DNA of 46,785 nt, taken from assembly GCA_029337695.3 (NCBI GenBank), contig GCA_029337695.3_4851.1; one strand, given 5' to 3'. The notes beneath the pieces were generated by a model. The model made no database searches, was not told the DNA's origin, and worked only from the letters and a program-made list of their open reading frames with translations. Position numbers and translations under genes: made by a program. Every line of letters starts with the position of its first letter. Position 1 is the first letter of the stretch. Shown in pieces: positions 1-46,785 of this stretch. Source of the stretch: a phage.

Positions 1-7
1 AAAAAAA

Positions 8-400
8 ATGGCAGCACCAACACCTGAAGAATTAGTAAGCCAGATGGCATCCCGTGGAATGACTATCACCACAACGGATGCGTCCGGTATTTTGTGCCTC
101 GTGGCATCAATCAGTGAATGCCTTGAGCTGAACTATCCAAATGATGAATGCCGACAAAATGCGATCATGCTGTGGGCTTCCATCCTGATTAGCGCAAATA
201 CTGCTGGTCGCTACGTTACCAGCCAGAGCGCACCTTCTGGCGCATCACAATCATTCGCGTATGGCAGTAAGCCGTGGGTGGCGCTGTACAATCAGATGAA
301 GCTACTGGATACAGCCGGATGCACTGGCGATTTGGTGGAAGACCCTGACGGAAGCGGTAAACCGTGGTTTGCGGTTGTGCGTGGGAGTAAGTGCAAATGA
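8..400 (+). CDS. putative head-tail connector/adaptor protein
   Basis: 130-aa ORF first in a run of co-oriented small structural genes upstream of the tail module; ATG at 8 follows a poly-A tract. Function is by position only. Confidence 0.4.
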   Translation: MAAPTPEELVSQMASRGMTITTTDASGILCLVASISECLELNYPNDECRQNAIMLWASILISANTAGRYVTSQSAPSGASQSFAYGSKPWVALYNQMKLLDTAGCTGDLVEDPDGSGKPWFAVVRGSKCK

Positions 401-738
401 CTTCGCTGGCTAACTGGAGCTACACGCAACCATGCACCATCTGGCATAAGAGCGGCACTGACAAGTACGGCAAGCCGACTTTTGACGCACCAGTAAGCAT
501 CATGTGCGATTATGGTTTTAATGATGATGTATCGACTGACGCGAAAGGCAATGAGATTGTGCAGAAGAATACTTTCTGGACAGAATACACTGGCGCGAAG
601 GTTGGTGATTACATCATGATTGGCACGGTGACAGAAGTTGACCCGCTGGCGGCTGGTGCAAATCAGATTCTGAATGTGATTAATTATGGCAACACCCTGA
701 ATAGGGCAGAGCCACCAGACTTTGCACTGGTGACATAA
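391..738 (+). CDS. putative head-tail joining/head closure protein
   Basis: 115-aa ORF overlapping the previous stop (coupled), in the position of a lambda W/FII-like gene. Confidence 0.4.
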   Translation: MQMTSLANWSYTQPCTIWHKSGTDKYGKPTFDAPVSIMCDYGFNDDVSTDAKGNEIVQKNTFWTEYTGAKVGDYIMIGTVTEVDPLAAGANQILNVINYGNTLNRAEPPDFALVT

Positions 739-1136
739 TGCCAGCAAAATTAAGAGGTGTCAGGCAGGCCGTAGAGAGAACTTCGCAAATTGTGGATGAA
801 ATAATCGCCACGAAAGCTGTGCGTGCTCTGAAGTCAGCGACATACATCATCCGCACTGAGTCAGCCACGTTGACGCCGATTGATACATCGACGCTGATTA
901 ACAGTCAGTTTGATACTGTGGAAGTTAGCGGAACTCGAATCACTGGCAAGGTTGGCTATTCTGCAAAATATGCGCTGTACGTCCACAATGCCAGCGGTAA
1001 ACTTTCAGGTAAGCCGCGCAGCAATGGTAACGGCACGTATTGGTCGCCGAATGCTGAACCTAGATTCTTAACAAAGGCTGCCGATAAAACTCGCAGCCTC
1101 GTTGATTCAGTGATAAAAAAAGAAATGAATATTTAG
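738..1136 (+). CDS. putative neck/tail component (HK97 gp10-like)
   Basis: 132-aa ORF whose start overlaps the upstream stop; synteny with head-tail joining genes. Confidence 0.4.
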   Translation: MPAKLRGVRQAVERTSQIVDEIIATKAVRALKSATYIIRTESATLTPIDTSTLINSQFDTVEVSGTRITGKVGYSAKYALYVHNASGKLSGKPRSNGNGTYWSPNAEPRFLTKAADKTRSLVDSVIKKEMNI

Positions 1137-1624
1137 CCGTGGTTTGCGAACTCCAAAAACAGTTCATCTACTTTTTTGCAATAGGCTTTATGGGCGGCTT
1201 CTTTGTCTGAAAACCTACCAAGATGATAGCTTTTCCCATGCATCTTTACCGTGGCTCTCCATTTTCCCGTGTACTTGCAAAAATGAACTCCTTTATATCC
1301 AGGCGTGTTTGATTTAGATATCTTTGTGTTCCTTGCGTTCTCGCAGTCACTGGCCTCCCTCAGATTTGAAATTCTATTGTCATCACGAATATTGTTTATG
1401 TGATCAATTTCATGCTCAGGGACATATCCATAATGGATAAACCAAGCCACTCGGTGCGCCCTTAATCTTTTCTTCCCAAGCGTTATGTATCCTGCGTCGT
1501 TGTGATAATTTGCAATATCACCTTTTGATATTTTCCCGCAACTTACAGCCCAGGTGAACAATCCGGTAATATGGTCGTATTTAACTCTTGACGCGATTGC
1601 TATGTAATCCCGCTCTGAAATCAT
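1133..1624 (-). CDS. HNH homing endonuclease with AP2 DNA-binding domain
   Basis: HNH motif HEIDHINNIRDDNRISNL plus C-terminal AP2-like YKGVHFCKYTGKWRATVKMHGKSYHLGRFSDKEAAHKAY; opposite strand to the flanking structural genes. Confidence 0.8.
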   Translation of the reverse strand: MISERDYIAIASRVKYDHITGLFTWAVSCGKISKGDIANYHNDAGYITLGKKRLRAHRVAWFIHYGYVPEHEIDHINNIRDDNRISNLREASDCENARNTKISKSNTPGYKGVHFCKYTGKWRATVKMHGKSYHLGRFSDKEAAHKAYCKKVDELFLEFANHG

Positions 1625-1643
1625 TTACTCACTCCAAAAGGGA

Positions 1644-1698
1644 AACGCCCCTGTCAGGTGGAACATGGTTGCAACAAAACCATACTGACAAGGGCGTT
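1644..1698 (-). other. 14-bp stem / 27-nt loop hairpin in the HNH 5' leader
   Basis: AACGCCCCTGTCAG (1644-1657) pairs with CTGACAAGGGCGTT (1685-1698); perfect with one G-U on the minus-strand transcript, 20 nt upstream of the HNH start. Confidence 0.5.
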
Positions 1699-1753
1699 AA
1701 ATTCATTGTTGCCTGTGTGTCGTTTCGGGTTCCACGCCTACGTGACATAGGTA

Positions 1754-2170
1754 GTGTATGATATGTGCATCGATATTGCAATATTGGGGTTTAATATGAA
1801 CATGCTTGAGCTTGTTGATGCATATCTTCAGGATGCCGGATTGTATGATGGCTGGACTTCACAGTTGCAGTTCTGGAATGACACCGGAGACGGCAATGAG
1901 CAATTTATTGTTCTGCAATCCAATGGTGGCACGCAGGTGATGAATGGCCTCGGCGGTGACTTTTATTTCTCGCTGTATGTTGTCGGCAAACATGGACAGT
2001 ATAACGTGTCGGATGTTGATGCTAAAGCCAATGAGATTATCGAATACATCAAGACGCACCCGATTGATTCATGCGTTAACTACATCCAGTTGCAAGCGCC
2101 ACTCGGTAGACCAATGCTGACGGAAGAGAAAAGACCAGTACATGAGTTGCTTTTGCGGGTTGTGAAATAA
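1754..2170 (+). CDS. putative tail completion/terminator protein
   Basis: 138-aa ORF (alternative starts at about 1795 or 1801) between the neck genes and the major tail protein; followed by a terminator. Confidence 0.4.
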   Translation: MYDMCIDIAILGFNMNMLELVDAYLQDAGLYDGWTSQLQFWNDTGDGNEQFIVLQSNGGTQVMNGLGGDFYFSLYVVGKHGQYNVSDVDAKANEIIEYIKTHPIDSCVNYIQLQAPLGRPMLTEEKRPVHELLLRVVK

Positions 2171-2173
2171 ATA

Positions 2174-2194
2174 AAGCCGCATGAAGCGGCTTTT
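2174..2194. terminator. bidirectional rho-independent terminator
   Basis: AAGCCGC-atgaa-GCGGCTT stem with T-run on the plus strand and T-rich tract on the minus strand; sits between the + tail gene and the 3' end of the minus tRNA. Confidence 0.7.
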
Positions 2195-2198
2195 AATA

Positions 2199-2275
2199 TG
2201 GTGGACACGGAGGGATTTGAACCTTCAATCAGCCGATTATGAGTCGGTTGCTTTAACCAATTAAGCTACGCGTCC
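2199..2275 (-). tRNA. tRNA with CAU anticodon (Met or Ile2), CCA encoded
   Basis: Hand-folded 77 nt: acceptor GGACGCG/CGTGTCC (one G-U), D-stem GCTT/AAGC, anticodon loop CTCATAA, T-loop TTCAAAT, discriminator A, CCA. One mismatch each in the anticodon and T stems. Confidence 0.7.
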
Positions 2276-2382
2276 ATAAGTGCTGGTTTAAGCATTGCCA
2301 GCGTGCTTTCTTAACATCCAGCCCCGTAACCCATACATACCCCTACATATGATTGCGATAATGCTGGATGTTAAGTGTTGTG

Positions 2383-2476
2383 GCGACAGGAATCGAACCT
2401 GCTTCCATCGGTGCGCTGCCGATTACAGTACGCGCGGCGGTCAGCTACATGACTAGTATTTTCACTGTCGCCTATC
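2383..2476 (-). ncRNA. tRNA-like element (GGTTCGATTCC T-arm-like motif), non-canonical
   Basis: Minus strand reads GGCGACA...GCAGGTTCGATTCCTGTCGCCA with complementary ends, but I could not fold a canonical cloverleaf; possibly a degenerate or type II tRNA or a processing structure. Confidence 0.3.
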
Positions 2477-2756
2477 TGCTAGCTCGCCATTGAGCTTCAC
2501 CACAACGGAAAGAGCACTGAAACACACGTCTGTGTCGCCTGCGCAATGGGTTCGAGTTCCACTGATATGCGCCAATGCTCTTACCTGTTGTGTGCCGGTT
2601 ACGCGTCCGGCGTCTCTCGACCGCTAATTATTTTTGACTTCTTCAAATTGAGATTTCATTCATTTTGGTCACCTTCCTTTCAGAAAGTTGAAAACTCACG
2701 CATAAATCAATTCATATCTTAAGTAGACTTTAATCTACACCACAAAAATAGTAACT

Positions 2757-2776
2757 GTCAACACCTGTGATATAAT
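2757..2776 (+). promoter_or_regulatory. putative promoter with extended -10 (TGATATAAT) for the major tail operon
   Basis: TGTCAACACC...TGATATAAT about 40 bp upstream of the 2813 start; the same block recurs at 4150-4175; preceded by the AATCTACACCAC motif at 2732-2743. Confidence 0.5.
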
Positions 2777-2812
2777 CACCACGTTAGCAGCTAACACAAT
2801 TCGGAGATCGAA

Positions 2813-3529
2813 ATGGCTATTTGTGCAAATGATAAAGGCGTTCTGGTTGGTCGAATGACCAGACTGTTCCTTGCTGAAGGGTGCGGTGACGCAGTTCCGG
2901 ATGCAGAAGATTGGAAGTATTTAGGCTCAACCACCAGTAAAGGTGTTGACTACTCGCCACAGACCACTACGTCGGAAGCGGATACCGCTGGCGGTTTTGT
3001 TTCCACTCTCGTTACCAGTTCTGACATGACCATCAGTGCAGAGGTAGAAATCCGCAAGAACGACCCAAGCGATGAGTTTGGCTTCCACCGACTGGTTGAG
3101 ATTTACGCCACTGAACTGAAAGCTCGTCGCCAGCCTTCCTTGTGGGTGCGTCAGGTGACTGGTGCAACTATCGTTACCGCGTACTGCAACATTACCAGCA
3201 TCAGTTACGAAGGTGGCACCAACGACATCGTAACAGGCAGCCTTGAATTCAAGGTTTACGATTCTGACAGTGTCACCGTTGAAAGCCTTGAACCTCTGAA
3301 GTTCACTACAGACTTGCCATCAACTGACACGGCTGGCAGCCCGTTAACCGTTGCTGTTGAGGGTGGCGTCTCTCCTTACACCTACGTGTGGCGCAAAGAT
3401 GGCGTGGTTGTTGGTAGTGAATCTGGCGCAACGCTGACAAGTCCTACTGCTGGTGTATATACCGTTACGGTCACGGATTCGTCCACTGACCCGGAAATTA
3501 TTATCAGCACGGCGTGCACCGTATCCTGA
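2813..3529 (+). CDS. major tail protein with C-terminal Ig-like domain
   Basis: 238-aa ORF upstream of chaperone and tape measure; Thr/Ser/Val-rich C-terminus typical of Ig-like decoration domains; own promoter and terminator. Confidence 0.7.
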   Translation: MAICANDKGVLVGRMTRLFLAEGCGDAVPDAEDWKYLGSTTSKGVDYSPQTTTSEADTAGGFVSTLVTSSDMTISAEVEIRKNDPSDEFGFHRLVEIYATELKARRQPSLWVRQVTGATIVTAYCNITSISYEGGTNDIVTGSLEFKVYDSDSVTVESLEPLKFTTDLPSTDTAGSPLTVAVEGGVSPYTYVWRKDGVVVGSESGATLTSPTAGVYTVTVTDSSTDPEIIISTACTVS

Positions 3530-3535
3530 TAAAGA

Positions 3536-3563
3536 AAAAGCCCCGAAAGGGGCTTTGTTTTAT
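3536..3563. terminator. bidirectional rho-independent terminator
   Basis: AGCCCC-gaaa-GGGGCT hairpin flanked by A-run and T-run, between convergent genes. Confidence 0.75.
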
Positions 3564-3760
3564 TCTTGCGGTGGTTCTGGTGATTTAGCCCAATGGGTGG
3601 CTGGAATTCCGTGACAGCGGTCTAATTCACTAACAAATATCTTGCTGCCAATGTTGTCGACAACTTTACATACCGCAGTTCTAACGGCACCGCGAAATGA
3701 TGTAAGAACCATCTCTCCATCTTCAGGCATCTTCTCACTACACTTAATCCACTGGCTCAT
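3560..3760 (-). CDS. DUF551 domain protein
   Basis: MSQWIKCSEKMPEDGE...ATHWAKSPEPP matches the DUF551 pattern (WI...LPE...THW.PLPEPP). Confidence 0.65.
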   Translation of the reverse strand: MSQWIKCSEKMPEDGEMVLTSFRGAVRTAVCKVVDNIGSKIFVSELDRCHGIPATHWAKSPEPPQE

Positions 3761-3900
3761 ATCACCTTATCCTCATCAAAAATCACACCAATCACACGAA
3801 GCAAGTCTTTCGCCATGCGCTCAGCTTCTTCATATTCATAACCTGCATCGACATACAAGTCAGTGTAGGAAATCAGGTCTGCTTTTGTTTGCTCGTTCAT
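3757..3900 (-). CDS. small hypothetical protein (47 aa)
   Basis: MNEQTKADLISYTDLYVDAGYEYEEAERMAKDLLRVIGVIFDEDKVI; ATGA overlaps with both neighbours indicate translational coupling. Confidence 0.4.
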   Translation of the reverse strand: MNEQTKADLISYTDLYVDAGYEYEEAERMAKDLLRVIGVIFDEDKVI

Positions 3901-4091
3901 TTCTTGTCGCCACTTTTAACCAATGCCCAAACAAGTGCTGCAACCCACCCAATAAAGCTCCATCCGACAAGAATATTCAATACACAGATTGCGGTCGTAT
4001 TTGTGTGCTTTCTTTGCAATGCCACAAATGACGGGAGAAGATAAACAAATACAACCAATCCAGCAAAAAGCAACAAAATAACAACATCCAT
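3897..4091 (-). CDS. superinfection immunity (Imm-like) small membrane protein
   Basis: 64 aa with two hydrophobic segments; LLPSFVALQRKHTNTTAICVLNILVGWSFIGWVAALVWAL resembles the Imm superinfection-immunity family signature. Confidence 0.6.
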   Translation of the reverse strand: MDVVILLLFAGLVVFVYLLPSFVALQRKHTNTTAICVLNILVGWSFIGWVAALVWALVKSGDKK

Positions 4092-4149
4092 AATTCACCT
4101 CAGTCATATCTCGTTTAGATGACTTGAATCTACATCACCACCTCGCAGG

Positions 4150-4175
4150 TGTCAACACCACTGAGATGATATAAT
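4150..4175 (+). promoter_or_regulatory. putative promoter with extended -10 (TGATATAAT)
   Basis: TGTCAACACC...TGATATAAT block identical to 2757-2776, preceded by AATCTACATCACC at 4128-4140. Confidence 0.5.
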
Positions 4176-4195
4176 CAACATCAGTCAAATTCAGG

Positions 4196-4912
4196 ATGCA
4201 AAACATGAGCAATCGCACGCCACTAACAGAAATCGGGGAGATGCGCATCTCACTGGCTGATAAGAGTTTTTTCTTTAAGCCATCATTCCGTGCCATGAAT
4301 GAAATCGGCACACCAAAAGAAATTGTCGAGGTGTACGCCAGACTCAATGGCATTGATTATGTTGCGCCATTGCAGCACGTCGAATACCTGCCATTTGGCG
4401 CGCAGATGCAGGTCATGAAGACCATCAGTAAACCTGTGTATGGTCGCCATGTGCTGAGCGCGGCCTATATTGTCATGCAGTCATGCTGTGAAGATGATAT
4501 TTCTGTGCTGATTGGTGGGTGGAAGCCAACACCGCGCGGCGTGCGATACGTACCGGGCATCATGCCAGTGAGCGACATTATTATTATTGCGCGCAATCTG
4601 ATGCAGCACGGCATCATCGGCAAGTCACCACTCAAAGTGCCTGAGCGCCTGGAAGAGCAAGGCAAGAAAACCACAAACGAGTTTCATGCGTCGCAATACA
4701 TCATCTCAGCACGCACGCATTTCGACATGACGCGAGATGAGGCCGAAAACCTGTCCATGACAGAGTTTCAGATGATGATTAAGAATAAATATCCAGAGCC
4801 GAAAGGGTTAACGAAAGAAGAGCGCGCGGCAGAGTACGATCAGGCTAAAGCAGACCGTGAGCGCATGAAGGCACTGGCTGAACGCAAAGCGAAAAAAGCG
4901 AGGAATACATAA
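4196..4912 (+). CDS. putative tail assembly chaperone
   Basis: 238-aa ORF between major tail protein and tape measure; basic C-terminus; no separate frameshift ORF apparent. Confidence 0.45.
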   Translation: MQNMSNRTPLTEIGEMRISLADKSFFFKPSFRAMNEIGTPKEIVEVYARLNGIDYVAPLQHVEYLPFGAQMQVMKTISKPVYGRHVLSAAYIVMQSCCEDDISVLIGGWKPTPRGVRYVPGIMPVSDIIIIARNLMQHGIIGKSPLKVPERLEEQGKKTTNEFHASQYIISARTHFDMTRDEAENLSMTEFQMMIKNKYPEPKGLTKEERAAEYDQAKADRERMKALAERKAKKARNT

Positions 4913-7289
4913 TGGCTGAAGAAGTCGGCGGAATTGTCTATGAAGTCGGGATGGATGTTAAAGGCCTGAAAGCTGGCGCGACAACAGCCAATAAGACTTT
5001 AGATGACCTTGAATCATCAACCAACAAAACCACAAGCGCCCTTGGCAAGCTGGATAAAAACGCCAGAAATGCTGGCAGCGGAATGAAAAATGCTGGCGGC
5101 GCAGCTTCAGGGCTAAAAACCAGCCTGTCGATGCTGGCTGGCGCAATATCCGTGTCACTGATTATCGAATGGGGAAAGCGATTCCTTGAGGTTGCAGATA
5201 ACATGACGCAGCTTCAGGCAAGGATTGCTCGCCTGTCAACTGACGCAAAAACCGCGAACGAAACATTCAGCTCACTGGCAAATATCGCCTCAACCACTGG
5301 CGCAAGTCTCAGCGACACCACGAAGCTGTGGGAAACATTGACGTCATCACTGAAAGAGGCTGGCGCGACAAATGCGCAGATTCTTAACCTTACAGATACC
5401 CTGCAAAAAATAGGTCGAATTGGCGGGTCATCAACCGAAGAAATGGCGAATGCATTACGTCAGTTCGGTCAGTCAATAGCATCTGGCACAATCCGCGCAG
5501 AAGAGTTCAACTCCATCCTTGAGCAGATGCCTGAACTTGCACGCCAGATAGCCGCTGGGCTTGGCATTTCAATGGGTGAACTTCGGGCCAGAATGCTTGA
5601 CGGAAAATTGACGGCAGAAGATGCACTAAATGCCATTCAGGACAGGACAAGCGTCGTTAATGCTGAGTTCGCAAAGCTACCGCGCTCTATATCTCAGGCG
5701 ACTGGCAGTCTTGAAACATCATTTGCAAAAATGATAGCAAGCATAAACGAAGCAACTGGAGCCAGTTCTACCTTTGTTTCAGTTATTGACTCTATTACCT
5801 CAGCAATCAACAGGCTAACTGGTCAGACCATAGGTGCGGCAGAGGTTATTTCTGATTTGACGTCAACTGCCGAAATGTTCAGTCGCAGAGCGAGAACTTG
5901 GTCATGGGTCGGCATTGACGGATGGGCGGCACAAAATCAGGCAATAGCGGCGGTAGCAAATCAGGCTGCAACTTTGGTATCAGACATGGATGCTGTCACC
6001 AAATCGACAGGGGAGGCAGCAAAGGCGCAAGCGCACTTGACAGTGCCAAAAGCAGCAGAGAAAGAGAAAAAGAAAAAAGCAACAGGCAAAAGCGCCGAAG
6101 AACGACAGGCTGAGTCAGTTGCTGAAAAGCTGGAGAAATTACGCCAGCAAACCATGCTCAATGCCACATCTACCAGCGAACTATCCCGCGAGCAAGCAAT
6201 TCTCAACGCGCAGCAATCGCTTGGCAAAGCTGCCACTCAGGAGCAAATAAAACTTGCTGGCGAGTACGCTGCGAAGATTTGGGACCAGAAGAATGCACTG
6301 AAGGAGCAGGCAGAAGCGGAGAAGGAAAAGCAGCGCATAGAAAAATCATATCAGGGGTTGCGCGCTATTGCGTCACCAACGACTGGCATTGACAGTGAAT
6401 ACCAGCAACGCATGGCTGACCTTGATGCCTACGCCGCAGCATATCCGCAGAAAATTACGGAGATTGAGCAGACTCGCGCAGCAATTGAAGCACAATACCG
6501 CCAGCAGCGAATGGACGCCATGTGGGCTGAGTGGCAGCAACAAAGCCTAGGTGCGCAACTGTTCGGTACCGCTCTTGATTCAGCAATGAGTACGGCATCA
6601 AACAGCATCACCGGATTGCTGACAGGCACAATGAGCGTTCAGGATGCCATGCGCAGTCTCGGCTCTACGGTGCTGAACTCTCTGGTAAACAGTTTCGTCG
6701 AGATGGGCGTGCAGTGGGTAAAATCTGCCGTTATGGGACAGACTGCACAGGTTGCGGCTACGGCAACCACAACGGCTGCGCAAACGGCAGGGCTGGCAAC
6801 AACAACAGCAGCATCGACGGCGGCAGCAGCCACCACCACGGCGGCATGGACTCCAGCGGCAATCGTGGCATCAATCGGTTCATTCGGTGGTGCGGCCGCA
6901 ATTGGTGTAGGCGCTGTTCTCGGGGCGCTGGCAATGGGTGTCGCTGGAAAGCGAAAAAATGGCGGCTCAGTTAGTGCCGGAAGTATGTACGAAGTTGGCG
7001 AGGGAAACGCACCAGAAATATTCCAGGCCAGCACAGGCAGGCAATATATGATACCTGGCAATTCAGGTAAGGTTATCAGCAACAAAGACATTACCGGAAG
7101 TGGCAGTGGCTTGATTATAAATAATAATGTTTATAATAGTTCAAGCGGAGCAACAGCAACTACCAGCGCCAGAGATAATGGTGACGGCAGCGTGACAATT
7201 GAGACGATTGTGAGTGATATTTCGGAAAATGGCCCAATAGGGCAAGCCATTTCAAGAAACTACAATACCAACAGGAGAGCAACCGAATA

Positions 7290-7290
<1 letters not shown>
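4912..7290 (+). CDS. tail tape measure protein
   Basis: 792 aa, long helical/coiled-coil N-terminal region, Ala/Thr-rich low-complexity tract and hydrophobic Gly/Ala-rich segment; canonical position. Confidence 0.85.
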
Positions 7291-11091
<3,801 letters not shown>

Positions 11092-11130
11092 TACAATATA
11101 CATCAAATTCACAAAGGAGCATTCATTATA

Positions 11131-12966
11131 ATGGCTACCATACCAACCAATAAACCAATTCCGTCAGAAGACCCGCGCGACCTGAAATTTAACGCCGGTA
11201 AAATTGACGAAGTTGTCAACTCTGATGCACACTACTACACCGACCGCTTCGGGGTGCGCAGATGGACGATTGCAGGATTTCAGTATACGGCAGAAGAAGC
11301 TATCCGTAATTATGGCTACATCACAATGGACAGTTTTGAAGATGGAGCGACACTGACGCTTCCCAATCAGACACTGCGTTATGAAGCAAATGGAGAATAT
11401 TATCGCTGGGATGGTGTGTTCCCGAAGGTTGTTCCAGCCGATTCCACTCCAGGAACAACTGGAGGAATTGGAAGTGGTGCGTGGGTAAGTGTGGGTGATG
11501 CGGCATTAAGAACACAGCTAAATACATTGGGATTAAATTCCTCTCTCGGCTCGAATGGAAATGCTATCTGGGGAAAGGGAGCGTTCGTTAGTAACAGTTA
11601 TGCAAAAAATAATGCCTTTTTCGGTGTTGATGCTGGTTCCTCAATAACCGGAAGCTCATCTGACGAAGCCATCGGAGCCGAGAATACGGGGTTGGGCCGC
11701 CGCGCTGGCGTTAACCTAACGTCTGGGCAGCGCAATGTACTGGTTGGTCATGAAGCGGGCGCATTGCTAACCACAGGTAGCTATAACGTTTATATTTATG
11801 CGCAAAGCTCTTCTTATGCCAATTATAAGACCGGTAGCTATAACGTAGTAATTGGATATAACGCAGGAAAGCTCCTTACATCTGGCGATCGCAACGTATC
11901 AGTGGGTACGGACGCAGGTTCGGCTACGACGACTGGTCGTGACAACGTCGCCGTAGGGCATGCTGCAATGCAAAACAACTCATCGGGTGGCGGAAATACT
12001 TATCTTGGCGCATTCGCAGGAACTGAAACTGGCTCTGGCGGAAACAACCTTGCGGCAGGTCGATCTGCTTTATTCCGTAATACTGACGGCGCTGGCAACG
12101 TTGCGTTAGGACGAGAGGCTGCATTAGGTGTATCGGGTACAGGTGCCTCTCCAAATAATATTGTTGCCATTGGTTATCAGGCTGGCTGGTCGCAGAACGG
12201 GTTAAATGGTGTTGTATTTTGCGGCATGCAGTCTGGCTATAAAGCAACAGTAATGAACGATACCGTGCTGCTCGGCAGGGCGTCAGGCTTTAATCTTACA
12301 ACTGGCAGTAATAACGTGTTTGTAGGCGCAGCAACGGGCGACAGCGAAACGACAGGCAGTCAGCTTGTTTATCTCGGCCACCAGTCGGGGCGATTCCTTA
12401 TAGACGGAACACCCGCCACGGGGAAATTAAACTGTGTATCCATTGGATATCAATCCCGTGTTGGTGGTAACCATGAAGTACAACTGGGCAACTCATCACA
12501 AACAGTTTACGTATATGGAACCGTACAGACTCGCTCTGATGAGCGAGACAAGGCAGACAAGCGAGAAATTGACGCTAATCTCGCTGTTTCTTTTGTTCGC
12601 GGAATTACGCCATATTTATATAAATGGGATTATCGTGACGATTATATTGAAGAATATGATGTAAAAGTCGGAGACGATGAAAATGGCAATCCTGTTTATG
12701 AAACCAGAGTTCGACATCTCGATAAGGATGGAAGCAAAAAAAGAACGCGTGACCACGCAGGATTCCTGGCTCAGCAGGTAAAAGAATTACTGGACCGACT
12801 TGGAATTGACTGCGGTATATATCAGGACCATTTAGTTAACGATGGTTGTGATGTGAAGACCCTTGCCTATGAGCAGGCGATACCTTTCATCACAAAAGCT
12901 ATGGACGTTGCTTTTTCTCGCCTCGACAACATTGAAGAACGACTTGGGAAACTTGAGAATCAATAA
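11131..12966 (+). CDS. tail fibre with C-terminal S74 intramolecular chaperone (autoproteolytic) domain
   Basis: 611 aa; central Gly/Ala-rich beta-helix-like repeats; C-terminal TRSDERDKADKREID has the Ser...Lys dyad spacing of peptidase S74 chaperone domains. Confidence 0.8.
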   Translation: MATIPTNKPIPSEDPRDLKFNAGKIDEVVNSDAHYYTDRFGVRRWTIAGFQYTAEEAIRNYGYITMDSFEDGATLTLPNQTLRYEANGEYYRWDGVFPKVVPADSTPGTTGGIGSGAWVSVGDAALRTQLNTLGLNSSLGSNGNAIWGKGAFVSNSYAKNNAFFGVDAGSSITGSSSDEAIGAENTGLGRRAGVNLTSGQRNVLVGHEAGALLTTGSYNVYIYAQSSSYANYKTGSYNVVIGYNAGKLLTSGDRNVSVGTDAGSATTTGRDNVAVGHAAMQNNSSGGGNTYLGAFAGTETGSGGNNLAAGRSALFRNTDGAGNVALGREAALGVSGTGASPNNIVAIGYQAGWSQNGLNGVVFCGMQSGYKATVMNDTVLLGRASGFNLTTGSNNVFVGAATGDSETTGSQLVYLGHQSGRFLIDGTPATGKLNCVSIGYQSRVGGNHEVQLGNSSQTVYVYGTVQTRSDERDKADKREIDANLAVSFVRGITPYLYKWDYRDDYIEEYDVKVGDDENGNPVYETRVRHLDKDGSKKRTRDHAGFLAQQVKELLDRLGIDCGIYQDHLVNDGCDVKTLAYEQAIPFITKAMDVAFSRLDNIEERLGKLENQ

Positions 12967-13058
12967 TCATCCTCAGCATCTTTCAACGCTGACCACATAA
13001 CGACAGAAATAAGTGCAATGGCGGCAAGGATGCCGGCTATCAACAGTGCTGTAAACAT
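12960..13058 (-). CDS. small hydrophobic membrane peptide (32 aa), candidate SOS-regulated toxin-like peptide
   Basis: MFTALLIAGILAAIALISVVMWSALKDAEDDY: single TM helix with acidic tail; AGGAGA Shine-Dalgarno 5 nt upstream; convergent with the tail fibre; near-consensus LexA box about 90 bp upstream. Confidence 0.45.
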   Translation of the reverse strand: MFTALLIAGILAAIALISVVMWSALKDAEDDY

Positions 13059-13146
13059 ACGCTCTCCTGATGCTAACCTTATCAATTAAAGGTAGTGCAT
13101 GGATATGACAGTTGCATTGCACCTTGATCTGCATCGCCTTTAAAAC

Positions 13147-13166
13147 TACTGTATATAAAAACAGTA
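13147..13166. promoter_or_regulatory. near-consensus LexA (SOS) box
   Basis: TACTGTATATAAAAACAGTA matches the E. coli LexA consensus TACTGTATATATATACAGTA at 18 of 20 positions with intact CTGT-N8-ACAG. Confidence 0.65.
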
Positions 13167-13228
13167 AAAAGGAGTGCAGATCATGCTATGCTTTGGCGGG
13201 ATAGCTTACTTCTACAGAGGGTATTAAT

Positions 13229-13453
13229 ATGTTACTGACTACAAATGAAAAAGCTTTTCTCAAGATGCTGACTGTTTCCGAAGGAACCAGCACTAGCAAG
13301 TACACCAAAAATAACGGTTACGATGTAATTGTTAATGGCATTGGTGGTGAACCAAAGACCTTTACTGACTACAGCAAGCACCCCAATGTGCTGGTTACTG
13401 TAAACAACAAAGGTCTTAAGTCTACCGCTGCTGGGGCATACCAGATTTTGTAG
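13229..13453 (+). pseudogene. truncated lambda R-like lytic transglycosylase (N-terminal ~70 aa only)
   Basis: KAFLKMLTVSEGT...GYDVIVNG...FTDYSKHP...LKSTAAGAYQIL parallels the lambda R N-terminus block by block and then hits TAG where R continues about 90 more residues. Confidence 0.55.
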
Positions 13454-13461
13454 CCCATGAC

Positions 13462-14049
13462 GTGTATTTAAACGGAAGTTCTGGAAAGGACGTTATTGTG
13501 GAGTCCGTCGCATCGCAATCTGCAACGATAGCTACCACAAACTTATCTCTGAGTGGCAACTTAACAAGAGGGAGGGTATTTAATACGCCGACAGGGAATA
13601 AATTAATGGCTATCACATTTGACTCAGGTAGCCATGATTTTTCTGGTAGCGGCACCGTTAACGGTTCGACTGTATCTGACGGACTTCACGCCGCTACATG
13701 TACCGAATTTTCATTCCCTGGCGCTGGTTTGTTCGAGATGGTAGCTTCAAGAACGACAATAACATCATGGAGATGGTACGTGTGGGGAGTTAACTCACGC
13801 CTACAATCTGGCTCGGCGGACATTAGTATAACGTCAGGTATTACCATGGGTAGTGTTTACACAAAGCCGGGGGAGTGGATTAGCACTTTCGGTGTAGGAA
13901 AGGCATCTGCCACTGGCACTGTAGCGCTATACGTTTCCACAGGAGGAGGTTCGGGAGCTACGGTTAGATTCAGTGACTTTTTCATCGCTGAGTTTACGAC
14001 GCAAGCTCAGGCTTTAGCTTTCGCCAATTCAAGGATGTCGTTATCATAA
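13462..14049 (+). CDS. hypothetical Ser/Gly/Thr-rich protein
   Basis: 195-aa ORF with GTG start and no clear RBS, different frame from the R fragment; could be a domain remnant. Confidence 0.3.
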   Translation: MYLNGSSGKDVIVESVASQSATIATTNLSLSGNLTRGRVFNTPTGNKLMAITFDSGSHDFSGSGTVNGSTVSDGLHAATCTEFSFPGAGLFEMVASRTTITSWRWYVWGVNSRLQSGSADISITSGITMGSVYTKPGEWISTFGVGKASATGTVALYVSTGGGSGATVRFSDFFIAEFTTQAQALAFANSRMSLS

Positions 14050-14080
14050 AAAACAACCCCGCTTCGGCGGGGTTAGTTTC
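14048..14080. terminator. bidirectional rho-independent terminator
   Basis: AACCCCGC-ttcg-GCGGGGTT hairpin flanked by A and T runs between convergent genes. Confidence 0.75.
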
Positions 14081-14084
14081 ATCA

Positions 14085-14594
14085 TCAGAAGGGAATATCG
14101 TCTTCGAAGTCCATCGGCGGCTCATTTACTCCTTGTGTGCTTTGCTGTTTTGGTGGCTGCTGCTGTTGTTGATTTGTTACACATCCGCCTTGAGGTTGTT
14201 GGCCTGATTGCTGGCGTGGTTGTTGCTGACCAGAATCATCACGCTTACCACCAAGCATCTGCATGACTCCGCCCATCTGTGGGATAACAATCTCAGTGGT
14301 ATATCTGTCTACGCCGTTGCTGTCAGTCCACTTACGAGTGCGTAGCTGGCCTTCTATATAAACCTGAGAACCTTTGCGAAGGTATTCTCCTGCAACTTCC
14401 GCAAGTTTCCCGAATATTACCACGCGATGCCATTCAGTCTGTTCTTTCTTTTCTCCTGTTTGCTTGTCTTTCCACTGCTCAGATGTTGCAACAGAAAGGT
14501 TGGCAATTGAAGAGCCTGATGCTGAATATTTAACTTCAGGGTCGTTACCAACTCGACCAAGGATTATGCACTTATTAATACCAATCGAAGACAT
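14085..14594 (-). CDS. ssb: single-stranded DNA-binding protein
   Basis: OB-fold-like N-terminus, Gln/Pro/Gly-rich linker and acidic C-terminal tail ending DDIPF. Confidence 0.85.
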
Positions 14595-15112
14595 TACTTG
14601 AATCTCCCGTTTTTATCTCTTAATCTGCCATTATGATTCTCTGTGGCGTGTAATGATGCGTGCTCTGACTTCGTCATAAGCATTAGGTTACTTGGATGGT
14701 TGTTTGTTTTATCATGGTCTATATGATGAACGCATTCATTGTGAAACAACCTCCTCCCAATAATGCCTTCCATAACTACGACATGCTCTCCTCTTCCTTT
14801 GTTTTCACCCATAGTTATCTCGACATAACCATTCGGTTTTACAGAGCGACCCTTGCCAACTCCTTTCTTTGATTTTGATATATTTTGCTTCCATTCTTCA
14901 GTAAACTTTCGTTTTTTACCCCTAAGTCCTGAACCAAGTCTTCCCTCTGCGGCAGCAATTCTTATTGCATCTCCTCTGCTTCTCAATATTCCGGCTTTCT
15001 TAAATCTAAACCTCAATGTTGACATGGCTATTCCTGTTTCATTGGAGATTTGAGGGATGCTCATGCCAGACAAATACATATCAAACTCATTCATATGCAC
15101 CTCCTTGTGCAA
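14594..15112 (-). CDS. HNH homing endonuclease with N-terminal HTH
   Basis: C-terminal [27 protein letters not shown]; inserted between ssb and erf. Confidence 0.75.
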
Positions 15113-15174
15113 TATAGTAATTTACAACCATTAAGTCAACTTTTAATTACTTTATTTACGCCGCGTGCCATTTA

Positions 15175-15834
15175 TCAAAATCCTTCAATTGGAGTTGGTT
15201 TATGTTCTGGTTTTTCTTCCTGCGGTTCTGGCTGCTGTGGTTGCGGTTTAGCCAGTTTGGCAGGGTTGAATGATTCGCCTGATACCATGAATTTAGCCTT
15301 CATCTCCTGATAAGCGCCAACAATAACGCGAGTTGCTGCATCATCACCACGAAATGCCTTGTATTCTTCGCCATAGATTGAAGCTAATTCTTCCATGCTG
15401 GATGCGTTGCGAATCAATGCAACTGCGTCTTTTGGTGATTTGCGAGCGGCATTACCGTCATCATCAGCCTGAGCAATACCAAACATTGCCGCGATGGAAT
15501 ATCTGCGTGCATACGTCATTGCGGAGCCATACCCCTGCGCATCCTTCTTAGCTACTGGCATTGGCATCACTGATGACATGTACTCGCCAGATTCATGCAT
15601 TATCGTTGTTTCAAGTTTAAGCACATCCATTGAATCACCATCAATGGCATTCTGGATGATTATAAGACCGTTAGCCTCAAGCGCTGGACGTATTGCATCA
15701 AGGAATGACTCAAGGTTTGCGTAATTGCTTTTCAGGTGTGGGTTTTTGGCGTTTTTCTTTGCACCACTACTCATCACCTTGCGAGCCTCAACCAGAGCCT
15801 TAATCAGGTTAGCTTTCTGTTCAGAGAAAATCAT
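15175..15834 (-). CDS. erf: Erf-family single-strand annealing protein
   Basis: 219 aa in a recombination module next to SSB and exonuclease; Pro/Gln-rich C-terminal tail. Confidence 0.6.
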   Translation of the reverse strand: MIFSEQKANLIKALVEARKVMSSGAKKNAKNPHLKSNYANLESFLDAIRPALEANGLIIIQNAIDGDSMDVLKLETTIMHESGEYMSSVMPMPVAKKDAQGYGSAMTYARRYSIAAMFGIAQADDDGNAARKSPKDAVALIRNASSMEELASIYGEEYKAFRGDDAATRVIVGAYQEMKAKFMVSGESFNPAKLAKPQPQQPEPQEEKPEHKPTPIEGF

Positions 15835-15850
15835 TTCATCACCTCACTAA

Positions 15851-16807
15851 TTATAAATTAAACTGTTTCTTGAACCATTCAGGCGTTTCCATTTCGATGA
15901 CAGGATTACCCATTGAATAACCAGGCCATGAATTGGCTTTTTTGCACGCCTTGTAAATTTCCATTGCACCATTCAACTGAATGCGACCGATTCGTAATTG
16001 CTCTTCAGTCAGGCGAATTAACGCAGGAATAAACGGCGCTTTCTTTTCCTGAACTAAAAGGTTTACCGAACGCGGTGCATGACCATATGCCGCAACAAAC
16101 ATGTCGTGCTGCATCGCCATTTTCATAAAGTAGCCAAGTCGCGCAGCATGACGGAAAAACTCATCAGGCTTGGCACTAACTGCTGTTTTGTAGTCTATGA
16201 TGTCACCACCTTTTGTCAGGCAGTCAAAACGAACCTTTGCTTTTTCTCCGTTAAGTTCGCCTAGGATTGATACTTCAGCATAAGCACCGGCAAGAAGACT
16301 GCTGTAATAGCTGTTTGCATGGATTACAGCACGCATTTGCTGAATTGCATCATAATCACCACCTTCAAGCATTTGCTTTCCAGCCGCAGCTTTTTCAGCT
16401 TCTTCGCGGATAACATCGTAAATCTTCACTGGCTCGCCAGTTGCACGAATGATTTTGATCACCTCAGATTTCGACTTCCCTGATAGTCCTTTTATTCCTC
16501 GTTCTTTCGCCCATGAGTTCATATCGGCAGTAGTTACAAGCACCGTTGGTTTCCCATCTTTGTCTTTTGGAAAATCACCTACAACCGGCATTCGTGCATA
16601 TTCCGCTTCGAAACGTTCAGGTTCAAGCAGAGCTGTATGGCTTCCCGTGCCGAAGATAAGAGCTTTTGATTGCTCATCTTCTTCGTCTTTGTAGCGCCAT
16701 GCTGCGGGGCATCTGTCATATATGTTCCACAAACCAGAACCATTAATATGCTCTGTGTCTGCGTGGTATTGCTCATTGGTTAATTCATTATTGAAATAGA
16801 CTTTCAT
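15851..16807 (-). CDS. PD-(D/E)XK family recombination exonuclease
   Basis: Candidate D...(I)DYK nuclease motif (RFDCLTKGGDIIDYKT); adjacent to erf. Start taken at MKVYF with a GAGG RBS. Confidence 0.55.
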   Translation of the reverse strand: MKVYFNNELTNEQYHADTEHINGSGLWNIYDRCPAAWRYKDEEDEQSKALIFGTGSHTALLEPERFEAEYARMPVVGDFPKDKDGKPTVLVTTADMNSWAKERGIKGLSGKSKSEVIKIIRATGEPVKIYDVIREEAEKAAAGKQMLEGGDYDAIQQMRAVIHANSYYSSLLAGAYAEVSILGELNGEKAKVRFDCLTKGGDIIDYKTAVSAKPDEFFRHAARLGYFMKMAMQHDMFVAAYGHAPRSVNLLVQEKKAPFIPALIRLTEEQLRIGRIQLNGAMEIYKACKKANSWPGYSMGNPVIEMETPEWFKKQFNL

Positions 16808-16844
16808 TGTTAACCTCACTCATCATCACGTAAATGAATCTACA

Positions 16845-17270
16845 TCAATCCACATCAAAAGGCAAGCCAAAATAGAAAAGTGTGGCTTTTTTTAGTTCAT
16901 CAAGACCGTAAGCGATGGCGGCATAATGACCAAGTCTGCACATCTCAGTTAACACAGAAGATTGCTCTTTACTTACTCTGCTTTTGCTTTTATCGCGACG
17001 CTTTGACTCAATCATCCCGCAACTGTGATTTACCCCAGGAGTCATTATCACGTTGTCGCCTATTCCAGTCTTAACTCCCATCTTCTGGCGCTTCAGCACA
17101 AACTGCACCATGCTTGATGTTCCAGTTTCGTTTGGTACATGAAACCACAGAACATCAGGAAAGCGGTGTTGCATCCATGTGCCGTAACCAATCTGTTCAG
17201 TCTCCTCTTTCGGACATTCTCCGCGATAACCGCTATCAAATACCCATATACCGCTATCAAGCTGCTTCAC
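16845..17270 (-). CDS. VRR-NUC domain nuclease
   Basis: 141 aa with HVPNETG...KRQKMGVKTGIGDNVIM fitting the VRR-NUC pattern; coupled to the helicase. Confidence 0.55.
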   Translation of the reverse strand: MKQLDSGIWVFDSGYRGECPKEETEQIGYGTWMQHRFPDVLWFHVPNETGTSSMVQFVLKRQKMGVKTGIGDNVIMTPGVNHSCGMIESKRRDKSKSRVSKEQSSVLTEMCRLGHYAAIAYGLDELKKATLFYFGLPFDVD

Positions 17271-19194
17271 TTTGTTCTCCTGTAAAATCTTTTCTGTGGA
17301 TTATGTCTCGACCTTTATCATTGATACGATGCGTGATGCGTTTTGGCGATTTAATCAATCCCGCATACATCATGAATTGCTTGGCGTTCTGGCATTTCAG
17401 AATTTTCCCAGCTATTGATTTATCATCAAGGTGAGGGAAGATGGCCTTTACCTTGAACATGTTTTTCATGTGGGTTGCTCCGCCGTAAGGGTAGAAAACC
17501 TCGTTAGCCCAGCCTTCTTTGCCATCACAACGATTAATCCAGTAGCGATATAAAATTCCCTCTCCGTCCTTCGTCAACTGGACCTTGAAGTCCATAACAT
17601 CAGCCCATTCGTTGTCGGTATACGCACGCTCATTCAGTGCCGCATTCGGGTCGCGCAAAACGTGATCGCAATGTCGGCAATAGCGCGCCGTTGGGTCGTT
17701 TTTAGTACCACATCCATCATCAAAAATGCGGATTCCGTGCTTATCAAAACCGCAACGGATGTAACTGAAAAACTCTTCGCAGCGACCATCTGGAGATAGT
17801 GCATCTTTGCCAATACAGCGTCGCGCATATGGGCTGTTCATTGTTCCGCACTTAGGACACGGAACCTGTTCGCCACTGCGTTTTGAACGTTGCGCTTCAG
17901 CCTCTTCCAGTATTGGGTCTTCATACAGCTGACCAAGCTCAAACATCGTTCCTGAGAAATCCAGAACCAAATGGTCTTCTTTATGATACCCGGCATCAAT
18001 TTGCTCTTTCTTCAGCAAGCGCATTCCGCGACCAAGCAACTGAACAAGAAGAGTGAGTGACATTATTTTTCGCAATATCACGCTTGTATCCCAAAGCGGG
18101 ATGTTGACGCCAGTCGTCAAACAACCAATCTGGAATACATACTTAATCTTGCCAGTGTATGCGTCTTTTAACGCCTTGCGTCTGGCTTTCTGTCCCATAT
18201 CCTCGGTGACGATAGCATAACTTCCTTCGGGTAAATATTTAGCCGCTTCCTGACAGTGTTTTTTGCCAGCGCATGTAATCAATACGCCGTTCCTGTTTTT
18301 AGTCAACTCCATAACCTTGAGCATAATTTTCTGCGTCAGCGTACCTTGCTCAAGGATTTCTTTTTGCATCTGCTTGAGCTGCTCGGCAGTGAAGTCCTGC
18401 GTGCCATCGCTTCCTGACGCTTCAAATGCTGACAGGTCGTAATGCAAATCATCAATATCATGCAGGCCAAAAATCGTAGGCACAAGAAACCCAATATCAA
18501 CAAGATATTTGGTGTCAATGTTTACTATTTCATGCTTCCAGTAAGCACCCTTAATCGAGTCTGTGCCACGAAACGGGCTGCCTGTGTATCCAATAACAAT
18601 GACATCGTGACCGTACTTATCCTTACATCTGCGGTTAAGTTCAGTCATGATGACGCCATATTGCGTTTCAGGACTTTCGCTTACCACGTCCTCCCAGTTC
18701 ATCTGGTGGCATTCGTCAATAAGGATATAGCGAGGGCAAAAATCTGAAAGTGCACCTTTAGAAAGAATATTACCTGAGTCATCCTTCTTATCGAAAAGGC
18801 CATTTATTATTGTTCCCTCAGTGCCAGCAATAAGAGGGTATGCCGTTGACTTTCTGCCAAGAGACGCGCTGAATAGTGAGTTTTTAACACTCAGATTCCA
18901 CAGCTCTTCCGCATCCTGCTCAATAATCTCTCCCTGACGTGCAATAACAAGCCCTTCCCAACCCATATCCTGAAAGCGCCGCGCAATCATGGCAATCATG
19001 ATCGTCTTACCAGCACCTACCGATGCCGTCACAAAACTTGGTTTCGGGTCTCTGCCAAACTTGCGGATAACTTCAGCCGTCTTTTCATAAACCAGCCATT
19101 GATATGGTCGCGGCTCAATTTCCCCTGTATGAACAACCGACCGCAATTTATCTATGTCAAGTTCCGCAATCATTGCGTCTATTTTATGCGTCAT
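17257..19194 (-). CDS. SF2 DEAD/DEAH-box helicase with C-terminal zinc ribbons
   Basis: Walker A VGAGKT, DECH box ILIDECHQM, C-terminal CxxC clusters. Confidence 0.8.
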   Translation of the reverse strand: MTHKIDAMIAELDIDKLRSVVHTGEIEPRPYQWLVYEKTAEVIRKFGRDPKPSFVTASVGAGKTIMIAMIARRFQDMGWEGLVIARQGEIIEQDAEELWNLSVKNSLFSASLGRKSTAYPLIAGTEGTIINGLFDKKDDSGNILSKGALSDFCPRYILIDECHQMNWEDVVSESPETQYGVIMTELNRRCKDKYGHDVIVIGYTGSPFRGTDSIKGAYWKHEIVNIDTKYLVDIGFLVPTIFGLHDIDDLHYDLSAFEASGSDGTQDFTAEQLKQMQKEILEQGTLTQKIMLKVMELTKNRNGVLITCAGKKHCQEAAKYLPEGSYAIVTEDMGQKARRKALKDAYTGKIKYVFQIGCLTTGVNIPLWDTSVILRKIMSLTLLVQLLGRGMRLLKKEQIDAGYHKEDHLVLDFSGTMFELGQLYEDPILEEAEAQRSKRSGEQVPCPKCGTMNSPYARRCIGKDALSPDGRCEEFFSYIRCGFDKHGIRIFDDGCGTKNDPTARYCRHCDHVLRDPNAALNERAYTDNEWADVMDFKVQLTKDGEGILYRYWINRCDGKEGWANEVFYPYGGATHMKNMFKVKAIFPHLDDKSIAGKILKCQNAKQFMMYAGLIKSPKRITHRINDKGRDIIHRKDFTGEQSEAA

Positions 19195-19269
19195 AGCAAC
19201 TAACCTTTGTTGATGTTTCTACGTCAGTTAGCTTATACTCAATCTACACCAACAATCAAGGGCCAATTT

Positions 19270-20223
19270 ATGAGATACGACTGGAAAGACATTGAGCCAA
19301 AAATGCTCGGCAACTGGCAGGCCGCCATCATGTCTATCGTCAATGTGGATAGCAGAGTTTTCAATGGCAAGCACCAGCCGTGCCCGTCATGCTCAGGCAA
19401 AGACAGATATCGCTTTGATGACAACTTCGAAAAAAAAGGCGATGGCGGTGCAATATGCAGTCAGTGCGGTTCCGGTAGCGGTATGAACTGGCTGATGAAA
19501 CTCTCCGGCATGAGCTTTCCTGAAGCACTTGAGGCGCTGGGAGGATTCCTGAACATGCACCCTCGTGAAAAACTTGAGGCAATCAGGAAGGAGATACCGA
19601 AGATAAATTACAACGATGACTTCATCACCGAGCAGGAAGTCGCCGCAATCATGGCTAAAACGACGCGTGTCGCGATGAATGAGTGGACTTTGATAAATGG
19701 TATTGGTTGCGACGTTAATGTCGTCAGAGGGAAATCTGGAGAGCTTATTGCGGTTGAGATGATGCGCGCTGACACAATGAAGCCGTGCAACGTGGCATTC
19801 ATTGGCGTGGATGGTGATGCATTCAGAACATTCTACAAAGCAGGGTACAACAAAGACTCAGCCATCAACGGTAAACTCACTCGCGGCGCGATAAGCACAA
19901 TAGGTGAAGACAACGGAAAGTTCATTTATCTTGTTTCTGATTATGCCGATGCGTGGAAATGCCATTACTTCACTGGCGCTCATGTCTGGTGCTGCTGGTC
20001 GCCGGAAAACATGTGGGAAGTGGTGCGTTCTGTTAGCGATGAGACGAAAGCACGGTTACGCTGCATAGTTAATTATAAATTTGACGAACTTTGCGCCGCA
20101 GAAAATGCAGGACTACCGGTGATGCTGCCTGATGATGCGGACACTATCAGGATGGCGAAGAGAATCAGGAGAAAGATTTATGACGCTGGCGAGTTGATAG
20201 AAAAAATGTCAGTCATCAGATAA
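19270..20223 (+). CDS. DNA primase (zinc-ribbon type)
   Basis: N-terminal CPSCSGKDRYRF...CSQCG zinc-binding motif; divergent from the helicase. Start set at MRYDWKD downstream of the promoter motifs. Confidence 0.6.
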   Translation: MRYDWKDIEPKMLGNWQAAIMSIVNVDSRVFNGKHQPCPSCSGKDRYRFDDNFEKKGDGGAICSQCGSGSGMNWLMKLSGMSFPEALEALGGFLNMHPREKLEAIRKEIPKINYNDDFITEQEVAAIMAKTTRVAMNEWTLINGIGCDVNVVRGKSGELIAVEMMRADTMKPCNVAFIGVDGDAFRTFYKAGYNKDSAINGKLTRGAISTIGEDNGKFIYLVSDYADAWKCHYFTGAHVWCCWSPENMWEVVRSVSDETKARLRCIVNYKFDELCAAENAGLPVMLPDDADTIRMAKRIRRKIYDAGELIEKMSVIR

Positions 20224-20252
20224 AAGAAACCCTCCAATCGGAGGGTTTTGTT
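20224..20252. terminator. bidirectional rho-independent terminator
   Basis: AAACCCTCC-aatc-GGAGGGTTT hairpin with T-run between convergent genes. Confidence 0.75.
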
Positions 20253-20667
20253 ATTCCTTGAACTCTGGCGCTTCAGGCCAGAAGGCTATATTTCGCAGCG
20301 ACTTACCTGTGTGATTGCACCAGTATATTCCTGAGTCATCATACTTGGCAGTAACCTTGACGCGATCAGCATCAATAATAACAACCTCCTGTCCATCTTT
20401 AGGATCGAAAAGACGCGCATCTTTCCAGTTAGCAATCTCATTAAGGGAAAGAAGGACATAACCAGGAAGATAAGCGCCGACATCAGCGATGTGAACTATA
20501 GTTCTCTCTGTTCTCTCTCCTGTGTAGTCTCCATTCCACTCATAAAGAATGATCGCGTCTCCAATCTTAAAGTCACGGTCATTCTTTCTTAGTTCCGCCT
20601 TCTTGTGTCCGGTAACTACAGGCCAGAAGTGTTCAGGTAATATTTTAAGTTCGTGTGTTTTGCTCAT
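20251..20667 (-). CDS. DUF3850 (ASCH/PUA-like) domain protein
   Basis: N-terminus THELKILPEHFWPVVTGHKKAELRKNDRDFKIGD matches the DUF3850 signature; coupled to the upstream 530-aa gene. Confidence 0.6.
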   Translation of the reverse strand: MSKTHELKILPEHFWPVVTGHKKAELRKNDRDFKIGDAIILYEWNGDYTGERTERTIVHIADVGAYLPGYVLLSLNEIANWKDARLFDPKDGQEVVIIDADRVKVTAKYDDSGIYWCNHTGKSLRNIAFWPEAPEFKE

Positions 20668-22259
20668 TACAACCCCCTCATAAATCTCATGCGCTTAACG
20701 GCAGCGGAAAGATAATTTCTAACAGTTGAGTTCATCCGCAGACCATCCCATGAACCATCACTACACATCTTAATTGCTCTTGGATTATCCCTGTCCAGCA
20801 TTAGTGGTGAATGTTTGTTCTCCTCAATAGCAAGGAGAACTTCATAAACAAATTTATCCGGCGTTAATGTGATGTTGTTCGAGTCAGCAGAATTGATTAT
20901 CTTCTCAACTCTGTCACGGCACAGCTTGTTCTTTATAACAGACAAGTAAGGCGTTTTAATGAATGCCTGTGATTCACAAATTCGCTTTATTTTTTCAACA
21001 ATATTCGACCACTCAGTATTCTCAAGCCCATCAAATGCCTGTTCACCCTCAAGGAATCTTTTCAGCCCCGAGAGGTGTTCAAGAACAGTGAGATAACCCC
21101 ACTCGATATGCTCCGTCGTAACTGATGGTGTCATTCCCTGACGACTTGACAGATCGGTATACGCCGCCAGAGTTGCAAGATCGACAATCATTAGACCCAT
21201 GCGAGGGATAACATCACCAACAACACCATCGCAATCACCAAGCTCACTTTCCAGTTTCATGGACAGAGATCTGTGCAGTTTTTTCGCATTATCATCAGCC
21301 CATACAACGTTAGTTTTCGCGGTAAGAACCCTACCTTTCCACTCATTGATTATTTTTCTTGAAAGCGTACCACTCACTTCCACATCCTTCATCGCTGGCA
21401 TTTCCTCACCAGCAAGATGCCCAAGCTGGAACAGTACGCGCCCCATACCGCCATCTTTCTGCCATGAACGCGCAGCATCTATTCCCTGCTCTGGCGTGAC
21501 AGTAATCAGCGGAACAAATTTTGCGTTTTCAATTCCACCGTCTTTTGTTGCAATTTCGTACTCATTCATTGCCGACTTTAGCGCTCTCCCAACGCTGTGG
21601 TCCATCATCGCAAGGCGCTTATAATCTATGACTCCTTTCCCATCATCGCCACCAGTAAGTGGCACTATCCATCCCTCAGCACTTGCTGCAGCCATGATGC
21701 GTTTTGGGTTTTGTTCCCACGTAAGGTTTTCAAGCAACTCCTTGATTATTGGTCTGTTAGGAACCCACACGCCGCCATCAGTTAGGCCTCTATACCACGC
21801 CATAGTACCGCCAAGATATGCATTGCGCGGGTTGTTCCAGTCTTCAAGATGTTGCTTGTCATCGTTAACAACGTAGAGCAAAGACCCGCCTCCAGCAATC
21901 AGGTCCAACTGCATCTGTTTCGTCGAGGTTGATTTGGATGCGCAAACTCTGGACCCTATTCCCAGTGCATTGGCATATGCCCTGACGAAACTCACCGGGG
22001 CGCCCTTACCTGCACCAGAGCGAGCTACCAGAAATATGCCAGTATTGCAGATACTACCTGTTGGACCAATCAAGTATCGTCCAGCCATCGCCTGAGCAAG
22101 ACCCAAAGCGCCAGTTAAACGATATCTTCCCCCGCCCTCACGGCGCTCAAACCCCCTTGCGATCTCATCCATAAACTCACCAAGTGCACCGGGAGCCTCC
22201 CGCTTTATGCCCATAGCCAGAGACTCAAAATCAATTGAACTCATCAATACACCCTCCAT
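20667..22259 (-). CDS. large hypothetical protein with degenerate P-loop-like motif
   Basis: 530 aa; VARSGAGKGAP (Walker A-like but Gly at the S/T position) and LLYVVNDDKQ (Walker B-like); no family recognised. Confidence 0.5.
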   Translation of the reverse strand: MEGVLMSSIDFESLAMGIKREAPGALGEFMDEIARGFERREGGGRYRLTGALGLAQAMAGRYLIGPTGSICNTGIFLVARSGAGKGAPVSFVRAYANALGIGSRVCASKSTSTKQMQLDLIAGGGSLLYVVNDDKQHLEDWNNPRNAYLGGTMAWYRGLTDGGVWVPNRPIIKELLENLTWEQNPKRIMAAASAEGWIVPLTGGDDGKGVIDYKRLAMMDHSVGRALKSAMNEYEIATKDGGIENAKFVPLITVTPEQGIDAARSWQKDGGMGRVLFQLGHLAGEEMPAMKDVEVSGTLSRKIINEWKGRVLTAKTNVVWADDNAKKLHRSLSMKLESELGDCDGVVGDVIPRMGLMIVDLATLAAYTDLSSRQGMTPSVTTEHIEWGYLTVLEHLSGLKRFLEGEQAFDGLENTEWSNIVEKIKRICESQAFIKTPYLSVIKNKLCRDRVEKIINSADSNNITLTPDKFVYEVLLAIEENKHSPLMLDRDNPRAIKMCSDGSWDGLRMNSTVRNYLSAAVKRMRFMRGL

Positions 22260-22573
22260 ACGCGCAAGAATTTACCCTGGATAACACCATGTTTCACCGT
22301 TAACACAGCACCCACCCTGTCAGCCTCAAATTTTAGCGCCTTCTGAAGTGACGTCATTGTCATCTGAAAACCTCGCTCTATATCGTATGCGTAGCACCCA
22401 TCTCTTCCACCAATCAAAATTGAAGTTGAATACCCGTTCTCAAAGTAAAACTGACACCCATCAGGAGCGGTAAGATTATTTATCACGTCGTGAGCAAGCG
22501 ATGTCGTAACAGGGAATATCGGCGCGCAACTCATACTCACCTCACTCAACTCGCTTAATATGCAAAACTTCAT
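22244..22573 (-). CDS. hypothetical protein
   Basis: 109-aa ORF (possibly starting at an internal Met) overlapping its neighbours. Confidence 0.4.
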   Translation of the reverse strand: MKFCILSELSEVSMSCAPIFPVTTSLAHDVINNLTAPDGCQFYFENGYSTSILIGGRDGCYAYDIERGFQMTMTSLQKALKFEADRVGAVLTVKHGVIQGKFLRVWRVY

Positions 22574-22790
22574 CGAAATATGAGCACGTTCTGAATTTCA
22601 TCCCGAAATCCTCACCAACCCTTCCGAGACACGCGCGAAATCTTTCAACAGACAGCCCTTTATCTGCAATATCCTCATAAGAAATCGAATTAACCTGACC
22701 AACATCAATATGTTTTGCAACGCGATACACGAACTCCATCTTTGAACCGTCACGATACATTTTGTTTCTCATAGTAACCTCCATCCGCAT
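22542..22790 (-). CDS. hypothetical protein
   Basis: 82-aa ORF, first gene downstream of the iteron region on the minus strand. Confidence 0.4.
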   Translation of the reverse strand: MRMEVTMRNKMYRDGSKMEFVYRVAKHIDVGQVNSISYEDIADKGLSVERFRACLGRVGEDFGMKFRTCSYFDEVLHIKRVE

Positions 22791-22940
22791 CCTGTTAGCA
22801 ACTATAGATAAAAAATAAAATTAACGCAACACAAAACAGGGCTAACCAGCAACAACAGCTACCACACCTAACAACTGGTCAGACCACCATCTCGTATCTG
22901 ATGTATGTGGATGGTTCCCGTCGTTCAATTTGCACTCGAT

Positions 22941-23299
22941 TTTTACCTAATTTACCGTATATTTATTGGTCAGTTTTTTGCGTAACTAATTGATTTATAT
23001 GGTTTTACCGGTTTTACCGGAGCTCTAAGGAGTATTTTCATCATTGAGAGTAGTAGTATATTAATTGGTCTAATTTTTAAATAACCCTAATAAAATCAAT
23101 ATATTAATATAAGAAAGTAACTTACTTACTTATATAGGATTTACCGGGTAAAACCGGTAACTCCTCCGCAGCCCGCGTCATTACTGGATTGATTTTTACC
23201 ACCTGTAGGTAAATACAGTAGTTTTTAAGTCAGGATTGTTTTTGTAAGATGTTGATTACCGGTACTTTATTTGAAAAACCGGGATTTACCGGGTTTTTG
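22941..23299. repeat. AT-rich iteron array (TTTACCGG-type), candidate origin or regulatory region
   Basis: About 600 bp without ORFs; copies at 22941-22960, tandem GTTTTACCGG x2 at 23001-23020, inverted TTACCGG/CCGGTAA at 23141-23160, palindrome 23195-23215, TTACCGGTA at 23255-23264, ACCGGG repeats at 23275-23299. Confidence 0.6.
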
Positions 23300-23370
23300 T
23301 GGTGTGATTGATAATCGCGCAATTAGTCATGTTTCACCAGAGCTCACTGATGCGACACCTGAAAATCATA

Positions 23371-23400
23371 TTGACGTAGAATCACAACTGATGTAGATTG
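23371..23400 (+). promoter_or_regulatory. putative early promoter with two inverted copies of the AATCTAC motif
   Basis: TTGACGTAGAAT (23371-23382) and TGATGTAGATTG (23389-23400) upstream of the first + early gene. Confidence 0.45.
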
Positions 23401-23429
23401 AACTCATCGAAACAAACGAGGGTGAAGAG

Positions 23430-23615
23430 ATGAAAGAGGAAAGCACGTACGACATCGACCAGATGAAGTTGTTCAGCGATATATGCATGGCATTGTCACA
23501 ACAGGTTCCAAGCCTTCCTGCTGACACGCGTTCAAATGCCATCATTGATGCAGCAAACATGATTTGCGAGGCTTATGCGATGAGTGAAGATGAATACAAG
23601 GCTTTGAAGAAATGA
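23430..23615 (+). CDS. hypothetical early protein
   Basis: 61-aa ORF, first of a coupled series of small ORFs. Confidence 0.4.
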   Translation: MKEESTYDIDQMKLFSDICMALSQQVPSLPADTRSNAIIDAANMICEAYAMSEDEYKALKK

Positions 23616-23707
23616 CAGGCGCAACACTCGAACTTATCGCCAGTCTGGTTATCGTGGCATTCATCATTATCGCAGTGGCAGTTTCCAAGTCGGGGTATAA
23701 GGAGTAA
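23612..23707 (+). CDS. small hydrophobic peptide (31 aa)
   Basis: MTGATLELIASLVIVAFIIIAVAVSKSGYKE; ATGA overlap with the upstream stop. Confidence 0.35.
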   Translation: MTGATLELIASLVIVAFIIIAVAVSKSGYKE

Positions 23708-23795
23708 CAAAATGAGCAACTGGCATAACGAACACATCATGCAGTGGTATCGCCGTCGCATTAAGGCAATCATTAACTCTTATGAGGTTTAACAA

Positions 23796-23978
23796 ATGGC
23801 AAAGACAATCTATCGCCGCGAGAAACTGGAACCAGAACTCGGTCACGTTGGCGCGCAGCACTTTATGAGCAAGCAGGCACGCAATGCAATGGAATCTACC
23901 CGCGTGAATCGCGTTGTGCGCGTGTTTAATGGCGAAGGTAAGCGCAGAGTAATGGATGAGCTGATTATCGTGTTCTGA
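23796..23978 (+). CDS. hypothetical protein
   Basis: 60-aa basic ORF. Confidence 0.4.
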   Translation: MAKTIYRREKLEPELGHVGAQHFMSKQARNAMESTRVNRVVRVFNGEGKRRVMDELIIVF

Positions 23979-24014
23979 CCTCGATTCAGCTACCTTATTT
24001 TTAATGGTGATGAT

Positions 24015-24248
24015 ATGGCAAAAGTAAAAACATACGAGTTCTGGATAGTGCAGAACAAAATGTATGACAGCAAAACAATCAATCGAGCGCGCTGGTGGAA
24101 TAAGTGGTTAATCCTGTACAACTGCATTGTGCTGGCAAAGTGCAAATTCAAAGCGATTGACATCACTGATGAGGATGCACTCACAATCGCAAAGATTGAG
24201 TTTGAAGAAGATGGTCATTACGAAGAAATTATGGGGGTTAGGGTATGA
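24015..24248 (+). CDS. hypothetical protein
   Basis: 77-aa ORF. Confidence 0.4.
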   Translation: MAKVKTYEFWIVQNKMYDSKTINRARWWNKWLILYNCIVLAKCKFKAIDITDEDALTIAKIEFEEDGHYEEIMGVRV

Positions 24249-24580
24249 GTGAAGTTAAGATATACACATTGGTTATGGGCGAAAAAGAGATTCTTAATTT
24301 TAAGCATGGAGAAGAGCTGAGGGTCGGAGAGTTCGTTAAATACAAGGACTATGCAGCGCTCGAAGCTAAATGCGATGAGCTACTTAAAGAAATTAAAAAC
24401 ATGCGGGACCAAGCCCTTGATGATGGATGTCGAATTGCAGAACTTGAAGAGGCGTTGCGAGATAAACAGGCGCTTATTCCTGATGGGCACGACACGACCG
24501 CACAGCAATTCGAAAGTCTAAGCAACCACAAGCATCACTTCATCAATGGCACTTGCGTAGAGTGCCTGAAAAGTGAATAG
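24245..24580 (+). CDS. hypothetical coiled-coil protein with C-terminal Cys/His cluster
   Basis: 111 aa; stop/start overlap with the previous gene; HKHHFINGTCVEC at the C-terminus. Confidence 0.45.
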   Translation: MSEVKIYTLVMGEKEILNFKHGEELRVGEFVKYKDYAALEAKCDELLKEIKNMRDQALDDGCRIAELEEALRDKQALIPDGHDTTAQQFESLSNHKHHFINGTCVECLKSE

Positions 24581-24643
24581 CTACCCGTTCATATTAATTA
24601 TCAGTGCGCTCTATGTGGCGCACGATTTAGTGGAGATATATCA

Positions 24644-24751
24644 ATGAAGAACCACAAAAGACGCCGATACACCACTGGCGCTAAAATATTCCTTGCTGTT
24701 TATCTGATGGCGTTGGTAGCAGCTATCGCAGGAGTTGTGCATTATGTTTAA
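24644..24751 (+). CDS. small membrane peptide (35 aa)
   Basis: MKNHKRRRYTTGAKIFLAVYLMALVAAIAGVVHYV: basic N-terminus plus one TM segment. Confidence 0.3.
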   Translation: MKNHKRRRYTTGAKIFLAVYLMALVAAIAGVVHYV

Positions 24752-24903
24752 CGATATTAGTGATGCAATGCAAAACATGTGGGAACGCTACTGGGACGGT
24801 ATGATGACCTGTCATTACATGATGGTGCAGCTCGGCAATCGCATTGAGGTTGTGCCTGATAATGGCGTGCATGACATTAAGTGCATGTGCTCAACGAGGG
24901 ATT

Positions 24904-25083
24904 ATGCTAATGCAAACCACTAAGCAGAAGGTCTGGCAACTCGCAAAGCAGCACGAATTGGACGACTTCATTGCGAAGGTCGCAAAAACATTCCCCGATG
25001 CGCTTGAAATCGTTCATGTGCAGACTCGCAATGAAAATGCGTGGTGCTATGCTGGCAAGCGCGATAATGATGGTGTACAATAA
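24904..25083 (+). CDS. hypothetical protein
   Basis: 59-aa ORF from internal Met (MLMQTTKQ...), followed by a terminator. Confidence 0.35.
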   Translation: MLMQTTKQKVWQLAKQHELDDFIAKVAKTFPDALEIVHVQTRNENAWCYAGKRDNDGVQ

Positions 25084-25127
25084 GCGCATAACCACCATTG
25101 CTTCACTCATATCATCACCCAACATTT

Positions 25128-25153
25128 AACCCGCCTTGTGCGGGTTCTTTTTT
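25128..25153 (+). terminator. rho-independent terminator
   Basis: AACCCGC-cttgt-GCGGGTT followed by TCTTTTTT. Confidence 0.75.
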
Positions 25154-25200
25154 ATCTGTGTTAAACTAACGATATCGAAATACGAAAAGACGAAAACAGA

Positions 25201-25647
25201 ATGGCTAATCCAAACCCTGTCATGAAATTTTCCTCTGAATACCAGCCTGCTGGCAGAGGATTAAGCTACAGAAACAGGCTTATTGAAGCATTAAAGCGAT
25301 GCGGGCTTGGCGAGGAGGAATTCCTTGATGCATTCATCAGGACGTCAATCAGGATGACGGAGGAAAACCCGACTCAGGGCGTGCAAATGCTGAAGGAAAT
25401 ATTCCTGCGTATCAGCCCGGTACAAAAGAGTATGGCACCTCCGGTTAATTTTAAATACCGCAAAGATGCCACGCCAGTTGAGCAGATAGAGGACGTCATT
25501 CAATCTGTTTCCAGTGGGGAACTCCCAATTGATGTGGCGTCGCAGGTTGTGTCTATGATTAAGGTTGGTCTTGACGTGAAAGAATTAACCGAACTCGCCG
25601 CGCGCCTTGAGCGACTGGAGAAATTGCTGGAGCAGCAGAGTGCGTGA
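25201..25647 (+). CDS. terS: putative terminase small subunit
   Basis: 148-aa ORF directly upstream of the large terminase, with C-terminal coiled-coil; assignment by position. Confidence 0.45.
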   Translation: MANPNPVMKFSSEYQPAGRGLSYRNRLIEALKRCGLGEEEFLDAFIRTSIRMTEENPTQGVQMLKEIFLRISPVQKSMAPPVNFKYRKDATPVEQIEDVIQSVSSGELPIDVASQVVSMIKVGLDVKELTELAARLERLEKLLEQQSA

Positions 25648-25776
25648 TTTCATTTACTTTGTTTGTGGATGTGTATGGATGCCAGTCTATGCAAATGCCG
25701 ATACATTAATTAAACAAGCTGCCTGCTGGCTTGTGGTGTTGATTCTTGCTATTTATTCAGTATTCAGGAGTCGTTA

Positions 25777-27201
25777 ATGGCTCGTAAACGCCTCTCCGCA
25801 CTGGCAATCGAAAAACTGGAAGCGCAGATTGATGACGCGATGACTGATGTTGCAGAGTCCGCCATCTTCGGCATCTGCGACATGCAGAAGAACGTCATTA
25901 AGCGGTTAAGGATGACAGCTACTGGCGTTGATGATGTGACTAATGCAACCACTCATGCCGATCACCTGATTCCCGCAAAACTTGAACGCCTGCTTTATCC
26001 GAAGCGTTTTAAGTTTGTCTACGGTGGTCGCGGGTCAGGGAAAACGAGAACTATTATCACTATCCTTACTGAAAGGGCAAGATTTCGACCTGACCGCTTC
26101 GCCTGCTTTCGTGAGATTCAGCAATCCATTGAGGATTCAAGCTATCAGGAGCTGGTGGATGAGATAGCCCGCAAGGGAGAGTCGGCAGAGTTTCGCGTTG
26201 TCAACAACGAGATAACACACAAGAAGACCAAAGCGAAGTTTCGCTTCAAAGGGCTGTATCGCAATCAGACAACAGTTAAGGGTTTTGCTGGCATTACCGT
26301 CGGTTGGGTAGAGGAAGCAGAGAACGTCAGCCAGACAAGCTGGGATATTCTTGTACCTACCATCCGCGCCGCTAATTCCGAGCTGTGGTGCTCATTCAAC
26401 CCCAACAAGGAAACAGACCCGACATGGAAGAACTGGATTGCTCCATATCACTCACGGATGGTTGATGGCATATTCGAAAATGATGAAATTCTGATTATCG
26501 AATGTAACTATTCCGACAATCCGTGGTTCTGGGATACGCCGCTGCCATCAGCCATGGAGCAAATGAAGCGAACTGATTACGACCGTTATCGCTGGATTTG
26601 GATGGGAGCATTCAACAAGCGCAGCGACGAGCAGGTTTTTGGTGGCAAGTGGCGCATTGATAACTTCGAGGTCAAACCTGAATGGCACGGGCCATACTTC
26701 GGGATGGACTTCGGGTTTTCCACCGATCCTACCGCAATGGTTGAAGTGTACATCGAAGAGTTACCAGGTGGACGGCGTAACATTTATATTAATCGCGAGT
26801 ACGGCAAAGTTGGCCTTGAAATTACCGATACGCCAGCTGCGATGGAGCAATCATTTCCGATGGCTAAGCGCGCACGATGGTATGCCGACTGTGCGCGACC
26901 AGAAACCATCAGCCACATCAAGCGTTCTGGATTCGATATTCACCCGTGCACAAAATGGCCCGGGAGTGTTGATGATGGCGTAACGTGGCTGCGCGGTTGT
27001 GACAGCATCATCATTCACGAGAGATGCAAGGAAATGCAGAATGAGGCGGCGATGTACAGCTATAAGGTTGATAAGCTGACCGGGAATGTACTGACTGATA
27101 TTGTTGATGCATTTAACCACTTCTGGGATGCGGTTCGTTACGCCCTCAATGACCACATCGTTCAGCGCGGAAGCGGAATGCTAATCCGCCGCAGGCGATA
27201 A
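25777..27201 (+). CDS. terL: terminase large subunit
   Basis: Walker A YGGRGSGKTRT, Walker B-like VGWVEEAE, C-terminal nuclease-like region. Confidence 0.85.
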   Translation: MARKRLSALAIEKLEAQIDDAMTDVAESAIFGICDMQKNVIKRLRMTATGVDDVTNATTHADHLIPAKLERLLYPKRFKFVYGGRGSGKTRTIITILTERARFRPDRFACFREIQQSIEDSSYQELVDEIARKGESAEFRVVNNEITHKKTKAKFRFKGLYRNQTTVKGFAGITVGWVEEAENVSQTSWDILVPTIRAANSELWCSFNPNKETDPTWKNWIAPYHSRMVDGIFENDEILIIECNYSDNPWFWDTPLPSAMEQMKRTDYDRYRWIWMGAFNKRSDEQVFGGKWRIDNFEVKPEWHGPYFGMDFGFSTDPTAMVEVYIEELPGGRRNIYINREYGKVGLEITDTPAAMEQSFPMAKRARWYADCARPETISHIKRSGFDIHPCTKWPGSVDDGVTWLRGCDSIIIHERCKEMQNEAAMYSYKVDKLTGNVLTDIVDAFNHFWDAVRYALNDHIVQRGSGMLIRRRR

Positions 27202-27217
27202 ATCTTCATCACCACAC

Positions 27218-27257
27218 TTGACCAATCTACACCGAGCGCATAGTATAATCTACATCA
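27218..27257 (+). promoter_or_regulatory. putative promoter (TTGACC ... TATAAT) with two direct AATCTACA motif copies
   Basis: TTGACC 27218-27223, AATCTACACC 27224-27233, TATAAT 27244-27249, AATCTACATCA 27247-27257. Confidence 0.5.
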
Positions 27258-27278
27258 GGCTTACCGGAGATATCACTA

Positions 27279-27485
27279 TGCGCAGCTATGCAGGATTCAC
27301 ACAGGAGGAAAAAGAACAGGTTTATTCACTGGCGCGGGCTGGCGTGCCTGACGAGGTGATTTGCCGTCGGTATGACATCGACGAGGATTTTCTGCTGCGC
27401 GTTCTGGATGATGTTTTCGTCAACCTGCAAGAAAAGCGAGGGTATAAGGGTATCTGCTGCAAGAATGATTTTTTGAGAGGGTGAT
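27279..27485 (+). CDS. hypothetical protein
   Basis: 68-aa ORF (MRSYAGFTQEEKEQ...) downstream of the promoter. Confidence 0.4.
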
Positions 27486-27676
27486 TATGAGAGGGTTTGC
27501 AAGTGATTTTCTGTTTATTGGTATTAAGTACACCATTGCACTGGCGATTGCTTTCCCACTTATCTGGTTGATTAGATGGTAGGCACCAAGTATTGGTGAC
27601 ATTCTAAACTGGCAGGTTTTCAGGCTTTTTATCGGATTGTTGGTTATTTCAGCCATTGCCGCTTGGTGGATTAATC

Positions 27677-28084
27677 ATGTTCAGAAATAAATTAAAGAAA
27701 ATAATCCGCGACGCTGCGGATAAGAAATACACCAAAAAGATTGATATATCATTCATTGATGGTGCTGGCCTGTACAACCATGCCTGTCATCTGAACGCAG
27801 TGAACAAGTCTCGCGATGGTAGCTCGTGCGCAGTGGTTGAGGTTGTGGTGATTGATGATAAGTCAGTGACTGCACATTACATCAATATGCAGTCAGATGG
27901 TGCTTATGTTGACTACACACTCGGCTGGCACTGGTCTGGTGCTGATTACCGGTTTGTGCGATTTGTTCCGTTTACCGAGTGGCCTGATATCACAGGCTCG
28001 TTAAGCAGACTGAAGGCCGAACTGTGCAGGCCGGTGGCTAAATGGCAGAAGTTGTTGATGATAACTGATGGTGAACTTTGTTGA
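27677..28084 (+). CDS. hypothetical protein
   Basis: 135-aa ORF from in-frame ATG at 27677. Confidence 0.45.
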   Translation: MFRNKLKKIIRDAADKKYTKKIDISFIDGAGLYNHACHLNAVNKSRDGSSCAVVEVVVIDDKSVTAHYINMQSDGAYVDYTLGWHWSGADYRFVRFVPFTEWPDITGSLSRLKAELCRPVAKWQKLLMITDGELC

Positions 28085-28091
28085 GGTGGGT

Positions 28092-28287
28092 AATGATTAT
28101 TGAAGAAACAGAAAACGCATATGACATGCACGTAACTGAGCAAGAGCTTGAGGATGGAACTCTTGTTGTGGAGTTGTATCAAGAGAATGGCTCAGGCATT
28201 GAGCAATTTATTGGTATTGACAAGCAACAGGCTGCGCAGCTAATAGAAGTCCTGCAACGCTGGGTTAACGGTGAGGAGATTGAGTGA
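28092..28287 (+). CDS. hypothetical acidic protein
   Basis: 65 aa, highly acidic. Confidence 0.4.
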
Positions 28288-28517
28288 TGATGAATACCAA
28301 GCAAAGATACAGGATGGGGTATCTCGGCTGGCTGAAAGAGACTGTTGGTGATTTTCTTGATAAGAAGATGCTGGCAGACATGGTTTATGGCTTATTGTGC
28401 CTACTGCTGCTCATCTCTTTTCCTGTTTCAATGCCGATGATTGCTGCAATAAGAATGGTAGTAACCAAGCGAAATATGAGAAAACAGTATGGTCGCGATG
28501 AACTGATGGGAGATTGA
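28284..28517 (+). CDS. hypothetical membrane protein
   Basis: 77 aa with a central hydrophobic segment; ATGA-type overlap with the upstream gene. Confidence 0.4.
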   Translation: MMMNTKQRYRMGYLGWLKETVGDFLDKKMLADMVYGLLCLLLLISFPVSMPMIAAIRMVVTKRNMRKQYGRDELMGD

Positions 28518-28706
28518 GTGATGAGCGTTTATTTCATTCATGCTGAGGTGCTTGGTGGTGGTGAAGTTGCCGCAAAAATGTCTATGGTGATAGCTGCGTC
28601 AAACTCAGTTCATGCTTTCGAAGTGTTTATGGCGGACGAGAATGCCGCCAGATTCCAATCCCAAGGGTTCGATGTTGTTATTGATAAACTGGAAAAGGTG
28701 GAGTGA
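28518..28706 (+). CDS. hypothetical protein
   Basis: 62-aa ORF in a coupled series. Confidence 0.35.
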   Translation: MMSVYFIHAEVLGGGEVAAKMSMVIAASNSVHAFEVFMADENAARFQSQGFDVVIDKLEKVE

Positions 28707-28936
28707 TGGATAACTGCGAAACGCCGATTCAATACCTTGAAGAATTGTCTCTTTGCGATACTATGGCAAGGAAAATAATAACCTTGTTTAAGCAAGGAAT
28801 TGTCACTGAACAGGAAGCCATCTTGATTTACATGAAAGGGCAAAATGAAATTACAGAACATTACAAGGGTGAGCTATTATCTATCATGCAAAGACAAACG
28901 CAACCGATGATTGCAATGCCATCACGGAGAGAATAA
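28703..28936 (+). CDS. hypothetical protein
   Basis: 77-aa ORF, last of the series, followed by a terminator. Confidence 0.4.
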   Translation: MMDNCETPIQYLEELSLCDTMARKIITLFKQGIVTEQEAILIYMKGQNEITEHYKGELLSIMQRQTQPMIAMPSRRE

Positions 28937-28970
28937 GCCATCAACCATAGCCACTGCAAGCTCGTGTTAT

Positions 28971-29000
28971 AATCCCATCCAACGTGATGGGATTTTTTAT
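28971..29000 (+). terminator. rho-independent terminator
   Basis: AATCCCATC-caacgt-GATGGGATT followed by TTTTTAT. Confidence 0.75.
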
Positions 29001-29006
29001 TGGTGA

Positions 29007-30431
<1,425 letters not shown>

Positions 30432-30525
30432 TATAATAACAAATGCAGCTAGTCCGGCCAGATGAAAAGGTGAACGTAGACACCCTGCTGCATCCTCAAT
30501 CTACGAACCTACTACGGGGTTACTC

Positions 30526-31425
30526 ATGGCAAAAAGACTCACCACGGAAGAATTCATTTCTCGCGCCAGACAAAAACATGGCGACAAGTACATTTATCAT
30601 AAATGTGAATACGTCAACGCAAAAACAAAAATCGTCATAACATGCAAAGAGCATGGCGACTTCACGCAATCACCAAGCGACCACCTGCAAGGAAAGGGAT
30701 GTAAGAGGTGTGCAGATATCTCAGGGTGGGATAAGAGAAAGATAACAACCTCCGAATTTGTCTTGAAGGCAAACGCGATACACTCCAACAAGTACACATA
30801 TGAAAAGGCCAAGTATAAGCAAGGTCATTTAAAGGTGTGCATAACATGCAGAAGGCATGGTGATTTTTATCAATCACCAAGTAGTCATTTAAGGGGCTTT
30901 GGTTGTCCATCGTGCAAGTTTGAATTAAATGCAGAAAGATGCAGAATGACAAAATCAGAGTTCATATCAAGGTCAAAGGAACTGCACGGTGACTCATATG
31001 ACTACTCAATGGTGGAGTATAAAAACAATAACACCAAAGTTGCTATATTGTGCAAGGAGCACGGATTGTTCATGATGTCACCTGGCAATCATCTTGCTGG
31101 CAAGGGATGCAGTGGGTGTGCAAAGTACGGATTTGATTATAAAAGGGAGGGGTTTGTATATTTCCTTATGGGCGATGGTGTAATAAAAGTTGGCATAACA
31201 AATGACATAAGACAAAGAATTGCAAGATTATCAAGGAGGACACCTTTTGAATTTTCCTTGATTGCAAAAATAAAAACAACCGGGGAAGAAGCTGCGGCGA
31301 TTGAAAAGTATTATCATAACAAATATGAATCAGCCGGTCTTTATGGTTTTGATGGTGCAACAGAGTGGTTGAAATATTCGACAGAACTTATGAATGAGAT
31401 CATGAATGAAAATACTCCGGTTTAA
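30526..31425 (+). CDS. T5orf172 (GIY-YIG-like) domain endonuclease with three N-terminal zinc-ribbon repeats
   Basis: Three roughly 45-aa repeats of ...HG(D)...Y...C..HG.F.QSP..HL.G.GC..C, then a C-terminal GFVYFLMGDGVIKVGITNDIRQRIARL...GATEWLK T5orf172-type domain. Confidence 0.65.
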   Translation: MAKRLTTEEFISRARQKHGDKYIYHKCEYVNAKTKIVITCKEHGDFTQSPSDHLQGKGCKRCADISGWDKRKITTSEFVLKANAIHSNKYTYEKAKYKQGHLKVCITCRRHGDFYQSPSSHLRGFGCPSCKFELNAERCRMTKSEFISRSKELHGDSYDYSMVEYKNNNTKVAILCKEHGLFMMSPGNHLAGKGCSGCAKYGFDYKREGFVYFLMGDGVIKVGITNDIRQRIARLSRRTPFEFSLIAKIKTTGEEAAAIEKYYHNKYESAGLYGFDGATEWLKYSTELMNEIMNENTPV

Positions 31426-32356
31426 CGCAAGGCTACCCCAACCGCGCATATCGCAGAGCCTGACCGACCCGTTAGGTGCTGCGGCTCGCCTGTCGAAGAT
31501 GGATAAGGTGATAACGCACAAATATAAGCAACTCAGGACTAGTGCTCTTGAGTTGTTTCGCACCATTCCTGGTAGTCAGACCAATGCAGAATCAAGCGGC
31601 CTGTATTTCTACGATTTCAGTAGTGCACGAGCTGCTACTTTCATGGATGAGTTGCAGGAGCTGATTGACGAGATTCTGCTTGAAGGCGACGATTTCGGTC
31701 ACAGCAGGATGTGGGCTAACGTGTTCATCGGTGATGCGTATCAGGCCGGAACGCAGAAGGCAAATTCAGAGCTATCAAGTCTGTCTCCGGTTTATTCTGA
31801 GCAGAGGTCAATTGCCGCAATACTCTACAGTGAGCCTTACCTGAATCGGCTGCAACTTGCTTATACACAAGGCTATTCAGACTGGCGCGGACTGAGTGAT
31901 TACTCCCGGCAGCAACTGACGTCTGTCATTATGGAAGGTATTGCTCGTGGCGATAATCCTCGCAATGTTGAAGCTGATATCGTTAAGCGCGTTGATGTGT
32001 CTCACAGTTACGCGAAACAGATAGCGCAGACTGAAATCACCGGGACGCTGCGACAGGCAAACAGGCGGGAAGTCATTGAGGCGCGCGAAGAATTGGGCGT
32101 TGAGACGGTGATGCTGTGGCAATCGGCACTGATGAAATCAACGAGGGCTTGGCATGCGTCACGGCATGGCAAGTTCTATACGCCGGAAGAGATTGACACG
32201 TTCTATAGCGAAGTAGCGAACCGCAGGAATTGCCACTGCGCACAAACCCCGGCATTACTAATGGATGGCAAGCCAGTCATTCTTGAATCGTCGCAGGAGA
32301 GACTAGATAAGCAGCGAGAGTCATGGCAATCAGCCAACAAAAAGCCCTCTAAGTGA
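31406..32356 (+). CDS. head morphogenesis protein (Mu F / SPP1 gp7-like)
   Basis: 316-aa ORF after the portal; C-terminal ...WHASRHGKFYTP...NCHC motif typical of this family. True start may be an internal Met. Confidence 0.55.
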   Translation: MKILRFNARLPQPRISQSLTDPLGAAARLSKMDKVITHKYKQLRTSALELFRTIPGSQTNAESSGLYFYDFSSARAATFMDELQELIDEILLEGDDFGHSRMWANVFIGDAYQAGTQKANSELSSLSPVYSEQRSIAAILYSEPYLNRLQLAYTQGYSDWRGLSDYSRQQLTSVIMEGIARGDNPRNVEADIVKRVDVSHSYAKQIAQTEITGTLRQANRREVIEAREELGVETVMLWQSALMKSTRAWHASRHGKFYTPEEIDTFYSEVANRRNCHCAQTPALLMDGKPVILESSQERLDKQRESWQSANKKPSK

Positions 32357-32370
32357 GGGCTTTGATTTAT
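32341..32370. terminator. bidirectional rho-independent terminator
   Basis: AGCCCTC-taagt-GAGGGCT hairpin with T-rich tail between convergent genes. Confidence 0.7.
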
Positions 32371-32439
32371 CTCATCAGCATGCACAGAACAAATATTATT
32401 ATCGCATAGCACAATATCTCTACGACGCTGAATATTGTT

Positions 32440-33048
32440 TTAATCATCAAGTTTCACGCCGGGAATCTTGCCTGCCGCAATGGCTTCATAAATTAGCTTA
32501 GCCTCATCCTCGCGCTTGTAATCTTGCGCTACCATTTCTAATACCGCGCAGATAGATTCAAGTACAGCCTCATGCTTCCTTTCTGCTTCTGTGCGAAATG
32601 GGATGAAAACATCCTTATTGGATGGGGTTATTGCGTAGTAAATTTCACCAGATGGTCTGATAACTATTTTTTCGCCATCAAGACCAATAACCTTGACTTT
32701 TCCCCATGACGTTCCGTTGCTGATATACTCACATTCACACCCAACTGGCGGGACTCCTTCGCCGTTCCATGCTGGCTTTTGCGATGCTGCGAGCGATGCT
32801 TTGTATTGCCAATAGGTTACTATCGACTCCTTGTGGTCGGAAGATAATGGCGTAGCCCATTTTTCTCCATACCAGAAATGCATAAGGCTATTTCCTGTGT
32901 GATGTTCCCATGAGAACCCCTCATAGTGTGGGTCATTTGTGTCCCATGCGCACAGCGAACCGTCATTATCTTGGGTGATTGATAGTGCACCCTCAGGCCA
33001 CCCACCACGCTTAGGCAATTCTTGAACTAACAGGTCGATAAGTTTCAT
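32440..33048 (-). CDS. hypothetical protein
   Basis: 202-aa ORF, Trp-rich N-terminal half. Confidence 0.45.
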   Translation of the reverse strand: MKLIDLLVQELPKRGGWPEGALSITQDNDGSLCAWDTNDPHYEGFSWEHHTGNSLMHFWYGEKWATPLSSDHKESIVTYWQYKASLAASQKPAWNGEGVPPVGCECEYISNGTSWGKVKVIGLDGEKIVIRPSGEIYYAITPSNKDVFIPFRTEAERKHEAVLESICAVLEMVAQDYKREDEAKLIYEAIAAGKIPGVKLDD

Positions 33049-33060
33049 TTTGTTTCTCCA

Positions 33061-33276
33061 TTAATAATTTGGCTTTACGTCCTTCATTGTTAGTGGCTTC
33101 CACCCACTTGCGATTGCAATATCAATACAATCCTCAAGCGTTTTAGCTTTTATTGGCTCACCAACTTCACTATCATCAAACATTCTCTGTATTTGATAGC
33201 CATCAACGACATAAAGGATTTCCACGGAGCCATGTAGCGTGTGCATAGACTCAAGCCATTGCAGGTGGTAGCTCAT
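33061..33276 (-). CDS. hypothetical protein
   Basis: 71-aa ORF coupled to the downstream gene. Confidence 0.4.
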   Translation of the reverse strand: MSYHLQWLESMHTLHGSVEILYVVDGYQIQRMFDDSEVGEPIKAKTLEDCIDIAIASGWKPLTMKDVKPNY

Positions 33277-33587
33277 TTTGCTTCTCCCAATGCCTTATTA
33301 ACCGCCGCACGCGCATTATCAAGAGCGCGACGCTTGCTTGATGTTGTCCAGACTTTTCCTGAGTGGTCGTCGTGGATTTCCAGTAGTTGCTGGAGTGCTG
33401 AGAGCAGTTCCGGTGATGCCGCGATTAATTTGGCGTTATGCCATTGCTCTGTTTTGTCGCCGTTATATGTTGGAGTGAACGCAATCTCAACTCCAGTATC
33501 CGAGATAACATCCGGGGCATTATCATCACCAATAACAACCTCCCATTTTCCTTGCGTGCCTTTGAACTCTTTCATCACCAGCCTCAC
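33273..33587 (-). CDS. conserved phage protein, paralog of 45453-45815
   Basis: Shares MKEFKGT.G.W ... AA(S/A)PELL.ALQ ... KALG blocks with the 120-aa protein at 45453-45815. Confidence 0.5.
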   Translation of the reverse strand: MRLVMKEFKGTQGKWEVVIGDDNAPDVISDTGVEIAFTPTYNGDKTEQWHNAKLIAASPELLSALQQLLEIHDDHSGKVWTTSSKRRALDNARAAVNKALGEAK

Positions 33588-33726
33588 TTAATATATTCAA
33601 CAATCTCAACTTCACGCATCTGCACCAGGCCAAATGGTGCAACCACTTTACCGCACGGACGGATTTTGATTTGCTCAAGTCCGAACACCCCGCAGCGTCC
33701 GTTTTCTTTGAATTTGACCATTACCA

Positions 33727-33927
33727 TCATGACCACACCCCAACAATAACGAAGAACAGCACCACAATCATGCTCACAGCACAGAATGGACCGTAAATTA
33801 TGGCGAAGTAGTTTTTTCTTTGTCGCACCCATGGCGTATAGGGAGCGCACAACATAAAAGCAAAAGAAAGAACCCACAGTGTAATTATCGAGCGAGCAAC
33901 AAATTCAAGCGTACTCATGTTTACCAC
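33727..33927 (-). CDS. small membrane protein
   Basis: 66 aa with two hydrophobic segments. Confidence 0.4.
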   Translation of the reverse strand: MVNMSTLEFVARSIITLWVLSFAFMLCAPYTPWVRQRKNYFAIIYGPFCAVSMIVVLFFVIVGVWS

Positions 33928-33936
33928 CTCTCTATT

Positions 33937-33991
33937 TGATGTAGATACTATGCACCACCACTCAATCTACGTCAATACCTGTTGTGATAGA
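33937..33991 (+). promoter_or_regulatory. divergent promoter region with inverted AATCTAC motifs and extended -10 (TGTGATAGAAT)
   Basis: TGATGTAGATA (33937-33947) and AATCTACGTCAA (33963-33974), then TGTTGTGATAGAAT upstream of the endolysin. Confidence 0.5.
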
Positions 33992-34019
33992 ATTAATCAT
34001 TATTTGAACAGGAGGCAGA

Positions 34020-34460
34020 ATGAAACTATCGCAACGCGGCAAAGAGCTAATCAAGTCGTTTGAAGGGCTGGAGCTACGCGCTTATCCTGACCCCGCTACA
34101 GGTGGCGCTCCGTGGACAGCTGGATATGGTCACACTGGTGCAGACGTGAAGCCCGGAATGACGGTAACACAGGAAATGGCTAACGCATGGCTGGATAGTG
34201 ACGTGAAGAAGTTTGAGGATGGCGTATCGGCGCTGTTAACCGCGCCAACCACTCAGTCGCAATTCGATGCAATGGTGTCACTGGCATACAATATTGGTCT
34301 TGGCAATTTCCGCAAATCAACCCTGCTACGTAAGCATAACGAGAAATGCTACACCTGTGCCGCCAGCCAGTTCCTCGCATGGAATCGCGCTGCTGGTAAA
34401 GTTATGAATGGCCTGACACGGAGGCGTAACGCAGAGCGCGCTATGTATATGGGGCAATGA
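34020..34460 (+). CDS. endolysin (lysozyme-like, GH24-type)
   Basis: 146 aa; N-terminal LSQRGKELIKSFEGLELRAYPDPATGG...TAGYGHTG pattern of phage lysozymes. Confidence 0.75.
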   Translation: MKLSQRGKELIKSFEGLELRAYPDPATGGAPWTAGYGHTGADVKPGMTVTQEMANAWLDSDVKKFEDGVSALLTAPTTQSQFDAMVSLAYNIGLGNFRKSTLLRKHNEKCYTCAASQFLAWNRAAGKVMNGLTRRRNAERAMYMGQ

Positions 34461-34687
34461 AAAAGCTAAGCAACTGGCTGCTCGGCGCGTGGATTTCGTT
34501 TTGTTCTCTGCTGCAGCTATGGCCTGATGCAATGATGCATGTATGGGTAATGATGCCGGACGACCTGAAAGCGGCACTACCGCCAATCGTGGTTAAAGGG
34601 GTGAGTTATTCAATCATGCTGGTTGGTATCCTCGGCAAAATGCACGGCATGAGGAAGGAAAACCGGAGGCTGCGCAATGGTGAGTAA
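34457..34687 (+). CDS. putative holin (two TM segments, charged C-terminus)
   Basis: 76 aa, coupled to the endolysin stop; C-terminal KMHGMRKENRRLRNGE. Confidence 0.45.
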   Translation: MKKLSNWLLGAWISFCSLLQLWPDAMMHVWVMMPDDLKAALPPIVVKGVSYSIMLVGILGKMHGMRKENRRLRNGE

Positions 34688-34827
34688 GCAAAGAGATGTA
34701 TTGGTGCTGGAATGGATGCACATAACCAGCAAGGAAGACAATATTGAGTCGGCGTGGCGCGCACTTAAAAAGCGCTCACAATTGGTGCAGTTTGCAACTC
34801 ACCGGTGTTTTATATGGAGGCTGCGCA

Positions 34828-35316
34828 ATGATGACGATTCTCGCTAAATACTGGAGGCCACTGGCAATTATTATAATTGTTGCTGCTGGCGCGTTGTGGG
34901 TGCGTAGTGAAGTCATCAACTACGGCGACCAGCGATACGCAGAAGGCAAAGCTCAGGCAATCGCAGAACAGAAGGCCGCAGACGAACAAGAGGAGCAAAG
35001 ACGCAATGCAGAACTGCAAAAGATTCAGGCCGACGCGCAGCAAAGGATTGATGCTGCGCGTAATGATGCTGTTAATGCTGCCGCTAAGTCTGGCAGGTTG
35101 CAGCAACAACTCGCAAACATCCGCAAGCAGCTTGTCGGATATTCCACCGCTGAGTCCATTGGCAACCCAGCCGCAGAAACCGGAGTTTTGCTTTCCCAGC
35201 TGCTCTCAGAATCTGTCGAAAGAAATCGACAACTGGCAGATTACGCTGACAGGGCAAGAGAGGCAGGACTAGCGTGCCAGAAGCAATACGAATCACTGAC
35301 AAGGAGACAGAAATAA
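34828..35316 (+). CDS. i-spanin (Rz-like)
   Basis: N-terminal TM (LAIIIIVAAGALWV) then coiled-coil periplasmic domain; GGAGG RBS before the ATG at 34828. Confidence 0.7.
   Translation: MMTILAKYWRPLAIIIIVAAGALWVRSEVINYGDQRYAEGKAQAIAEQKAADEQEEQRRNAELQKIQADAQQRIDAARNDAVNAAAKSGRLQQQLANIRKQLVGYSTAESIGNPAAETGVLLSQLLSESVERNRQLADYADRAREAGLACQKQYESLTRRQK
35051..35272 (+). CDS. o-spanin (Rz1-like lipoprotein) embedded in the +1 frame of Rz
   Basis: MLRVMMLLMLPLSLAGC lipobox followed by a Pro/Ser-rich short mature domain, entirely inside the Rz gene. Confidence 0.65.
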   Translation: MLRVMMLLMLPLSLAGCSNNSQTSASSLSDIPPLSPLATQPQKPEFCFPSCSQNLSKEIDNWQITLTGQERQD

Positions 35317-35658
35317 ATGTTCAAATCCGACCTTATCGTCAAGCTGAACAAAAAATCAACGTGGACGCTAATGGAGCCATTAATCTATGAGTTCAGGCAT
35401 CAGGAAATAAAAGTTCCAGCAGGATTTCGCACTGATTTTGCCAGTGTCCCGAGGCTTCCTTACCTGTTCGCTTTCATTGGTGATGTGGGTCAGAAAGCAG
35501 CAGCCGTTCATGATTATCTGTACGCCACCCATTCGGACAGGAATTTCGCTGATGATTGCTTCAGGCAGGCGCTGAAGGATAGCGGAGTGTCATCGCTGAG
35601 GGCTGGCGTTATGTGGCTTGGTGTCAGGATGTTCGGCTGGATAAAGTTTAAGGGATGA
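35317..35658 (+). CDS. DUF1353 domain protein
   Basis: 113 aa with FRTDFASVP resembling the DUF1353 F.TDGAS.P signature; coupled to the Rz stop. Confidence 0.45.
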   Translation: MFKSDLIVKLNKKSTWTLMEPLIYEFRHQEIKVPAGFRTDFASVPRLPYLFAFIGDVGQKAAAVHDYLYATHSDRNFADDCFRQALKDSGVSSLRAGVMWLGVRMFGWIKFKG

Positions 35659-35660
35659 AG

Positions 35661-35688
35661 AAAGCCCCCGTAATGGGGCTTGTGTTTA
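35661..35688. terminator. bidirectional rho-independent terminator
   Basis: AGCCCC-cgtaat-GGGGCT hairpin followed by TGTGTTT. Confidence 0.65.
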
Positions 35689-35812
35689 ATTGGTTTGTTC
35701 AGATTCTTCCCGCTGCTTCCACATCTGCTTCAGCTGAAAATAAGCATACGCCTCATCACCATCTTTCGCATTGCGCTCCATTTGTTCACACCATGCAGAT
35801 GGTTTTGGTGGC

Positions 35813-36121
35813 TCACTCTGCTGGCAATGTTGCTGGCTCATCAACAGATTCCTCAGTCGCAGTTTCAACGATGCGCACCAACGAACACTCAAGGTTCGGC
35901 GCATTGTAATTGCCAGCCAGAAACAGCACGCTACCAGTGCTAATCAGCACCTGCTTTGCGTTCGATTGCGACAGATTCTGCACGATGAATTGCGCTGTTT
36001 CCGTGCCGATTTTCAGCACTGCGCTGCCGTCGCTATTCAGTGATACCAGCTGCGCGGAAGTGTCAGTAATGTTGGTGAAGTTCGCGTTTCGCTGCGCGAT
36101 TGTGATGTCGCAAAAAGACAT
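35813..36121 (-). CDS. hypothetical protein
   Basis: 102-aa ORF coupled to the upstream gene. Confidence 0.4.
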   Translation of the reverse strand: MSFCDITIAQRNANFTNITDTSAQLVSLNSDGSAVLKIGTETAQFIVQNLSQSNAKQVLISTGSVLFLAGNYNAPNLECSLVRIVETATEESVDEPATLPAE

Positions 36122-36759
36122 TATTTAATCTCCAGTTCTTTTGCGCGAATTGCGCTGTCAATGATGTCCTGTAAATCTTGTTCGCGTGATTTGTGTCCGC
36201 GCTCGCCAGCTTGCAACGCCTTCTTGATCAAATGCTGCAATGCTGGGTTGGTGACATTCCACGCCATGAGCACGTCATACACGTCAACAAAAATACCAGG
36301 CCTAATTTCGTGCAGGTATTTGTTTCCAAGTTGCGCCTCATGCCATTTCCCGTCGATGTGGGCCTCGCCAACTTTAACTGGCTTGCATCGGCAATTGGTG
36401 TGACCAAAGGTTGGATATCCTTCAGGCAAGAAATCACCAACAAATGATTTGGTGCTTGCAATGAACCCGCCTCGCTTCACATCCGCTTCCGGTGCGCCAA
36501 TGCATTCATTGAGATCTTGTTCGTCGTCTGCTACTGGCTCACGAATGCCAACTAAAAACCAATTCTCATTATTGCCTATGAAATATGTGTTCTTTTTGTT
36601 TGGCTCCCACATGGTTGCATGAGTTTCCAGTTTTTCGCACCACGCTAAGCGACCATCCATTTTGTGTCGTATTGCTAAGCGCACATTTGCTGGCGCTCCA
36701 ACAAAATCGCAGGCGCTACCTTTAAGCAATCTGTATCTTGTTGTCATTTCTCTCTCCAC
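36121..36759 (-). CDS. hypothetical protein with DUF3310-like C-terminal region
   Basis: 212 aa; C-terminal FVDVYDVLMAWNVTNPALQHLIKKALQAGERGHKSREQDLQDIIDSAIR resembles DUF3310; N-terminal half unassigned. Confidence 0.4.
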   Translation of the reverse strand: MEREMTTRYRLLKGSACDFVGAPANVRLAIRHKMDGRLAWCEKLETHATMWEPNKKNTYFIGNNENWFLVGIREPVADDEQDLNECIGAPEADVKRGGFIASTKSFVGDFLPEGYPTFGHTNCRCKPVKVGEAHIDGKWHEAQLGNKYLHEIRPGIFVDVYDVLMAWNVTNPALQHLIKKALQAGERGHKSREQDLQDIIDSAIRAKELEIK

Positions 36760-37004
36760 TTAATCATCTCGTGTCGCGGCATTGTGACGCGGTTGTATTC
36801 ATCAACATTAAAATTCGCCCGAATCAAATCATACATATCATCTTTAGGCATATCAGCCAGCGCCACATAGCAACGGGCAAAGTAGCGAACATCACGGAGT
36901 GTCAGCGGCTGCCGCTTCTCCACAATGCTGGTGATAATGTCCATCGGCTCTCGTCGTGGTCTTGGCATATTTACTACTCCTTTTCGAAAATTATTGTTGA
37001 CCAA
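36744..37004 (-). CDS. hypothetical protein
   Basis: 86-aa ORF, first gene of the minus operon next to the divergent promoter. Confidence 0.4.
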   Translation of the reverse strand: MVNNNFRKGVVNMPRPRREPMDIITSIVEKRQPLTLRDVRYFARCYVALADMPKDDMYDLIRANFNVDEYNRVTMPRHEMIKWREK

Positions 37005-37041
37005 TCTACATCATTTAGTCAATACTTATTGACGTAGATTG
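36998..37041 (+). promoter_or_regulatory. promoter (TTGACC-17 bp-AATACT) with motif in the spacer and an inverted copy downstream
   Basis: TTGACCAATCTACATCA (36998-37014), -10 AATACT (37021-37026), inverted TTGACGTAGATTG (37029-37041). Confidence 0.55.
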
Positions 37042-37067
37042 TACCACAACGGAAAAGGTGATGTGGA

Positions 37068-37271
37068 ATGAGTGCAGAAAAAGTAATAACAGAAAGATGT
37101 GAGTATTTACGCTCCATGCTTGAAGCTCGCGGAGTTAGCGCTGAAGACATTGACCTATGTCTTACGCACCTCACAAACGCGGTCCTTGAGGGATATCATC
37201 AGGGGCAGGTAGATTACTCGACTGGGGTGCTTCCTGAACTACTGAGAATGGCAACGGTTGGTAAATTTTGA
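37068..37271 (+). CDS. hypothetical protein
   Basis: 67-aa ORF, first of a series of small early-type genes. Confidence 0.4.
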   Translation: MSAEKVITERCEYLRSMLEARGVSAEDIDLCLTHLTNAVLEGYHQGQVDYSTGVLPELLRMATVGKF

Positions 37272-37476
37272 GGAATACACAATGACAACTGACGAATTGT
37301 ACGAAAAATCATTAATTCAGCGACTGAATGAAGTCGAGCGTACTCGCGAATGGCTGGAATGCGAGCTGCGTGAGGTGCGTAACCGTCTGCAACGCAAACG
37401 CAGTCAGCAGAAAGATGTTATCGACTGGTCAGGTGATACGCCGAAATTTAATAATCTTGGGGAGTGGATAAAATGA
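37258..37476 (+). CDS. hypothetical coiled-coil protein
   Basis: 72-aa ORF. Confidence 0.4.
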   Translation: MVNFEEYTMTTDELYEKSLIQRLNEVERTREWLECELREVRNRLQRKRSQQKDVIDWSGDTPKFNNLGEWIK

Positions 37477-37724
37477 CAACGCCACATATGCCGATGATGA
37501 ATGAACATGGATTCTTGAGCTGCCCATTCTGTGGTTGTGATGATGTTGGTATTGCCATAGATGAGGATGGGTGGGAATACATAGAATGCGGGGATTGTTA
37601 TTGCCGTACAGACGCATTCCGTAACAGAGAACTAATGACTAAGTCATGGAATACTCGCAACGGACACCTATACACCACAGAAGACTTCAATCAGGCAGCA
37701 GAGGAACGCGATCATGGACTATAA
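37464..37724 (+). CDS. Lar-family restriction alleviation protein (zinc-ribbon)
   Basis: LSCPFCGCDDVGIAIDEDGWEYIECGDCYC...WNTRNG fits the Lar pattern (CPFCG...C..C...WN.R). Confidence 0.55.
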   Translation: MDKMTTPHMPMMNEHGFLSCPFCGCDDVGIAIDEDGWEYIECGDCYCRTDAFRNRELMTKSWNTRNGHLYTTEDFNQAAEERDHGL

Positions 37725-38202
37725 ATCACAAATTATGCGCGTGATTATGATGCATCCCGGCGCAACGCGTGCATATATTGAAAAGCATTGCGGAGGAAAG
37801 CATTCAAGCACCACGACGCATCGTTTGCATGAGATGCTTGCGCTTGGCTTTATTCGTCGCGAGAAGTCAGTGATTCGTGGCGGTAAGTGGCAGTATAAAT
37901 ATTTCATCTCTGAGGACGCGGCAGGTATTGATGATGCGATTAAGTGTCATTTGCTTGGTAACGCTGGCGCAGAGGTGAAAGAAATCATCGCGGCCACTGG
38001 CATTGACTACAGAATCGCGAAAAGCCGCATTCGCATTATGTTTCATAACGGCGATGTGACGCGAAGCTATGACCACCACAAGAAATTGTGGCGTTACTCA
38101 TGGCATGAAAAGGAAATTAACGTCAGCAACCTGTTCAATTCACTTCTTCGCAACGCAAGAGGTCGTCATGGGAAAAGCGAAACGCAAGAAGAAAGAGTAT
38201 GA
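37714..38202 (+). CDS. putative winged-helix DNA-binding protein
   Basis: 162 aa with two helix-turn-helix-like segments and a basic C-terminus. Confidence 0.4.
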   Translation: MDYKSQIMRVIMMHPGATRAYIEKHCGGKHSSTTTHRLHEMLALGFIRREKSVIRGGKWQYKYFISEDAAGIDDAIKCHLLGNAGAEVKEIIAATGIDYRIAKSRIRIMFHNGDVTRSYDHHKKLWRYSWHEKEINVSNLFNSLLRNARGRHGKSETQEERV

Positions 38203-38327
38203 GCCATTGCCACCATGCGAAATGTCAGGAATGCCGCAGCAGGAGGATGTGATTCTCACCGAAGCTGAGTGGCGAAAGGTGGCAAGAGTGCAAATCATGT
38301 TCCGCAAACTTGCTTAGGATGTACTAA

Positions 38328-38750
38328 ATGAGATGGGCTATTAAGCATAAATCCGGCAGAACTCTGTTTATAACATCAGATGAGTTTATTGCCAATAACC
38401 GTAGAAAGATGGGCTGGATAGTGGAGGGAGTGAAAATGACGAGTAGAGAGCAGTTTGAGGTAAGCTGGTTGCGACGAGGAGGTGAGGAATCAGACCTTGT
38501 TCGTCACGCTGAAAATCACCACGAGGCTGGTAGTGGTAATGTTGGTGGTCAGTACGTAATTGATGATGTCCAAGGGCACTGGCAAACGTGGCAGGCATCA
38601 CGCGAAGCAATTGAGATTGAATTGCTACCAACAACAGAGGTTCACCCATTCGGCCCGAGCGCAGCAAAAATGTTTTGTGAGCTGCATAAAAACACCGTCG
38701 CAGAATGCGCAAAGTCCATCCTCGCCGCAGGTCTGAAAGTTAAAAGTTAA
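38328..38750 (+). CDS. hypothetical protein
   Basis: 140-aa ORF. Confidence 0.4.
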   Translation: MRWAIKHKSGRTLFITSDEFIANNRRKMGWIVEGVKMTSREQFEVSWLRRGGEESDLVRHAENHHEAGSGNVGGQYVIDDVQGHWQTWQASREAIEIELLPTTEVHPFGPSAAKMFCELHKNTVAECAKSILAAGLKVKS

Positions 38751-39083
38751 AGGTGAAAAAATGATTATCCAACTAAACGACATTATGAAAGCAGATATTA
38801 TTCAGCTTGAAGATTATGACATGCAACTGGCGTTTGAAATCGAAACTGTTGAACGCCAACTGCAATATGCGGATAAGAAGAATGACCGCGTCTGACATGA
38901 GAAAGCGCTTAAGGCACGCGACCACATGAAGCGCACACGAGCACTAATCAAAACTAGATTGGATAAGCTGTATTTTGGCGAGGAAAGGATGATTCACGGA
39001 GCTATTCTGGCGCAAATCCGTAAGGAAATGCCTATTGGCAAGTTCATGTCTTACGTTCACCGCGCAAAACAGGAGGCTGGGTT

Positions 39084-39272
39084 ATGAGCGAACCAAAATT
39101 TCCAGAATTGCCAGTGGAGGTTCAGGTTGCATTGATTAATGCAGCAAGTGCAATGGCGACAAAGAAGATTGAGGCAATAGGCAGTGATTACAACAGGAAC
39201 ATAGACTGGTTTCAGAGGGAGTATCAAAAAATCTGCGACGCACTCTACAAAGAAAACAGGGGTAGACCATGA
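39084..39272 (+). CDS. hypothetical protein
   Basis: 62-aa ORF with a GGAGG RBS. Confidence 0.4.
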   Translation: MSEPKFPELPVEVQVALINAASAMATKKIEAIGSDYNRNIDWFQREYQKICDALYKENRGRP

Positions 39273-39609
39273 TTCCATTGCTTTGGATATTATCAGCCTA
39301 CGCATTCGCGCGGGTATTTGAGGCTGATACTCTGTACCAGATGATTTGCTATGGCGCTCTGTTCTGCCTGTCAGGTGCTGCGCTTGCATTTATGGATGAT
39401 GTGATTTCAGACTAACTCCGTATATCTTTTGTTCATCATGGGCTGCTATCATTTAATCAGGAGGTAGCCCATGAATATAATCCCTATCACTTACTTTCTC
39501 ACGCTATACGCACTCACCAATTCGCCATTGTTTGCACTGGCTACCGCCTCATGGTGCTATATCTCCCTGTGTTATAATTCGACCACAAACTAACCGTGGA
39601 GAGTTAACC

Positions 39610-41489
<1,880 letters not shown>

Positions 41490-41491
41490 TA

Positions 41492-42562
41492 ATGGAAAAG
41501 ATTATTTTTACCAAAGATTTGGTAGCCAACTCCGCAGTAGTGGCTGACCAGTGGAAACATCTGACCATCGACCGCAAGGTATTCTGCAATGCAGAAGCTG
41601 AACTGGCGAAAACATACGGCGTTAACGCCACCGCACTGGTAACGAAAGATTACTGGCGCGACGTGGACAACGTCACCACCCGCGTTTTCCGCAACGAGGC
41701 TGGTCAGGACATGATGGCTGACCTGATGGGTATCGCGGCAAACATCAATATCGGTAAGACTGTGGCAATCAGCCGCATTGCTTCCGATGCTGGTAAGGTT
41801 GTTCGCACCCTGTCTGGTCAGGAACCGGAAGATTTGGATAAAACTCGCTACGATTACACTGGCGATGTGATCCCAATCTTCAAGACTGGCTACAGCCGCG
41901 AATGGCGTGAACTGCTGGGCATGCAGTCTGAAGGTTTCGACCCGCTGCTGGACGATCAGGCTAACGTCACCTTCAATCTGCGTTCCGATATGGCGCAGTA
42001 CCTGCTGACTGGCGACCAGACTCTGAACGTGAATGGCGTTTACACTGGTTACGGTATCACCAACCACCCGAACACCATTCAGGTTAACCTGAATGCTTCC
42101 GGCGGTCTGAATATCGACCTGCAAACCGCAACACCAGACGAAATCGTGACCTTCTTCAATCAGGATTTCCAGGCTATTCTGGATGCGCAGAACGTATTTG
42201 AGCAGGTGACTCTGTGGGTTTCCCCGGCAGTGCGTCGCAGCTTCATGCGTCCGTATTCTAATGCAGCCGGCTTCAAAGGCGGCACTGTTGAGCAGTACAT
42301 CACGCAGTTCGGCAATGGTCGCATCGGTAAGATTGGCACCAACTTCCTGCTGACTGGTAACCATTTCGTTGGCTACGTTCGCAACGACATGTACATCCGT
42401 CCGCGTGTTGCTCAGCCAGTTTCCACCTACGCGGCAGCTCGTGCCAACCCGCACGATAACTTTAACTTCCTCGTGTGGTCTGCTTTTGGTTTGCAGATTC
42501 GCAAGGACGCCACTGGCAAGTCCAGAGTGTTCAACGGCTACGGTACGCAAACTCCGGTGTAA
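41492..42562 (+). CDS. major capsid protein
   Basis: 356 aa, coupled to upstream head genes and followed by a strong terminator; codon usage typical of a highly expressed structural gene. Confidence 0.75.
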   Translation: MEKIIFTKDLVANSAVVADQWKHLTIDRKVFCNAEAELAKTYGVNATALVTKDYWRDVDNVTTRVFRNEAGQDMMADLMGIAANINIGKTVAISRIASDAGKVVRTLSGQEPEDLDKTRYDYTGDVIPIFKTGYSREWRELLGMQSEGFDPLLDDQANVTFNLRSDMAQYLLTGDQTLNVNGVYTGYGITNHPNTIQVNLNASGGLNIDLQTATPDEIVTFFNQDFQAILDAQNVFEQVTLWVSPAVRRSFMRPYSNAAGFKGGTVEQYITQFGNGRIGKIGTNFLLTGNHFVGYVRNDMYIRPRVAQPVSTYAAARANPHDNFNFLVWSAFGLQIRKDATGKSRVFNGYGTQTPV

Positions 42563-42563
42563 T

Positions 42564-42590
42564 AAAAAAAGGGGCGAAAGCCCCTTTATG
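42564..42590 (+). terminator. rho-independent terminator
   Basis: AAAGGGGC-gaaa-GCCCCTTT flanked by A-run and T-rich tail. Confidence 0.8.
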
Positions 42591-42605
42591 AATTTGAGGT
42601 GAATA

Positions 42606-42803
42606 ATGGCTAAATACGAAGTGATCGCTCGCGGAATCTTTGTTAAAGAGAAGGGAAAGATTCGTGAATTGCAGCTTGGCGAGGTGATTACCGAGCCAGA
42701 CGAGCATCTGCTACCAAAACTGCGCGTTATGCCAGAACTGGAAAAGACTTTCGAAGTCGCAACCCCGCAACAAAAGACGACAAAGAAAAAGAAAGCAGAG
42801 TAA
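42606..42803 (+). CDS. hypothetical small protein
   Basis: 65-aa ORF with lysine-rich C-terminus, bracketed by two terminators. Confidence 0.4.
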   Translation: MAKYEVIARGIFVKEKGKIRELQLGEVITEPDEHLLPKLRVMPELEKTFEVATPQQKTTKKKKAE

Positions 42804-42804
42804 A

Positions 42805-42832
42805 CAAAACCCGCATCATGCGGGTTTTTTAT
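42805..42832 (+). terminator. rho-independent terminator
   Basis: AACCCGCAT-c-ATGCGGGTT followed by TTTTTAT. Confidence 0.8.
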
Positions 42833-42843
42833 TGGGGGTTTCT

Positions 42844-43692
42844 ATGGCTGTAAGATACGACATATTCACCACGCGGGATGACGGCGAGGTGACGCTTGAC
42901 GAGCTGATGTCCGCTGACTGGACTGCGCTACAGGTTAACGTGATGCCACTTGATTCATCTGGTGCATACACGCCACTGGTTAGCGGAACCGTGTCCGTGA
43001 AGGTGTCGCCATTTGAATATGGCAACTACTGGATTGACGTCAACAATAATAATTATTACGGCGTGGCATTGCGCCTGAAGATAATCAAAACTGAATTGCC
43101 AGCAGCAGTAAGCTCGCTGCGCGTTTCGGTCTGGCGAGCTGGTGTGTCTCCGCAATCGGTAGTAAACCTTCAGCCTGATGTGGCACTAAGCGACATCACC
43201 ACGCAATCATATATTGAGCGCGCTAACAAGCAAGGCAAGCTGTTCACTGCGTCGCGCAGAGTAACTGATGTCGCTGGCAGCTCAAGCCTTGACAGTATCT
43301 TTATCACCGGAACAAAGCAGGTGATATTCAATCAGCGCATTATTGGTTACACAGGGAAAGGTGTTGTTGCATCAATCTATCGCGGCGCAGTTGCCACTGG
43401 CGGCACTGCTGCGGAGATTAATAATCCCAACGACATAACGCCACAAGCAGCTACGGCGCAGTTAATCACTGGCGCTACCGTGACAAACGTCGGGCAGCTG
43501 ACGGTAGCAGCGACATATAGTGAGGGTAACGCATCGAATCAGGGACAGGGTAACTCTCAGGCTCGATTGGGTGAGCAAATTATCATGGCACCAAACACAA
43601 CGTATCTGCTCCGCATAACATCACTGGATACTGCGGTGCAGAATATCAATGCTTACGTTTCATGGTTTGAGGATGATACTTATCTGGCGTGA
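42844..43692 (+). CDS. putative virion structural protein
   Basis: About 283 aa from MAVRYD..., Ser/Thr/Gly/Val-rich beta-type composition, near the capsid genes. Confidence 0.4.
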   Translation: MAVRYDIFTTRDDGEVTLDELMSADWTALQVNVMPLDSSGAYTPLVSGTVSVKVSPFEYGNYWIDVNNNNYYGVALRLKIIKTELPAAVSSLRVSVWRAGVSPQSVVNLQPDVALSDITTQSYIERANKQGKLFTASRRVTDVAGSSSLDSIFITGTKQVIFNQRIIGYTGKGVVASIYRGAVATGGTAAEINNPNDITPQAATAQLITGATVTNVGQLTVAATYSEGNASNQGQGNSQARLGEQIIMAPNTTYLLRITSLDTAVQNINAYVSWFEDDTYLA

Positions 43693-43695
43693 TAA

Positions 43696-43722
43696 AATAA
43701 AAGCCCCTTCCGGGGCTTTTGA
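43696..43722. terminator. bidirectional rho-independent terminator
   Basis: AAGCCCC-ttcc-GGGGCTT flanked by A-run and T-run between convergent genes. Confidence 0.8.
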
Positions 43723-43725
43723 TTG

Positions 43726-44262
43726 CTACAGACGCATAGGCATAACAACAATCTTCGCAGTCTCGCCAGTTGGCGCACTAAGACAGCAAACTGCGGCATT
43801 TGTGTTTCCATTCAATTCAAACTTAACGACACAGAATTTAGGGTTAAACAGCTTGGCCACTTTCTCAACATCAACAAGATAGCCAGCATTGAAGCCGATT
43901 TCCTCTGTTGGCGAGGTCTGCTTCGGAATGATGCGGTCAATATCCGGGAATCGTCCGTCAATCTCTTCGCAGATACCAGTGCCAACCATCACGCCAGCTT
44001 CATCATGATACGTTGCAATTTTCGACTTTGTATCAATAATGGCGTAGTCATAGCGTTTTGTCGGAGACTTGCCAATCTTGATAATCACATTTTCTGTCAG
44101 CTTATTGTCATGACTGCCACCAATGAATGCGCGACGACCGTCAGTTGATGCAATACGACCATCAGGCATAAAGCAGATGCCGTTCAGGTAGTAACGCACA
44201 TCATTGCGCGCCTGAAATATTAATGCTGACTCAAGTAATAATTTGCTGATTTTTAGTTTCAT
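43726..44262 (-). CDS. truncated beta sliding clamp (DnaN) homolog: domain II plus C-terminal part of domain III
   Basis: 178 aa from the ATG. ARNDVRYYLNGICFM, ASTDGRRAF, IDGRFPDIDRIIPKQ, EIGFNAGYLVDV and C-terminal KIVVMPMRL parallel E. coli DnaN blocks QDVRYYLNGMLFE, ATDGHRLA, DGRFPDYRRVLPKN, EIGFNVSYVLDV and YVVMPMRL (from memory); no domain I. Confidence 0.7.
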   Translation of the reverse strand: MKLKISKLLLESALIFQARNDVRYYLNGICFMPDGRIASTDGRRAFIGGSHDNKLTENVIIKIGKSPTKRYDYAIIDTKSKIATYHDEAGVMVGTGICEEIDGRFPDIDRIIPKQTSPTEEIGFNAGYLVDVEKVAKLFNPKFCVVKFELNGNTNAAVCCLSAPTGETAKIVVMPMRL

Positions 44263-44434
44263 CACTTCACCTTAATCATGTGTTGTTTTGCAACCTTCAG
44301 GCATTCCTCAAAAATGCCTCCCTTCTTTGCGCTCTGATTGCGCTTGTAATACTGAATTGCCGCATCAATTGCCATCTGGTCGATATCTGGTAGCTTAGCG
44401 CGCAGTTGTTTTTCGATGAATTGTTCTGGTGTCA
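44262..44434 (-). CDS. small hypothetical protein (57 aa)
   Basis: MTPEQFIEKQLRAKLPDIDQ...; ATGA overlap with the clamp-like gene. Confidence 0.35.
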
Positions 44435-44650
44435 TTGAGTTATCCTTGTGTCTAATTGAGATTTGTAAAACAAATCAATACTTCCAAATGCTTTGTATTC
44501 AAATTTACCATTTTCGCGGCAAACCCGCTTTTCAAACCCATAATTGTCATTATTTGCCGTCCATGTTGTCACAGATAAGAAACCACTAGCCTGGACTATT
44601 GCGCCATTACCATCCCTGTCGCCGAACTTTATAATTTTGTAACGCATCAC
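44432..44650 (-). CDS. hypothetical protein
   Basis: 72-aa ORF coupled between the ParB-like and downstream genes. Confidence 0.4.
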   Translation of the reverse strand: MMRYKIIKFGDRDGNGAIVQASGFLSVTTWTANNDNYGFEKRVCRENGKFEYKAFGSIDLFYKSQLDTRITQ

Positions 44651-45456
44651 ATCTTCTCCAGAATTGCCATAACCTCGTGAATGTCAGCAACAGGAATCTG
44701 GATAAACTCCTCATCCTCAGCCACCACATGACCAGCAGGAAGAATCACGTGATCTGCTTGCTTCAACAGCTCAATCAGGCGGTCTACTGGCTTAATCTTT
44801 TTGGACTTCAGCACTTTGGCTGTGACCTTATCCTTGCCTTGCGCCTTCGCTTCCTCGACTGCCTCGTCGATAACTTTAACCGCATCATCGCCATGTTCGC
44901 GCGTTACCGCTACGGCGTTTGCATAGCTGATTTGCCCTGCACTGATTCGTGCCTTCACTTCCGCTGGCAAATCACCCAATGACAGGTGCATTTGCACGTC
45001 AGATACTGAGCGACCTACCTTCTTAGCGATTTCCTCATTAGTCCAGCCAAAGCCTTTCAGTCGCGTGTAAGCCTTTGCACGTTCAAACGGGTCGAGCTGC
45101 TTGCCCTGGCTGGATGACACCATGAAGGCAATTTTATCCGCCTCATCGCCAGTGAAATCTTTGCACTCAATGCGAACGATTGGTGCGCCACGCTCAATGG
45201 CACGCAATGCGCCGAGATAGCGGTGCTGACCATCAAGAATGCGAATTCCCTTCTCGTCTGGAATAACTGTTAATGCTGGTAGTGGCTGGCCTGATTCCCA
45301 GCACTGCGCAAAATATTCAACGTGTTGCTCATCTGCTTCACGGATGTTGTATCCCGGCTCCAGATAAATTTGCTCCACTGGTACGAGATAGGTTTTGTTT
45401 ACCGCAATGCCGTTGCGCGTCTCTTTGTCTGAATAGATTTTGCTGAGTGTTTTCAT
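44647..45456 (-). CDS. ParB-like N-terminal domain protein with HTH
   Basis: ParB-box-like IRILDGQHRY and HTH segment WTNEEIAKKVGRSVSDVQMHLSL. Confidence 0.7.
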   Translation of the reverse strand: MKTLSKIYSDKETRNGIAVNKTYLVPVEQIYLEPGYNIREADEQHVEYFAQCWESGQPLPALTVIPDEKGIRILDGQHRYLGALRAIERGAPIVRIECKDFTGDEADKIAFMVSSSQGKQLDPFERAKAYTRLKGFGWTNEEIAKKVGRSVSDVQMHLSLGDLPAEVKARISAGQISYANAVAVTREHGDDAVKVIDEAVEEAKAQGKDKVTAKVLKSKKIKPVDRLIELLKQADHVILPAGHVVAEDEEFIQIPVADIHEVMAILEKM

Positions 45457-45815
45457 TGTTTCTTTCCTAATGCTTTATTGATAGATTCTTCAGCTAACAG
45501 CAATTCTTCTGGGTATTGTTCATTCCAGTTTTGTTTGTATGCTTTGTTAAGCATTTTTTGCAGAGCTTCAAGCAACTCAGGTGCCGCCGCCATTAAATTA
45601 AAATCATGCTCAACACTGCCATCAATCTCCCAATGCATCCCGTTGTATTTGGCACCCTTACTAGAGAAGGCGATGTTTCTGTCATCGTCATAGTGACAAC
45701 CAGGCGTGTCATCAGCTCTACAAGACGGGTAAACCGCTGCGCAACCACCGCGAATATCTGCAACCCACGGACCGGGCGTGCCTTTAAATTCTTTCATCTC
45801 CATCACCTCTAACAT
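45453..45815 (-). CDS. conserved phage protein, paralog of 33273-33587
   Basis: Shares MKEFKGTPGPW ... AAAPELLEALQ ... KALG blocks with the 104-aa protein at 33273-33587. Confidence 0.5.
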   Translation of the reverse strand: MLEVMEMKEFKGTPGPWVADIRGGCAAVYPSCRADDTPGCHYDDDRNIAFSSKGAKYNGMHWEIDGSVEHDFNLMAAAPELLEALQKMLNKAYKQNWNEQYPEELLLAEESINKALGKKQ

Positions 45816-45821
45816 TTATTG

Positions 45822-45867
45822 TTGCTTCTACGTCACTAACTATAAACGCCACATCAATCTACGTCAA
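45822..45867 (+). promoter_or_regulatory. divergent promoter region with two AATCTACGTCA motif copies
   Basis: TTCTACGTCAC (45822-45836) and CAATCTACGTCAA (45855-45867) between divergent operons. Confidence 0.45.
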
Positions 45868-45915
45868 CAGGAATATGCTAAAATCATGCTAATCAAACAA
45901 CAGGAGATTTAAGCA

Positions 45916-46056
45916 TGGTTAAGTGCATCAAGAAAAATGGGTCGACGAATGGCCCTTCTCGTTCTCGCGCTACTGGCAATACCAAAACTGGCGGCAAAAC
46001 TGGCGCAGTGAAGCCAAACGGCTCCACCCGCTCACCATCGCGCGGTAAGAAATAAT
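45916..46056 (+). CDS. small basic low-complexity protein (46 aa)
   Basis: MVKCIKKNGSTNGPSRSRATGNTKTGGKTGAVKPNGSTRSPSRGKK, with a GGAG RBS. Confidence 0.35.
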
Positions 46057-46495
46057 GTTCGGCGCAGACGTTGCCATCATGATCATGTATGCGCTTGGTT
46101 TTGCCTGCACGGGCATGGTCGCGTTTCTGGTGTTCATTCCGGCAATGGTGATGTCTGTGTATCTTGGATGGGTGCTTGTTGATTCATTTCCCGCCGAATA
46201 TCTGTATTACCTTGCGCAGTCTATGGTCTGGTTGTTCCCGGCTATCGCACTGCGCAAAAGTACAAAGATGGCGCTCTGCGCGCTGACGATGAGCCTTTAC
46301 GAATGGCTGGTAGCGATAGAGTCATTCGTATGGGAATTTATCACGCCTGTAGAAACGCCGCTTCATGCGCAGTACGCATTTATTATTATCGGCATCCATC
46401 TGTTCATCCTTTCCATCACTTTTAAATGGGGCGGCGAAATTGGACATTATTCTTGGCGTGGTCGCCATTGTTTTTTCGCTGATTCAAATCTATAA
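46055..46495 (+). CDS. polytopic membrane protein
   Basis: 146 aa with about four hydrophobic helices; ATGA overlap with the previous ORF. Confidence 0.45.
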   Translation: MFGADVAIMIMYALGFACTGMVAFLVFIPAMVMSVYLGWVLVDSFPAEYLYYLAQSMVWLFPAIALRKSTKMALCALTMSLYEWLVAIESFVWEFITPVETPLHAQYAFIIIGIHLFILSITFKWGGEIGHYSWRGRHCFFADSNL

Positions 46496-46527
46496 GTGCT
46501 GGAAACATATCATCAGCGAGACACGCA

Positions 46528-46785
46528 ATGAACGGGACACTAAGGCAAGTCGCAGAGCAGATTATAAGCGGAACGACAGGACAGGTGATTGATAAAGCTG
46601 GGTATGCTTCTATTGGAACCGGCATCGGCATGAAAGTTGCAGAGCAAACACCTGTCACGCAATCTTATTTTGAGACTATGATTCCACACTCATTAACAGA
46701 GTGGGCGGCGGTTGCATCAATACTTGGTGCGCTATCTCTGGTAATAAAAAACCTCTTTGAAATGTGGTGGAAGGTACGGGAGTCG
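46528..46785 (+). CDS. holin-like small membrane protein, 3'-partial at window edge
   Basis: ATG at 46528; Gly-rich segment GYASIGTGIG then TM-like EWAAVASILGALSLVI and basic WWKVRES; the second segment loosely resembles S21-type pinholins. Runs off the window. Confidence 0.3.
   Translation, partial: MNGTLRQVAEQIISGTTGQVIDKAGYASIGTGIGMKVAEQTPVTQSYFETMIPHSLTEWAAVASILGALSLVIKNLFEMWWKVRES

Follow-up and report, generated by a model that had tools for sequence, protein, structure and literature searches.

A phage operon carrying an orphan ParB-like protein and a truncated relative of the beta sliding clamp with a putative peptide cleft

The closest described relatives of the first protein considered here are the chromosomal and plasmid ParB-Spo0J proteins, Noc and KorB. 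They have the same domain order as this protein, and its homology to PDB structures, among them Spo0J, Noc, KorB and Myxococcus ParB-family proteins, runs from the N-terminal domain through the HTH. The present protein differs from them in that it is an orphan, its boxes II and III have diverged, and PF02195 is not detected in it. It also stands apart from the ParABS systems, as its genomic surroundings hold neither a cognate ParA nor parS-like repeats near parB. It resembles the group described as divergent orphan ParBs on mobile elements (bioRxiv 10.1101/2025.10.10.680097). A further set of phage ParB-like proteins, associated with 5mYOX/T-dioxygenases, activates DNA-modifying enzymes, and these dioxygenase-paired ParBs are without an obvious DNA-binding domain (PMC13229309). 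The likeness lies in their being phage-encoded orphan ParB homologs that function outside partitioning; in contrast, the protein described here has an HTH and is without a dioxygenase partner. Relatives of the operon often carry DNA methyltransferases between or beside the ParB and mini-clamp genes, whereas the operon itself is without a methylase.

The peptide cleft of the beta clamp is a hub that coordinates bacterial polymerases, the clamp loader, Hda and mismatch repair, and it is also an antibiotic target. Twort Gp168, Mu MuC and T4 gp45-dependent late transcription are aimed at this interaction hub during infection, as the second protein considered here, termed the mini-clamp, also appears to be. 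However, those proteins are either ligands of the host clamp or full clamps in their own right, whereas the mini-clamp is a cut-down clamp that would capture clients or compete for them. DnaN (PF00712/PF02767/PF02768, TIGR00663) is about 366 aa in length; the mini-clamp has 179 and is without the head-to-tail dimer interface. Within its own family, PHROG 3007, it is structurally no different from the other members, and departs from them in harboring Arg at a near-invariant His (beta H175). No experimental characterisation of the PHROG 3007 family was found in the literature.

The operon and its transcription signals

The window, by which we mean the whole 46,785-nucleotide stretch of DNA analysed, finds its best DNA matches in Skatevirus and Shuimuvirus phages, and its source is a virulent Skatevirus-like siphophage. 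The features of the locus, together with one related gene elsewhere in the window, are as follows.

45839..45867, minus strand: sigma-70-like promoter (TTGACG, 17 nt, TATAGT), from a consensus scan
45827..45835, minus strand: TGACGTAGA motif, second copy; it closely follows the -10 element and lies on or close to the transcript start
45453..45815, minus strand: first operon gene, PHROG 1273; probable start at 45797 (114 aa)
44647..45456, minus strand: orphan ParB/KorB/Noc-type protein, 269 aa, with HTH_ParB and KorB Pfam domains
44432..44650, minus strand: 72-aa accessory ORF, weak PHROG 20151 match only
44262..44435, minus strand: 57-aa conserved small protein, PHROG 4439
43726..44265, minus strand: mini-clamp (truncated beta-clamp), 179 aa, PHROG 3007 (E 6.5e-63, full length)
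43699..43720, no strand assigned: GC-rich hairpin terminator, 9-bp stem and T-run
33273..33587, minus strand: paralog of the first operon gene, outside the operon (34% identity, E 8e-8)

Read off the sequence in operon order, the five ORFs are joined by ATGA, GTGA/TGATG, ATGA and GTGA/TGATG overlaps. The consensus scan for minus-strand promoters at the operon returned a single good candidate, TTGACG-17-TATAGT at 45867-45839, whose -35 element falls inside TTGACGTAGATTG, a motif that recurs across the phage. Two copies of the motif core, TGAYGTAGA, flank the -10 element (45858-45866 and 45827-45835), and the promoter is conserved in IME207, seszw, Skate and SB28. At the other end, the hairpin at 43720-43699 lies 5 nt past the last operon stop and is common to the operon and the head genes that approach it on the plus strand; in phage Skate the equivalent site is annotated with a terminator on each strand. 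By these signals the five genes are one co-transcribed, translationally coupled unit, as the sequence-only reading had held when it described a tightly coupled minus-strand operon with a motif-bearing promoter and a bidirectional terminator. An Rfam search of 43000-46785 gave no match. A near-identical copy of the terminator hairpin lies at 3536-3561.

The first gene probably starts at the ATG at 45797 (MKEFK..., 114 aa), a start that is favoured because it fits both the RBS GAGGTGATGGAG and the start of the paralog. The paralog, which had been noticed from the letters alone and is borne out by the comparison listed above, is preceded by a second copy of the same promoter and motif at 33947-33975. 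The first gene belongs to PHROG 1273, to which no function is assigned, and its product is 35% identical to Skate gp44. The 'Ead-like' label originally given to it was not upheld, in that neither Pfam nor NCBIfam gave a match at E<=1 with a Pfam set that did not include PF27050, the model for which its homologs carry precomputed assignments. The slot itself varies among relatives, and IME207 has an unrelated DUF551 gene there. The 72-aa ORF is likewise variable, being found in IME207 and missing from Skate and seszw. The 57-aa gene (dN/dS 0.06-0.17) is usually found directly upstream of the mini-clamp, is kept at loci from which the mini-clamp, ParB or both have been lost (L123, L139, L166 and phage SB28), and was deleted early in the seszw genome-reduction series.

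The ParB-like protein

The 269-aa protein has the domain order of a ParB, namely a ParB-like N-terminal domain that aligns to Spo0J (E 2.5e-13), an HTH_ParB domain and a C-terminal domain. The two Pfam assignments lie above their respective cut-offs, with PF17762 (HTH_ParB) at 46.3 bits against 22.6 and PF08535 (KorB) at 27.3 bits against 22.3, so that the original ParB-like call is well founded. The same search did not detect PF02195, and the score against TIGR00180 was 40.6, below the cut-off of 58.45. The divergence is concentrated in the N-terminal boxes: box II reads GQHRYLGA (DGQHR) where GERRxRA (GERR) is canonical, and box III reads SSSQG in place of ENLQR. The canonical CTPase motifs GERR and ENLQR are thus found neither in this protein nor as conserved features of its subfamily, for which the consensus at the two boxes is DG(H/Q)(H/R)R and (T/S)S(S/Q)(Q/E)G.

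Partners for a partitioning role were looked for at several levels. There is no cognate ParA in the window, in which the terminase at 26023 is the only Walker-A match, and none is annotated in IME207 or SB28. The ParA-interaction motif [LIF]G[KR]G[LIF] (LG[KR]GL) was not found in the protein. A search for a parS-like site returned no recurrent palindromes, and no recurrent 12-mers beyond the promoter motif; one 7+3+7 palindrome at 44460-44476 is at chance level. By its sequence, the protein is a divergent orphan of the ParB/KorB type with an HTH that is predicted to bind DNA. It is 98-99% identical across Skatevirus and, by its dN/dS of 0.013-0.017, is under very strong purifying selection. 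Among the seszw mutants examined, by way of their deposited genomes, none has lost the gene; one escaped CRISPR through a 15-aa deletion that leaves the frame intact.

The mini-clamp and its family

The 179-aa product of the last gene had been taken for a DnaN fragment that mimics the clamp pocket. The pocket reading is well supported at the sequence level, by homology and conservation of the cleft residues, and by the modelled fold; the fragment is not, since 170-210 aa is the usual length in its family, of which it is a complete member. In phmmer alignments against E. coli beta, residues 8-117 pair with beta 136-252 and 119-179 with 312-366, and the C-terminal VVMPMRL is identical in the two proteins. 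What remains of beta in the mini-clamp is domain II, minus its second helix, and the C-terminal half of domain III. Missing are domain I, the ring interface (the I272/L273-type dimer region) and the beta 253-311 segment, which includes Phe278, part of subsite 2. As the interface is built from domain I and the first half of domain III, neither of which is present, ring formation is unlikely and the protein presumably forms no closed ring.

Profile searches reflect this truncation, with a partial PF02768 match of 17 bits (cut-off 27) and a TIGR00663 score of 30.2 bits (cut-off 137.65); the protein is not a three-domain DnaN. Its fold is nonetheless that of a processivity clamp. The AF2 model is a compact monomer (pLDDT 96.3, pTM 0.91), and Foldseek aligns it to peptide-bound E. 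coli clamps with a probability of 1.0 and TMq of 0.63-0.69.

In an alignment of 99 sequences, the invariant or near-invariant columns are D22, R24, Y26, G43, H44, P107, Y129, M175 and P176, equivalent to beta D150, R152, Y154, G174, H175, P242, Y323, M362 and P363, respectively. The cleft positions, of which there are 21, hold 12 of the 25 most conserved columns in this alignment (p = 5e-7). Subsite-2 residues named in the literature are His175, Asn320, Met362, Pro363, Met364 and Arg365 (PMC6511837). The rest of the 21 positions are those that we take, from published clamp-peptide structures, to line the cleft in beta. Across the family, the equivalents of R152, Y154, L155, T172, G174, H175, P242, N320, Y323, M362, P363 and R365 are 81-100% conserved. 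The His175 equivalent is His in 94% of the family and in 66 of 70 close relatives, and it is Arg in the mini-clamp of the window. Cleft residues are also the most conserved in clamps generally, and part of the conservation could be structural. The mini-clamp has a dN/dS of about 0.09-0.11. When a consensus clamp-binding motif (CBM) was tethered to it in AF2 (mini-clamp, a 31-residue Gly linker and GSMTGQLDLF, run without a scrambled control), the peptide had a pLDDT of only 55 and the linker 43-50. A search of the phage's own proteins for CBMs turned up none that is conserved and only weak regex matches; the best, QMQLDLI, lies in a Ser/Thr/Gly-rich stretch of a 530-aa protein (20667-22259) whose positional counterparts in IME207 and SB28 are not its orthologs.

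The family comprises at least 1400 clusters defined at 50% identity (1402 representative clusters at E<1e-3), and among the best 150 listed nearly all are 170-210 aa long. PHROG 3007 relatives are found in Skatevirus, Klebsiella siphophages, Serratia phage Eta, lambdoid prophages, Dhillonvirus, Kagunavirus, Naesvirus and Obolenskvirus, as well as in Vibrio, Shewanella and Pseudomonas phages. Their genomic settings vary. In lambdoid phages the gene order is cI-cro-cII-miniclamp-O-P/DnaB, in Eta it is ParB-miniclamp-helicase and in Nafs113 it is helicase-nuclease-miniclamp, while other members stand alone inside structural gene clusters. Their labels vary also, between 'DNA polymerase III beta subunit', 'beta clamp domain protein' and 'RusA-like Holliday junction resolvase'. 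The last of these was rejected, as Pfam and NCBIfam gave no RusA match and the sequence and structure matches are all to sliding clamps; this mis-annotation, carried in RefSeq and PHROGs, hides the family.

The Skatevirus relative IME207 has genes for SSB, Erf, exonuclease VIII, helicases and a primase, and none for a DNA polymerase. The idea that the mini-clamp compensates for a missing phage polymerase fits Skatevirus and the lambdoid phages, but Kagunavirus fFiEco03 has a family member alongside its own PolA, and the idea was set aside. A single account in which host Pol III is recruited does not suit all hosts of the family, given the Kagunavirus with its own PolA. In a host-matching test, the best PDB match of a Burkholderia phage mini-clamp was still E. 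coli beta, a result that is uninformative on the host.

Joint or independent action of the two proteins

The explanation that we prefer, and which we regard as evenly poised between right and wrong, is that of an early accessory operon on the opposite strand, inserted between head and tail genes, in which a strongly constrained, hard-to-delete orphan ParB gene accompanies a cleft-only mini-clamp that acts independently of it; this estimate is a joint one for all of these parts. The sigma-70 promoter would drive the operon early in infection, and the two recognisable products would act in DNA metabolism without being obligate partners. ParB, the N-terminal NTP-binding fold of which has diverged, may have a regulatory or DNA-organising role. 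The mini-clamp would have lost domain I together with the ring interface while keeping the hydrophobic cleft for CBMs (QL[SD]LF-type), and is most likely a soluble, non-ring cleft module whose ligands would be replisome or repair proteins, from host or phage, that carry a CBM. Candidate host clients are Pol III alpha/epsilon/delta, Hda, Pol II/IV/V and MutS/L, and their binding, whether it recruited or sequestered them, would tune DNA replication in favour of the phage. The role of the mini-clamp is regarded as accessory because the gene is dispensable for plaque growth of seszw and absent from many natural relatives.

The sequence-only reading had instead proposed a dedicated DNA-targeting module, and had suggested that the co-occurrence of ParB and truncated-DnaN genes be examined. 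Adjacency does hold in part. ParB lies upstream at every mini-clamp locus of at least 65% identity with enough upstream DNA (the Skatevirus/Klebsiella type), and adjacency or placement in the same operon recurs in Serratia phage Eta, at locus L069 and in the unrelated Pseudomonas phage D14E. Together with co-transcription and translational coupling, and with the loss from the syntenic phage SB28 of both ParB and the mini-clamp but not of the 57-aa gene that lies between them, this would suit a single machine in which ParB, loaded at specific sites on phage or host DNA, tethers the mini-clamp as a loader-independent docking platform for CBM-bearing polymerases and repair factors. Co-occurrence fails elsewhere. 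The mini-clamp is missing at 20 of 76 ParB-centred loci, ParB is almost never near mini-clamps of 58% identity or less, most mini-clamp lineages are without ParB, and the closest ParB orthologs outside the clade (Jilinvirus, Shewanella 1/44) are without a mini-clamp. The genes are therefore not found together wherever either occurs, and joint occurrence is confined to one clade. Viable genome-reduced seszw mutants have lost the mini-clamp and the 57-aa gene while keeping ParB under selection, and in relatives variable cargo (methylases, EaC, anti-restriction genes, HNH) separates the two genes by gaps of 128-1579 bp. ParB also has no conserved canonical CTP-clamp motifs, and no parS-like site was found. 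On balance, the single machine is unlikely. Its more elaborate form, in which a ParB dimer of Skatevirus, Eta and D14E clamps or spreads on phage DNA and carries the mini-clamp cleft as a composite 'surrogate sliding clamp', is quite improbable; were it true, two unrelated clamp lineages would have yielded a place at which host Pol III, or another enzyme with a CBM, could dock on the DNA without a clamp loader. Judged by their genomic distribution, ParB and the mini-clamp sit side by side in one phage lineage without making up an obligatory two-part system, and an interdependent module is not supported. ParB could also be a KorB-like global transcription regulator of the phage, acting through TGAYGTAGA, with the mini-clamp as unrelated cargo. 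Its KorB and HTH_ParB domains, its very strong constraint and its persistence throughout the seszw reduction series are in keeping with this, as are the 12 copies of the motif in the window (0.62 expected), all at promoters or leaders and two of them around the operon's -10 element, and the two copies that flank the ParB segment of Jilinvirus. However, the motif is not palindromic, it is absent from Eta and D14E, both of which have related ParBs, and SB28, which is without ParB, keeps 14 copies at the same places, including the equivalent operon promoter. TGAYGTAGA is not a ParB-dependent site because it persists in SB28, which strongly suggests that ParB does not bind it; it was rejected as a ParB operator, and the regulator is very improbable.

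For the mini-clamp, the most serious rival to independent action through client binding in the phage's favour is that of a decoy, in which the monomeric cleft soaks up delta, Pol III, Hda or MutS/L such that host replication or repair is shut down or deregulated. The purpose would be analogous to that of the Staphylococcus phage proteins that target DnaN, and the conserved cleft, the missing DNA-encircling parts, the sigma-70 promoter with its predicted early expression, the dispensability in the laboratory expected of a take-over gene and the occurrence of the family in a phage with its own PolA all agree with it. Since IME207 has no polymerase and lambda-type O/P replication depends on that of the host, a phage that tied up all Pol III or delta would harm itself; moreover, the gene heads replication modules beside O/P or helicases, where a positive role fits better. 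A decoy is possible, though we doubt it. The least credible reading makes the mini-clamp a true, if unusually built, sliding clamp that would act as processivity factor on phage DNA, either as a homo-oligomeric ring or as a hetero-ring with host beta. In its favour are the confidently modelled clamp fold, the 'DNA polymerase III beta subunit' label given to the protein by many phage records, and its occurrence in replication-module settings. Yet only about one and a half domains are present; one channel-lining domain II helix, the first half of domain III, domain I and its dimer interface region are all missing, the a-b-b repeat pattern could probably not tile a regular pseudo-12-fold ring, and the model is a compact monomer.

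On the preferred reading, a large phage family, with members in lambdoid prophages as well as in virulent sipho- and myophages, would have dropped the ring and kept only the cleft. If the family does bind CBMs, it would be a natural free-standing 'cleft domain', able to reveal which clamp clients a phage depends on or must evade. It might also represent a new way of hijacking the replisome or shutting off the host, and would offer a ready scaffold for inhibitor screening. Its ParB neighbour adds one more well-constrained case to the orphan phage ParB-fold proteins with non-partition roles.

The operon and its genomic setting

Megablast of positions 43500-46100 matched 178 phage records, the top matches being Skatevirus/Shuimuvirus-group siphophages from Salmonella, Escherichia, Shigella and Klebsiella (IME207, BASEL Bas78/Bas80, Sf11, swi2 and Skate). 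Going by these matches, the window is essentially an entire genome of about 46.8 kb of the Skatevirus/Shuimuvirus type. In Skate and IME207 the corresponding minus-strand block has the major-capsid genes on one side and the head-tail/tail genes on the other. IME207 harbors genes for SSB, Erf, exonuclease VIII, helicases and primase, and this annotated relative encodes no DNA polymerase. The five minus-strand ORFs described in the sequence-only reading are all present:

43726-44265 (-), mini-clamp, a 179-aa truncated DnaN-like protein
44262-44435 (-), p57, 57 aa
44432-44650 (-), 72-aa ORF, variable among relatives
44647-45456 (-), ParB, 269 aa
45453-45815 (-), first gene of the operon

The tight coupling by overlapping stops that had been proposed is seen as ATGA or GTGA/TGATG overlaps at the gene junctions, read from the sequence. 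Both proposed boundaries are likewise recovered. The motif-bearing promoter is TTGACG-17-TATAGT at 45867-45839 (-), the single good minus-strand promoter in the scan, and the bidirectional terminator is a GC-rich hairpin with a 9-bp stem and a T-run at 43720-43699, 5 nt past the last stop; in Skate, terminators are annotated on both strands at this site. The first gene probably starts at ATG 45797 (MKEFK..., 114 aa), a position that fits both its ribosome-binding site and the start of its paralog at 33273-33587. The paralog exists as claimed, but neither Pfam nor NCBIfam bears out the Ead-like label of the first gene.

The hairpin at 43695-43720 has a near-identical GC-rich counterpart (AAAAGCCCCGAAAGGGGCTTT) at 3536-3561, in opposite orientation and 40 kb apart. 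Between the capsid-region genes and the terminator lies a 286-aa ORF (42832-43692, +), found in IME207 and Klebsiella-type relatives (76-77% identical) and missing from Skate and from seszw, a Skatevirus with genome-reduced mutants; it matches nothing in Pfam and might serve as an accessory protein of the head. Divergent from the operon promoter region is a 46-aa ORF (45915-46055, +), extremely basic and rich in Lys, Arg, Gly, Ser and Thr, which is conserved in the syntenic phage SB28, annotated in Skate and IME207, and directly followed by a 146-aa membrane protein (46055-46495).

The promoter motif TGAYGTAGA (often TTGACGTAGATTG) occurs 12 times in the window against 0.62 expected, and all copies are intergenic (4129, 16839, 19218, 23372, 23389, 27249, 33937, 33966, 37005, 37030, 45827 and 45858). 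It is placed as a -35-like element or 30-45 nt 5' of start codons, often paired at divergent promoters, and the last two copies flank the -10 element of the operon. Relatives keep it, with 12 copies in IME207 and 14 in SB28. A role as the operator of ParB was considered and rejected, since SB28 has no ParB and yet retains the same operon promoter and its 14 copies. In Jilinvirus ECO1230-10 and Bas97, temperate myophages of unrelated type with a ParB 43-49% identical to that of the window, an orf6-ParB-orf4-orf3 segment lies between two inverted copies of an extended motif, GCG.TGATGTAGAGT.ATT (loci L013, 2641 and 5107; L015, 2647 and 6541).

A compact clamp-fold family

In phmmer searches against PDB sequences, residues 8-117 of the mini-clamp align with residues 136-252 of the E. 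coli beta clamp (domain II) and residues 119-179 with 312-366 (second half of domain III), and the C-terminus, VVMPMRL, is identical in the two proteins. Nothing in the mini-clamp corresponds to domain I, to the second helix of domain II or to beta residues of about 253-311. The AF2 model, built from a 99-sequence alignment, has a pLDDT of 96.3 and a pTM of 0.91, and Foldseek gives it only beta clamps as its best 50 PDB matches, many of them in complex with a peptide or an inhibitor (TMq 0.63-0.69). Although first read as a DnaN fragment, the protein is a normal-length member of its family, nearly all of the 150 best matches listed being 170-210 aa long. An exhaustive HMMER search finds 1402 representative clusters, 149 of them at E<1e-10. 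With a dN/dS of 0.09-0.11 against four relatives, the mini-clamp is a compact clamp-fold protein that lacks the ring-forming parts and is under purifying selection. It belongs to PHROG 3007 (E 6.5e-63). The name given to that PHROG, RusA-like Holliday junction resolvase, is wrong for this fold; the mis-annotation is spreading from PHROG 3007 to RefSeq entries including NC_031924 and NC_054639.

Family columns that are invariant or nearly so correspond to beta D150, R152, Y154, G174, H175, P242, Y323, M362 and P363. In published clamp-peptide structures 21 positions form the cleft in which clamp-binding motifs (CBMs) dock, and twelve of the family's 25 best-conserved columns coincide with them (p = 5e-7). 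At the sequence level the cleft is conserved across the family. Cleft residues His175, Asn320, Met362, Pro363, Met364 and Arg365 are confirmed in PMC6511837. At the His175 position the window's own mini-clamp has Arg, in which it differs from 66 of 70 close relatives, and a CBM peptide tethered to it in AF2 reached a peptide pLDDT of only 55. Among the proteins of the phage itself, the search turned up no conserved CBM. A 530-aa protein (20667-22259, -) contains the CBM-resembling QMQLDLI in a Ser/Thr/Gly-rich stretch. With the "DNA helicase" that IME207 and SB28 have at the corresponding place it shares just 19% identity, so that gene replacement has occurred at this site.

ParB and its association with the mini-clamp

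The ParB-like assignment is borne out by HTH_ParB (46 bits) and KorB (27 bits), both above cut-offs, and by PHROG 1033 (E 3e-91); TIGR00180 scores under its cut-off and PF02195 was not detected by Pfam search. PDB homologs, aligned over the N-terminal domain and HTH, are Spo0J (E 2.5e-13), Myxococcus ParB-family proteins, Noc and KorB, and the protein is predicted to bind DNA. Box II reads GQHR and box III SSSQG, and the patterns common to five diverse orthologs are DG(H/Q)(H/R)R and (T/S)S(S/Q)(Q/E)G. Neither a ParA, a ParA-binding motif in ParB nor a parS-like palindrome was found in the window. Orphan phage ParBs are a known, growing class, and this one fits the divergent orphan ParBs on mobile elements, whose folds may bind CTP, ATP or GTP (bioRxiv 10.1101/2025.10.10.680097). 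At 98-99% amino acid identity across phages with about 90% identical DNA, and a dN/dS of 0.013-0.017, ParB is remarkably constrained.

The proposed link between ParB and the mini-clamp is borne out only in part. In a survey of 80 IMG/VR loci centred on the mini-clamp, ParB precedes it on the same strand in every locus at >=65% identity whose upstream DNA is long enough, across a gap of 128-1579 bp with variable cargo (methyltransferases, EaC, anti-restriction genes, HNH). In Eta-like loci ParB directly adjoins the mini-clamp, followed by a helicase, and in Pseudomonas phage D14E the mini-clamp is again within a ParB-containing operon. At 45-58% identity the loci come from temperate lambdoid phages that lack ParB, in the order cI(S24)-cro-cII-miniclamp-O(Phage_rep_O)-P(lambda_P) or DnaB; those at 29-37% also have no ParB. 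From the side of ParB, a mini-clamp follows downstream in 56 of 79 IMG/VR loci and is missing from 20 of the 76 with >=3.3 kb of downstream DNA, including one with a 99%-identical ParB (ParB-p57-86 aa-MCP), about 14 of Klebsiella type and Jilinvirus-like orthologs. ParB likewise occurs without the mini-clamp in Jilinvirus ECO1230-10, Bas97 and Shewanella 1/44. On these comparisons the pairing is lineage-specific synteny of putative functional meaning.

Deletions bear on both genes. The CiPGr study (PMC9825161) serially deleted genes from seszw, with mutant genomes in GenBank. Many mutants lost p57 alone, and at least seven late ones, such as seszw_290S (35,993 bp), lost the mini-clamp and p57 and retained ParB and the upstream gene. 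The laboratory-evolved CRISPR-escape mutant seszw_200L (MZ375333; L105, 1201-1965) carries an in-frame 15-aa deletion in ParB (LGDVPAEVKARISAG) just past the HTH region. In-frame deletion instead of loss is an escape pattern typical of a gene that matters, and suggests that the deleted loop is dispensable and the remainder of ParB under selection. In nature, the locus of SB28 (Macdonaldcampvirus) holds only a p57 homolog and 40 aa left over from the C-terminus of ParB, behind the same promoter as in the window. ParB and mini-clamp are both missing, which shows that both are ultimately dispensable.

Contexts and possible roles of the mini-clamp

The mini-clamp is frequently at the head of replication modules and is dispensable in the laboratory. 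In Nafs113 and Vibrio R20L it forms part of replication/recombination modules. Its placement amid morphogenesis genes is recurrent and odd:

L007 5007-5519, Dhillonvirus EP23, opposite strand in head/tail cluster
L008 4962-5483, Kagunavirus, alone, opposite strand, head/tail cluster
L009 4998-5579, Guernseyvirinae SE1, likewise
L019 3468-3983, Naesvirus Bcep43, likewise
L020 3504-4052, Shewanella 1/41, likewise
L016 3962-4519, Obolenskvirus Cato, same strand, between tail and baseplate genes

We propose that the mini-clamp may bind CBMs as a free module and, so bound, would recruit or selectively sequester clamp clients during phage replication; more speculatively, it might sequester Hda and so raise DnaA-ATP. 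Skatevirus and lambdoid phages depend on host Pol III, which argues against blanket inhibition of clamp clients; a plain role in recruiting Pol III is argued against by the presence of the family in a PolA-encoding Kagunavirus. That ParB is a DNA-loaded carrier presenting the clamp cleft seems improbable. The joint loss of both genes in SB28 is the only finding in favor of a functional link between them, but it is a single case. The mini-clamp family is, in our view, a more interesting object than its pairing with ParB. Our literature searches turned up no work on the function of short DnaN-like proteins of phages; genome papers only annotate them, for instance as "DNA Pol III b subunit fragment" for Bcep43 or "putative beta-clamp protein" for Eta, whose genome paper discusses only its ParB.

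DNA-modification genes are often near the mini-clamp (L007 5601-6365; L017 5008-6447; L010 6335-7000; L021 6525-7100; Bas78-80, HC6). In Dhillonvirus EP23 the mini-clamp is followed by an Nmad5 gene; D14E and several Skatevirus relatives encode C5-methyltransferases, and R20L and Nafs113 encode Dam. In work on Dhillonvirus, phages escaped Tmn immunity via an Nmad5 point mutation (PMC11846954).
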